A stretch of 62,273 bases of DNA, counting the filler, from Globobulimina sp. (taxonomy: Eukaryota): NCBI GenBank assembly GCA_003354225.1. It is 25 parts of 25 records of this genome, joined end to end, with 100 filler letters (N's around TTAATTAATTAA, not from the genome) between each part and the next. Parts side by side here need not be neighbours in the genome. Positions count along the whole stretch, not along the records: positions 42,425 to 44,818 come from PIVH01006938.1; positions 44,919 to 47,312 come from PIVH01006939.1; 23 more parts are not named here. One strand, written 5' to 3'. Made by a program: the position numbers and the translations under genes. Shown piece after piece: positions 1 through 62,273 of the stretch. The stretch's first letter is position 1. Every line of letters begins with the position of its first letter. Under the pieces are notes generated by a model. That model worked only from the letters and a program-made list of their open reading frames with translations, was not told the DNA's origin and made no database searches.

Positions 1-263
1 TGAATGGAATTAATACGGATTGATCTAAAATTGCTAATTCTTTGTTGATTTACTTTTGTGTGTGTTATATTGCTTTGTTTATTTTGGATCCAAATTAGTG
101 GATTAATTTGGTCCTATTTTGACTGCTTGAATCAGTCCTAATTTGTTTAGTATCTGGCGAAGACTTGCTGTTTTTTTCTAGTTTTTTTTTCCTTTCACTT
201 AACAATTCACATAATTAATCCCTTCGTTTCACGGTACAGCTTTAGAAAACATCTTTACATTGA

Positions 264-2397
264 ATGGAAACTCTAACATTTCATGGAGCAAATCTAGGCT
301 ATGAAGACAACACAAAAAAATCAGATCAAAAGCTATTTTGCGAAGTACAAGCCATTGTATTGGCACATTACTCGACTTACGACATTCATCCCTTATTACA
401 ACGCGACAACACAGGCAAAGAGAAACCAAAATTCTTATTGCCATTCGGTAACAAACCAATAATAACATATCCATTACGTTTACTAGAAATCCACGGCTTC
501 ACCGACATCATCGTAGTTGTAACGGACTTATTCGCAGAAGATATGATAAATTTCCTCGCCACGTACAAACACTATGATGATGGCAGCGATTTGCATAATA
601 TTAAACCGGTCACAGTGAATGAAGAAGATTTGGGCGAAATACAAGTCCTAAAACAAATACACAAACACATTAAAACCGATTTCCTCGTCATTCGTTGTGA
701 TATCTTTACCAATGCGCCTTTACGTCAGTTATTAACCGTTCATCGCCGCGAAAATTCCTCCATTACTTTATTACTATCAAAGCAAATAAATCATCAAAAA
801 AACCTGAAAAAAGCCAAAAGAAAATGCAAAAACAGTCAGGTACACATTATCGGCACCGATCGCAAATATCATCAAAAATTGGTATTAAATGGACATCCAA
901 AAGGTACGCATTTCAATGATTTATCCTTGCGCTCCATCGCAAATTATATAATATATAGAAATTGAGCGGTTATGGTATATGAAGGCAAGAGCAGATTTGG
1001 AAGACGATGATGATGAAAATCATAAAAACAAACACGATGCACCGCAATTGACATTGGATAAAAAGTTGTTGGATCACATTCCATCTCTTCGCTTTACCAC
1101 AAAATTTAAACTGCAACAAATTGGTATCTTTTGCAGGTGGATATTACTGTGGATTTTAGAGGATGCTCCAAAAGATTACGAATTGTTGTATGAGGAAGCT
1201 GTGCCTCATTTAATTGACATGCAAACGGAAATAAATACAGTTACATCCACGCAGGAAATTGATGATATTGAATCTGTTCATACCAATGAGAGCAACAAAG
1301 GTTTGCAAATTCATTATTATACATCGACCAAAATATGCGTTTTCATGGAAAAATATTTGAAAAACGTTAAAAACGCTTTTGTGATTTTTTTAGAAACGTT
1401 AAAAACATTGTTTTTTTGTGTATAGTTGGTTCAAGCTTTGATTTTCCGGATTTAATTTGTCGATCGTCGCAACCGACAGATATGGGCGAAAAGGAAAGGA
1501 AAAGTGCGAAATTGCCGTACAAAACGCAAAAACAATCAAGTCATTATGCGTCAGGATTATTTTTGTCGCATGGCGATGTTTTAGGCAATGATTATCTCAA
1601 TGTGTCAAATAGTTCGTTGCCGCGTGTATTGATGATGAAGACCTTCGATGATGGCAATATTAAAACTTTTGATGATGCAAAATCAGACATCACTCAAATA
1701 TCAATGTCGGCGGTCAGCACAATTGTAAATGCACCGGTTACGCCCAAGGAAAATACAAACGAAATGGATCAAGAAATTGTAGCAACGCAAACTGTGCCAT
1801 TAGCAAAGAAATCAAATCCATTAAATCAACACATTGACACATTGCCAAGTCCGGAACGGTTAGCCTTTGTCGATGATGATTTGCCTAAAATCACTCAGCA
1901 ATTCTTAGCAAAACAGGTATCAATGTTTTATAGCTGAAAAGGATCGTTTTTTTTACTGTTTTTTATATGCAGCAAAGTCAATATATGGGTCATGACAATG
2001 CGGATAAATTAAAAGTATTTGGATATGTACACAATGAGGACAATAATAATGGATTATTTTCGTGTATTATTAATAGTTCCGATTGTTTTTTATCGCTAAG
2101 TATGAGTTTGATAAATTCGGTAATAAAATTTGAGCAGAAACAAGAACAGAAACAGAGGTTCGGCGAAGGACAAAATAATCGAAGAAGGAAAATAAAGAAA
2201 TTTAAGCAAAATCATATTGATAATGAAGAGCGCGAGGAATATATTGCAATGCGGGAGTTTGAAGAGAATGGTTTATTGCATTTAATATTAGGCTGTAATG
2301 CGATAAATGACTGTCGTGAACAGAATGGTTCCTCAATGATCAAAAATGGATGTATCATCTCAGCAAATTGCATGATTGGCGAAAAAACCAGAATCGA
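264..2397 (+). CDS. EIF2B3: Translation initiation factor eIF2B gamma-like subunit (multi-exon, 3' truncated)
   Basis: N-terminal nucleotidyltransferase-like motifs (QAIVLA...PKFLLPFGNKPIITYPLRLLE...GF; DFLVIRCD). A hexapeptide beta-helix starts at the contig end (GCIISANCMIGEKTRI). ORF pieces are separated by GT-AG introns. Confidence 0.75.
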
Positions 2398-2497
2398 NNN
2401 NNNNNNNNNNNNNNNNNNNNNNNNNNNNNNNNNNNNNNNNNTTAATTAATTAANNNNNNNNNNNNNNNNNNNNNNNNNNNNNNNNNNNNNNNNNNNN
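2398..2497. other. Artificial contig spacer N44-TTAATTAATTAA-N44 (first of 24 identical spacers)
   Basis: The same 100-bp block, with stops in all six frames, recurs about every 2.5 kb. Flanking contigs fall monotonically from 2397 to 2393 bp. Confidence 0.98.
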
Positions 2498-3774
2498 ATT
2501 AATTTGTGCTTCATTCAATAACTCATCCAACAATAATTTTAATTCATTAACATCGTCATATATATTATCCGAATCATCAAAACTTTCATCAGTTTGATTG
2601 CGAGTAACCCGCATAATTAACTTGGGCAATGTTGACCAAATTTGTGCCTTTGAATGCGGAATGGAACATAACGCAATTAACGTATCAATAAATTGCGTGA
2701 TTTGTTGCTGATTGACCGCTTTCATAAACAGATAATTGATTAATTCCTTTGGATCATCCAAATCAATGCCATTCCACAACATTTGATTATGATCTTCTTG
2801 CTCCATCTCACCATACATACGTAATTGTTGATCAATACCTTGCAACAAAGGATCGTTTAATTCGCGGCAGTCACTCTCAAACATTCGTGTACGTGAAATA
2901 TCCTTCGCGTCCATCACTGATTGCAAATATTTGCGCATATTCATTGATTCAAATTCAGGTTTCACATTTCCTGAAAGTAAATCATTTTTTGTCACACTGG
3001 GACAATATCCCATAATTGATTCAAAATATTTTGAAAGCCTAATTCAGTTAAATACCTTCTGGCGTCCACTCTTGTTCGTAACTCTGGGGAGAGATTTAAA
3101 ACGACATTAATAAATTTTAACGCATCGCGTCGAAAATATAAATCATTTTCGGAGAACATTTTACTGACAAATTCGTCAAAAATAGAGGATGCATTGTGTC
3201 GATCACCATAACTATACAAGGCAACGATTACTATTTCGAATGAGTTCTGATTGAATAAACATATGGTGGTTAATAATTGCAATACATTGCTCATTATTTG
3301 TTTGTCAGACGATTCAAACATGTCTGTTATGCATTGTATTGTGTGAGAATGCGATAAAACCAAATCAAAGCCTATATTCTCGAAATTCAAAATTGTATCG
3401 AATATTAATAATAAGCTTTCTAAGATTTCAGATCGATTAAAATGTATTGCTGCCAATGCACATAAATTTGTTAAACCGTCATTGTCTACAAAATCAATCA
3501 GAAATGTATCGGGAGACAGATATATTATTTCATTGATTTTTTGTAAATGCTGACATGAGATAATTGTTGAATTATCAAATATATATTGAGATATTCCTGT
3601 TGCATTGTTAGAGTCTGATAATGATCGCAATTTTCTCAATTCTTTTAATAATTCAATTTCAGACGATATTTCCATGGCGTCTACACCTATAACGCTACAA
3701 GATCGATGGCGTGCAATTACTCCAACGTCGGTAGATAATCTATGTCGAGTTGATGTGAAAAGTTGATCGTCCAT
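2498..3774 (-). CDS. Diaphanous-type formin, N-terminal GBD/FH3 region (3' truncated; apparent frameshift near 3000)
   Basis: FLIDFVDNDGLTNL, VLQLLTTICL, ALKFINVVLN...ELRTRVDARRYLTELGF, IDLDDPKELINYL and LIALCSIP match armadillo GBD/FH3 motifs. ORFs 2992-3774 and 2450-3013 overlap out of frame with no convincing intron. Confidence 0.7.
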
Positions 3775-3920
3775 TGTTTTCTGCGAAATGTGAAAACTGG
3801 TTAAAAAAAAGCTGAGCGTTCAAGTTTAACGTTTAGCAAAATCGAAAGGAAGGAAACAATTTCAAACACACTTATCCTTGCACATCTAATAAATATGACA
3901 AAATGACATTTATATTCATT

Positions 3921-4894
3921 TTATTGATTATTGTTATTTGCGTTATTGTTGTTGGCATTATTGTTGGCATTATTGTTGTTAGCATTTGGTGCAAAGAATT
4001 GGTTAAAAAACAGATTAAATCCTGGCATGCCATTATTATTATTGTTGTTGTTGCCGCTATTATTATTTTGCGCGCTTTCTCGTGCATTTTCCATTTGGTC
4101 ATAAAAGGCATTGTCACTTGGTAGCCGATGGCGACACGTCGGGCACGTATTCCTTCTCAGCAACCATGGCATGATACAGTCTGTCAAACACATTCAAAAT
4201 GACACATAGCACAGCATTAGAAATTACAAAAACACACCTTTATGATACCTATGATTACATGGCAATTCTTTTAATATCTCCCCTTTGCAAAATTTATCTT
4301 TACAAATGGCGCATTCTCGATTCTTTGCATCAATCTCCTCATTCTCATCTTGTTTACTTTCATGTTCTTCTTTCACTTCATTCCCTTGTATAATATCCTC
4401 AATATTCCCTTCATCCGTCACCATTTGTATTAAATCGTTATCTTTGTCTTCATTTGAACTGTTTGTGTTGGCATCATTTGACTCATTGGCCTCATGTCCA
4501 TCATATTGATATTCAGGCAAATGAGAGATTGTGTTGTTGCTCGCAGGCGGCGGTCCGTTATAAGACGGTGCGACCATTTGTTGAATCATATTATTAAATC
4601 CTTGGCCTACACCACCACCGCCACTCATATTATTCATATTGAACATCATATTCATTCCTTGGGAAAGTCCTTGGTTTAAACCTTGATTTATTCGAATTCT
4701 CTGTTGTTGCACATTATTATTATTATTATTATTCAGATTGCTTGCAATGTTTTGGAAGGATTGGTTTATAATTTGCCCAATGTTTGGCATGTTTGCTGCA
4801 TTGTTATTCATATTTGCTCCAAAATTGACTTGTATTGGTTGTCCGTAGGCATTGCTATTGTTGCTAAAATAGAAAAACTGGCCGTTTGCATTTC
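3921..4894 (-). CDS. RING-H2 E3 ubiquitin ligase (RNF115/126/181-like), Asn/Gln-rich, 5' truncated
   Basis: Spliced motif CAICKDKF...ELPCNHRYHK|DCIMPWLLRRNTCPTCRHRLP, preceded by GPPPAS...ISHLP. Confidence 0.85.
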
Positions 4895-5646
4895 NNNNNN
4901 NNNNNNNNNNNNNNNNNNNNNNNNNNNNNNNNNNNNNNTTAATTAATTAANNNNNNNNNNNNNNNNNNNNNNNNNNNNNNNNNNNNNNNNNNNNTGTGAA
5001 CAGTTCAAAAAGAAATAAATATCAAATGAAAATTGCGGCATTTATGCGCAAATACGAACTTAATTAAATAAAAATAAATATGTTTTATAACAAACACCTT
5101 CACCTCATCCTCTTTCAACATCATCACTTCCTTGAGCAGTACCAACGACCGCACCTTGTAATTTTTGTACCTTTGATAAATATTGCATATCATCTTATTC
5201 ATTGATTGTATCCGAAATCCATCCAGACTCAACATTTTATATTTCCATATGTTTCAAATCTGGGAAACATACCATCCACATCTTTCCAATTGACATCGAT
5301 ACATACATTCATTCTGTATTTCTACCAAGCAATCTCAACTTTGCAATACATTAATGCTGCTGGATTCAGCTTGAGTTAGTAAGTAAAAACAACTACTTTT
5401 TAAAAATCAACATCACGATGGCATTTGCGATGGCATTTTGGATTTATGTACAAAATTCAAACGCATCTATGTCATGGAATTTCCTGCGATAATAGCTGAA
5501 CGTTTGGAAGGTCAAACAAATGGTATTAAAGAACACAAAACAGATATCAAAAGTCAAAATCCAGCAATATGAAATTCACGGACGAATCCATCAAATATCA
5601 ATCTCAGGTCGCTCGGATATCCTTTCTCAACGCAATGTGGGGATAG

Positions 5647-6285
5647 CAATCAAAGATAGCAATGACAATGAATTTGTATTGTATGAGTCTGCTGCAATAA
5701 TGGCATATTTGTGCAGTTTAAATAATTGGAATGATTTGTACCCAGCAACTGAGAATTTGCAAAGACGTGCAATGATTGTTACTTTATTCATTTATATTTA
5801 GTTTATATATGGAGACAAAATATGAATTTTGTGTTTAGGATCAATATCTTTATTGGCACCACGAGAACACACGAGCCATATCCGCAGGTTTTATAAGACC
5901 TTTATTGCAAAGTTCATTTAGGAACATTAGTGAGTGGGATCCCAATTTGTTGGCCAAAGACAGGAAAACTGCACTAAATGCATTGCATATTATTGATAAA
6001 AACAGATTAAGTCAACACAAATTTATTGTTGATGATGAGTTATCAGTGGCAGATATAGCATGTTACGAAGAAATATTACAGTTAAAAATATGGCCTTTTG
6101 TAGTAAATAAAGATAAAATTGATACGGAGAAAGAGTTTCCAAATATATACTCGTGGATGGATAGAATGAGTTTATTGGAGGGACATGAAGAGGCACATCG
6201 GATCATGCCCAAGTTAACACAATGGATGATGGACACACTCCAAACATATCAGTCCTTATACTCAAAAGTTGACAGTATTATGTAG
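5647..6285 (+). CDS. Glutathione S-transferase, theta-like (5' exons not resolved)
   Basis: AIKD...FVLYESAAIMAYL, LYP...RRAMI|DQYLYWHH, FIVDDELSVADIACYEEILQ and FPNIYSWMDRM. Confidence 0.8.
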
Positions 6286-6438
6286 CCCTTTTTCAAATTT
6301 CAACTCACGTGGTGTTACAGCCACAAAGTCTTTGTGCTAGAGTTGATATTCAATTTTATAGTTTTTTCCAAACAAACTTTTCTAAAAAGAGAATTCTGAC
6401 TTTTATTGCGGTCAGACGAATTAAATAAAAACGCGAAT

Positions 6439-7391
6439 ATGTCAGAAGTGACAACTGTTGGAGATACAGTGCGTACGCGTCCATGTTTTCTTTTTTATAC
6501 AAAAATCACAACATTGAAATTAAATCTAGGTAAAATTAAAGAAAGATAACCTTGTTGGCGTAGTGCGATTCGTTGGGGAGATTCAAAGAAAAAAGGGTAT
6601 ATTTTTTGGCATTGAATTAGGTATATTTATAGCGCTGTGTTTATTAGCTGGCATACAGTGCGTGCACGTCCATGTTTTCTTGTTTATACAAAAATCACAA
6701 CATTGAAATTAAATCTAGGTAAAATTAAAGAAAGATAACCTTGTTGGAGTAGTGCGATTCGTTGGGGAGATTCAAAGAAAAAAGGGTATATTTTTTGGCA
6801 TTGAATTAGGTATATTTATAGCGCTATCTTTATTAGCAATACATTTGTATATTATATGTAGATGATGCTAAAGGAAAGAATAACGGCACTGTGGGTAAAG
6901 TGGCATACTTTAAATGCAAAAAAATGAAAGGCATATTTATCAAAGATACCCAAATCGCTAAAACCAATACAAAAAACAATAAGGATGCCCTTCGTGTGAC
7001 TGTAGGTGATACCGTAAAATGTAGAAAACAAAAATGTAACGGCAAGATAAGATTTATTGGCACCCCTTATAGCGTAAAAAAAGAGGGTATTTTTTACGGT
7101 GTTCAATTAGATAAACCAAATGGGAAAAATAATGGTACGGTGAAAGGTCGTTGGTATTTCACCACCAAACCCAAACACGGCGCATTTGTCACCGCCGGTG
7201 GTATCAGTTTGATATCGGAGGAGAAGAAAGACGCGGAGCCAGAGCCCAAAAAAATGAGTTATTCAATTTGCCAAAGGCTTGGGTTGCGGTTAATAATTCA
7301 ACCAAAATATCACCAGTATTTGGGTCAGATGCAAGAGTGTCATTTGTTAAATTTGACCAGAAACAGCGATGCAGGAAATCAATTCATTCAA
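6439..7391 (+). CDS. Tandem CAP-Gly domain protein (3' truncated)
   Basis: Two CAP-Gly domains: VGDT|VKL...GVVRFVG...GIFFGIEL|DDAKGKNNGTV..YFKC and VGDTV...GKIRFIG...FYGVQLDKPNGKNNGTVKGRWYF. Confidence 0.85.
6464..6837 (+). repeat. Tandem duplication, period 189 bp, spanning intron 1, exon 2 and the start of intron 2 of the CAP-Gly gene
   Basis: 6464-6648 and 6653-6837 are nearly identical, with a few substitutions. Confidence 0.9.
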
Positions 7392-7502
7392 NNNNNNNNN
7401 NNNNNNNNNNNNNNNNNNNNNNNNNNNNNNNNNNNTTAATTAATTAANNNNNNNNNNNNNNNNNNNNNNNNNNNNNNNNNNNNNNNNNNNNTAATCTTAA
7501 AA

Positions 7503-8620
7503 TTACCTTTTAGCAGTTGTTATTTTTTGCATTGCTCTTCCTTTATCCTTAATACTCTGTAAATACAGTATCATTCCGAATACATAAACACAAAATTTTT
7601 CTTTTGACGCAAAGGTAATTGCGTTTGTTAATGATGCTTGAATTAATTTTGGACCTAAACCTGAATACAATCCAAATATTCCTTTTTCTTTCATTGTTGA
7701 ATCAAATATGTCAGTCATTGATCGTTTTTTTTTTATTTTAATTTCACCGTTAAATGACACTCTCTTTTTTGTTATCATACCATTCATTGGTTTGTTGTTA
7801 TGATCATGAACATGAAGATGATCCTCATCATTTGGTCCAGCCTACACATCAGATATTGTATATTGTACAATATATATATATATATATATTACATAACTTG
7901 CAGATTAATTTTGATGCGAACCAATGGATAGCATATTATGGTGGCAATAGATTTTGATAAGGCTCCAGCAAAGAAATCAATGTAAACAGAGGTATGACCC
8001 AATCGTGTGGTTAAATAGCTCCTTATTCTGGCATAAAATATTTGTACAAAGGCAGGATTAATGACTAACATAATGGACGCTTTCATGCCGGACCAAAAGC
8101 CGGTTATTCCATGTTGCTCATAAACAGCAGACATAATATGTGTGACAGAGGAGTTGGCATTGAGAGCAGCGGTCTGTTTGCGAACATGTATAACTTTCAA
8201 AGGTGTGGTAAATATTTGTGTTAATACTCCAGCGATGGAGCCTCGAATCAGTGCGGTTAACCATGGCATTTCGGCCTGTTTAAGTGTGGAATATTTCCGT
8301 TGCCAGTCCGATTTTAATAGTTGATAAAAGAAAAAATAAACTCCATTAAATGAGAATTGTTGGAAGACGCCAAATGAGAGACCACGATAAATATCCAATA
8401 TATTATCAATACGGAAGTGAATGAAATCATCCATTATTGTTTTAAATGTTAATATACGTGATTGGGATTGAACTGCTTTGCGTACTTTAATTTGATCCAA
8501 TGGGTACACTACGCATAATGCAAATGCGCCTGCCGTTGCTCCTGCTAATGAATGACCAAAAGCTTCAAATGTTGGATTTTTAATTTTGTTTGTTAGTTTG
8601 CTGAGTTCTGTCAACGACAT
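7503..8620 (-). CDS. Mitochondrial-carrier-family protein, peroxisomal PMP34/ANT1 (SLC25A17)-like
   Basis: Three carrier repeats (YPLDQIKVR, TPLKVIHVR, YPLVRIKINLQ), GITGFWSG..ASIMLVINPA and GIFGLYSGLGPKLIQASLTNA; one intron. Confidence 0.8.
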
Positions 8621-8666
8621 GCTTCCAAGTTTTAGGTTTTCCTATCCTTGCACTTTAACTTGAAAA

Positions 8667-9887
8667 CTACGAATTCAATTTATTATCTAACAATGTTTCA
8701 ACTGATATCTGAATTTCTTGAATGTCTCTGTCATTATCGAATATTTCAACACATAATTCTTTAGTTTCCTTTTCAATAAATACATTTTGACATAACTTCT
8801 TTTTATGGATTATCTCATCATCTCTCGTAATCTCTATATCATACATAGCTGACCACGCAGCTGAAGACAAATGCAATTTGCTTTCCTTCTTATTTCTAAT
8901 GTATAAAAACGTATTATTATTATCCGTAGCATCAACACAGACATTTAATGCATCATTGCAGGACAATTCACTTTCAATCTCATGTTTATTCCAAATCCAT
9001 ACAGAGGTTTTATAATATTTATCATGTTTCTCTCCAAACAATTTATATTTTACAATATTATAATTATAATCCAAACTAATCGATCCATCAAAATAATAAT
9101 ATGTCACACATACATGTACATATACATCCATATCCATATCCATATCCATATCCATATCAATACATTTCTCGATTATTTTATATTCACGATCATCATCAAT
9201 AAGTCTTCTTTTATCTGCCTCTCCTTTATGGCTTATTATATGTAAAGTATTTGTACCCAATCCACCCATTCCTCCCATTCCCATTCCTCCCATTCCCATC
9301 CCACCCATTCGATGCATCCGTGACCTGTACATTAATGGCGTCATACCGCCCATAGGCCCCATTATTGCAGGGCCGCCCGTATAAATATAGCCTGGGTATT
9401 TTTTATTGCCGCAACGATCACATCTCTTAAAATTATATCTTCTCCTTCTTCTTCTTCTTCTTGGTCTTGTTGGCATTGGTGGCCCTAAAACAAAACAAAA
9501 ACACAAAAACAGTCATATAGTGATATATAGTGATATATAGTTATAGTGATATAGTGATATATAGTGATATACCGATAATTTGTGGTGGTCCCAAAACCGT
9601 TGTACATAATGCATTGAAACAGCCATAACTAAATGGACCAGAAAATGCAAGTCTTTGTCTTCTTCTTTTTCTTTTTCTTTTTCTTAATCTTCTTCGGTTT
9701 TGTTTATTATTTGAATTTTTCTTTGAATCGATAATATTAACTTTTGTCCATTGATCATCATTTAAAAAATCAAACATTAGCTCATTGTAAAAAAGTTGAA
9801 ATGATGGTTGATTTGGAACTGTATTAATACATAAATACGGTATTCTAATCGTAAATGAAATTATATCATTACTTTGTGTGTTTGTCA
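8667..9887 (-). CDS. Hypothetical multi-exon protein with Arg-rich and Gly/Met-rich low-complexity segments
   Basis: ORFs 9541-9777 and 8667-9506 are separated by an intron containing AGTGATATAT tandem units. No family recognised. Confidence 0.4.
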
Positions 9888-9987
9888 NNNNNNNNNNNNN
9901 NNNNNNNNNNNNNNNNNNNNNNNNNNNNNNNTTAATTAATTAANNNNNNNNNNNNNNNNNNNNNNNNNNNNNNNNNNNNNNNNNNNN

Positions 9988-11395
9988 AATAGAGATAAAA
10001 AGAATTGGTTTTGTGTCATATATATATCCAATACATAATATAATTTGATAAATGTGTGTTTGTTGAATTATATACATACAGTAAAATGGCAGCAAAACTT
10101 GATCCTAACTATGCAAAAGCATATATTCGGCAAGGATTTGCAGAATATAAATTAGGGAATTATCAGTTTTTTGTCTATTTTTTTGTAAACATATATATAA
10201 TGAAACATAATAAACATTTTTAAGAAATGCGCACGACGCATATTCAAAAGCATTAAAACTTATCAATCCCACACATAAAGAATATAAAATATATATGGAA
10301 GAACTGGATAAATGTAAAAAGAGATTGGACGAAAATAACCATAGTGAACAAAGTGGCGAAGCATTAGGTACAGACTGTAAAAAGAAGACATATAAATATA
10401 TATATAACCTTTCTCCAGAGACGGTATCATCGGAAAAGAAAATTAAATGTAATTTTTGCTCCAAATTATTTCGGTCAATGTATGGCTTAGAAAGTCATCA
10501 TATTAATATACATACTCCAGCGGAGCAGAAACCATTTCAATGTCCTCACTGTTCGCATGGTACAGCTTCCAGACAATGTTTAGTAATTATTTTATATATA
10601 TGCAGTATACGTATATTATAATGAAATGCGAATAAGATCTTTTGAGATATGATAAAATATATTTCATAACAGCTTTTCATAATATATATATTCGAATTTA
10701 TTGTACAAACTTAAAATAAAATAAATGAATTTTAAAGAAATTTATTACTTATAATTATTCTTTGTATAGCGCTGCGAAAACATATTGAAACCCATAAAGA
10801 TGATCATATGAAACGATTTAAATGCAGTCAATGCGACCAAGCCTTCAAAATGAAAGGAAATTTAACAAATCATTTAAAAATGCACCATGGAAAGATTGTA
10901 AATAATTTATATAAATGCAATATTTGTAATCTCGAATTTGCTGAAAAAGAGAATTTAGAACGTCATGTTAAAACTGCTCATTCATTTAAATGTAAATATT
11001 GTTCATTTATTGCGAGATCAAAAATCAATTTGGAAAAACATGAAAAAATACATTCCGATAAAAAAGTTTTGAAATGTAATGTTTGTTCGAAAACATTTAA
11101 ACAACAAAGTTCGTTAAAGAATCATATTATCAATACACATACAAAGAATGATGAGAAACCATTTAAGTATGTTTTGTTATCTGTTTTGTTGCATATATCA
11201 AATATATATAGAGTTTGGTTTTTTTGTTGTTGAATATTTAGATGTTCAGAATGTAATTATTTCTCAGCAACAAAACAAGGATTAAAACAACATGAATTAA
11301 TCCATCAGTCAGAAAAACCATTGCATTGTGATGTATGTTATAAAAGGTTCAGACATGCCAGTAATTTGGCAAAGCATTTATTAAGTCATCCATAA
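9988..11395 (+). CDS. TPR-repeat plus multiple C2H2 zinc-finger protein (5' truncated)
   Basis: Spliced TPR LDPNYAKAYIRQGFAEYKLGNYQ|NAHDAYSKALKL, followed by about 8 CxxC-x12-HxxxH fingers with EKPF-type linkers. Confidence 0.8.
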
Positions 11396-11627
11396 CTGAT
11401 ACAATATAATTTATTGTTTAATAAAATATCTTGTTCAAAATAAACTTATTCTTAACTTATTATTATTATTGTAAATAGAAACAATATTCTTATGTATTGT
11501 GTGTGTGTTTAAATAACTTTTTATTCATTTCAGACAATTCAGAGGATGTTACAAGTTACAACACACAATATGTACAAAAAGATTTTTTGTGTAGAAAACT
11601 GCTAGCTTCCATCTGTACGTCTTAAAA

Positions 11628-12383
11628 TTGATGAAATCTTTCCGTTCACGAAACTCAACTAAAATAACAACAAAACATATTGGCAAATATTCAGCAGACA
11701 CCAAAGTTGGAGACATATCCAATATTATCTTTGAATCACCAAATATCGTTCATATTGAATTAGGTACGCCGTTAGAATTAAACACCAACCAAACTCAAAC
11801 TCAAAGCGATTTAAACATCATCCGAATGAATTCACCACCTCCACCCATACAATTATCATCTTCTATTAATTCATCCTATGATCCCTCCGAATCAGCAACG
11901 CCAACCATACCAAATCACACCGACAGCAAACAAGTTCTCCAGCACTCCCAACATAAAAAAGCTGCCATATTTGAATGGCAGATAAGCGGAAACGATTTAG
12001 AAGCATTTAAAAAATGTGCACACGAAAAATCTGTCTCAAGTCAACAATTCAAACATGGCGATGTGTTATGGAAATTAGAATGTTATCCCAACGGATATTT
12101 TGGTGATGATTTGAACAAAATTAAACTGTATTTAACGTCCTGTTTAATACCAAATAATATCAGCAAAATAGTGTGTTGTTTTACTTTATTTTGCGCAGAA
12201 ACAGAAACACGTTACGTCGGTACGGACGCATTTACATACAATCAATGCCAATGTCAATGGAACGATGATATGTTGCGTTTGGATGATATCATACAATTAA
12301 ATGGCGACAAAATCACATTTTTCTGCTGGATCGATATATTGCAAATACATTACGCGACATCGCCAAAACAGAAAAGATCATTC
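11628..12383 (+). CDS. MATH/TRAF-like domain protein (3' truncated)
   Basis: FEWQI...SSQQF...WKLECYPNG...KLYL...ITFFCWIDIL pattern. Confidence 0.6.
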
Positions 12384-13248
12384 NNNNNNNNNNNNNNNNN
12401 NNNNNNNNNNNNNNNNNNNNNNNNNNNTTAATTAATTAANNNNNNNNNNNNNNNNNNNNNNNNNNNNNNNNNNNNNNNNNNNNAAAATATCACACAAATT
12501 ATTAGCATCATCTTATTTTTATTCTTATTTTTAGTTTAATGAAGTTGTCAAACCGCAATAAGATAGATATATATTTATCTCATTTGCTTATTACAATTCA
12601 AATAATAACAAAGCTGATAATGTTTTGATACATGTAATGGTATTAAATGCATTGAGCAATTATCAAATGGATAATAATAATTAATTTTTATCAATTTTCA
12701 CTATTTTACCAGTTTAAAAATATTACCACACCAACAATTTTTCCTATTATATTAATTATTTTTAGTTTTACTATGTAAAGCAATTTATTTTTTTACTTTT
12801 TCTTTTTCTCTGTTTAACAAAATTGAATATAACAATGGATCAATTATATGTATTCTTAATATTAAGTTATGTTTTATTCCAATGTTTTTTCCAGTTTCTC
12901 TGTTTTTATTATTCTTTTTATCATTTGATTGGGATGCAAATTATTTAAACATTCTACAAATTTATGTCTGTTTTATATTTATTCTTTTCTATGTTTCTTA
13001 TACATTAAAATATTTACTTTTTTTATCCTATGGCTGTTTGAATTGTTTGATTTGTATACAACAACTATGTGTTATTATATGTGTGTGCTACACTCACATA
13101 TTTAATAAATCCCCTGTGGATAAGTAGTAACGTGAATTATTGTATGTGTATTTAATTAAATTAAAACCCTTGCAGTCATAGGCCAATATAGGCCTGGAAC
13201 ATCGAAAAAAAAATACAGCAGAATGTCGCAAATGAACAACAACAAATA

Positions 13249-14489
13249 TTGAATCAAATTCTAGCGAATGAAAACGTATCAAATCAACAGCAGCAACAAA
13301 CATATCCAGATACAATTGACAGTGTTTTGTATATAATTCATTGCGGTAAAGGAGCGCCTATTAACCGTACATCCAAAGCAATATTTAAATGCATGAATAA
13401 TCCAGTTTCCGTCAAAGCATCTCTCGAACAAATATTATGGATAAATAAAATGAAATGGACAACAGATCATGCTGTATTTGGATGGAATGCACAGCAATTA
13501 GATGATCAAAAAGATAAAATAACGACGCCATCGATAACAATTATTGATTTCCCCTGGAACAGTCCAATGGAATAAAGTGAAACAATTAACTTTAAAACAA
13601 GTAGAACATGAAGAGAATAATAATGTAAATAATAAAAAAAGTAAAAATAGTAAGAAAAATACATCACATAATAAAGGGCTCGATAATGGAATGGAAATCG
13701 CCGAAGAAAAAATCCGTGAATATTTTGGTGATGACTTCCGACAATTTAATCGATTTAAAAAATGCCGTCAGGTGTTTTACGAAGCAAAATATGCCATCGT
13801 TAAGTGTTATAATTTGTAGTTTGTATTTTGCGCATTTTCGCGTTAAACAACATTTTTTTTACAAACAGGGAGTGGAAAAGAAAGATACAACGCAGGTAAT
13901 GGAGGTTGCTGTGGCTGAAATGGAGGCAAAATATAATAAAAATAAACAAAAATATAACAGATTTGGTGGTAACAATGAGAATGAAAATCCAAATAGCAAT
14001 GGATTACAAAACAGCATCGGAATGATGGTGCAACTTCTTTTGGTGCAACAACTATCAAATATTGCGTCTATTGCGCCACAAAGGGCACCTTCCGTCCCAG
14101 CGCCAATTTTGCCTCAGGTTCCGCCACAAAGTGCAGCTCCCGTTGGACCGCATATTGTGCCTCGAGTTGCACCACAAAGTGCACCGTTTGCAGCTCCAAG
14201 AATTGCAGCAACGGTTGCGCGTCATCTTAGTGTTGCGGCACCACCAATTGCAACAGCAGCCGTGTCATCATATGAGGCAATACGTGGCAGTTCAAGCAAT
14301 ATCGCAAATGTAAGAAGCGATCCATTAAATGCATTAAATCCATTAGTAAATGCAAATAATAATAATATTGCCACTCAAGGATTACAATCATATTTAGCAT
14401 CAATATTGGATGGATTTAAGTGTGTTTTTGTGTCTTTGTGCGTGTCTGTGACTTTTATTTCTATCATAAACTCAGTTGCTATTGGCTAG
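13249..14489 (+). CDS. Hypothetical multi-exon protein with Pro/Ala-rich region; apparent frameshift near 13560
   Basis: Overlapping out-of-frame ORFs 13249-13575 and 13544-13819, then an intron-separated Pro/Ala-rich exon. Confidence 0.35.
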
Positions 14490-14844
14490 CATTAGCAATG
14501 TCATTTTTTTCTTGTGTGTGATTTTTTTTGTATATAGTTGGAATCCTTGAATTTAATTCCATTAAAAATCGTAAATGATTCGGTTGATGCAAGATTTTCT
14601 TCCGTTCAACTTTTCCTGTTTTGCTTTCAATTTTTTTGATTTCATATGCTGTTAAAATGTGTCCATTTTTTCGTTTATTTCTGAGATATCTTTTTATGGT
14701 GGACACAGCGAGTCTGTGGTTAGATGCAATTCGTTCAATAGCTATACCAGCTCCTGCTTCTTTACATATTACATTTCTTTCTCTGATTGAAATGGTGTGA
14801 TGGTTTATTCTCTTGTATTTATTCAAGTTTTCATCATTGCACAT
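14479..14844 (-). mobile_element. IS630/Tc1-mariner-like transposase N-terminal HTH fragment (no DDE domain)
   Basis: RERNVI...GIAIERIASNHRLAVSTIKRYL (HTH), then KKIL...HLRFLMEL...PTIY, after which the similarity stops. Confidence 0.45.
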
Positions 14845-15171
14845 AGCTTACAGTGAGTGACTGTGAGTAATGGGACGAANNNNNNNNNNNNNNNNNNNNN
14901 NNNNNNNNNNNNNNNNNNNNNNNTTAATTAATTAANNNNNNNNNNNNNNNNNNNNNNNNNNNNNNNNNNNNNNNNNNNNATGACGAAAGCAAAATGTTAT
15001 GTTTCTAAATGAAAAAAGTTTTTTTTTCTTCAATTATCAAAGCGTTCATTGAAGAAATGAACTAAAAGCAAAAACCCTAATGCAAATTTTCTTGAAAAGG
15101 GGGGGTTATCTATTAAAACTCATCCTTTACTCGAAAAAAGTTAGTTAGACATAGTCAAATAATTAAGGACA

Positions 15172-16552
15172 ATGGCACAAGGTATTATTTGTTATAATTG
15201 TTATGATACATACTATTTTCTGTTAAATTATGATATGTATACCAGATGTTGTAACTGATTGGCACAATCGAGAATTTATCGAGACTGTGGAGGTTGCAGT
15301 TAGGAAATGTGTAGATTTTTTGAATAATTTTCATGAATCTGCTAAATACCGACTATCTGTGGTTGATGCGAGGTTATCAACATTGGAAAGAAAATTAGAT
15401 TTTTTAGAAGCATCCTTAGAAAATTGTGATCCTTCAAAAAGAGGTGCAAAGCCATCACCATTTAAAGGGTCAATATTTGATCCACAAATAAGACAAAAAA
15501 TAATTGCTCAAAATATACAAAAACAAAAACAAACCAAAAGAACATTCAATAAAATTGTTGTGGCTCCCACAAAATCATTAGTTTCAAGACCAATCGTAAA
15601 TGCTCCTTCAGCACGAAAACAGCCTCAAAAACATCATCAACCGCAACCACAAAAGCAACCACAAAAACAACCACAAAAACAACACCCAAAACAGCCTCAA
15701 AAACAGCCACAAAAACAACTACAAAAACAGCCCCCAAAACAGCCACAAAAACAAAAGGCCAAACCCAAACAGCCAGGCGCTGCGGCTTATGCTTCGAATG
15801 ACGTACCACCGCCAATACCATCCAATATGCAGAAAAAACAGAAAATAGCACAGCAAGCACCAAATCCAATACAAAAACAAAAACAAAAACCAAAACAAAA
15901 ACAATTAAAACAACAACCACCGCCCGTACCAGTACCAGTACCCGGTGGAGCTGGGGGACCGCCACCAAACCCAATGGCGGGACCACCACCAAATCCGATT
16001 AAGAAAAACCCAGTGTCTTCTGCTGCATCAAAACCACCATCTTTCCCTCCCGCTGTACCTCCTGCTATCCCACCATCTGTACCACCGGCTGTCCCGCCAT
16101 CTGTTCCACCGGCTGTTGCAGGGCCCGGTGCGGGTCCCGGTCCTCCTCCTCCCGCTGTACCACCAGCAGCAGCTGTTCCTGTTGCAGGACCCGGTGCAGT
16201 TCCTCCAGCAGCACCGAATGCCAATATAGCCAAAAATAATCAAATTGATATTGTTATAATACAGCAAGGAATAGGCGGTGTACCCAGTGGTTCGTCTGCC
16301 GTCGAAATTGAATATTCCGGACATTTACCAAACGGGAAACAATTTATAAAACACAGAGAAGTGATCCAATTGGGCAAAAAACAGAATATAAAAGGATTAG
16401 AACAAGCTGTCACACGAATTAAAGTTGGCTCAACTATAAAATTATGGATTCCATCGAGGTTAGCATACGGTGCCAGAGGTGCTGGCAATTTGATTCCACC
16501 AAATTCTAATTTAACATTTCAATTAACGCTTCATCGAATTGTTAAACAATAA
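15172..16552 (+). CDS. BRK1: BRICK1/HSPC300 domain + PQKQ repeats + polyproline + C-terminal FKBP-type domain fusion protein
   Basis: ATG at 15172 and intron 15182-15245 give MAQDVVTDWHNREFIE...DFLNNF...RL...RLSTLERKLDFLEA (BRK1 consensus DWANREYIE...DFLNSF...LERRIEYIEA). The C-terminus YSGHLPNG..F...LG...IKGL...VG...LWIPSRLAYGARG...IPPNSNLTF is FKBP-like. Confidence 0.8.
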
Positions 16553-17475
16553 TTAAACGTACATCCAACATTATGTTTAATATAAATTCATTGTAGATAT
16601 TGTTTTCTTGTTTCTTTTCTTGAATTTCTTCTCTTTCTAAAATTTTGCTATCAACGTGCTTCTCGTGAATATATCCGGAGGTTTTGTAAATTTTATAAAT
16701 ATGGCAATGTTATGTTAGGATACATGGCCTTTTGGGTCCCAAATTTCAAATAACATACAAAGATTAAAGATATCATATTTTGTAATGTAAATAATTTGTA
16801 TTTTAAAAACAACGTGGTTTTGTAAGGTCTGATCTGCATAGCTTGATTTTTGGTTGCTTGGTTTCGTTGAAAAGCTTTATTTATAGAGAGTTTTTATTCT
16901 TAGTGTTAATTTTTAACAATTAACAAAGCACTGCACACAACCAAAAGCACAAAAAGCACCATCTCCACCGCCACTGTTTCTGATCATTGGTATTTATTAA
17001 TAATCCGTTAAAATTGTCTGTTATTTCATTTGATCCCTCCCTCCTTTCGACACTCTTTCTACTTGAAACCTGTCCTAATAAATGGGAAGAAAACAAAATG
17101 ACTAATACAATATAGCAAACCCAAAGGATGGCGGATCTAACACATAAACTGAAGCAAGAAGTTGAGTGATTATAATAATTTACATATTGGTATGATATGA
17201 TATGATATGATATGATATGTTTTGCAGATATCTGAGCTTCAAAAACAAATACAAGAACTTCAAGCTTCATTGACTGAGTTGAGTGAAATCTAAATAATAT
17301 ATAATATAATATGAATATGTTAGTAATTAATAATTAATAATTATATGTATGAAAGAGAGAGAGTGTCGAATTTAGNNNNNNNNNNNNNNNNNNNNNNNNN
17401 NNNNNNNNNNNNNNNNNNNTTAATTAATTAANNNNNNNNNNNNNNNNNNNNNNNNNNNNNNNNNNNNNNNNNNNN

Positions 17476-17945
17476 ACAAATATCTTATTCATTTTGGTGA
17501 TGGATTTATTGTCAAATTATTGCACGAAAAATTTGATAGAATTAAAACCGTGGCTCAGTGGAGGGATTTTATAAACAATGTTGGAACATTAAAAGAACAA
17601 TTTACAAAAACAGAGCAATATGAATTATTAAAATATGTATTAAATAATTATCAAACAATGAAATTGAATAAAAAGAATTCACTGAATTTAATTAAACAGT
17701 TAATTGAGATCGATTATAAAAATGGCTTTAAATTAACAAATTTATGGTTTCCACTGTTTATGAAAGACCATAAAAATTGGATTGTAAATGAATTGCCACA
17801 AAAAACATCATTGGCGACATTGCATATATTAATTAATGGAATAACTAATTATGTCATTGGCAAAGGAAAAAATCAAAATGTGTTTGATAAGTCTTACTTT
17901 GAATTTATTAATCAATATACAAACACTCGATGGAACAATATATGA
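17476..17945 (+). CDS. C-terminal fragment of a hypothetical protein
   Basis: 141-aa ORF near the contig edge; no motif recognised. Confidence 0.3.
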
Positions 17946-18039
17946 CCATTCATATAAATATAGACACCTTTTGTCTCCACATTCGAGTCTCAAACACTGC
18001 AGTCCATACTCTTGATTTTTATTTTGCAAAGTTTACGTC

Positions 18040-19870
18040 ATGTCTTCTTTTTTACTGCTAACGTTTCTGCAATTTATCATTACACGCAACAGAAGTCAGC
18101 GTAAACGAACCATCCAATTAGACGCGATGACCATAGCAACGCAAACAGGAGAAGCGGGTCGCGCAGGTTACATAACTGGCGCTCAATACCTAGCGCTGCA
18201 ATCAATTAACAACGACTCAACCATTCTAAACGACTATGAACTTGTATTAAAAATCTACAACACAGTGGATGATTACACGAGAGCCATTAAACAGGCAATC
18301 TCCATCACAGAACCAGACACACTCAAAATCGGCAATGATGACTCGTTTCGCATCCCTATAATGTTAGGTGCACCAACCTCATCGCTATCAATCTTAACCA
18401 ATCCAATTCTATCATTATTCGATTGGGCACAAATATCCTCCGTAGCCACCTCCACTCAATTAGCAGAACCGCAGTATTCTACCTTTTATCGTACAGTGCC
18501 CGATGATGACATTCAAGCAAAGGCCATTGTGTGGATGTGCCAGCACTTCAATTGGAGCAAAATAGTCATATTATATCACGGCGATGCCTATGCGGTATAT
18601 TTAGCCAATGCTATCCATGAATTGGTGTCAAAGACAAAGAGCACACACAAAGACATCCAACTGCATCAAATATCGTACATTGCCAATCGAGATTCTATAT
18701 TGAATGCAGCGCTCGCTATCAAACGAATTGGTGTCTTTATTATTGTGTTGATACCGGACGTAGGTGGCATTGACTTAGTATTTGATATTTTCAATGTTGA
18801 GGGCATACTCAAGTTTCCATACTATTATATCGGAGTGGATGGATGGTTCCAAACACCGCGAATATTAAGTAAGAACATTGCAAAGTATACCAAAGGATTT
18901 ATCGGTATGTTTCCATCATGTTTGTGTTTGAGAAACATTGTTTTTGTAGATAGAGTTTCATATTTAAATAGGCACAGTCCCATGGTATGTAATTTTGTTT
19001 TGTTATGATTGAATTCAAGCAATTTGGCATAAATACCGTAGGCAGCCAACTGCTTTGGATTACACTTTTTACGCTGATAACGGATTTGGAGAGTTGTTTA
19101 ACCATTCCATTGCACAGTTTGATGAATTAATGAATTTATGGGGATGGCATACGGAGAATAATGCGGAGTTTGCCATAATTTTGAAGTTTTTAAAAGTGAA
19201 TATAGATTCAATGGATGTTGGTGCTGCGTATGGATGGGACTCTGCAATGACAATTGTATATGCTTTGGAAGTGTATGATAAAATGTATAATCTGAGTTAT
19301 ATATTCGATGAAAGTAAAGAAACTGTCTCCTTTCGATTGCAGTCTATAATACAAAACGAATCTTTTTGGTTTTATGGCATGACAGGAAATGTGTCATTTA
19401 ATGCAGAAAATGGAAATCGAGAAAGTGGTCTCTATGCATTAGGAAATGTTGTTGATAATGTTGGCAACATTGAATATTTTGGTATATGGGTTGACCATCT
19501 GAGTGAACATGAAAATGATACAAACGTTACAATACATATTGTTTGGCCCGATGAGTTTGTGCAACATAACGAAATTCCTCGCTCTTTCAAATTAGTGACA
19601 TATGAAACAAAACAAATACACAAAGGCATTGTTACACTGTTTCTGATATGTTCGATAATGTCCATGTTGATGGTTGTGTGGACAATAATTGTTTCTTGGC
19701 GATGGCGCGAAAATGTTATATTAAAAGCAGCGTCGTGGAAATTAAATATATTGACTTGTGTTGGATGTTTATTTATGCAATTTACAATAATTATGTTTGG
19801 TTGGCCACCAAATATATATTCGTGCAATATACGTGAATGGTTGGCGGTGATTTCATTTACTTTAGTTTTT
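18040..19870 (+). CDS. Class C (GABA-B-like) GPCR: Venus-flytrap/ANF ectodomain plus start of 7TM_3 (3' truncated)
   Basis: Signal peptide, LALQSINNDSTILNDYEL, FYRTVPDD, FNWSKIVILY, YGWDS, FYGMTGNVSF..GNR, then ILKAASWKLNILTCVG and CNIREWL. A 13-nt microexon gives IGTVPWQP. Confidence 0.85.
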
Positions 19871-20169
19871 NNNNNNNNNNNNNNNNNNNNNNNNNNNNNN
19901 NNNNNNNNNNNNNNTTAATTAATTAANNNNNNNNNNNNNNNNNNNNNNNNNNNNNNNNNNNNNNNNNNNNACAAATCCCTCCATTCGTAGATATCGATTA
20001 ATTACAATGCAGCAACGCGATAACAATCTGTACATAAATTATATCTGCAAATCCACTGCAAATGACACTGAATCAATAACAAATCCATTCTACATTCAAA
20101 TTGATGACATGCATATATTTATCATTCAAACAATTTTGTACATTTACAACCTGACCATTACCCATCTCA

Positions 20170-22365
20170 TTAGCCACTCACATGATGTTCTTGCGCATCC
20201 GGACAATCCTCCGAGGAATGCGCATTCACCATACCACAGACGATGCAATAATGCGGATAATTGCAGTTACGATGATTGTATTTATGCCGGCATTTTAAAT
20301 ATCTTTTTGTGAAGAATTTACATGGTTCGACGCCTTGGAAAGCCAATTTAATGTACATACGACCCCTTCTATTCTCGAACATGTCCTCAGGTTTTGTTCT
20401 ACCTCTCCCTTTCTGCGGAGGTTTGCCACGATCCGTTCTCTCAAATTTATACTCATTCTCTTGCTCTCGTCCATACTCATTCGGTCTCCGATAATTTCGA
20501 TTGTTTCTCTTTCTCCTTTTTGTTGGTGGTTGGTAATGGTCGACGTCCATATCACTGAATTTTCTCTTTTTCTCTCTAAATTTCAAATTCTTGATTCTCT
20601 TTTTTAATTCCTGAGGACAGTTCCTTTGATAATGATTTCCATCACAGGTATAACAACGCAATGCCTTCTTACGTTTTTTACTCTGTTTTTCATCATCACT
20701 CTCTTTTCCATCCTCATTCATATATTTTAACTCTTTCATTACATCAATAGGCAGATCCTGCGAAACTATCAATGGCTTATCCTCCGATTGCTGCATTTGC
20801 CGCCAATGATGATTAAATTCAGAGCCATTCCATACCAATCTCGACTCATTCGCATTAAATCTGAACCTATTTACTTGCAATGCAATAGCCGCAATCGTCC
20901 AAAATTTCATTGGATTTACATTCTTATTATTTATCAATGGCAATATATTTATATTCATAAATTCTCTCATTAGCTTGAATTGTCCCATTATAAAAGCAAT
21001 CATTGGTCCTTGTTGTGGATTTGCCTTCGAATTAAGAAATAATACATCAATAACTCTCTCTGTTAATGTCGTCCAAAGCGTATGAAATGTCTCTTTCTTA
21101 GAAATAAATGCCTTTAATGCGAGCGGTACTGTTTGGCCCCAATTTAGGTGCGTTTTCCAATGGGCGTACCATTGAAATCTCACAATATAATACAAACTGC
21201 CATAGCCATCCAATAATAAATGAATCAATTCTTTTAAAGCCATGGTAATATCTGCTTTCTTTGCAATTAATATTCCATCGGATTTCATCTTTTTGTTACT
21301 CAATAAATGTGCTTAAAATTAATGTTTATTTAATATTTATCCATCAGAAATCAGTGAATTTAATGATTTATCAGAGTATTATCGGTATGTTATATGATTT
21401 CCATTTATTTTTGTTTTGTTATTATGCACACAAATAACACAAAAACAGGCTAAATCCGATACTATGGGCATATCAACAAATTATTTTTTATGTTTTTTAT
21501 ACGTCAAAACGCAGACAAAATCACCAGGAAAGACAATGTATGGCAGTTGTTACCTTTGATACGACAAACTATCAAAGGTTTGTATACAAACCGCAACATT
21601 CCGGTCCCTCCAAATAAGATATTTTTAGACCAAATACATAGATTTTTATCACATATTCAAGCTCACCAAGCAAAGCGATGCCATTCACAAAGAAAAGACA
21701 CAAAGACACTGTGAAAATTTATCCTAACATACTTGCTGCAATTTGGGCCATACACAATTTCCAATTCACATTCTGACGATCTTCGACTATGCCACGTAGC
21801 GCATCAATATTATTCGACAAAGCCTCATCAATTTGACGATTCGATGAATGTGGGTCCAACCACTTATTTAATGCCTTCCTATCCGACACCGAAGGGACAT
21901 AATTATGCGCGTAATTGCCTTGAATGCCATGGGACGCTGCGAAGGCCTGCAATTTCTCCATCGTTGACATATTCGATGGTTTCTGCAACGTTAAGTTTTG
22001 TAATTGTTTCAGTAATGATAATAACTGAGACGATTTAGATTCGCCTAATCTCCCGACCATCGCTGTAAATCCTGCGCTCATTCCACCATTATTCGCATTG
22101 TTTGTGTTATTATTTGCATTCATATTTGTATGCATATTTGTGTTGTTATACATGGTGTTTCTATTTGTGTTTCCATGCATACTCGCGATGTTATTGCCAT
22201 TTGTATTATTGCCAAATGCATTATTTGTGGTCATTGTGTTTGTATTCATCGCAAATACCGATCCTTGGTTCACGTTGTTATTATTATTCATTATATTGTT
22301 ATCTGTGCCAAATGTAAAGCCAAGATTACTGTTTGTATTTGTATTATTATTCATATTCATATTAA
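20170..22365 (-). mobile_element. Gag-like ORF1 of a DIRS/Ngaro-type retroelement, split by a 421-nt intron (21312-21732); 5' truncated
   Basis: CCHC knuckle CYTCDGNHYQRNC, plus terminal CKFF...C...C.YPHYCIVCG...H....CP finger typical of Ngaro/DIRS ORF1. Splicing A|gtatgt...ttaag|CA joins the two ORFs in frame. Confidence 0.55.
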
Positions 22366-22520
22366 NNNNNNNNNNNNNNNNNNNNNNNNNNNNNNNNNNN
22401 NNNNNNNNNTTAATTAATTAANNNNNNNNNNNNNNNNNNNNNNNNNNNNNNNNNNNNNNNNNNNNGTTTGATCATACAAGCAATATGGACTGTCATAAAA
22501 ATTAACCCAAAAAACTATTA

Positions 22521-22608
22521 TTGACAGTACCTCAAAATTAGAGTAGTGCTAATTTATAGAATACCTATTTAATAATGAATTCAATTCATTTCCTTAACAA
22601 AGGAGGAG
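22521..22608 (+). promoter_or_regulatory. Bacterial promoter/operator/RBS region
   Basis: TTGACA at 22521 (the -10 box is weak), palindrome AATGAAT-tca-ATTCATT at 22574-22590, and AGGAGG at 22601 ahead of ATG 22611. Confidence 0.55.
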
Positions 22609-22610
22609 AT

Positions 22611-23453
22611 ATGTACTCAGACCTGGAGGGCAAAACTGCTGTCATCACAGGAGCAGGTAAAAAGACGGGAATTGGTTATGCCATTGCAGAAATCCTTGCC
22701 AAGAGTGGTGTAAACATTGTTATAGCAGACCTAGGTGGGGAACAAACCACCGTTGCCGGCCAGGTAAAAATGGCTGATTCCAATGAAATGGACATGATCT
22801 GCAATGACCTCACCAAAAAATACCAGGTTCAATGCCTGGCTGTTTGTGTTGATGTAACCGATGGCTCTTCAATTAGTCAAATGACAGAGCGCATTAGTGA
22901 AAAATTTTCTAACATCGAAATCCTATGTAATAATGCAGGTGCCTCCTTTGGTGTTCCATGCGGATTTGAACATTATAATGAGGAATCCTGGATGAAAACC
23001 ATTGATGTAAATCTTCATGGTGTTTTCAGAATTTCAAGGGCGTTGCTCCCTTTTATGAAAAATAAGCCAGGGGCCAGCATTATTAATACGGCTTCCAGAG
23101 CTGGCAAAGTACCTGCATTATTCAATGGTGCATACTCAGTTGCAAAAGCCGGAGTCATTATGCTCACCAAGGTCATGGCCAAAGAACTTGCCGGATCAAA
23201 TATCCGTGTTAATGCCATCTGTCCCGGCCAGGTCATGACAGATATCGAAAAATGGCGTTTTGAATTGGAAGCCAAAGTTTTCGAGTCCAGTGTGGATGAA
23301 CGGATAAGTGAAATGTGTACTACAATTCCAATGAATCGTATCGGCACCCCGGATGAAGTCGGTAACCTTGTTTCATATCTTGCATCGGATGCATCATCAT
23401 ATATCACGGGTCAGGCCATTAATGTATGTGGCGGCCAATTGATGGAGTTATAA
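22611..23453 (+). CDS. Bacterial short-chain dehydrogenase/reductase (FabG-like SDR)
   Basis: TGAGKKTGIG, NNAG, S...YSVAK catalytic motif, IRVNAICPG, YITGQAINVCGG; Shine-Dalgarno present; no introns. Confidence 0.92.
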   Translation: MYSDLEGKTAVITGAGKKTGIGYAIAEILAKSGVNIVIADLGGEQTTVAGQVKMADSNEMDMICNDLTKKYQVQCLAVCVDVTDGSSISQMTERISEKFSNIEILCNNAGASFGVPCGFEHYNEESWMKTIDVNLHGVFRISRALLPFMKNKPGASIINTASRAGKVPALFNGAYSVAKAGVIMLTKVMAKELAGSNIRVNAICPGQVMTDIEKWRFELEAKVFESSVDERISEMCTTIPMNRIGTPDEVGNLVSYLASDASSYITGQAINVCGGQLMEL

Positions 23454-23477
23454 TTTTAAGCTAACTGGAGAACAATC

Positions 23478-24860
23478 ATGAGTGAAATTACAGGCGGACA
23501 GCTTGCGGCTGAAGCCATTGAACAACAGGATGTCAATTATATATTCACACTTAGCGGCGGCCATATCACGCCCATTTATCAATATATTGTCAACACCAGT
23601 GTCAAGCTGTTTGATACCCGCCATGAACAATCCGCTCTATTCATGGCAGAAGCATGGGGTAAACTGACTCGAAAACCCGGTGTTGCAATGGTCACAGCAG
23701 GCCCTGGTTTTACAAATGCACTCACCGGTATTGCCAGTGCGGCATTCTCCAATACGCCCTTAGTTTTTATTGCTGGATGCGTGGGCCATAATGCCCAGGA
23801 AAAACTGGATCTTCAGGACATGCGTCAGGCACCCACCATTGAACCTATGGTTAAAAAAGTCCTTATTTGCAATAAAACCGAACGGATTCCCGAATACGTT
23901 GACATGGCTTTCAGAATAGCCACGTCCGGTCGCCCGGGTCCAGTCTATCTGGAAATTCCTGTGGATCTTCTTAACGGAACTGTCGATTCAGACACTGTTA
24001 AAATCTTCAACTCCTCTGTGACAGCCCGGCCCGTTGATCTGGCAGGAGCTGCTCAATTCATGACCCTGCTTGAAGCTGCTGATAAACCAATCCTCGTTGC
24101 AGGCGCTGGCGCCTGGAATTCCAATGCAGGAGATGAACTTAAATCTTTTATTGAAGATACTGGAACACCCATCTTCACATCATTGGCTGGCCGGGGGATC
24201 GTTCCCGATACTCACCCACTCTGTTTTGAATCATCCCTTGCCATTCGGCCGGGAGCATCATTTTCCGCCCTGATTGAATCGGATCTGGTCATTTTTCTTG
24301 GCACACGTATGAGTCTCTATTATATGTTTGGTGATATTATCAACCCAAATGCAAAACTCGTTCATGTTGACATGAATGCAGAAGAGATCGGTCGAAACAG
24401 ATCCATAGATCTGGGTGTTGTCAGCGACATAAAAGCATTTATTGCCGAATGTAATCGTATCCTGGAAAGCAGGAACAATGGTGATATGCTTACATCGAAA
24501 TTTAATGAATGGATTACTCATTTAAAAGAGGAAGAGACCAAAAGTAAAGAGTTTGCCGAATTGACCTGGAAAAGTGATAATACGCCAATTCATCCCATGC
24601 GGCTTGCAAGGGAAGTGGATGAATTTATGAACCGAGAGGATGATATCGTTGTGGCCGATGGCGGTGACACAACAACCTGGATGGGAATGACCAGAACGAT
24701 GAAAAAACCTGGACATTATCTGGACTACGGACTATATGGTTCTTTAGGTGTAGGGCTTCCCTATGCCAATGCAGCCAAACTCCTTTATCCTGAAAAACGA
24801 GTCCTTTTAATATCCGGAGATGGGTCCATGGGCTTTAATTTTATGGAATTTGAAACCGCC
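23478..24860 (+). CDS. Bacterial thiamine-diphosphate enzyme (acetolactate synthase-like / 2-hydroxyacyl-CoA lyase-like), 3' truncated
   Basis: FTLSGGHI, TRHEQSA, VTAGPGFTN, GRPGPVYLEIP, GSLGVGLP, GDGS. It lies 24 bp after the SDR stop, with a GGAG RBS (operon). Confidence 0.9.
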
Positions 24861-25182
24861 NNNNNNNNNNNNNNNNNNNNNNNNNNNNNNNNNNNNNNNN
24901 NNNNTTAATTAATTAANNNNNNNNNNNNNNNNNNNNNNNNNNNNNNNNNNNNNNNNNNNNATAATCTGTAAAAAACTGTAAATTCAAAGAGTTTACAGTA
25001 AAAACAGTAATTTCAAACTGAAAAGCAAAAAGTTAAATGTTACCTTTAACATTTTATTATTAACCTATTTTCCTTCCCAGGATCTAAGTCTGGCTCCATG
25101 CTCACCGATTGCTTAAACATCCCGGTGAGGATCTAAAATGAGTCGAGTTTTTAATTATTGACTTTTACTTCAAAGTCCAACA

Positions 25183-26757
25183 ATGTCGTCTGCTGTGTAT
25201 CCTCATAAAGATGGTGATGCAGACGATTTAAAAGATAAAGAAGAGAATCCCTATAACTATGAGAGTGAACATGTGATGCACAGTATGAATAGCAATGAAT
25301 TTGTCACAATTGGTTTACTAAAAAAAGAATTATTATTGAAAGACTTAGAAGATATCAAACAAAGATATGGAGAGAAACTACGTGATTTAGAAGCATTATT
25401 AGATGGTACAAGACGGGAAAATGATGCATATTGTTGGCAGATTAATGCATTGCAACAACACAAGCAATGCTTAGAGCAAACATCCAATGAATGGCAGACA
25501 CGTTACAATGACACAAAAATATTGCTATTAAGTGCCAAAACAGAAATAATTGATTTAAACACAGAACTAAGAAATCTACGAATATCGTATCAAACGGATA
25601 TGCCACACATCGACGACAGGAATGGCATACAAATGCAATCTGAAAATAAATATCTGAATGAAAATAAACAGATTAAAACAGAGAATATGAGATATTTAAA
25701 GCAATTGAAACAAAGCACCCATAAATGCCAGGCATCGGATATGAAATGCATTGATTTGAATAATATGCAAATAGATTTGCAGAATGAATTAGATATTGCC
25801 AGATCGCAAAGAAATGAGTATATGGATATGATCGACCAATGTTTCCTAGAAATGAGGTGTTTGGAGCACCAAAATGCGGAGTTAACCCATTCATTGTCAG
25901 AGAGCAAAAACGATAAACCTTTATTTGATTGCGATGGGAATGTGATTGAAATATCTTATTCTCCCAAAACGAAATCAAATATTAATTCATATTTAAGAGT
26001 ACGAACGCCATCGATCGCAAATACGCCCATTCATACCGTCGTAAATGGGGACATTGATTTTAATGATTATGAATATATAAAGAGCCATAATGAGAGTATG
26101 TGCATAGATATCAGTTATGAGCATGATGGCAATTTAATTAATGCAATGAATGGATATTTATTTGAAATCGGTGAATGTGTGCAGAATATTAAAAGGATAC
26201 AGTTATTTTATAAAAAAACAACAACCAAATCAGATAAAGGTAAAAAATTAAAAATTGTCTTTTTTTGCTGTAATCTGCTAATATTATTTCTGAAATGTTT
26301 TGTTATGTTACAGCGGAAATATCAATTGATGAAAAGCGAGAAATTATTGATGATGACAGTTGCGAGGATGAGGGAGTTGAGGATTTGTTGAAAGTGGTCG
26401 ATAATAACGAAGAAGAACAGCAATTGGCACGGATTCAAGACATTGTTGGACATTTACAAGAATGTACGGCAGAAATGCAAAAAGAAGAGGTTTCGAGAAT
26501 GGAGCATGAAAAAAGAAAATACCAACACTTAGATGCGACGTACAAGAGAAAGATAAAAGTATTGACAAAGGATTTGTATTCAACACAGTATAAAAAATGT
26601 AATTCATTCATTTCTTTATATATATAATATAATTATCGATAGATATATTCTGTAATGTTTGTTGTTAGATGGTGGATATCGAGATATTTGCTGGGAAATG
26701 CTTGGAAATGTAGGCAATTACACAAAGGATGCGATTATTTATAGACTCACTCATTAA
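25183..26757 (+). CDS. Coiled-coil hypothetical protein (multi-exon)
   Basis: Long heptad-rich ORF 25183-26391 spliced to the 26295-26627 frame; the end coordinate is approximate. Confidence 0.5.
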
Positions 26758-26963
26758 CAAATCACTAATGACTAATCCTCGTATTATATTATATTTGTTT
26801 TGTTTTTTGCATTTTGCGTTTCTACATTTTTTACAACTCTCCTTATTTAATAATTTGTTGGTTTTTTTGTGTCATCACTTTCCTTAATTTTCATATAAAT
26901 TGTATACTTCTGAAAATAGCGCCGAAATATTGTTTTCAAAAACAAAAGTAGTACAATCCGACC

Positions 26964-27355
26964 ATGCCGTCACCGTTTGTGAATCTGATTATTGCATTTC
27001 TTATAACGACAGCAATAAACTGTGAACATCACTGTTGGAATGAAAACGAGAGAGCTCCTCTGACCTTCCACAACAATCCAAACAAATCTGTAACACACTT
27101 ACCAACAATACGACTAATTCAAGGATACTATCCATCACAATTTGCTATGCAATACTTAGCATTTGTATACCTCGCAGAAAAAATGGGTGTTGATGTATGT
27201 AATCTGTTATTATTATATTGTTATTTTTGCAAAAACATTACATAAATCCATTTGCAAAAAACAAAGGTAACTTTTTATCCAGACAATGATCCAAATGCTT
27301 TGTTTGACCGTTACAGCGGATACAAATATTGGTGCCACACAAATTGCCACAGCGA
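26964..27355 (+). CDS. Secreted/membrane protein N-terminus, possibly a type-2 periplasmic-binding (OpuAC/ProX-like) ectodomain
   Basis: Signal peptide, then IRLIQGYYPSQ...LAFVYLAEKMGVD|VTF, which resembles the first strand-helix of glycine-betaine-binding folds. Confidence 0.3.
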
Positions 27356-27775
27356 NNNNNNNNNNNNNNNNNNNNNNNNNNNNNNNNNNNNNNNNNNNNT
27401 TAATTAATTAANNNNNNNNNNNNNNNNNNNNNNNNNNNNNNNNNNNNNNNNNNNNCATCATAATCGCCTTTATTGTCGATGGAGTTTCTTTATGCGCGAA
27501 ATTTCTGACAAATTAGATGCTTCAGCACCGTCGAATTTTTTTAAATTCTTCTAATATGCATAGATATGAATAAGCAACAATACCTGAGCTCGGTAGGTGC
27601 TGTACTCATACCATACTCAAAGCGAACCAGGTTTTCAGCTTGGTTACATATTCTTCTATTTTAGTATTCTTGCTTTACTTGTTTATGCTTTTGATATTCT
27701 TTACTTGTTTTACACTTTTACAAAACTATTGAACTTCAACATGTTCCAGTTGAAAAACTTTGAACTTCGGAGACA

Positions 27776-29527
27776 ATGAGCAAGCCATTGAAGCCAATAA
27801 CCACTCAAAACGGTCTATCGCATAACGATGATGCGCTGAATTTATCCATCAACACAACATGTCAAAAAATGCTATGTAAAACAGGGAGCTCATTTCCTGA
27901 GCCAGAACGTGTAATTTATAGTGAGAAATTAATAAAAATCAATCGCAAAGGCAAGGAACAAGATCGTGCACTGTTAATAACTGACAAAGCAATCTATAAC
28001 TTAATGCCGTCCGATTTTAGTAAATGTAAAAGAAGAATCGATTTGGACTTAATCGAATCAATCACAATTTCCACCGTCAGTGAAGAATTTGTGATCCATA
28101 TACCGGACGAATATGACTATAGATTCAAATCGATAAACAAAGAGAGATTAAGTGCTGTTTTATATGACTGTTTTTGTGATAGAAACGTTAGCGAATTGAC
28201 TATAAACCGAGTGTCGCAGTCCTCGCTCTTATCAGTGACTGTCACAAAGGACGCCGTGCGACTACAAACCAGAGAGGAACGGTTCAAACGATACAAAGAA
28301 TTATTGCAATCCTTCCAAACTACGCTAAATGACTCCGACGAGGAGGACGTGAATGAAATAAAGAAAGCGAAGCCATATAAAAACATCAACGCGCTGCAAA
28401 AAGCGAGACCGGAAGATTTCGAATTTTTGAAGGTTATCGGCCGTGGCTCGTTTGGCAAAGTGATGCAAGTTCGTAAACGCGATGATGGCTCCATTTTAGC
28501 CATGAAAATCTTAAAAAAGAAGGCAATCATCGCACGCAATCAAGTGGAACATACCAAATCGGAGCGATTGATATTAGGGCAATTGCAAGAGTTACAACAT
28601 CCATTTTTGATGCGATTGCAATATGCCTTCCAAACCAACGAGAAACTGTATTTTGTGCTGGATTATTATCTCGGCGGTGAGCTCTTTTTCCACTTGAAAA
28701 AGAAACGGAGATTTACAGAGAGCGAGGCGCAAATTATGGTGGCTCAGGTCACGTTGGCCATTGGTCACTTACATTCCATCAACGTCATATATCGCGACTT
28801 GAAGCCGGAGAACATCTTATTAGACAAACACGGCAATATTTGTCTGACTGACTTTGGACTCTCCAAACAGGAAAGGAACAAAAATAATTTGTCGCATACT
28901 TTCTGCGGTACGCCGGAATATTTGGCGCCTGAAATTGTGACCAATATCGGTCACAGCAAGGCTGTGGATTGGTGGTCGTTAGGCGTGTTATTGTATGAGT
29001 TGACCATTGGGATTCCGCCATTTTACTCGCAAAATGTCAATGAAATGTATAAAAAAATACAGGGCGCGCCTTTGCAGTTTCCGCCGCAGACTACGCGCCG
29101 TTGTAAAGCGTTGATTGCGTTGCTGTTGGAAAGGAATGTTCGGTATCGGCTGGGTTCAGGCCCCGATGATGTGGAGGAAATTAAAAGACATCCCTTCTTT
29201 AGGAATATTGATTGGGATTTATTGTTGCAAAAGAAAATTGAGCCGATTTATAAGCCAAATGTGAAGAATGAATATGATGTCTCTAACTTTGATAAGCAAT
29301 TTACGAATGAACCGGTGATTGTGACTTATGAGTCGAAGACGGGAGACGTTGTCGCCAATGACGAGAACAGTAATAATAATAATAAAATGCACCCACAATA
29401 CAAAGGGAATAATTATAATGGTAATAACATACGCAATTTGCATAAGGATAGGAGTCGGGATAAGGACAGCGATGATATGTTTGAGGAGTTCAGTTTCGTT
29501 GCGATTCCGGAGGATGATGAGGATTGA
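27776..29527 (+). CDS. AGC-family Ser/Thr kinase (Akt/SGK/S6K-like) with N-terminal myosin-TH1-like PH domain; single exon
   Basis: GRGSFGKV, AMK, YRDLKPEN, DFG, TFCGTPEYLAPE, NFD..FT and hydrophobic motif FEEFSF. The N-terminus VIYSEKLIKINRKGKEQDRALLITDKAIYNL...KRRIDL...EFVIHIPDEYDYRF is TH1-like. Confidence 0.92.
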   Translation: MSKPLKPITTQNGLSHNDDALNLSINTTCQKMLCKTGSSFPEPERVIYSEKLIKINRKGKEQDRALLITDKAIYNLMPSDFSKCKRRIDLDLIESITISTVSEEFVIHIPDEYDYRFKSINKERLSAVLYDCFCDRNVSELTINRVSQSSLLSVTVTKDAVRLQTREERFKRYKELLQSFQTTLNDSDEEDVNEIKKAKPYKNINALQKARPEDFEFLKVIGRGSFGKVMQVRKRDDGSILAMKILKKKAIIARNQVEHTKSERLILGQLQELQHPFLMRLQYAFQTNEKLYFVLDYYLGGELFFHLKKKRRFTESEAQIMVAQVTLAIGHLHSINVIYRDLKPENILLDKHGNICLTDFGLSKQERNKNNLSHTFCGTPEYLAPEIVTNIGHSKAVDWWSLGVLLYELTIGIPPFYSQNVNEMYKKIQGAPLQFPPQTTRRCKALIALLLERNVRYRLGSGPDDVEEIKRHPFFRNIDWDLLLQKKIEPIYKPNVKNEYDVSNFDKQFTNEPVIVTYESKTGDVVANDENSNNNNKMHPQYKGNNYNGNNIRNLHKDRSRDKDSDDMFEEFSFVAIPEDDED

Positions 29528-29950
29528 GTTTGATTTGAATGTTGCAATTGTGGTATGTTATTAATTTTGTGTTGTTGTCATGTACGTTTCTGTCAAACTA
29601 TTGTATTGAAAGTGATTCGTTTTTAGATTTCGTATTTTAGATTTTTTAAATTAAAAACACTCGTTTTCGTGCGGAATTATACTTTGCTTGAAAGTATATG
29701 TGCTGATGGATACTAAAACAACTTCTTCCAAACACTTGAATTTAGCTGATGGTAATTATACCGTTTTTTCGTGTTCGGATGAGTCGGATTAATCCTGTCA
29801 ACTCCAACAGAAAGATTTATTTAAGCTGTTTTTAATCTTAATTCAACAATNNNNNNNNNNNNNNNNNNNNNNNNNNNNNNNNNNNNNNNNNNNNTTAATT
29901 AATTAANNNNNNNNNNNNNNNNNNNNNNNNNNNNNNNNNNNNNNNNNNNN

Positions 29951-31500
29951 CTACATTTTGAGTTATATCGTCGTATAATTCGTCAATGAGATCCTCAAAG
30001 GTTGCTTCTTCATATTCTACATTGAAGGAAAAAAAGTGTTGTTAATTATATATGAATGTAAATGGGAAAATACCTTCTTGTGTTACTTCGTCATACAATT
30101 CATTGATATCATCATAATCTGCATCTATTTCATCGTCATAATAATCACCATATTGTTCATCGTCTTCGTCATACAAATCATCATAATCCTCGCCATATTC
30201 TATATATTTAATATCAAATATATTAAATTAATCCATAAAAACTATATAAATATATACCTCCATCATAAAAATCATACGTTTCATCCTCATCCAAATCATA
30301 ATATTCATCCTCATCATCAAAATCCTCATAATACTCACCGTATTCTCCATATCCATCATCAACTTCAGCTCCGTCATCATAATATTCATCATCATCATAG
30401 ATATCATAATATTCACCATATTGTTCATTATTTGCTTCATCCTCATCCTCATAATCATAATCATCATAATTATGCACCATTCTTCTTCTTTGATTCAAGC
30501 CAGATATTCTCAGCATTTCTCTATTCCGATCATACCGCGCCATGGAACCTTTCTCCCTGGCTCGAATCCGTCGAAATGCATTGGTCAAACCATATAATCC
30601 GCCGCCATTAAACGAGGGTTGCTTCAAAAGCCCGTTATTTGCATTCATTGCATTCAGACCATTCCCATTCATTCGTTTTCGAACTATATTTTGTAATTTT
30701 TGTTGAGCCATATTCCGCCATCCATTTACATCTAAATATTGAAAATCAGTGCTTTCAAATTCAATAAAAATATCAAACAATATATACCTTCATCGTCATA
30801 ATAATCCTCATCGTCATAAAAGTCATCATTATAATCATCGTCATAATAATCCTCATCATAATAATCATCATCATCATCAGCATAATAACCCTCATCATCA
30901 TAATATCCATCATCATCACTGTCATAATAATATTCATCATCATTTCTCCGCATTTCCTTCATCCTCCGCCTCATCCCATGCGTTGCCAGGTATTTCTCCC
31001 TCAATTTATTGTGTTTTCTTGACCGAAACAACCGACCCAACACATTTCCTTTCCCTCTCACTGCTTTCTTAAAACTTTCCAATTTATATCCACCGGATCC
31101 ATAATGCATTGCGCCACCCCGCGACCCCAACGCATTATAAATGTCACCTCCTTTCCCCACACTTCGCCGCAACACTTTCGGTAATATCTTATTCGCATTG
31201 CTCAACACATCTAATTATATAATATTATACACACAATTTAATACAAAACAAAATAACAAAACTTGGCAACAAATGTATAGCCGCACCCACTATGGGCTGC
31301 ACAAAGGGCAGTTCCTCATCAATGTCATCATAATCCTCCATAGCATCCATACTGTCCACCATCGCTCCGTCATAATCATAGTAATCAAACTCGTCAAACC
31401 TCGCCGCCGCGCTCTGCTTCAAATTGCTCTTTTTCTTCGTTGCAGCTTTCTGTCTGAGCCCGTTTGGCCGCTTTAAATGTCCCAGCAACTCTCTCCAAAT
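29951..31500 (-). CDS. Modular protein alternating basic segments with Asp/Glu/Tyr-rich blocks (multi-exon; start unresolved, 3' truncated)
   Basis: Exons 31210-30788, 30731-30258, 30199-30074 and 30016-edge join in frame through phase-1 GT-AG introns. Confidence 0.65.
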
Positions 31501-32093
31501 CCACCTGGGACACCATCGGGGCCGCTCATTGGGCCGCAATTGCTGATATTTCTTGTACTTTGCATCCTGCGAACAAACAAGATCCAATAACAAACATTCC
31601 CAATCCCATGGCGTCAATGGCAGTTCCCTGCAAAGTGAAATTTTCAAACAACGCTAATAATGATCCATTGCTTTGATTTGTAGATGAAGTCACAACTTCT
31701 GTTGGCACTGCACAAAAATATATAAAATATTCTGGCCGTTTGATTATATTATTCCTCAACAATGGCCTAATTTTTACAATTGAATTTAGTAATTGTGAGC
31801 GTGCCATGATGCGTTGCTGAAAAACAATGGCAAAATTTTTCAAGATATATAAAAACGAAGATATCCGAGCTGACCATTTTTTTTTTTGAAACACAATATT
31901 TTTTCGATAGAATAAATGAATGGTAATTGAATTAATAATGCAATAATAACAAACAAAAAAAAGTGACATAACAATTGGTTTAAAAATATATTATCAAAAA
32001 CAAAAAAAACACACACAATCAAACCAATACATTTTGATAAATTAATTCATATTTGAATAATTATACAGATTCAATCAAACATTTCAATTATTT

Positions 32094-32345
32094 TCAATAC
32101 CAACAGTCATACGAACCATAACCACATCCATAGCCACCACCGCGACCATATCCGTGCTTATATCCACCACCTCCACGGCCTCGACCATAACCACCACCGC
32201 GCCTATAACCTCCACCGCGGCCATGTTTATATCCTTTACCATACCCACCGCCTCGACCATAACCACCGCCTCGACCGTACCCACCGCCTCTACCATATCC
32301 ACCACCATGCCCATAACCTCCGCCACCCATTCCACCACCACCCAG
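32094..32345 (-). CDS. Gly/Tyr/Arg-rich (GGGYGR repeat) protein C-terminus
   Basis: (GGGYGR)n ending in YGCGYGSYDCWY*. Confidence 0.65.
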   Translation of the reverse strand: MGGGGMGGGGYGHGGGYGRGGGYGRGGGYGRGGGYGKGYKHGRGGGYRRGGGYGRGRGGGGYKHGYGRGGGYGCGYGSYDCWY

Positions 32346-32445
32346 NNNNNNNNNNNNNNNNNNNNNNNNNNNNNNNNNNNNNNNNNNNNTTAATTAATTA
32401 ANNNNNNNNNNNNNNNNNNNNNNNNNNNNNNNNNNNNNNNNNNNN

Positions 32446-34269
32446 AGCAGATATGATAAAATAGCCTCCAACACACAACACAATGACCAAGAACAATATA
32501 CATATTTCTTTAACATTATAACTAATTATCCGAATTAATGAACCACCAAACACCATTAAATTAAATATTCCTGAAATCGCCACTAAACTATACAATATCG
32601 GTTGTATATACAGTCCAATCCCAACCAATATGGCCAATGGGAAAGTAACCCCATAAACTAACATATTACAACCCGTGCAATCCATTGGTGCTGCACCACT
32701 ACAAAACGCATAAATAAGTGGGTATATTTGCCATAATAAAAAGAACAAAGCAATATACAAAATCCATGACGAGAGTGTATAACCATAATAATGATCGTCG
32801 GGCACTAAATTGCCATCACCCAAACCCAACCAATTCATACTGGGTCCATTGAAATGGCCATACAGCCACACCGTAGCAGTCATAACCGAGACATCAATCA
32901 CTTCGCAAAAATTAACTACCAAAATATACAGAGTTAAATCTGCAAAGAAATTCAATTTAATTTGCCTAAATCCTAAACTTATATAAATGCCAAATATCCA
33001 CATAAATCCAAAAAATATTGCATAAATATTCGTTTTGGTAACGATATTAATGACAGATAAACCCGCTGTGATTGTATTGATGGAAATAAATATTGGAATA
33101 AATGCAATTAATTTTGCAGAATACTCTATAGTTTTTAGCAAAAATGTATAACAACACTTATCGCGCCATGTGCCTTCATAATATCTAATAATCTCATCTT
33201 TCATTACCGACATTTGTCTCAAATCATATTTAATTGGAAGGAATGCACCATTTAATGCAGCAAAAGAGAGTGAAAATGTGACGTTCCAGAATGTGCTCGG
33301 ATTCATATCCCACGACATTGGAAACGAATAAATTAATTTAAACATTCCATCCATTAATGATAAATGATAATGAATCATATCCGTTGTTATCGTAAAATAA
33401 AAAATGAAATCATCGGACAGAGAACCATATGTACAGAATATCAAAATGTTATCGGTTATGTTACAAATAAATAATACAATTTTCATGGCATAAAAAACAG
33501 CACAAACAGTGTATACATATGAATCTGCAGTATATTGAGTAAAATATTCAATGTATATAAGGAATACGGTACAGTTTACGATTTCAGATATTTGATGAAT
33601 GAGTTCAAACATAGATTTACTGTATTTTTGTTGGGGATTAATATATATTTGTGGTGGTTGTGGTTGTGGTGCATTGCTATTATTTTCTAACAATTCATAG
33701 TGATTTCCAATGTCTTCAAATTCAGCAATATTAATATTTGCAATTGGTTCAATGGATTGAGATTTATAATTAGCACATAAGCAATGTCGAATTACTTTGA
33801 AGCATATCCATGTAAGCAATAGAATGAATAGTACAAAATACCCGAGATATTCAATCAAAATGGAACTAGGTTGGTTTAGATTGCTTTGTATTGGCATTCC
33901 TGAACAATCATAGTTTGCTTTCTTACATTCAAAACTGGTAAATATTTGATCAGCTATTATTTTAATATATATATATATATTTACACATAAATTCCCGGCA
34001 AAAAAACAGATTAAAAATAAAAACATACCGTCCAATGAAGGGTAATTAGCAGCAAATTTGCAAGGTACGATACATGCATCACACAAGGAACGATACTCCA
34101 CACAACTTGCATTTTGTTGTTGGTTATTTGTATTCTGAGTGCTAGATTCTACGGTGCATGTATATAATTGGTGTGGTGATAAAGCACAGCTTGAGTCTAA
34201 GAAACATGGCTCACATTGAGCATCAAGCAACGTTAACGCGGTTCCAAAAAGTACCAAAAAAGATGTCAT
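32446..34269 (-). CDS. Polytopic membrane protein with signal peptide and Cys-rich ectodomain (3' truncated)
   Basis: MTSFLVLFGTALTLLDAQC signal, Cys-rich stretch and many hydrophobic segments; probable intron near 33950-34030. Confidence 0.6.
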
Positions 34270-34372
34270 GGTTTTAAAGAGAGCTCGTAATGCACCAAAA
34301 ACATTGTATATATACATGACGTACATTACAGTATTTTAAAGTTACATATAAATAAAATGTTAAATAGTACGG

Positions 34373-34840
34373 TCAAATTACACATTTCTTGCATGACATA
34401 TGACATTTTCCACACACTTTATAGTACTCAGCGGTTGAAAATGCATTATTAAAATAAATACACCACACATTTGATATGGCATCAACTGGCAATAATAGCC
34501 ATTGAATCAATTTAAGTATTGATATCTCATCGGCTCTATTTAAACTCGGATTTAATCCAATCGATAACAGATCAGTTGCCACGAAAAAAAACCAGATAAC
34601 GCATGAAAACACCGCAAGAGAACTAAGCAACGCATATCTCGTAATAATATCAATATAATTTAATTCGTCCCCTCTCTCATTACCAATCATAGCATCAACT
34701 TCTTTCACCGTTTTGCCCTCATAACTATAACCAAAATCAGTTGCTATCATCTTTAATCTCTGCAAAAATAGAAAAACAATGCTGATCGATAACACCGTAT
34801 CCCACAGAAATACAAACGTTGCAACTAAACCACAAATCAA
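34373..34840 (-). CDS. C-terminal part of a 7TM-like membrane protein
   Basis: Three TM segments, D..SN..CIY in the last helix and a YYKVCGKCH...KKC tail. Confidence 0.5.
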   Translation of the reverse strand: MICGLVATFVFLWDTVLSISIVFLFLQRLKMIATDFGYSYEGKTVKEVDAMIGNERGDELNYIDIITRYALLSSLAVFSCVIWFFFVATDLLSIGLNPSLNRADEISILKLIQWLLLPVDAISNVWCIYFNNAFSTAEYYKVCGKCHMSCKKCVI

Positions 34841-35890
34841 NNNNNNNNNNNNNNNNNNNNNNNNNNNNNNNNNNNNNNNNNNNNTTAATTAATTAANNNN
34901 NNNNNNNNNNNNNNNNNNNNNNNNNNNNNNNNNNNNNNNNTAATCAATATATAATCGCAAATTTTTCAAATGACTTTTTGATTTTATAATGAGGTCAAGG
35001 GAGGAGTGGAATGAATACTTTTAATTAATCCACGCTCCTTGCATGCAATTCACTAAGTGTTTTTCGAAGTTTTAAGTATTAAATTAGCAAGTCTCTACAA
35101 CTAAATTCCTTACAACCTATAACTAAATTAGCAAGTCTCTACAATTGGGGGGTCAAGTGTTCAAACTATCCACGATAAAGAATTGCACACATATAAAAAA
35201 AGGAGGAAGAAGGTATATATACCGATAATTAACATAATCTATTCTAGTTTAGCTTAGAGTGAGATATCCGCGCGCGAATAACATATACGTTTCGAAACAA
35301 GTTAAGGAGTGCTATAAGTTAGAACGAGTGGAGACTAGCTGAGCAAGATAGGTCAGTCATAACACAAAAACAAGTAAAACTAAATTAAGAGGACAAATAC
35401 AACTATGATATATGCATAAAAATAAAACACCGGTTAGAACAAACAAATACAAAAAAAAAACATATTTTCAGATTGCAAATCTTGAAAACCAGATTGAAAA
35501 TGACATAAAATCAGATTGAAAACCAGTAAAACCTGGCTCAAACCAAACAAACCATAAAATACAATTGACAGACGGCGCGCGTTTGATCTTTACAATTGGC
35601 TTTCTTGCACGCATCATATTGGGAGAAGGCGCTGCACCGAACCATGTCATCGACATGGCGAGATAATTCTAAATTGACTCTGGTTTTTTTGAGCTTAAGC
35701 TTAAATATGTTTATTTACATCAAGAAAAAGTGCGTAACAGACATGTTTGTCTATGATATCTGAATATACAAATTCAATATTACCAGAATACAACAAATTC
35801 AAAATACAAATTCAACAAATTCAAAATCAAAACTTTAAAAAAATAGCTATAAAAATATCTATAATACAAATAATACAAATGAAATAATAG

Positions 35891-37105
35891 AACGACCAGA
35901 GAGATGTTCCACATCGTACAGAATGTTGGAGCAGTATGGAATATTAAAAGAATTAATCCAAATCATCCCCAGAGAGGCGACAAAACAAGAATTAATGGCA
36001 ACGCATTCCAGGCATCATGTTGAAATTGTGTTGGGTAACGATGGTAAAAAAGGCTGGTATGACGGAGATACGTTTTACAATCAATTTTCATGTCGGTCTG
36101 CAAAATTGGCAGCCGGAGCCACTATCGAGTTGATGAGGGGTATACTGCAAAATAAATACGACAATGGCTTTGCTTTGGTTCGTCCGCCAGGCCATCATTG
36201 TGAGCACAATAAAGGTTAATTTTTCTTAAATATATGTTGTTTTATGATCTGCATAGTTAAATTAATTTATTTTTTCTACAGCAATGGGTTTCTGCTTATT
36301 CAACAATGCTGTGATTGCAGTGAATTGTATCCGCAATGAAATGTTATGTAAGAAAGTTTTGATTGTTGACTGGGATGTTCATCATGGAAATGGAACGCAA
36401 AATATGTTTTATGATGATGAGCATGTCCTATATTTCAGTGTACATCGACATGACAATGGATTCTTTTATCCATCCACTGGCAAAGCACACGAAACAGGAA
36501 ATGGATTCAATATTAATGTGCCATTGAATGTAACCACTGATATAGGACATGGAGATAAGGAATATTTACTGATTTGGAAAGATGTCTTATTGCCTATTTG
36601 TAGGGAGTTCAAACCGGATATTATATTAATATCAGCTGGCTTTGATGCGTGTATTGGTGATCCATTGGGTGGTATGAGAATAACCCCGCCGTGCTATGGA
36701 TTATTGACCAGATTGTTATTGAATGAATGTAAAAAAGTTGCAATTGTGTTGGAGGGAGGTTATAATTTAGATACAATGCCAAGAGCTATATGTTGTTGTA
36801 ATTATGCTTTATTGAAAGGACCGAAACAACAAAAAGACAGTTATGCTGTCGATGAGTTTTATGCTGAGTTTACAGAGAGTATAACTGATGGAGGGAATGA
36901 GTGTGAATATGAAACATTTAATAAATGGTTTGAGGATTATGGCGATGAATTGAAACGTAAACTCGGCAATGATATTTGGGCAGATATTGATTCTGATGAA
37001 GATTTCTCAAATTATGGTTCATGCAAAGAGACTGTGAAAGAGGTATTGTCAGAACAACAGAATTACTGGAAATGTGTTGGGGAAATTTTGCAGAAATATA
37101 TATAA
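35891..37105 (+). CDS. Class II (HDAC6/10-like) histone deacetylase, 5' exon unresolved
   Basis: ERPER, RPPGHH, MGFCLFNN, DWDVHHGNGTQ, SVHR, SAGFDA..GDPLG and LEGGY. Confidence 0.93.
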
Positions 37106-37435
37106 TAAAGATAGTACATAAAATGGATTCTGACACTCCCCAAATCGTCACATTTTTCTTTTTTTTATTATTTGGAGTTTATTATTCACGTTATTTCCTT
37201 TTCTGTTTACAAAGCTTGGAATGTGCTCATTCTCATTGATGAGAAAGATATACATTCTATAACATTAAGATAAAAAGAAACAGAATGGTTAGTTTCTGTT
37301 TGACTCGAATAGAATGTTCAGTTTCTATTTGACTCNNNNNNNNNNNNNNNNNNNNNNNNNNNNNNNNNNNNNNNNNNNNTTAATTAATTAANNNNNNNNN
37401 NNNNNNNNNNNNNNNNNNNNNNNNNNNNNNNNNNN

Positions 37436-37554
37436 TTGCTGGTACCGGTGAAAGGATATATGCATCTTTCGGACAACAGACGTCGGACATTTTCTGATTT
37501 ATTTGTTTAAGTTTTACATGCGTTGTTTCTTGATTTATATTTTCTTTAAAATAA
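37436..37554. repeat. 119-bp exact direct repeat at both ends of the contig (second copy 39712-39830)
   Basis: The sequence ttgctggtaccggtg...tttaaaataa opens and closes the contig. Confidence 0.95.
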
Positions 37555-37562
37555 CAAACCAG

Positions 37563-37993
37563 ATTTGACTGGCTTTGGCGGCATGGGAATGGGAATGAAC
37601 CCACAGCCACAACAGCAGCAAATGGGTGGTATGGCGATGGGAATGGGCATGAATCAGATGGGCGGAATGGGTATGAATAGGCCGCAACAAATGGGCGGAA
37701 TGGGAATGGGAATGGGTCCGATGGCGATGAATAGGCCACCGCAGATGGGGCAGGGTCAGGGTGGTGGAATGGGTATGAATCAGATGGGAATGGGTCAGCA
37801 ACGAATGGGTATGGGGCAAATGGGAATGAATCAAGGCATGGGTATGAATCCAATGGGCGGTGGGTATGGACAACAACAACAGCAACAGCAACGGCAGCAG
37901 CAACCACAAAGGAATATGGGAATGGGTAATCAGGGAATGGGAGGATTTGGACAGAATCAAGGAATGGGTAATCAACAGAATAATTTATGGTAG
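37563..37993 (+). CDS. Gly/Met/Gln-rich low-complexity terminal exon
   Basis: Follows acceptor aaaccag; MGMG/MNQ/QQQ repeats ending NNLW*. Confidence 0.6.
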
Positions 37994-38419
37994 TATTATA
38001 TTGTATGTTTGTTATGATTCAATCACAATGTGAATGTTTGAGATCATTCGATGACTTTTCTTATTCTGCATATCGATATATATTTCTATTTACTTTTTTT
38101 CATTCTCATGTTTTAGATTATGTGACAGTATCGTTATTTTAATTGTGTATATTATTTTGTTTTGTTTTTTATGCCTTCTGCACAGTTTCGATATTTTAAT
38201 TTGTTAAGCTCTTCCAAATGTTTCTTTTTTTTGTTTTCTTTTTGCAGTTTCAAATGTAATTCCCAACTTTCCAATAATCACACAATTCATTTTTATAATC
38301 TTTTGAAAATATATGTGTTGAATCTATGATTACAAACCGATGATGACGATCGATTGAAATAAATAATACAAAATTAAAATTGTGTGTTGGAGTCAATTTT
38401 TGTCAGACAAAAGAAATCC

Positions 38420-39766
38420 TCAGTCATAAATAAAATCACTCATAATACAACGTTTGCCATATCCATTGATTCTGCATCCTTTGTTTGCTACGACAAAAGC
38501 TTTATCACCAGTTTGACTCTCTACCCAAAATTCTTTATCATCTAAACAGACTAAACTGTTCAACCATGTGGCAATGGCATCTGTTCCACTTTGCTGCAAG
38601 CAGCCATACATATTGTTGCCACTGAATATAAACATAAAATCTTCAACAATATGATGTTTCAACGAGTTTACAAACACCTCCAGCAAATATCTTTATTTGA
38701 AACCTCTTCAGCAAAAATACATGCTATGTATATCTTAAGTGTCTTTTTTTGGTGCACCATCAATGCGTTTTGTATTAATTTCATTAATTTTGGAAATTCT
38801 TTTTCCGATATACCAAACTCAACACATTCCAACTCCTTGAAATTAAATATTTTATTCATAAATCGAGTTGTTAATGGAATCGATGAGTCAGTGGATGCAT
38901 TTATAGAATCAAAAAAATTCAAATAAATTCTTTTTAAATGTGGAAATTGCACGATGTGTTCGATAACTTTTGCGTTACGGTTGTTACACAAAATTAATTC
39001 TTGTAAATTTGGAAATTTATCACAATTCATGTTCAATCGCGTTAAGTCCGAATCCGTATGAAATGAAATTAATTCCGATGAGCATAAATCCAAAATATTG
39101 TTTTCAGGAATAAGTGATCTGTCATACCAATTTGCAGTCCATTCTCCAGATGTTAATAGTGATATTCCTTTCAACTTTCCCAATATCACATTATTCATCG
39201 AATAAATAGTTGGTGTTTCTGTATAGCCCAACTTCAAAAATTGTAAATTTATGATTTTGGGAAATAATGCATTAAACAAATCATTATGCATCGATTGGAA
39301 ACCTGTAATAGTTAATGTTTGTAAATGTTTTAAATTGATGTTACTATTCAATACAAGCGGTGATGCAAAAACTTCCCATAATTTGGCGGCGACTAGCTGC
39401 AAAATTAACTTTCAATTCATGCAAATTTGCAAATTCTAGATTTTTATAAACTGCTAACTTGTCAAACTTACATTCATCGGGAATTACCACAAACAGCATT
39501 GATGATAATCTGCTAAACTTATTTTTATTGATTTCTATCTTATTTTTGTCACAATATGTAACATAACTTCCTATCCATGGCACTGTATACAATTGATATG
39601 GTGATCTTGCTGCAATGAATATTGATCTGTTACATCTCTCAAATCGGGAATAACTCAATAAATCTAAATTTGAAGCAATTTTATTGATAATTGAGTCTGG
39701 CATTTTAGAAATTGCTGGTACCGGTGAAAGGATATATGCATCTTTCGGACAACAGACGTCGGACAT
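38420..39766 (-). pseudogene. F-box-like/LRR-like gene with two frameshifts
   Basis: ISKMPDSIINKIASNL...FERCNRSIF (F-box-like) and LxxL repeats (FPNLQELIL). Frame breaks near 39400 and 38690 have no GT-AG intron. Confidence 0.6.
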
Positions 39767-39930
39767 TTTCTGATTTATTTGTTTAAGTTTTACATGCGTT
39801 GTTTCTTGATTTATATTTTCTTTAAAATAANNNNNNNNNNNNNNNNNNNNNNNNNNNNNNNNNNNNNNNNNNNNTTAATTAATTAANNNNNNNNNNNNNN
39901 NNNNNNNNNNNNNNNNNNNNNNNNNNNNNN

Positions 39931-42324
39931 ATCCAACCATTCATGCATCACTACATACAACTTGGTCATATTATATGGTCACATATCATTTCAAGGTTTA
40001 ATAAGTGAATTCACTTTTATTTATTTACGAGCAAACGGGAGGAAATAAATGAATTTAAAATTATTTGGATTATGTTATTTATGTTGGAATACAACAAAAA
40101 TTGAACAATAATACCATATTAATACCCCAAATCCCGTAAGGCTCGCAATTTAATTTTAAAGTTATTCGTGGCAGAAAAGGATAAATTTGAAAGAAGAAAT
40201 GTAGAGAATGCAGAGAATGGAATGAATGGAAAATAAATTGTGAAAAGAAAGAAAGGGAAGGAGAAAAATTTGTAAATTGGAATAGAGAAATTACATTTGG
40301 CGAGAATTTATAAAGTTGAATTTTGACATTTCTGTCTTATAAGATAGAACTTGAAAAAACGGAGGGACAGAACAGAGTGTTTCTGTGTTTTGTGTGTTTG
40401 AAGTAAGAAAAGGAAACAACGTTTTTAGTGACACTTTCATCAACAAAGTCATGGAAAGATGAAGGCAAAGCTACTTGTTGGAGTCATATTTGAAATTAGA
40501 AGCCCATGGATCAAAGACCTCGTTTGTGATATGGAAGGAGGTTAATTGCGGAGGATTGCGGCGTTCACTGGAGCCGTGAAGGAGTTCAAATATAAAGATA
40601 CGAAAGTCATCTTCGCGGTAACGCATATATCGCATACATACATGTGGCAAATGAGAAGGTTTCCAGCCGACGAATTTGAGCAATTTTGGCTGTGGAATAA
40701 GCTGCATATTGGAGAGGGTGGCACCACCAATGCGGAATGAATATGCAGTAAGGCGCTTTATTTCACATTTTGGACATTTGGATACAATGGCGATCTTCTT
40801 GGCAATTTTTGATAAATGAGCAGTGGTACAATTGGAGCCATTGGAATATCGAAAGACAAATTCATTCGGTGATATGGAGAATTTGTGGGATTTATTGGCA
40901 TGTAAAGCATGGGAACGTTTTAGGAAAACGGATAACAAAAGATATGGATTGACATAGTGGCATGGACAAATAATGTGAGTGTTAGGAATATAGCGATTGG
41001 AGCAGGAGGAGTTGCCAACATATATCTTCTTATAAATGCGTTTGGAGCGCTGATTTTTGAAGGAGACGATGGATAAAATGAAATAGTAATCCTTCCGATG
41101 GGAACTATCCTTAATTAATTTGATGTGTTTATATCGGAGACCAGTTCGTTGATAAGATCTGGCGCCCGGCAGTAGTTCACCGGGTCTTGGCATGGTACAA
41201 AGATACAATTGGGCCAAGAGGACATGTAATAAGTTATTAAAATTCATTGTGGATAGGTGATGGCTATACGCTTTGTAATGGATGGTATATGAAATTATTT
41301 GTTTTAATTGGAAAGGTAATCGAGAGTCAGATTCCTCTTGATATTGTTTACGGAGATCATGTAGGAAACGGGAATAATCGGAATTTTGTTGAAAATCCTT
41401 TTTAAAACCCTTCAATTCGCAAATCCAAGACAGGGTGGATTGCCACGTACAAAGGGACTTAATATTGCCAGCTTGGAGGGTACGTTCCGAGATCCAGTAC
41501 ATCGCGACCAGTGGATCGAGGGGCATAAGGAATGGATCCTCATCCATCAATATGCAATATTTGGCGAAATGTCGGAGACTGGAGACGTAATGTTCTTTGG
41601 TTGATAATTCTTTATTGTAGAGAATGACATGATTGATATGTTTCGCGTTTCTTTTGTCTTTTAATGCCATGCGATTGTCGCGCAATCGTACCGACATATA
41701 ATCTGAATATGTATAAAAATTGTATACATTTAGAAACACTTTGTATATAAAGTGCGCACAGACAATTCCCAGATTTAACAAAATTAAGTGGAGAGTTAAA
41801 ATTCAGGAGAAGGGCAAACTGATTTTACTTGTCCCAAATTATGCAAACAAAAAGGGAATATGGACAGTGCGAAGTTGTAAGTTGAGGGCGTTCCTTTCTT
41901 GTAAAATTTGTGAAGTTTAAGGAAAGTTTCAGTCAACGAGAACTGTAATAGATAATACAGCATAAGACAATAAATTGGAGAAACGAAAGGAAACTTCAAA
42001 AACGAAAATGTGAGTCTCAAAGTTTTTCAGTCACAAAGTCAGAAAATGTAAGGTTTGGAGGGGAGAGAGAGGGAAGCAATGGCTGAGTGGAAGGTTAATA
42101 GTGCATATAAAAAGGGTAAGGCGAAGACTCGCGGACATCTTTTGGTTTCTGTAACCATTTGACAAATTTGCGGTATTCGACCATGTCGCGCTGATGGAAT
42201 TTTGTACGGGATTCCATAAATATGAAATTCGAGAAATAAGAAGGTGTTAATTCAGATAAATGGAGATTATATAATGCGGCCAATCGATGAAATGGATCCA
42301 TATGAAAACGCGAGAGCAAATCAG
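39931..42324 (-). mobile_element. 3' part of a tyrosine-recombinase retrotransposon (RNase H end followed by YR)
   Basis: The contig edge reads (A)DLLSRF, the terminal ADxLSR motif of retroelement RNase H, upstream of and co-oriented with the YR. Confidence 0.7.
40471..41697 (-). CDS. Tyrosine recombinase of DIRS/Ngaro type
   Basis: Catalytic series R (MPRPGEL), K (SFKNQ), [H>Y]xxR (AYSFRIGGAT), W (VGWK), Y (RYMR). An N-terminal SAM-like region is present (YVSSLRHFAKYC). Confidence 0.88.
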   Translation of the reverse strand: MSVRLRDNRMALKDKRNAKHINHVILYNKELSTKEHYVSSLRHFAKYCILMDEDPFLMPLDPLVAMYWISERTLQAGNIKSLCTWQSTLSWICELKGFKKDFQQNSDYSRFLHDLRKQYQEESDSRLPFQLKQIISYTIHYKAYSHHLSTMNFNNLLHVLLAQLYLCTMPRPGELLPGARSYQRTGLRYKHIKLIKDSSHRKDYYFILSIVSFKNQRSKRIYKKIYVGNSSCSNRYIPNTHIICPCHYVNPYLLLSVFLKRSHALHANKSHKFSISPNEFVFRYSNGSNCTTAHLSKIAKKIAIVSKCPKCEIKRLTAYSFRIGGATLSNMQLIPQPKLLKFVGWKPSHLPHVCMRYMRYREDDFRIFIFELLHGSSERRNPPQLTSFHITNEVFDPWASNFKYDSNK

Positions 42325-42424
42325 NNNNNNNNNNNNNNNNNNNNNNNNNNNNNNNNNNNNNNNNNNNNTTAATTAATTAANNNNNNNNNNNNNNNNNNNN
42401 NNNNNNNNNNNNNNNNNNNNNNNN

Positions 42425-42831
42425 AAATCAGCCCCAAGACCAACACCCCGTGGCTATGGAGGGAGATTCGAGCGACAACGATATGGGAGGTGCGAATGAG
42501 ATATCGGAATGGAAGCCAAATTACACCGTCGGTGAAGTTACGTATCTGGGAACCCGCGGAATTGGAATGAGATGGTTTGCCAATGAGAATATGACATCCC
42601 TCACATTTGCTCGTTTCATTACCATCAATCCCGACAAAACGATCAAACAGCCAAATACTCCTTCGGTATGTATTTTGTACTGTAAATGTATAGGAATATA
42701 ACCTTATTATGTTTCATGTGTCACTCAATTTGAACGAGTTGAAGGAAATGTTGGAACTGATGGATTCCAAGTTGGCCGAGCTGAAAACTGTCAAAAAGGA
42801 GGAAAAACAGAGATTGAAAAATCTAAAATGA
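42425..42831 (+). CDS. Small two-exon protein, weak PC4/ssDNA-binding-like pattern
   Basis: Donor gtatgt at 42666. The downstream frame VSLNLNELKEMLELMDSKL resembles the PC4 GISL..EQW..L helix. The acceptor is ambiguous (tttcat at 42717 or gag at 42738). Confidence 0.3.
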
Positions 42832-42952
42832 TATTCTATGCTCTATCAATAATAGTATGTTATGTATTAAGCGCTATCGTTTATCGATCAGATATAAGAA
42901 TCGAATAAAACTTTGTACTCTTATTTGTGTCAAATTTTACTCGTCGAGCGGT

Positions 42953-43550
42953 ATGGCCGATCGGAGGCGGATCAGTGGCACGGTCCGAACCGTCGCTAGC
43001 GCAGATGGCAAGGAAAAATTCACATTTTTCTATGGCGCCAAAACCATGTTAGGAAATTTCTATCCATCTACATTCGTTGTCGACGGAAGTATCTTCAAAA
43101 ATACCGAACAGTATTTCCACTATAAGAAAGCAGGTAAATAATAATTTGTGTTGTTATAGCTGTTATTAATTCGATCGTTTTATAGAATATTTTGGTGCGA
43201 GTAGGATAAAAAACTTAATAAAACAACTGGATGATCCCTATGTCCACAAAAGATTGGGGCGCAGTGTCAAAAACTTCGATAGTGTTGGTTGGAATCGCGT
43301 TTCAAAATATTACATGAAAAGAGGAAATTTCGCAAAATTCGATCAAAACGCGGAACTTCGTCTCGCTCTCCTATCAACCCGTGGGACAACGCTCGTAGAA
43401 GCGAGCCCTTTCGATCGCTTGTGGGGCAACGGATTGAGTATGTACGACAAAAGATCGTTGGATCGCAAGGAATGGCTCGGTGAGAACAGAATGGGACAAA
43501 TTTTGATGGAAGTTCGAGAGGAAATAGCTGATAAATATGCAAAGAAATAA
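42953..43550 (+). CDS. NADAR (YbiA-family) hydrolase, 181 aa, one 52-nt intron (43134-43185)
   Basis: FFYG...LGNFYPSTF..DG..F...EQYF...KA|.YF, KRLGRSVKNFD...W, AKFDQN..LR..LLST....LVEASPFDRLWG.G and GENRMGQILMEVRE. Confidence 0.93.
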
Positions 43551-43592
43551 TAATTATTTATTTATCAATTGTATAATAAACATTTACTATCA

Positions 43593-43997
43593 CTACTTCT
43601 CTCCACGAATTCTCTTCGCTAAAATCATATCTTTTGTCATAATGGTTTGTCTTCCGGCATGAATGGCGCAAATATTCACGTCCTCGTATAATCCGGTCAA
43701 ATACGATTCCGCCGCCTCTTGAATAGCAGCGATAGCGGCGCTTTGAAATCGTAAATTTGGATCCATTTCTTGAGCTATCTCATGAACCACTCGCTGAAAC
43801 GATTTTTTGGGGATCAGAGTTTCGGTAGTTTTTTGATAATGTCTGATCTGCAAAATTGCTCGCACACCCGACTTCGTTTTTCTTCGATTTCCAGATTCGG
43901 GCTTTGGCGCCACTCTTCTTGGTTCCTTTCTGGCCAACTGCTTTCTAGGTTCCTTGCGCGCCATGTTTTGTCGAATTATTTGCTTCGTTCTAGCCAT
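43593..43997 (-). CDS. Divergent histone H3 variant (134 aa), intronless
   Basis: MARTKQ N-terminus; histone fold [26 protein letters not shown]...[42 protein letters not shown]. Confidence 0.95.
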
Positions 43998-44036
43998 TGT
44001 CAGCTGGTAGATTATTGTGTAAAGCCTCGCCGAACG

Positions 44037-44308
44037 ATGGCCTCCGAACAAAGCAACCTGACGACGGATAACAAAACTAATGAAAATATAGAGAAAATGG
44101 ACGTCGATGTTAAAATCGTTGACAACGATACCGACGGTCTCGCCCCTTGCACATTTTGCTTCAAACGAGCATTGGAATTGTATAGAAAGTAAGTTGTATA
44201 CTGCACTACTATTATTCATACCCTATACATTATACTTGCAGCAGCGAACCGAATCCTTGGCATTATTTGAAAAAGGACTGTGATTGTGAATTATCGGTGC
44301 ACGACTGA
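44037..44308 (+). CDS. Small two-exon Cys/His protein (72 aa), intron 44189-44241
   Basis: A gtaagt...ttgcag intron joins ...CTFC...LYRN-SEPNPWH..KDCDC..; AATAAA follows at about 44350. Confidence 0.55.
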
Positions 44309-44369
44309 TTTGTATGTATACACCTTTCTAACAAATTTTATTATTTAATAATAAATCACATAAAACATT

Positions 44370-44642
44370 TTAATCATACGTCTTTGTAATTAGTTGGGAG
44401 CGGAAACCACAGCAATCGGGCAAATCTATGTTGCACAACAAATGTCCACTCTTGTGAAACCAAACCGCGTAAGCCTGAATCGCGTCGCTGACATCCGTAT
44501 GCCACTGCTGTACATCTGGACCACTGCGGGATATACCGTGAGCGGCGAAACCACAATAGCGAATCAGATCGATTGTGAAATGTCGTTTGCAAGTGGCATT
44601 TTGACGAGTTAGTTTCGGGATGGGTAGTTCTCCTTCGGCCAT
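44370..44642 (-). CDS. Small hypothetical protein, convergent with 44037-44308
   Basis: 90-aa ORF from ATG 44642; its AT-rich terminator gap carries AATAAA on both strands. Confidence 0.45.
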   Translation of the reverse strand: MAEGELPIPKLTRQNATCKRHFTIDLIRYCGFAAHGISRSGPDVQQWHTDVSDAIQAYAVWFHKSGHLLCNIDLPDCCGFRSQLITKTYD

Positions 44643-45039
44643 ATTTGACAGTTGTTGCGCGAACAATGTTGGGGAGCGGCGGCGGTGATGTTGGTCTCGG
44701 TGACGTCAGAACCGGTCATGATGAATCATCAAACCCGTTCGTTGGCACGGGGGTCGAACGAGCTTTGACGAATAGAAAACTGAAAAAACGTCTTCAAACA
44801 CCGTCTTTATCGGCCTTANNNNNNNNNNNNNNNNNNNNNNNNNNNNNNNNNNNNNNNNNNNNTTAATTAATTAANNNNNNNNNNNNNNNNNNNNNNNNNN
44901 NNNNNNNNNNNNNNNNNNTTAGATCACAAAAAAAAGCTTAGCTCAATATCATCATTATTGATGGAGATAAAAATAAATCATTGTTATTACCAAAAAGTAA
45001 CATTTTCGTGAACATGATATTGGGATATTCAACTCAATG

Positions 45040-45295
45040 TGTATTCAAAAAGATAACCCCCACCCCCTGGTCGATAAGTTGTATACATTTTTCTCAATAT
45101 CTGAGAAACGCTTTGCAAATCAAGAAACGGTTTGCTATAGAATAGTATAGATTTGTCTTGGATTTGTACTGGGTTTGTCATAACTTTGTCTTGGGTTTGC
45201 AAATCCAGCACAAAGTCAAAACAAATTTATAATAGAATTTTCGGTATACAAAGGGGTGTGGGTTATCCAAACAGGGGGTTATCTTTTGGAATATA
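45040..45295. mobile_element. MITE-like element with ~22-bp terminal inverted repeats, upstream of PEX7
   Basis: tgtattcaaaaagataaccccc (45040-45061) versus gggggttatcttttggaatata (45274-45295): two mismatches. Confidence 0.5.
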
Positions 45296-45357
45296 TCGTT
45301 CACTGAAAAATCAGTTAAAGTATTTTCCTAGTTTCTAGTGATAAAACTGATATTGTC

Positions 45358-46534
45358 ATGTACGCCTTCAAAACACCCTTTATGGGTTATGCGTGTGAAT
45401 GGAGTCCATTCGAACAAAACAAACTCGCAATTGCAACGGCTCAACATTTTGGTGTTGTAGGAAACGGGAAACAACACATTATTCAAGTGGACACAACAGG
45501 AGTTATTCAAAAATCATCCATACTGTCATCTGTTCAGTCGCCAATTGCAAGCCAACAAGTTATGCAACCATTGCCCTGTAAACAATTAGCAATATTTAAC
45601 ACAAACGACGGTATTTATGACTGTGCCTGGTCCGAAGTGAATGAACATCATTTAATCTCTGCCTGCGGCGATGGCAAAATAAGACTATGGGACGTCGTCT
45701 CAAATAGCAATCCATTGCGAGCATATATCGGCCATAACTCTGAAGTCTATGCAGTTGATTGGAATATCACATCGAAACAGCACTTTCTGTCTGGTTCTTG
45801 GGACCAATCCATAAAATTGTGGGATCCCATCAGAGCTGTCTGTTTAGGTAATAATTTTCCATTTTTTTCTCACAAAAACACAACTACAAATTCTAAAAAT
45901 ATGCGCAAAAACAACAGGCACTTATCTTGGACATAAAGCGGTCATTTATGATGTTGTATGGTGTCCGCATAATAATTTTTTATTTGCCTCAACTTCCGAG
46001 GATCGGCATTTATTGCTTTGGGATCAACGGAAAGCCAGCAACCAAATGAACAGTGAACAAAATATGAGAGGTTCTTCAATATTATCCATTGCTGGACATC
46101 AACATGAAATATTGAGTTGCGACTTTAGTAAATATGATAAGAATCTGATTGCGACGGGTTCCTGTGATACAAGTATAAAATTGTGGGATTTGCGCAAGTT
46201 TGATAAGCCATTGACGGTTTTGTCTGGACATAAATACGCAGTGAGAAGGATAAAATTTTCACCGCACCATCCATCCATGATAATGAGTGTCAGCTATGAT
46301 ATGAGTGCAATGTTTTGGGATTTCATGGCATCGCCAAATCCATTGTTGGCCCGATATGACCAACATAGCGAATTTGTGGTTGGATGTTCCTTCAATTTGT
46401 TTATTGAAAACTTAATTGCGACGTGTAGCTGGGATGAAAAATGTTGTGTTTTTCTCAATAAATATAATAATTTGAAACAAAATGTAATGCAACAACCTAT
46501 GATGGTTAATAATTATACACCGACTGGCAAGTGA
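45358..46534 (+). CDS. PEX7: Peroxisomal PTS2 receptor (WD40)
   Basis: FKT..GYACEWSPF..NKLAIATAQHFGVVGNG, DGIYDCAWSE.NE, HKYAVRRIKFSPH, SVSYDM and HSEFVVG; one intron. Confidence 0.93.
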
Positions 46535-46706
46535 TATTATAAAATGTGTTGACTTTTTGTGACTTTGTGTTTGTATATACTTTGTATCGGCAAAAACAAC
46601 ATCTATACAAAATGTTGCAGAGAATTAATATATTAATAATTAGATAAGACACAAAAAGTACAACAAAAAACTACCAAACAATAGACAGTCATATATTGTT
46701 TAATAA

Positions 46707-47180
46707 TTATTGTACAACACTACAAAACCAATAATATTTAATTGCAAAATTAAATAAATTAGTGATTGTATTTTCATTTTGAAAACAAATTGGAATACAT
46801 GGAATATTATAATATTTTGCCAATTCATCAATTGTTTTACCATTATTACATGATTTATTTTGCATTGAATCTCGAACTTTTACAATCAAACAATTTCTTT
46901 GCTTGCTTAACATTTTAGAGGTATTGTTTGCTCTCATCAGTGGATCATATTCATGTAATATAATCATATTAATTAATGGATTACAATTTGAAATACTAGT
47001 ATTATTATTATTATTATTATTATTTATTGATATCAAATCTAACCTAATCCTACATCCATCCACATGTATGGTACGCATATATGTAGGCCTTGTTGCATGT
47101 GCTTGTAACGAAGGTAATGTTATATCGCATATAACATCAAATAAAATATTTTCTTGGTTATAATTATCTATATGGCACAT
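46707..47180 (-). CDS. Degenerate small-GTPase-like C-terminal fragment
   Basis: YMRTIHVDG..IRLDL and LAKYYNIP...ITNLF resemble Ras-family strands and helices, but the G-box motifs are absent. Confidence 0.3.
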   Translation of the reverse strand: MCHIDNYNQENILFDVICDITLPSLQAHATRPTYMRTIHVDGCRIRLDLISINNNNNNNNTSISNCNPLINMIILHEYDPLMRANNTSKMLSKQRNCLIVKVRDSMQNKSCNNGKTIDELAKYYNIPCIPICFQNENTITNLFNFAIKYYWFCSVVQ

Positions 47181-47201
47181 TATATTTTCTGGTTTTCTAT
47201 A

Positions 47202-47276
47202 CAGTTAAATCCTGGCCTGGGTTTGCGGGGTTTCACTGTATGCAAAACCCCACAAACCCAGGCAAGGATTTCACTG
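47202..47276. mobile_element. 75-bp hairpin MITE with CAGT...ACTG ends and TA target duplication (Tc1/mariner-type)
   Basis: ta|cagttaaatcctggcctgggtttgcggggttt ... aaaccccacaaacccaggcaaggatttcactg|ta; the arms differ at 3 positions. Confidence 0.7.
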
Positions 47277-47412
47277 TATGCAGGGCAGGGAATTGGATCT
47301 GATCTGATCTATNNNNNNNNNNNNNNNNNNNNNNNNNNNNNNNNNNNNNNNNNNNNTTAATTAATTAANNNNNNNNNNNNNNNNNNNNNNNNNNNNNNNN
47401 NNNNNNNNNNNN

Positions 47413-48900
47413 TTACATTTCCATTGTTTACCAGTCAATGTATTATGCTCTGTACAATTTGCGTTCTCCCAATCCAAAATACATACTTTTCTTCGATTTT
47501 CTACGTTTTTTAACAAATAAGCACGAGGATGTTCACAGCGTATATATTCAACCGGTATCCCACTATATTTACTGCATAGGTATAATATGATAATTATATA
47601 TATATAGCAACACAATGCAATACACAGTCCACTTCAATGCATTTGGAGCATGGCTGCATATCATAGCATAAAACAACTGATCGGATTCGAAAGTAATGGC
47701 AAACAGCAACATGCAGCCATGTTAAAAGTAAAAAAACAGTGAAGTTGAAATGCAAAGTTGCAAACTGAAAAAAAAAAAGATGAATAAATACCTTAATTCC
47801 AATCTCAACTCAGATTTTATTTTGGTTTTCTTGTCAAACGCATATTCAATCTGTTGCCCAAAATCCATTCTTTGCGGGTACCATCTCGCAATGTATAATA
47901 ATATCTTGTCTTTGGTAAAACTCTCATTCGCAGTCGCGGTTTTTTGGCAACATATTTGCGTATAATCTTTGATGGATCTGTTTAAGTTTCCGCCCAAAGT
48001 CAACGAATCTAAGTATACTTTCAATAATCTGTTGTGGTCATTGAATGAGCGCAGTCTCATCGCATTGGCCGACGGTACGTTGGCGACCGAGCCACAAATG
48101 GTTTCCTTGACTTTCTGCAGAGTCCAATTACAATCCAACACACAGTCACCGACAAACAAAAAAGCTGCGCCTAAACTTTCATCCACACCCGATTTGATTG
48201 TCTTTTTTGGCTCTTGTTTTTCTTCTTTGTTTTCCTTTTCTTTCTCCAATTCCTGTTGTAAATATTCATCCCATTTTCTCTTTTCCTGCTCTTTGCGTTT
48301 TTCAATGTAAACGTCGTCTTCGATGAAGATCTGAAATAAATACTGAGTGGGAGTTAGCGGCGTGCCTCGCGCCACAAATACGTGCTGGTTTGCGTGCAAT
48401 TTGTACTCTTCCAAGGTTTTGTTATTGTTTTTTAGTTCTTGCTGATGGAAACCCATTCGGATCACCAACTCATTCACATTCACATTCAATTTATCCGCCA
48501 GCATCTCTCTGCATATTGCAATTTTCATTTAGTTTCAAACTGAAAAAATCCGATTTCAAACTGAAACATTTTTCATTCATTTTGGTCAAACTGAAAAAAG
48601 TTGGTTTCAAACTGAAAGAGGCAACTCAACGTACCTCAATTTGCCAAGCTCTGTGCGTACGTCCACATCGATGGACAGCGTGAATATGTCTTCCTTTGTT
48701 TCATCAAACTCCAACTCATTGTACAATAAATGCAAAGTATTCAATTGTTTATCGAACTTATCCATCAATTTCGACTTTCCTTCGCTATGTTTGCCGCCAC
48801 GTTGACAAACTTCAAAGTGAATGTAATGTCTTTTCGAGTCATTCCTTCAAATAAAGAAACCGTTATATTTAAAAACGGTGTATTCGTCAAGCCATAGACA
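47413..48900 (-). CDS. USP47/USP7-like ubiquitin-specific protease, C-terminal ubiquitin-like region (partial, multi-exon)
   Basis: IDVDVRTELGKLR|EMLADKL...ELKNNNKTLEEYKL...VFVARGTPL, ARWYP, and SKYSGIPVEYI. Confidence 0.55.
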
Positions 48901-50022
48901 AAGGAATTGATTTATTACCATCTAATATGCCAGAAATCGAAGTTATTATTTCGTCACTGGCTTCCCCTGCATTGCGATCTCTATTTTATCGCACTTAAAT
49001 ATCATATTTATACATATTAATATTAATAAAAGTCATCGTAATTAAACTACCCACACGCGCATTGTTATAAATTTGTGGGTGTTTCTTATGATTTCCATTG
49101 ATAAAATTCGAGTTTATATTGATTTATATATTAATTAATTGACTTTGCATTGGTTTCTTTATTGATTTATTGAATTTACATTGATCAGTCTTTGATTCTT
49201 GAACTTTCAATTTATTTTACGTTGATTTAATGCATGATATCGATTGGATTGTAATCACTAAATTGTATACAATTCAATATGTATAAATATCTGATTGTTA
49301 TATTGTCCATTGATTATAAAATTGATTAATATCAGTTTCCATCGCAATAAATCTGGATCCATTTATACGTTCAAACCATAAGCGTTTCCATATGATTCCA
49401 TTTAATTATACAAAACATGGATGACTTTGCATTATGGACTGAGATTCATGGAATCCATCTGCGAGTCGCGACTAGTTATGCACAATATGACTTTATTATA
49501 ATTGTTGTTTGACCCATGGTCGGGCCCAAATGCCCAACCTCACTCAAAATGTTTTCACAAGAACTAAGTTAAAAAACCACCTGTGAGTCTTGAATAAGAC
49601 GTCGGTGCCAAGTGACATAAATTCTTGTATTTAATTTTGTATTTGAATTATTTATTTGTTAATTTATTTATTGACAAATTTGTCAATCTATCAATCAAAC
49701 ACACAATTGGCCAAAGCAGAAACACTTTAATTTTATTATATTAAGCGATTCCCGGCGGTGAAGGATATTAAGTCTTGTTACGGTTGCGTCATAGCAGTGG
49801 ATCATANNNNNNNNNNNNNNNNNNNNNNNNNNNNNNNNNNNNNNNNNNNNTTAATTAATTAANNNNNNNNNNNNNNNNNNNNNNNNNNNNNNNNNNNNNN
49901 NNNNNNACATAATATATTATTATCGTTAAATAAGAAAGTTTTGATCTGTTTATTTATTTTTATATTGTTTTGTCTGTCATATACAAATATATTTTAATTA
50001 ATAAATAAGATATATTGTTTTG

Positions 50023-50347
50023 GAGGTAATGCGTGGTATCAATGTGGTAATTGCTCAGATGAAACTGTTTATTTACCACAACCAAATGAAACATTAAAAA
50101 AGGAAACAATTATTGATATTAAATGTGGTGCGTCTCATAATATTGTTAAAACAGCGGATAACAAATATTATTTATGGGGATTTAATGATTATAATCAATG
50201 TTTATATGTTGATGATGCCAATCCGCCAAGATATATTAAAAAACCATTATTATTTAATTCAAATTATTTTGATAAAGATGAAGAAATACTTGAAATGTAT
50301 CCTGGATATAATGAAACACGAATAATAATTGGCAAAATTTAAAGTGA
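50023..50347 (+). CDS. RCC1-repeat protein C-terminal exon
   Basis: FGGNAWYQCG...IIDIKCGASHNIV...YLWGFNDYNQC. Confidence 0.7.
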
Positions 50348-50538
50348 CATTTTAGTATTTTCGTTTCTTGTTGTTTTTAAGTTTACTTTTTTTCAATTAT
50401 ACTTTTTATGCAAATCCAGAACAAAGTCAGAAGATACAGTGTATCGTTCAGCAAAACTTGGCTGGCAAGAATGAGAAACAACAAAAAGGCATACAATATA
50501 CAAAAAAAAAGACAAAAAACATCTTCGCTTTCAACAGA

Positions 50539-52300
50539 ATGTCAACGTCCGTCATGTGTTTTTGTAGGTTGCTCCTGCAAATATCAGCTTTCGTTTGCTT
50601 TATCAGTCCAAGCAATTCACAATCTACAACCAACACTAAATGTCAATATGTCGCTTTTAATTGGGACGATTTACGATACAGCGAAAACGACACCCAAACA
50701 TTACTTCGAAAATATGAAGATGCCGATGGAGGCGAGGCATATTTACCACCATTCCCTAAGCTGTTTGACCATTACAATGAGAGCTTTGCAAAGGTCCCAT
50801 ACCCAACGCAACAATGCCTACACGTCAACAACACCGACGCAGGCTTTACGTCGTATATGTTTTGGTGCGTTTTGGGCAAACCAACCTTAAAAACCTGGCA
50901 AGATGGCGAGTGTGCCGGCGATGTAGTAACAGAGAGCTTCTCCTCTTTAAATTTAGACGATACCACTCTCGATATCACCTACGAATGTGATGGCTCCTCA
51001 GAGCCATGCAAATACATATCGATTGAAGAGAGCTATTATAAACATAATGCCGTGGATGCCTGCAACGAAGAGGATATCATATCTACCTACACTGGGAAAT
51101 ACGCAGTGGATGTCTGCCTATCCAATGAAGACGAAACTGCCTCATTTAAGTACATCTGCGACACGCGCACCTTGAGCTATACGCGAGTGCAATACAGCGA
51201 TCCTGACTGCACTGACATCGATGACGAAAAGCAAGCCGACGGACTTGAATATTGCGCTGATCAGTATACGTTCATTATTACTGTGTTTGATGAAGGGCTG
51301 AATCTGACGCATTCCTACGATGATACAACGTATACCATCGAATCCGCACGATCTACCTTTGTCGCATGTACATCCATTGACGAGTTTGAGCTGTCGTACC
51401 AAGACTATTGTGTATCCTCTCAGGTGGCAGTGTTGGATGACGACGGTTTTGCAGATAATACTGCAGTGCCTCAATTTGGACCATTTGGGATGGAGCCGGT
51501 GTCGAAGAAGTCATTATCGTCGCTATCGATATTGGATAGATGTGATCCGTGCAATATGGCCGATATTTTAAATGATGGGAACTGTCAAAACGAGTCGATG
51601 CCGGTAGCTTGGGATGAGAGTATTTTATTGATTGATGAGCAGCAAACGCAGGCTATTACGCAATGTGATGGCGGTGTTAAACGGTTTGTGAAGGAGGTGG
51701 AGGCTCTGTCAGATGTGGACGTGCATGGCATTGTATTTACAGCCACTAGCAATATAGCGTCGTATGACGGGACTGATAATAACAACATAAGCATACCAAC
51801 GCGCATAATGAATCCGACAGTGATGGCTAAGTATGAGGACATTTTGGACGCGTCGTTATCATGTAACTACAGAGATGGATATCCGACGGAAATTTGTATT
51901 TCTGTGACCTGTACGCCTGTGGCCAAGCATTGTGATAATATTATGTTTGCAGGAACATATATGATAGACGTTTGTATATATTTTTATTTTATATATACTG
52001 AAGTACTTAAAATTACTTATAACACACAAATATACTAAATATAGAGCACAACGCGCGATAAATACAATTCTAACCCGATATGGGAGAAATCCGCGATTGG
52101 TGAGATAGCAGAACAGTATATTTGGTTGGATGTGGAGGTGGTATCGGATGGTTCTTTAGCGGGCGTGACCCCATATGTTGAATTGCGGTGGGTGGTTAGT
52201 TCGGAAATAGGCAATCCCGGCAATGGAGTGTACTGCACAATAAACGATGTGAACAGAGAGAGCACGAATGAGGTTCCAATTGCAACCAATTTTGATGTGT
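50539..52300 (+). CDS. Secreted/membrane acidic Cys-rich protein with PA (protease-associated)-like domain (3' truncated)
   Basis: Signal peptide, repeated Cys modules, then ILLID...C.....K...VHGIVF...ISIPTRIM. Confidence 0.55.
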
Positions 52301-52553
52301 NNNNNNNNNNNNNNNNNNNNNNNNNNNNNNNNNNNNNNNNNNNNTTAATTAATTAANNNNNNNNNNNNNNNNNNNNNNNNNNNNNNNNNNNNNNNNNNNN
52401 AGAGATAGCCACAATTTAATGAAAATACTTTCTAGTGTTGAGAAGAGAAAATTTATTGTGTCTGATCTTAATCGGGTTCACATCTTCGAAAATGGAGTGT
52501 GTAATTGTAACGATTATTACTGACGTTTTTCAGTCTGCTTCAGTTGGAAAAGC

Positions 52554-53201
52554 ATGACAAACGCTACAGATGTGACAGTCATTAATTTGCTGATGAAGTC
52601 CTTAAAAGAAGATCCTTACAATGCTTTATCTGCACTGTCCACACTACTCTCGAATGACAACGAGGAAGCAATCGCATTCGTCATAAATGAAGGAATAATC
52701 GCAATATTATGCGATATTTTAAAGCATAATCAAGAAAGAGAATCATTAAAAGAGATAACAATGGTTTCAATCGCATTGGATACTTTGCAATATATATTAC
52801 GTTTTGGTGAAAGGAAGAATGGAAATAAAGTTAAACCTGAAATTGTAAAATATGATGGATTTAAATATCTATGTCAGATTTTTGAAAAAAGTCATGCTCA
52901 AAGAAATGATATTTTGTATGCAAAATGCAGACATTTAATGATGCGGTATTTTGCAGATTACAAGAAAAGTAATAATGATTTCAAAATGGTTAATAATAGT
53001 CGCAATGTATCAGATTTATTTGGAGAAGAAGCAGAGAGCGCAAATATGATATTACCGATGTCATTTGGTGCTGTAAATGAATTATTTCCAGTTGAAGCAT
53101 TTCGGTCCAGTTCAAACATTGAAATCCGAAATTTTATCGATGAAAATGCTCAATCGGCCGTAATTCAAATGATTGATGACATTTTGCTTAAATTTGAGTG
53201 A
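52554..53201 (+). CDS. Armadillo/importin-alpha-C-terminus-like helical protein
   Basis: ALSTL...IAFVINEGIIAILCDIL...ALDTLQYILRFG...LYAKCRHLMMRYF. Confidence 0.5.
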   Translation: MTNATDVTVINLLMKSLKEDPYNALSALSTLLSNDNEEAIAFVINEGIIAILCDILKHNQERESLKEITMVSIALDTLQYILRFGERKNGNKVKPEIVKYDGFKYLCQIFEKSHAQRNDILYAKCRHLMMRYFADYKKSNNDFKMVNNSRNVSDLFGEEAESANMILPMSFGAVNELFPVEAFRSSSNIEIRNFIDENAQSAVIQMIDDILLKFE

Positions 53202-53708
53202 TTATGTTATTGTTTGATTGTATCTTTAGGATTATTAAGTTGGTAACATATGTTTCTCCGTTCTATTCGCAACATTTTGTTGTGCGTTAACTCTAATATT
53301 AATATTGTTGTATGGCAAATTGTATAGATTTGATAATGATGTTACATTGAATACAAATAAAAAGAGGCAGTGTTTCAGAAACGAAATGTTTTGAATTCAC
53401 ACTGTATACGTAATAATATCTAAACTCCGAAACTCCGATCATAGCTTATTATTAATTTATTATCTTATCTGATCTTATGCTATATGTCAACGTACAAATC
53501 TAATCCATAACTTGTTAGGAATCTAATCGATGAATCTAATCGAGACCTCTCCAAACATAACGTTTGTTTATCTGTATGATGTGCAAAGTGAAGCGCGGTT
53601 TTTTACTTTAGAAAATCACGAAAACCCCACAACTTTCCCACCTACTCATCCTCCCACCTCAAGACCTTTGTTGTGCACCCAGATAAAACAAAACCAAACC
53701 AGTTAAAA

Positions 53709-54794
53709 ATGAAAGCAATCGTAGCATTATTATTAGGAGTAGCAGCAGCATGGAATCAAGAATATACAATGGATGAATTTCATACCATGGATACCATCGC
53801 AACCTTCAAAGCCTGGGCCGAAGCCTTTGGTAAAACCTATCCAACCATCGAAGAAGCGTCGCATCGTTATATTGTATGGTTAGATAATTTATTTGTGATC
53901 GCCGAGGTAAATTCCCAAGAATTGACCTATAAATTAGCATTAAATCAATTCTCAGACTTAAACACTGATGAATTTCGAACGTATGTCCATGGTGATCATG
54001 GTTCATGTTTCCGTGGTGATAACTTACGAGAACGTTTTATCGTTGTTGGTGAAGACCAACCAGAAGAAGCTGTTCCTGCTCCAGATTCTGTAGATTGGAC
54101 CACCAAAGGTGTTGTCACTCCCGTTAAGAATCAAGGACAATGTGGTATGTACTGTACACTTTGTTTTTTGTGTCGGATTAGGCGCAAAATCGCATACTGT
54201 ATAATATATAATATGTTTAAGGCTCGTGTTGGGCGTTTAGTGCAACCGGCGCCATCGAGTGCCAATATGCGATTCAAAATGGAAAATTAAACTCTTTGGC
54301 CGAGCAACAATTAGTTGATTGTGCAGGCATTACCTATGGATGTATGGGTTGTAACGGTGGACAGATGACGGGAGCCATGCGGTATTCTGCCAAGAATGGC
54401 GGATTATGCAGTGAATCGGCATATAAATATACTGCGAAAAATGGCCAATGTAAATCGTCGTCGTGCGGTACCAAATATGATGCAAATAAAGGTGTATCTG
54501 CTGTGACTCCAAAGAGTGAGACTGCATTAGTGACCGCGACCGCAGCTGGCTGTGTGTCCATCGGTATTGAGGCGGATCAGACGGCATTTCAACATTATTC
54601 CAGTGGCGTATTAACCGGTACGTGTGGTACCAGTATCGATCATGGTGTGTTAGTGGTTGGTTATGGTACTTCCGGTTCCAGCCAGTATTGGAAAGTGAAG
54701 AATTCATGGGGTGCTACATGGTGTGTGGTATACGCAAATTCGCATAGGTTTTATAATTTTGTTTTGTTTTGTTTTTTGTTTTGTGTGTAGGGGA
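53709..54794 (+). CDS. Papain-family (cathepsin L-like) cysteine protease, 3' truncated
   Basis: Signal peptide, I29 propeptide (LNQFSDL), VKNQGQCG|SCWAFS, GCNGG, DHGVLVVGYG and YWKVKNSWG. Confidence 0.95.
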
Positions 54795-54894
54795 NNNNNN
54801 NNNNNNNNNNNNNNNNNNNNNNNNNNNNNNNNNNNNNNTTAATTAATTAANNNNNNNNNNNNNNNNNNNNNNNNNNNNNNNNNNNNNNNNNNNN

Positions 54895-55273
54895 AAATCA
54901 TTTATATTTACAGTTAATATGACCCTCTCCATTTTATCAGTGTCAAAAATGTATAATTGTCCTTGAATTAATAATACGGCGTAACTCCTTAATTTATATA
55001 AAATATTTTGCGGTAAAACAGCATTCTTATTATTAATTTGAGATTGATACTCATTCATTGCATTTTGAATTTGGTTTGGAATTAATGTGGGAACCATTGC
55101 TTTGAATGCACCATTTTGTTTAATTGTATTATATCCATAAATTGTCATCGGACCTTTACAAATAATTTGTGCTGTACATAGTCGTTCCACTTCATCTAAT
55201 TCTTCAATTATAAATTCTTGACATTCCTCAAATGAATCAGATAAAATTTGTGTACATAGAAACAATATGTCGC

Positions 55274-55309
<36 letters not shown>

Positions 55310-56849
55310 CATATGCATCCACTTCATTTAATAATTCATTCCATTCATCTTTTATATGCATTATATTTGGCGTACGCGTATATAAAATATATTGAATGAA
55401 ATGAATAATAGTTTGTATGACCATATCAGTACAAATAATCTCAATGTCGTGGAAATCAGTTAGCAATGAGCTTGTTAACATTGCTTGAATCTTTCGTCGA
55501 CAATAAATTGATGAACGCATTAATGTCAATATTTTACACATTTCATCTGAAAAGTTACCTGTTTTTTCTTTAATTAATGGATTTTCTTCAAAATGATCAT
55601 TACCAAAAAGTTTGAGTGATTCACGTAATTTATTCTCAATTTCATTGTCAATATTTTTAAACCTATCATGTGTTTTCCATAACGGATCCATTAATTTATT
55701 CGTTGCTTTACTCAAATTTTCAACCAATTGATAAATTTCTGAAATGTTTGGATATGAATATCTGTCACCACCAATTATTTTCTCTTCGATTCCAAATATC
55801 TTTTTAATAATCATTACAAACACAACTTGCATCTTCGGTGTGCTTCGATCATTTCTAATATTTAATAAAACATAAAAAAATTGTACATTTAAAATATAAT
55901 TTATATCAAACAAACTTAACATTTGTGCAATAACAGAAGCAAATTGGTCTATGGCAGATTCAATGATTTTTAAAATGTTTTCTGTATTTTGAGCATAACA
56001 TTTTAATATTTGATGCCATTGATAAGTGGAATCCCAATGCAATCGGACTCGTACTGCTAAATTGACGTAAGCACTCTCTCTCTGCTTCCAACTTTCATAG
56101 TTTTGGTCTAAATACTTTAGCAATAAATTCATTCTCTCGAAATGCAACGAATTTAATACTTTTGGTTTGGTTCTTTTTTGAACAAATCTCCGAGTCCATT
56201 TCCCTATTATTTCCGCACGTAATTGATTATGAATATCGTGCTCCAAATCTTGCATTGCAATGCAATCTTCGTTCTGGTTCAATTCATCCATTTGTTGCTC
56301 CCAAAAAGATTCATGCGATTCTATTGAATTTGGCGAATCGCACGGCTTTGTAAACCATGCATCACTCGATATCGATTCCAATTTATTTAATTTGCTATTT
56401 GCTTTGCTATTATCTTCGGAAATGGATAATATATCATAGGTATCGACATCAATATCATGTTTAAATCTGTCACTTTTTTTAGCTGAGCTGAGCCATGTTT
56501 TAGTGGCATCTTCTATATGTTTATGAATTTTTTGTCTTTGTTTCTTTAAAGCAGTTTTTGATAAATCAAATGGATCAATGTATTCTTTATCATTCCGGGT
56601 CAACATCGGACTCTCATTCACAAATCGGACTGTCTTGGTGTCTTTGTCTGCAATCTCAAATCTGTGCGCATTTGGGGTTACCATCGGAATTTTTTTAACC
56701 TTATATGGGTTTCGAAGATCTGCTGACAATGTATTTGTAGAAAATTGTATGGTTGAATCTACCGAAGATGCAGGAGTTGATATGTATGATGCTTTTCGTT
56801 TTTGTTTTATTTGATCACTAAGCGATGGAATTTCATCTGAAGAAGACAT
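54895..56849 (-). CDS. Large hypothetical protein; possible PH domain starting at the contig edge
   Basis: Long ORF; ICKGPM...YAVLLIQGQLYIFD is PH-like. No family recognised. Confidence 0.5.
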
Positions 56850-57457
56850 GTTGCAATCGGTGACTTGTGATAAATATAGAAATGATATGAAATATAAAAT
56901 ATTCTATTTATTTCATAATTTCATAATCATCATACTAGCAAAATGTATGGCACTCGAATTGTACGGTAAATCTTTGGATAAATGCCAGTTAACTCGACGC
57001 GTAAAGTAAGATGACAGGAATTATTAATGCTGCACTATATTCTGGATAACATGGTTAGTAACTTAGTATTTCGTTTTATATTTAATTCAATGTTGAGATC
57101 TGCGCAGTGGACATTGGTGGTGGCAATGTCACTTTCAATTTTTTGCAAGTTTCCAACACTTTCAATTCTCCTTCGGTCGGGAAAATATTTTTCGAATTAA
57201 GATTTAAAACAGCTTAAATAAATGTTTTTGTTTGTCAATGACGACAACGATCCCCCAACATTGCCCCCACCTCCCTTAGAACCCATGNNNNNNNNNNNNN
57301 NNNNNNNNNNNNNNNNNNNNNNNNNNNNNNNTTAATTAATTAANNNNNNNNNNNNNNNNNNNNNNNNNNNNNNNNNNNNNNNNNNNNCACATTTTCTTTC
57401 ATCCTTTCGTGTTCGCAAAGCGATAGATTTAATTAATTCTAATTTCAAAACCATTAA

Positions 57458-58666
57458 ATGTCAGCACTTTCAGAAGAAGAAAAAAATCAAGAAGAATACG
57501 AATACGAAGACGATGAAGATGAAGATGAAGAACAGCAAAAATCATACACAGTAATCGAGGCATTGGAACAACAAAACATAAGCAGTGCGGATATAAAAAA
57601 ATTGAAAGAAGCAAATTATTATACAGTTGAGGCAGTAGCTTATGCGCCAAAAAAACAACTATTAACAATTAAAGGTATTTCGGATGCAAAAGTGGAGAAA
57701 TTGCAAAATGCAGGTTTGTATTTGTAATTTGTATGCATGTTCCTGGAACACTCTCTGTTGTCTGTGTTTCAATCCAATGCAACAATGAAAAACATACAAT
57801 AATAAACAGCACAGAAAATGTTAAAAGCCAATATGTCTTTCATCACAGCCACTGATTATTATAAAAAACGTGAAGATATTGTTCAAATTACGACTGGTTC
57901 CGCCAAATTTGATGAATTATTAGGCGGCGGCATTGAAACCGGTTCTATTACTGAGATATTCGGCGAATTTCGTACTGGAAAGACTCAAATCTGTCATATG
58001 CTGTGTGTAACATGTCAAGTTTAGTAATATTAATATATAAAATATACATAATATACATAATATCCTTGCGCTCATAAATCATATTATTGTAAGTTTCCAA
58101 TCCAAAGTGGAGGCGCAGAAGGTTGTGCATTGTATATTGACACCGAAGGCACATTTCGACCAAAAAGAGTGGAACAAATGGCGGGTAGATATGGCATGGA
58201 TAGCAATGACTTATTGGATAACATATCCTTTGCCAGGGCGTACTCCTCCGATCACCAAATGAAATTAATAAAGGAAGCCGCCCAAATGATGACATCCTCC
58301 CATTATGCACTAGTAATTGTTGACAGTGCCACGGCATTATTTCGATCAGAATATATTGGCAGAGGCGAACTATCCGTCCGACAACAAACATTGGGTAAGT
58401 TTTTGAGACAATTATTGCAATTATGTGATATATTTGGCGTTGCCGTGGTGATTACTAATCAAGTCGTGTCTGATCCGGGCGGTATGTCTTTTGGGCCCAA
58501 TATAAAACCCATTGGCGGCAATATTATTGCCCACGCATCGACGACGAGGATTTCGTTAAGAAAAGGTTCCAAAAATACAAGGGTCGCGAAAATATTTGAT
58601 TCTCCGAATTTGCCTGAAGATGAATGTCAATTTTCGATAACAAATGATGGCATTGTTGATGAATAG
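57458..58666 (+). CDS. RAD51: RAD51 recombinase (3 exons)
   Basis: [55 protein letters not shown] and [12 protein letters not shown]. Confidence 0.95.
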
Positions 58667-58824
58667 AATGGCTTTTTGCATCAATCCACTTATTTATTTA
58701 ACCTTAATTTCGAATCCGGTCCTCATTGTTTTTATCATTTTAATTTTCAAAGAAAAAGTTTCAATTTAAATCAATTTTAAATGTGTTTGAAATGTGAAAT
58801 TTTTTTCAAAGTCCAAACAAACAT

Positions 58825-59780
58825 TCACAAGCTAGCATTAATAAACTGTTTTGGTTTTAGATTTTTTATAAAGTTTTGTTGCCATAAGTCTGTAAATTCC
58901 TTTTGCTCTTTGAAAATTTGCAATAATTGTCTTGAATGGATATCAAATTGTTCTCTTCGTAGAGATGATACAGATTCATGTTCCTGAGAAATAATTTCAT
59001 GAATACACTGATTAATAATTGTGTTTGTCGTAATTGGCACCAAACAGTTATTGTAATTGACAATATTTATTAAATGGTCAAATTCATTTAATGCATATTG
59101 TCGCATTTCATTGATATCGTTTTTATAAATCCGTCTCATACCGCGTTTATATCGAGATTTAATATTCTGTTGTTCCATGCTTATAAAATCAACATTATAT
59201 ATATTTACAATGCCTTTTTTTGTGTTTTCAATTTTGAATTCCATGGTTTTGGCATTAGTAATATATTCTTTTTCAATTTGATTGGATATATCTTCAAAAT
59301 AATCAGCAAATTGTTTGATTTCAGTGTTATACCATTGCCATTTATATTCTTCTTGTTCTTTTTCTTCCTCTTTTTCCTCTTTTTCTTGATAAATAATTTC
59401 ATAAAACAAATTAAAAAAAGAACATATATCTTTTAACATATTTATTTGAATATTGACTGGCAATTTATATCGTATCTCATTGTCCATTAATCCATTCGTT
59501 GCTGTTCTAATCTTAATAAACGTTCTTCGATCAACAACATGTTTTACATCATATTCTTTACATAAATACTCTCCAAAATTATTTTCATTCAAAATGCATA
59601 ATTTCTTGCATGGTTTGCATGTTAAAATTACATTATTGCTCAATTCAAATTCATTTTTATTCAAATGGCGAATATATTTTGTCGGCACAATATAATATTT
59701 CACCAATGTCGATAACATATATGTTTTTCCACAAACAACACAATTTCCCATCCTCATTTCTTTCATATCATCCATACTGT
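58825..59780 (-). CDS. EXD2-like HNH/zinc-binding domain protein (5' truncated)
   Basis: CVVCG...L...YIVP..Y..HL...SNNVILTCKPC, and C-terminal F..LWQQNFIKNLKPK. Confidence 0.55.
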
Positions 59781-59880
59781 NNNNNNNNNNNNNNNNNNNN
59801 NNNNNNNNNNNNNNNNNNNNNNNNTTAATTAATTAANNNNNNNNNNNNNNNNNNNNNNNNNNNNNNNNNNNNNNNNNNNN

Positions 59881-61958
59881 ATCATATCATACTTATCATC
59901 AACAGCTGCAGTTGCATTTTCTTTGCTGGTTACCTTTTCTTTGGAGGGACCAACTAAATTTCCCTCCGGATCGGACACACAAAAACTTGTTTTATTTTTG
60001 AAACCTTTAAACTCATTACATTTAAAAATATAATAATTCTGATTGAATTTGAATAATTCCTCCGCATTCTTAACAGTATACATTGTATTTATGGATGAAG
60101 CTCTTTCTATATCTAATACAGAATATGGAATGGTTAGCAACTGTCGAAATCTATCAACTGGGCCAATCCTAAAAATATCCACATTTTCTTTCCATTCTAC
60201 ATTAATATTTACAGGTTGCCTTTCTTCCATTTTGCTGTCATATTCGATTTGTAATTGAGCTAAACCATCGACATCTTGCTTGTATAATGATATTGTTTTA
60301 TCTTTCATTGATTCACCAAACATATTGCTATATGATTCATATTCAGCTAAATTAGCCTGACTCGGTTGAATTAAATATTGTGTTGAAATTCTGTGTGAAT
60401 ATTTATCATAATTCCAACACTGAGCCTTCCTTTTTTCAAAAATAAATCCTTTTTTTCTTTTCCTTTTTTCACTCCAATGTCGAAAAGAAAACAGTTGAGG
60501 ACCAACAAATATTTTGTATCCAATGGCAATATTATATCCATCCCTGTCTTTGATACAAAACTCTGACGGCAAACATGGACAATTAAACTTAAATTCTTGC
60601 TCACTATTTTGCGTAGAATCACTTCCAATCTCTGTCAACTTCACAGTGGGAATATTATAAACCGGCGCTCCGTTCAAATTAAATTGAACAGAAATAACAG
60701 GTACTCCATTAATTGCATTCAATTCAATAAATTGAAGCTGGCCCTTTGGATAATCGCTATGATACGGTTCTAACATTTGCCATAAACAATGATCGGGTGG
60801 AACTTGCGCCGAACCTCTACTTTTTGTCCATAATGCTGCGAATAAGTATTTATTCCCATTTTCGTAATCTTGTACACCTCTGCATACATATACATATTCA
60901 TCGTACTGCGCTTGCAACAAATAAATAGCCGCTTGATTGCTGGACGACATTGCTGTGCTCCATTCGAAAGATTTAATACCGCCAAAAAAGCCAGATTTAC
61001 TTTTGGGTGAAGTTGCGTGCAATATTTTGAAATTGGTCCCTCTGAACTCGTTGAAACCAATTCCAATAAATTTATCATTTTCGAATGGCGTTTTTAAATA
61101 AACATAGCTTGATTCGCTGAAATGTTTTTTAACTGAGCCAATAGTACTAATTGTGTTTGGATTTACAAATGATATTACATGGAAATCATTTTTCTTTGAA
61201 TGTAGGTTCTTCACCGTCTCTGCGGATACATTGCGACCAATTAATTGTTTTGCGAGATCATCATTTCTCGGCAGATCGCGAATAATTACTTTTTTAGTGA
61301 TATGGTTTATTTCCAAAATGTTATATTCAAATTGATTCTCAAAATTCTTATTACAGAATTTGGTGTATTTGCTTCCAACTTCAATCGCCGACAATACGGT
61401 AAAATCAAATTTTGCGAATGTTATCTCACATAGATAACGTTCATTTGCATCTGCATCGTCAGCAAACGAAATAAATGCGCCATTGGGTGTATGTTGGAAA
61501 TTATAGCACGCGCCGCAATCAATGTGCCTTAAATTCATAGCATTGTCGTTGTGTGTTATAAATGCAGCGCCAAAATCAAACTCTGATCCATTGAGTCGAG
61601 CATGTTTTCCCTTATCATGTGGTTTTTGCCGCATATTATCAATGGGTAATTCAACGCAAACTTGATTATTATAAAAATCACATCCAAAACATTTGTTTCG
61701 GTCTAATTGTTTAGGACCTTCGAATGATAATTTGACCAACGGAACTATGCCACGCTCGACATGCACCCAATCACGCACCAAAGGCCGATTTACATTGACT
61801 GATTTGTGACGGTTGATTGTAATTTCGTTGGGTTGATCGTCTGACTCTGACTCTGATTCTAAAACTAATGTCGTGTTATCATCTTCAGGATCGTTTATTG
61901 ATATTCCTGTTGACGTACTAAAAAATGCTAATGTTATTGTTAAATACGTTACAAACAT
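59881..61958 (-). CDS. Intronless secreted orphan protein (>690 aa, 3' truncated)
   Basis: MFVTYLTITLAFFSTSTG signal peptide; uninterrupted beta-rich ORF; no recognisable motif. Confidence 0.55.
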
Positions 61959-62201
61959 AAGACTTTGTGCTTTCTGCAAAAGGATTTGCTTGAAATGAAT
62001 AAGAATGACTAGTAGTTAGCTTGAGTTTGGAAAAAACTTTTTGGTGATTATTAAAGATAAAACGCTGTCGGACTTCCCTAGAATAACATATAGATATATG
62101 ATAAAATTGCAACCAGCGCAATTTTATTTATTTTAATTTATTAAATTAAAACATACGAAAGAAATAAAACTCAAACAAAACAAACAGAAAAAAAAAATTA
62201 G

Positions 62202-62273
<72 letters not shown>
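62202..62273 (+). repeat. Terminal poly(A) run
   Basis: 72 A residues at the contig end; AATAAA at 62163-62168. Confidence 0.9.

Follow-up and report, generated by a model that had tools for sequence, protein, structure and literature searches.

A conserved six-gene block with a divergent histone H3 and a YbiA-type NADAR in a foraminiferal assembly: a possible fragment of a nuclear DNA virus

Nuclear viruses that carry histone H3 are already in print. Mirusviruses are described as intron-rich and nuclear, with histones among their core functions (PMC12768974), and preprints place an H3 gene on a thraustochytrid mirusvirus episome and in skiaviruses. The genome-wide averages reported for mirusviruses reach 0.65 introns per kb, with at most 36% of genes containing introns (PMC12768974). 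Another point of comparison is Clandestinovirus, a nuclear giant virus with chromatin proteins, whose published description lists both H3 and NADAR (PMC8383183). In NADAR enzymes the last-strand residue is reported as Glu in YbiA, Asp in DarT1-linked proteins and His in phage proteins (PMC11125620, PMC11543638). YbiA-type enzymes, too, are reported to strip ADP-ribose from guanine in vitro, and stand-alone NADARs are described from many eukaryotes (PMC11125620). YbiA-type NADARs also occur on eukaryotic mobile elements, namely an Ectocarpus Gypsy Pol and an oyster Tx1 ORF1, in an account of NADAR capture by retrotransposons (PMC12477816).

The window analyzed here, a stretch of 62,273 nucleotides from the Globobulimina sp. 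assembly GCA_003354225.1, consists of 25 mutually unrelated contigs of 2393-2397 bp each, joined by N linkers. Positions 42425-44818 form one whole contig of 2,394 bp, flanked on both sides by N44-TTAATTAATTAA-N44 linkers and with a coding share of about 79%. The contig holds five complete genes (g1, NADAR, H3, Cys and g5) and the 5' part of a sixth, g6, referred to below as the cassette. It is compared throughout with L001, a metagenome contig of 4,353 bp. The features are as follows:

42456-42831, plus strand: g1, orphan gene; exon 1 42456-42665, intron 42666-42738 (73 nt, GTATGT...CGAG), exon 2 42739-42831 (TGA)
42953-43550, plus strand: NADAR gene, YbiA-type (PF08719, TIGR02464); exon 1 42953-43133, intron 43134-43185 (52 nt), exon 2 43186-43550 (TAA)
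43551-43592, no strand: 42-bp convergent spacer separating the stop of NADAR (43550) from that of H3 (43593), with AATAAA on the plus strand at 43575-43580 and on the minus strand at 43562-43557
43593-43997, minus strand: divergent histone H3 (P0001), 134 aa, intronless, matching PF00125 at 6.5e-28
43998-44036, no strand: divergent spacer of 39 bp, a putative bidirectional promoter, bounded by the H3 ATG (43997) and the Cys ATG (44037)
44037-44308, plus strand: Cys protein, 72 aa, with one CxxC...CxC module; exon 1 44037-44188, intron 44189-44241 (53 nt), exon 2 44242-44308
44370-44642, minus strand: g5, orphan gene, 90 aa, 67% identical to its L001 ortholog
44666-44818, plus strand: g6, 5' part cut by the contig end; the beginning of an L001 protein of 161 aa aligns with it at 40%

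The initial annotation of this contig had described five small genes in 2.4 kb. Five complete genes are indeed present, and the additional g6 starts at 44666. The gaps that it had given between the H3 and Cys ATGs (39 bp) and between the NADAR and H3 stops (42 bp, with AATAAA on both strands) were measured at the same values. The ATGs of g5 and g6 are 23 bp apart, and the intergenic spacers range from 23 to 121 bp. GT-AG introns are found in three of the five complete genes. Their length had been described as uniformly 52-53 nt, which fits NADAR and Cys, at 52 and 53 nt, whereas the g1 intron has 73 nt. The start of g1 is uncertain because its frame is open to the first base of the contig. A sense AATAAA lies 25-73 nt beyond the stop of every one of the five complete genes; for Cys, the stop ends at 44308 as read from the sequence, while 44307 was used in the computation. 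Given the 42-bp spacer, the predicted NADAR and H3 transcripts would have to overlap at their 3' ends, unless these ends are very short.

The arrangement is not confined to this assembly. In L001, g1, NADAR, H3, Cys, g5 and g6 are collinear with the cassette, with protein identities of 67-77%. Between the two records, pS is 0.74-0.86 (saturated) and pN is 0.15-0.21 in all six segments compared, from which g1 exon 2 is excluded. At sequence level, this comparison demonstrates six genes kept in order under purifying selection. Intron positions are common to the cassette and L001, apart from one L001 intron that is absent from the cassette. Three introns in 2.4 kb and six in 4.35 kb correspond to approximately 1.25-1.4 introns per kb, and over half of the complete genes in the two records are spliced. 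The H3/Cys divergent spacer has a counterpart of about 50 bp in L001, where the 23-bp spacer between g5 and g6 is also conserved. All seven complete L001 genes encode about 200 aa or less, and family matches in both records are limited to H3 and NADAR. The extra 2 kb of L001 contains further small orphans only; none of six flank and exon proteins of L001 matched Pfam, and neither a housekeeping gene nor a viral hallmark gene was found among them.

An ENA contig of 5,617 bp carries at least H3 (P0306), NADAR (P0121) and g5 (P0184). Since L001 and this contig share the linkage, the linkage of H3 and NADAR is conserved. Neither of the two outcomes that were to speak against the initial annotation has appeared: H3-NADAR linkage was found elsewhere, in these two contigs, and the L001 flanks, the only extension available, contain further small orphans and no housekeeping gene. 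Pieces of NADAR and H3 also occur at 95-99% identity in a marine metagenome from another study (run X2). Runs X3 and X4, from the same sample as the source, gave no real cover of the cassette, which is no proof of absence.

The cassette contig stands apart in composition. At 41.5%, its GC content is the highest among the 24 eukaryote-like contigs of the window, the other 23 spanning 29.2-38.6%, in agreement with the earlier remark that it is more GC-rich than most host contigs; the single bacterial-like contig reaches 43.5%. In tri-/tetranucleotide distance it ranked second of 26, behind the bacterial-like contig, and its CpG observed/expected ratio of 1.39 is the highest (0.96 +/- 0.17 in the others). 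In contrast to the small genes of the cassette, 22 of the 24 other contigs contain an open frame that reaches 228 aa or more. GC3, on the other hand, is 0.46 and lies inside the 0.22-0.48 span of the other contigs. Compactness is not peculiar to the cassette either, because the introns of the other contigs are likewise short (about 35-70 nt) and a spacer of about 46 bp occurs in at least one of them. Comparison with the other 24 contigs by blastn and tblastx revealed zero similarity and no second copy, and an Rfam search of the window returned zero matches.

The earlier identification of a variant H3 is borne out by the match of P0001 to PF00125 (97.9 bits over residues 12-131) and by its 58% identity to the canonical-like H3 P0008, to which P0005 and P0006 are 82-85% identical. 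A canonical or replacement histone (H3.1/H3.3-like), a class whose sequence hardly varies among eukaryotes, was rejected on that identity and on a pN of 0.18 between the cassette and L001 orthologs, a rate on par with the orphan genes. Centromeric H3 (cenH3/CENP-A) is characterized by a lengthened loop 1 and an N-tail that cannot be aligned. By sequence this class was also rejected, as the tail of the cassette H3 is collinear column by column with the canonical-like rows, with a single 1-residue gap, and helices 1 and 2 are joined without an insertion (alignment A1). Relative to these rows, lysines 4, 14, 18 and 23 are kept, and lysines 9, 27, 36 and 79 are absent. Anti-silencing through loss of K9 and K27 was dismissed as a trait kept across orthologs, since Ala-Arg-Lys is retained at positions 7-9 of the L001 H3. 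The close relatives of the cassette H3, with identities of 85%, 85% and 66-69%, all come from environmental sequences. In a poorly resolved H3 tree, in which 85 of the 138 inner branches are open, the cassette H3s cluster with environmental proteins and apart from the IMG/VR H3s. Two sets were left out of this tree: 22 of 117 database H3 matches whose length did not lie within 110-160 aa, and, from the 67 IMG/VR matches, 12 that were shorter than 115 aa or contained stops. The full L001 H3 replaced P0004 in it.

The NADAR call likewise holds. Exon 1 matches positions 1-49 of the PF08719 profile, and exon 2 alone matches positions 52-162 at 1.5e-32 (113.5 bits against a gathering cut-off of 35.1); splicing thus restores a continuous NADAR domain. 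The match to TIGR02464 scores 103.1 bits against a curated cut-off of 73.7. The protein can be aligned to E. coli YbiA (2B3W) and to the Phytophthora nicotianae NADAR (8BAU), and Glu at residue 71 of exon 2 aligns with the last-strand Glu of both. By its score and this residue, the predicted protein belongs to the YbiA family (TIGR02464). The ADP-ribose contacts listed for the P. nicotianae enzyme are E43, K50, R79, E125, D130 and W133 (PMC11543638). All six are matched, by Glu52 and Lys59 in exon 1 and by Arg25, Glu71, Asp76 and Trp79 in exon-2 numbering, with an inferred offset of 2 residues between the numbering of the paper and the PDB chain of 8BAU. The cassette NADAR therefore shares with YbiA (2B3W, 8BAU, TIGR02464) both the domain and the aligned contacts; it differs in its eukaryote-style splicing and in a clade motif, Leu-Trp-Gly-Asn-Gly, which reads Ile-Trp-Gly-Ile-Gly in 4 of 5 distant relatives (alignment A2) and in 8BAU.

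DarT1-NADAR systems and the orphan NADARs by which phages counter defence belong to the same superfamily. The cassette protein has the YbiA-type Glu, in contrast to the DarT1-linked Asp and the phage His, and its setting is eukaryotic. A DarT1-NADAR (DarTG1) antitoxin was rejected because no DarT1 was detected among the four neighbouring proteins scanned and the Glu stands in place of the BC4488-type catalytic Asp. Neither Pfam nor PADLOC detected an ADP-ribosyltransferase among the neighbours scanned (g1, H3, Cys, g5). The initial annotation had paired H3 and NADAR as two counter-defences, one against silencing and one against ADP-ribosylation. This pairing has no support beyond adjacency: the NADAR is YbiA-type and not DarT1-linked, and the loss of K9 in H3 is absent in L001. 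Whether the locus is viral or chromosomal, H3 and NADAR are ordinary members of known families.

Comparison with the described viruses yields both likenesses and differences. Like Mirusviricota and skiaviruses as described so far, the cassette is marine and has nuclear-type genes, spliceosomal GT-AG introns and a single H3 among orphans, but it is linked to no hallmark gene of either the virion or the informational kind. Its intron density, together with that of L001, exceeds the highest genome-wide mirusvirus average of 0.65 per kb, and its introns are 46-78 nt long in the two records, whereas the mirusvirus lengths are reported to peak near 80 (PMC12768974). The branch-point consensus motifs given for mirusviruses were not seen by eye in the introns of the cassette or L001, and the word NADAR does not occur in the main text of the same paper. 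Clandestinovirus resembles the cassette in nuclear replication and in having H3 and NADAR in one genome. In its description, however, the two genes are not reported as adjacent, and seven intron-bearing genes are given for 582 kb (PMC8383183); the likeness is one of description only. Spliceosomal introns and an H3 gene, both of which would be expected in a nuclear virus, are found here, with three GT-AG introns in the cassette and six in L001. Since introns and histones are normal in cellular genomes too, they do not discriminate a virus from a chromosome.

Direct searches for viral signs were negative. As the initial annotation had stated for the contig, no capsid, polymerase or integrase family was detected; among the proteins of the cassette and L001 together (6.7 kb in total), terminase, portal, triplex, PolB, packaging ATPase and nucleocytovirus core genes were likewise not found. 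IMG/VR was scanned with H3, NADAR, g5, g1, the left gene of L001 and the L001 g6, and no relative of the cassette was confirmed. A broad H3 scan of IMG/VR returned 67 viral H3 loci with at most 55-56% full-length identity (61% for a partial match). These are no closer to the cassette H3 than cellular H3 is, and none of the 67 has NADAR or another cassette gene within +/-10 kb.

The best explanation of the contig is that it is a fragment of a gene-dense, nucleus-expressed genome and not of the ordinary chromosome of the assembled protist. The preferred, though tentative, reading is that this genome is a large nucleus-replicating DNA virus, or else an element derived from a virus or integrated, and that its host is an uncultured marine protist, with a probability of about 0.45. 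The viral or Maverick origin proposed earlier is upheld in part. The conserved linkage, the flanks free of housekeeping genes, the small genes mostly without a family, the fast-evolving H3, the outlying composition, the pieces found in run X2 and the published H3-bearing nuclear viruses speak for it. Against it stand the lack of hallmarks in 6.7 kb and of IMG/VR relatives, the grouping in the H3 tree, the intron density, the intron positions shared with L001 in the manner of nuclear genes, the likeness to the other contigs in intron length, spacing and GC3, and a diploid-like allele bubble. According to the preferred reading, host RNA polymerase II would transcribe the cassette genes from the tiny bidirectional spacers, the host spliceosome would splice the transcripts, polyadenylation would follow, and the convergent transcripts would overlap. 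The cassette H3 would pair with H4 and enter nucleosomes on the DNA of the element (or the host). NADAR would be an active YbiA-family N-glycosidase, as predicted, that strips ADP-ribose from guanine or clears riboflavin-pathway intermediates. A more far-reaching version is unlikely: that the cassette represents an undescribed lineage of nucleus-replicating DNA viruses or episomes of marine protists with record intron density and a convergent, transcript-overlapping chromatin-shielding module, in which a fast-evolving H3, devoid of the silencing lysines in this copy, would resist host heterochromatin marks and the YbiA-type NADAR would erase ADP-ribose that host enzymes place on DNA or RNA.

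A serious rival, itself short of an even chance, is an ordinary chromosomal locus of the assembled or a co-sampled marine protist, that is, a lineage-specific island of small genes, with an H3 variant and a stand-alone NADAR among them by chance, whose orthologous locus in a related species would be L001. Gene structure is eukaryotic throughout: the introns are GT-AG, AATAAA signals follow the genes, and intron positions are conserved save for a single gain or loss. The other contigs have similar intron sizes and similarly tight spacing, and GC3 is within their range. The missing viral hallmark genes and IMG/VR relatives also favour a chromosome, as do the stand-alone NADARs described from many eukaryotes (PMC11125620). 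The allele bubble, found in the source run at 43704-43770, consists of two 67-nt pieces with depths of 4.8 and 4.4, each about half that of the flanks (9.5 and 9.0). Such a 1:1 bubble looks like the pattern of a heterozygous diploid locus. In addition, the protein nearest to an HDAC6 fragment on another contig of the window comes from a JGI metagenome and is 69% identical, a divergence similar to that between the cassette and L001. The nearest named relatives of this fragment, however, are EukProt proteins of one foraminifer, whereas a search for close relatives of the H3 variant, the NADAR clade or g5 found none from named eukaryotes, EukProt included. A run of seven complete genes, none much above 200 aa and five lacking a homolog in any named organism, would be very unusual for a chromosome. 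The outlying composition of the contig and an H3 evolving at the rate of orphan genes also count against this rival.

The cargo region of a Maverick/Polinton-like element, or of another large DNA transposon, in protist chromosomes is improbable. Small, dense, partly orphan genes with nuclear-type expression signals would suit it, and two equal-depth alleles or copies would fit an integrated element. Yet none of the Polinton/Maverick set (pPolB, integrase, jelly-roll capsids, packaging ATPase) was matched in 6.7 kb of DNA, terminal inverted repeats were seen in neither of the two short records, and there is no second copy among the other 24 contigs. Mavericks are not known for intron-rich cargo. 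The retrotransposons of a brown alga and of an oyster that have captured NADAR domains offer a partial parallel; in the reported cases NADAR is fused to Pol or ORF1 (PMC12477816), whereas the cassette NADAR stands alone with no reverse transcriptase nearby.

Short introns, tiny spacers and divergent histones are typical of reduced nuclear genomes, in which housekeeping genes dominate. If the sample contained another eukaryotic genome of this highly reduced kind, nucleomorph-like or from a parasite nucleus, that would fit the divergent H3, the many orphans, the overlapping 3' ends and the 23-121 bp between genes, but it is the least probable origin, as the contig is GC-richer and not AT-richer than the rest, its intron density is high, and 6.7 kb contain zero housekeeping genes.

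If the cassette is viral, it would add an intron-rich lineage of nuclear protist viruses that is missing from IMG/VR. A virus-style H3 and a NADAR hydrolase would then be physically linked in a conserved way for the first time, which would provide a concrete H3/NADAR pair for studying conflict over chromatin or ADP-ribose in eukaryotes. A chromosomal cassette would be of modest interest, as an island of one lineage that contains an H3 variant under rapid evolution.

Purifying selection has conserved the orphans g1, Cys, g5 and g6, which are real genes without known fold or function. Searches of g1 and of the Cys protein against Pfam, PHROG, PADLOC and NCBIfam gave zero matches. Exon 1 of g1 is 68% identical to its L001 ortholog (pN 0.19, pS 0.79), with the intron at the same codon and 78 nt long in L001; its AF2 model (pLDDT 62) is too poor for a fold search. 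The model of g5 is better (pLDDT 81.6), and its fold search returned zero matches at E <= 0.001 in PDB and BFVD. ESM Atlas gave no usable match for g5 or g1, and a g5 scan of GTDB genome contigs found nothing. Four weak g5 profile matches to large proteins were rejected as Cys-rich or repeat regions of unrelated proteins. Among 1.84 billion representatives, the g5 family comprises 7 clusters of 80-103 aa, all environmental, with Cys30, His35, Cys77 and Cys78 invariant. The 161-aa L001 counterpart of g6 bears a hydrophobic stretch. In the L001 Cys gene, the cysteine module is present in two tandem copies, with an intron at the same place in each.

The six-gene block at window 42425-44818, referred to here as the cassette, is real and conserved. 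It occupies a single contig and contains the following genes.

42456-42665 and 42739-42831, + strand: g1, a small orphan gene; intron 42666-42738, 73 nt; start uncertain because the frame has no stop back to the first base of the contig
42953-43133 and 43186-43550, + strand: NADAR; intron of 52 nt
43997-43593, - strand: histone H3, 134 aa, intronless
44037-44188 and 44242-44308, + strand: Cys protein, 72 aa; intron of 53 nt
44642-44370, - strand: g5, 90 aa
44666 to contig end, + strand: g6, cut by the contig end

The intergenic spacers measure 121, 42, 39, 61 and 23 bp, and coding sequence accounts for about 79% of the contig. A sense AATAAA signal lies 25-73 nt past the stop in all five complete genes. 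Two such signals stand on opposite strands within the 42-bp NADAR/H3 spacer, so that the two transcripts would have to overlap or be very short. Most of the initial annotation was confirmed, including its distances of 39 bp (H3/Cys) and 42 bp (NADAR/H3), which were correct on remeasuring; its description of introns as uniformly 52-53 nt was wrong, given the 73-nt intron of g1.

Pfam identifies H3 (PF00125, 6.5e-28) and NADAR (PF08719). The NADAR match runs over profile positions 1-49 in exon 1 and resumes at 52-162 in exon 2, which confirms the splice. The three orphans scanned gave no match in Pfam, PADLOC, NCBIfam or PHROG, and they are taken as real genes on the basis of comparison with a related metagenome contig.

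That contig (L001, JGI, 4,353 bp, 34% GC) emerged from a metagenome scan in which 125 pattern matches were reduced to two confirmed loci. The H3 search returned three close relatives, all environmental, at 85%, 85% and 66%, and the rest at no more than 59% (116 of 125 candidates passing E <= 1e-3), while the NADAR search returned two 72-aa fragments of 76% identity (55 of 62 candidates); L001 bears one match of each. It is collinear with the entire cassette contig in the order g1, NADAR, H3, Cys, g5, g6, with equal orientations. The proteins share 67-77% identity, with saturated pS of 0.74-0.86 and pN of 0.15-0.21 (the 6 correctly framed segments of 7). Intron codon positions are common to both contigs in g1, the first NADAR intron and the Cys gene; a second NADAR intron is present in L001 and absent from the cassette. 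The L001 Cys gene (3098-3435) carries two tandem CxxC...CxC modules, each with its own intron; the duplication takes in intron and splice sites, and the introns measure 46 and 53 nt. A 5,617-bp ENA contig encodes the same three families, H3 (P0306), NADAR (P0121) and g5 (P0184), the last identical to L001 g5 across the aligned part. Run X2, a marine metagenome from another study, yielded NADAR and H3 pieces 95-99% identical to the cassette. Taken together, these records show that H3-NADAR adjacency is conserved, and the linkage thus occurs elsewhere, on L001 and the ENA contig, a point on which the initial annotation had made its reading depend. CpG observed/expected is 1.39 in the cassette contig vs 0.60 in collinear L001, and the CpG regime appears to differ between the two.

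Beyond the cassette, L001 has some 1.4 kb of left flank and 0.6 kb of right flank. Reading of its sequence gives the following.

Left flank: the end of one gene, and a gene of about 200 aa that contains a 49-nt intron and has a tail rich in Pro and Cys
Right flank: a complete 161-aa g6 with a hydrophobic stretch, and the end of another gene

None of the six L001 proteins tested matched Pfam, and neither a housekeeping gene nor a viral hallmark gene was found in these flanks. Upstream of the g1 ortholog (L001 1273-1404) lies a 24-nt direct repeat in three copies, each with TGACTCA, which we take to be a bZIP (AP-1/Gcn4-type) site; the window's contig does not extend far enough to include the counterpart of this region.

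The cassette H3 is 58% identical to canonical-like H3 and evolves as fast as the orphans; 50 of 55 viral H3s from IMG/VR are closer to canonical. Its tail is collinear with canonical-like rows in the alignment. Lysines 4, 14, 18, 23 and 56 are retained, and positions 9, 27, 36 and 79 carry other residues. The loss of lysine 9 is not fixed, since positions 7-9 still read Ala-Arg-Lys in the L001 ortholog. Centromeric H3s are recognized by an unalignable tail and a loop-1 insertion; the cassette H3 is unlike one, having an alignable N-tail and no such insertion.

The NADAR protein is, judged by sequence, of the YbiA type. Exon 2 alone scores 103.1 bits against TIGR02464 (cut-off 73.7), and the protein is alignable to E. 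coli YbiA (2B3W) and Phytophthora NADAR (8BAU). All six aligned ADP-ribose contacts described for the latter in PMC11543638 (E43, K50, R79, E125, D130, W133) are retained, including E125, the residue given as defining the YbiA family in that paper and in PMC11125620. A DarT1-type antitoxin was ruled out because Pfam and PADLOC scans of the four neighbouring proteins g1, H3, Cys and g5 revealed no ADP-ribosyltransferase. According to PMC11125620, enzymes of the YbiA type act in vitro to strip ADP-ribose from guanine, and their natural substrates are stated as unknown. That H3 and NADAR might be functionally paired as two counter-defences is an idea.

Seven clusters among 1.84 billion representatives make up the g5 family. 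They are 80-103 aa long, all environmental, and lie on contigs of 476-5,617 bp; a Cys, a His and a Cys-Cys pair are invariant. The g5 structure model is fair (pLDDT 81.6) and found no fold match in PDB or BFVD (E <= 0.001); the g1 model is poor.

The cassette may belong to a nucleus-dwelling virus or virus-derived element, with a probability of about 0.45. Its genes, which encode about 200 aa or less and mostly lack relatives in any named organism, its fast-evolving H3 and its recurrence in unrelated marine data sets point in this direction. The contig is also a composition outlier, with the top GC among 24 eukaryote-like contigs, the second-ranked k-mer distance of 26 and a CpG ratio of 1.39 vs 0.96 +/- 0.17; however, its GC3 falls inside the range of other contigs. 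Precedents are in print: mirusviruses are described in PMC12768974 as intron-rich and nuclear, with histones a core function, preprints report H3 in skiaviruses and on an episome of a thraustochytrid mirusvirus, and Clandestinovirus, like the cassette, is reported to carry both H3 and NADAR in one genome (PMC8383183). However, intron density in the cassette and L001 (about 1.25-1.4 per kb) exceeds the highest mirusvirus genome average given in PMC12768974, 0.65 per kb, and short introns also occur in other window contigs, as does at least one 46-bp spacer. The H3 tree is poorly resolved, and the sisters of the cassette H3 are environmental. Scans of IMG/VR with H3, NADAR, g5, g1 and two L001 flank genes found no cassette relative, and none of 67 IMG/VR H3 loci has NADAR or another cassette gene within +/-10 kb.

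A chromosomal locus is a serious possibility, only somewhat less probable than a viral or virus-derived origin. In the best-covering run, window 43704-43770 exists as two 67-nt alternatives, differing at 43734 and 43740, with depths of 4.8 and 4.4, against 9.5 and 9.0 in the sequence on either side; there are therefore two alleles or copies at roughly 1:1. Such a bubble of equal half depth in the source run is what a diploid locus gives, and it weighs against a virus. So does the lack of any hallmark gene on the cassette contig or L001, which bears out the earlier remark that capsid, polymerase and integrase are missing from the contig. A Maverick-like transposon is improbable, and a second reduced eukaryotic genome slightly more so.

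The window consists of 25 contigs, from 2,397 down to 2,393 bp, joined by linkers (N44-TTAATTAATTAA-N44), and is not one molecule. The adjacency of contigs has no biological meaning, and the window neighbours of 42425-44818 are therefore not its genomic neighbours; blastn and tblastx found no sequence shared between the cassette contig and the other 24. On the only contig of higher GC (22466-24860, 43.5%), a short-chain dehydrogenase gene without introns ends just a few bases before a thiamine-pyrophosphate enzyme gene; this operon-like, bacterial-looking pair suggests non-host DNA in the assembly. At 36284-37102 (+) lies an HDAC6-type deacetylase fragment. Among proteins of named organisms, two EukProt entries from the foraminifer Bolivina argentea come closest to it (65-67%); a JGI metagenome protein matches it at 69%. 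The similarity, in this one protein, is a faint sign of a rhizarian-like source for the assembly. An open frame of 408 aa at 40471-41697 (-) has no Pfam match, and its C-terminal part is, in our estimation, reminiscent of tyrosine recombinases of Crypton/DIRS-type elements. The contig at 29951-32345, third of 26 in k-mer distance, has long open frames of low complexity on each strand, rich in His or in Asp/Tyr.
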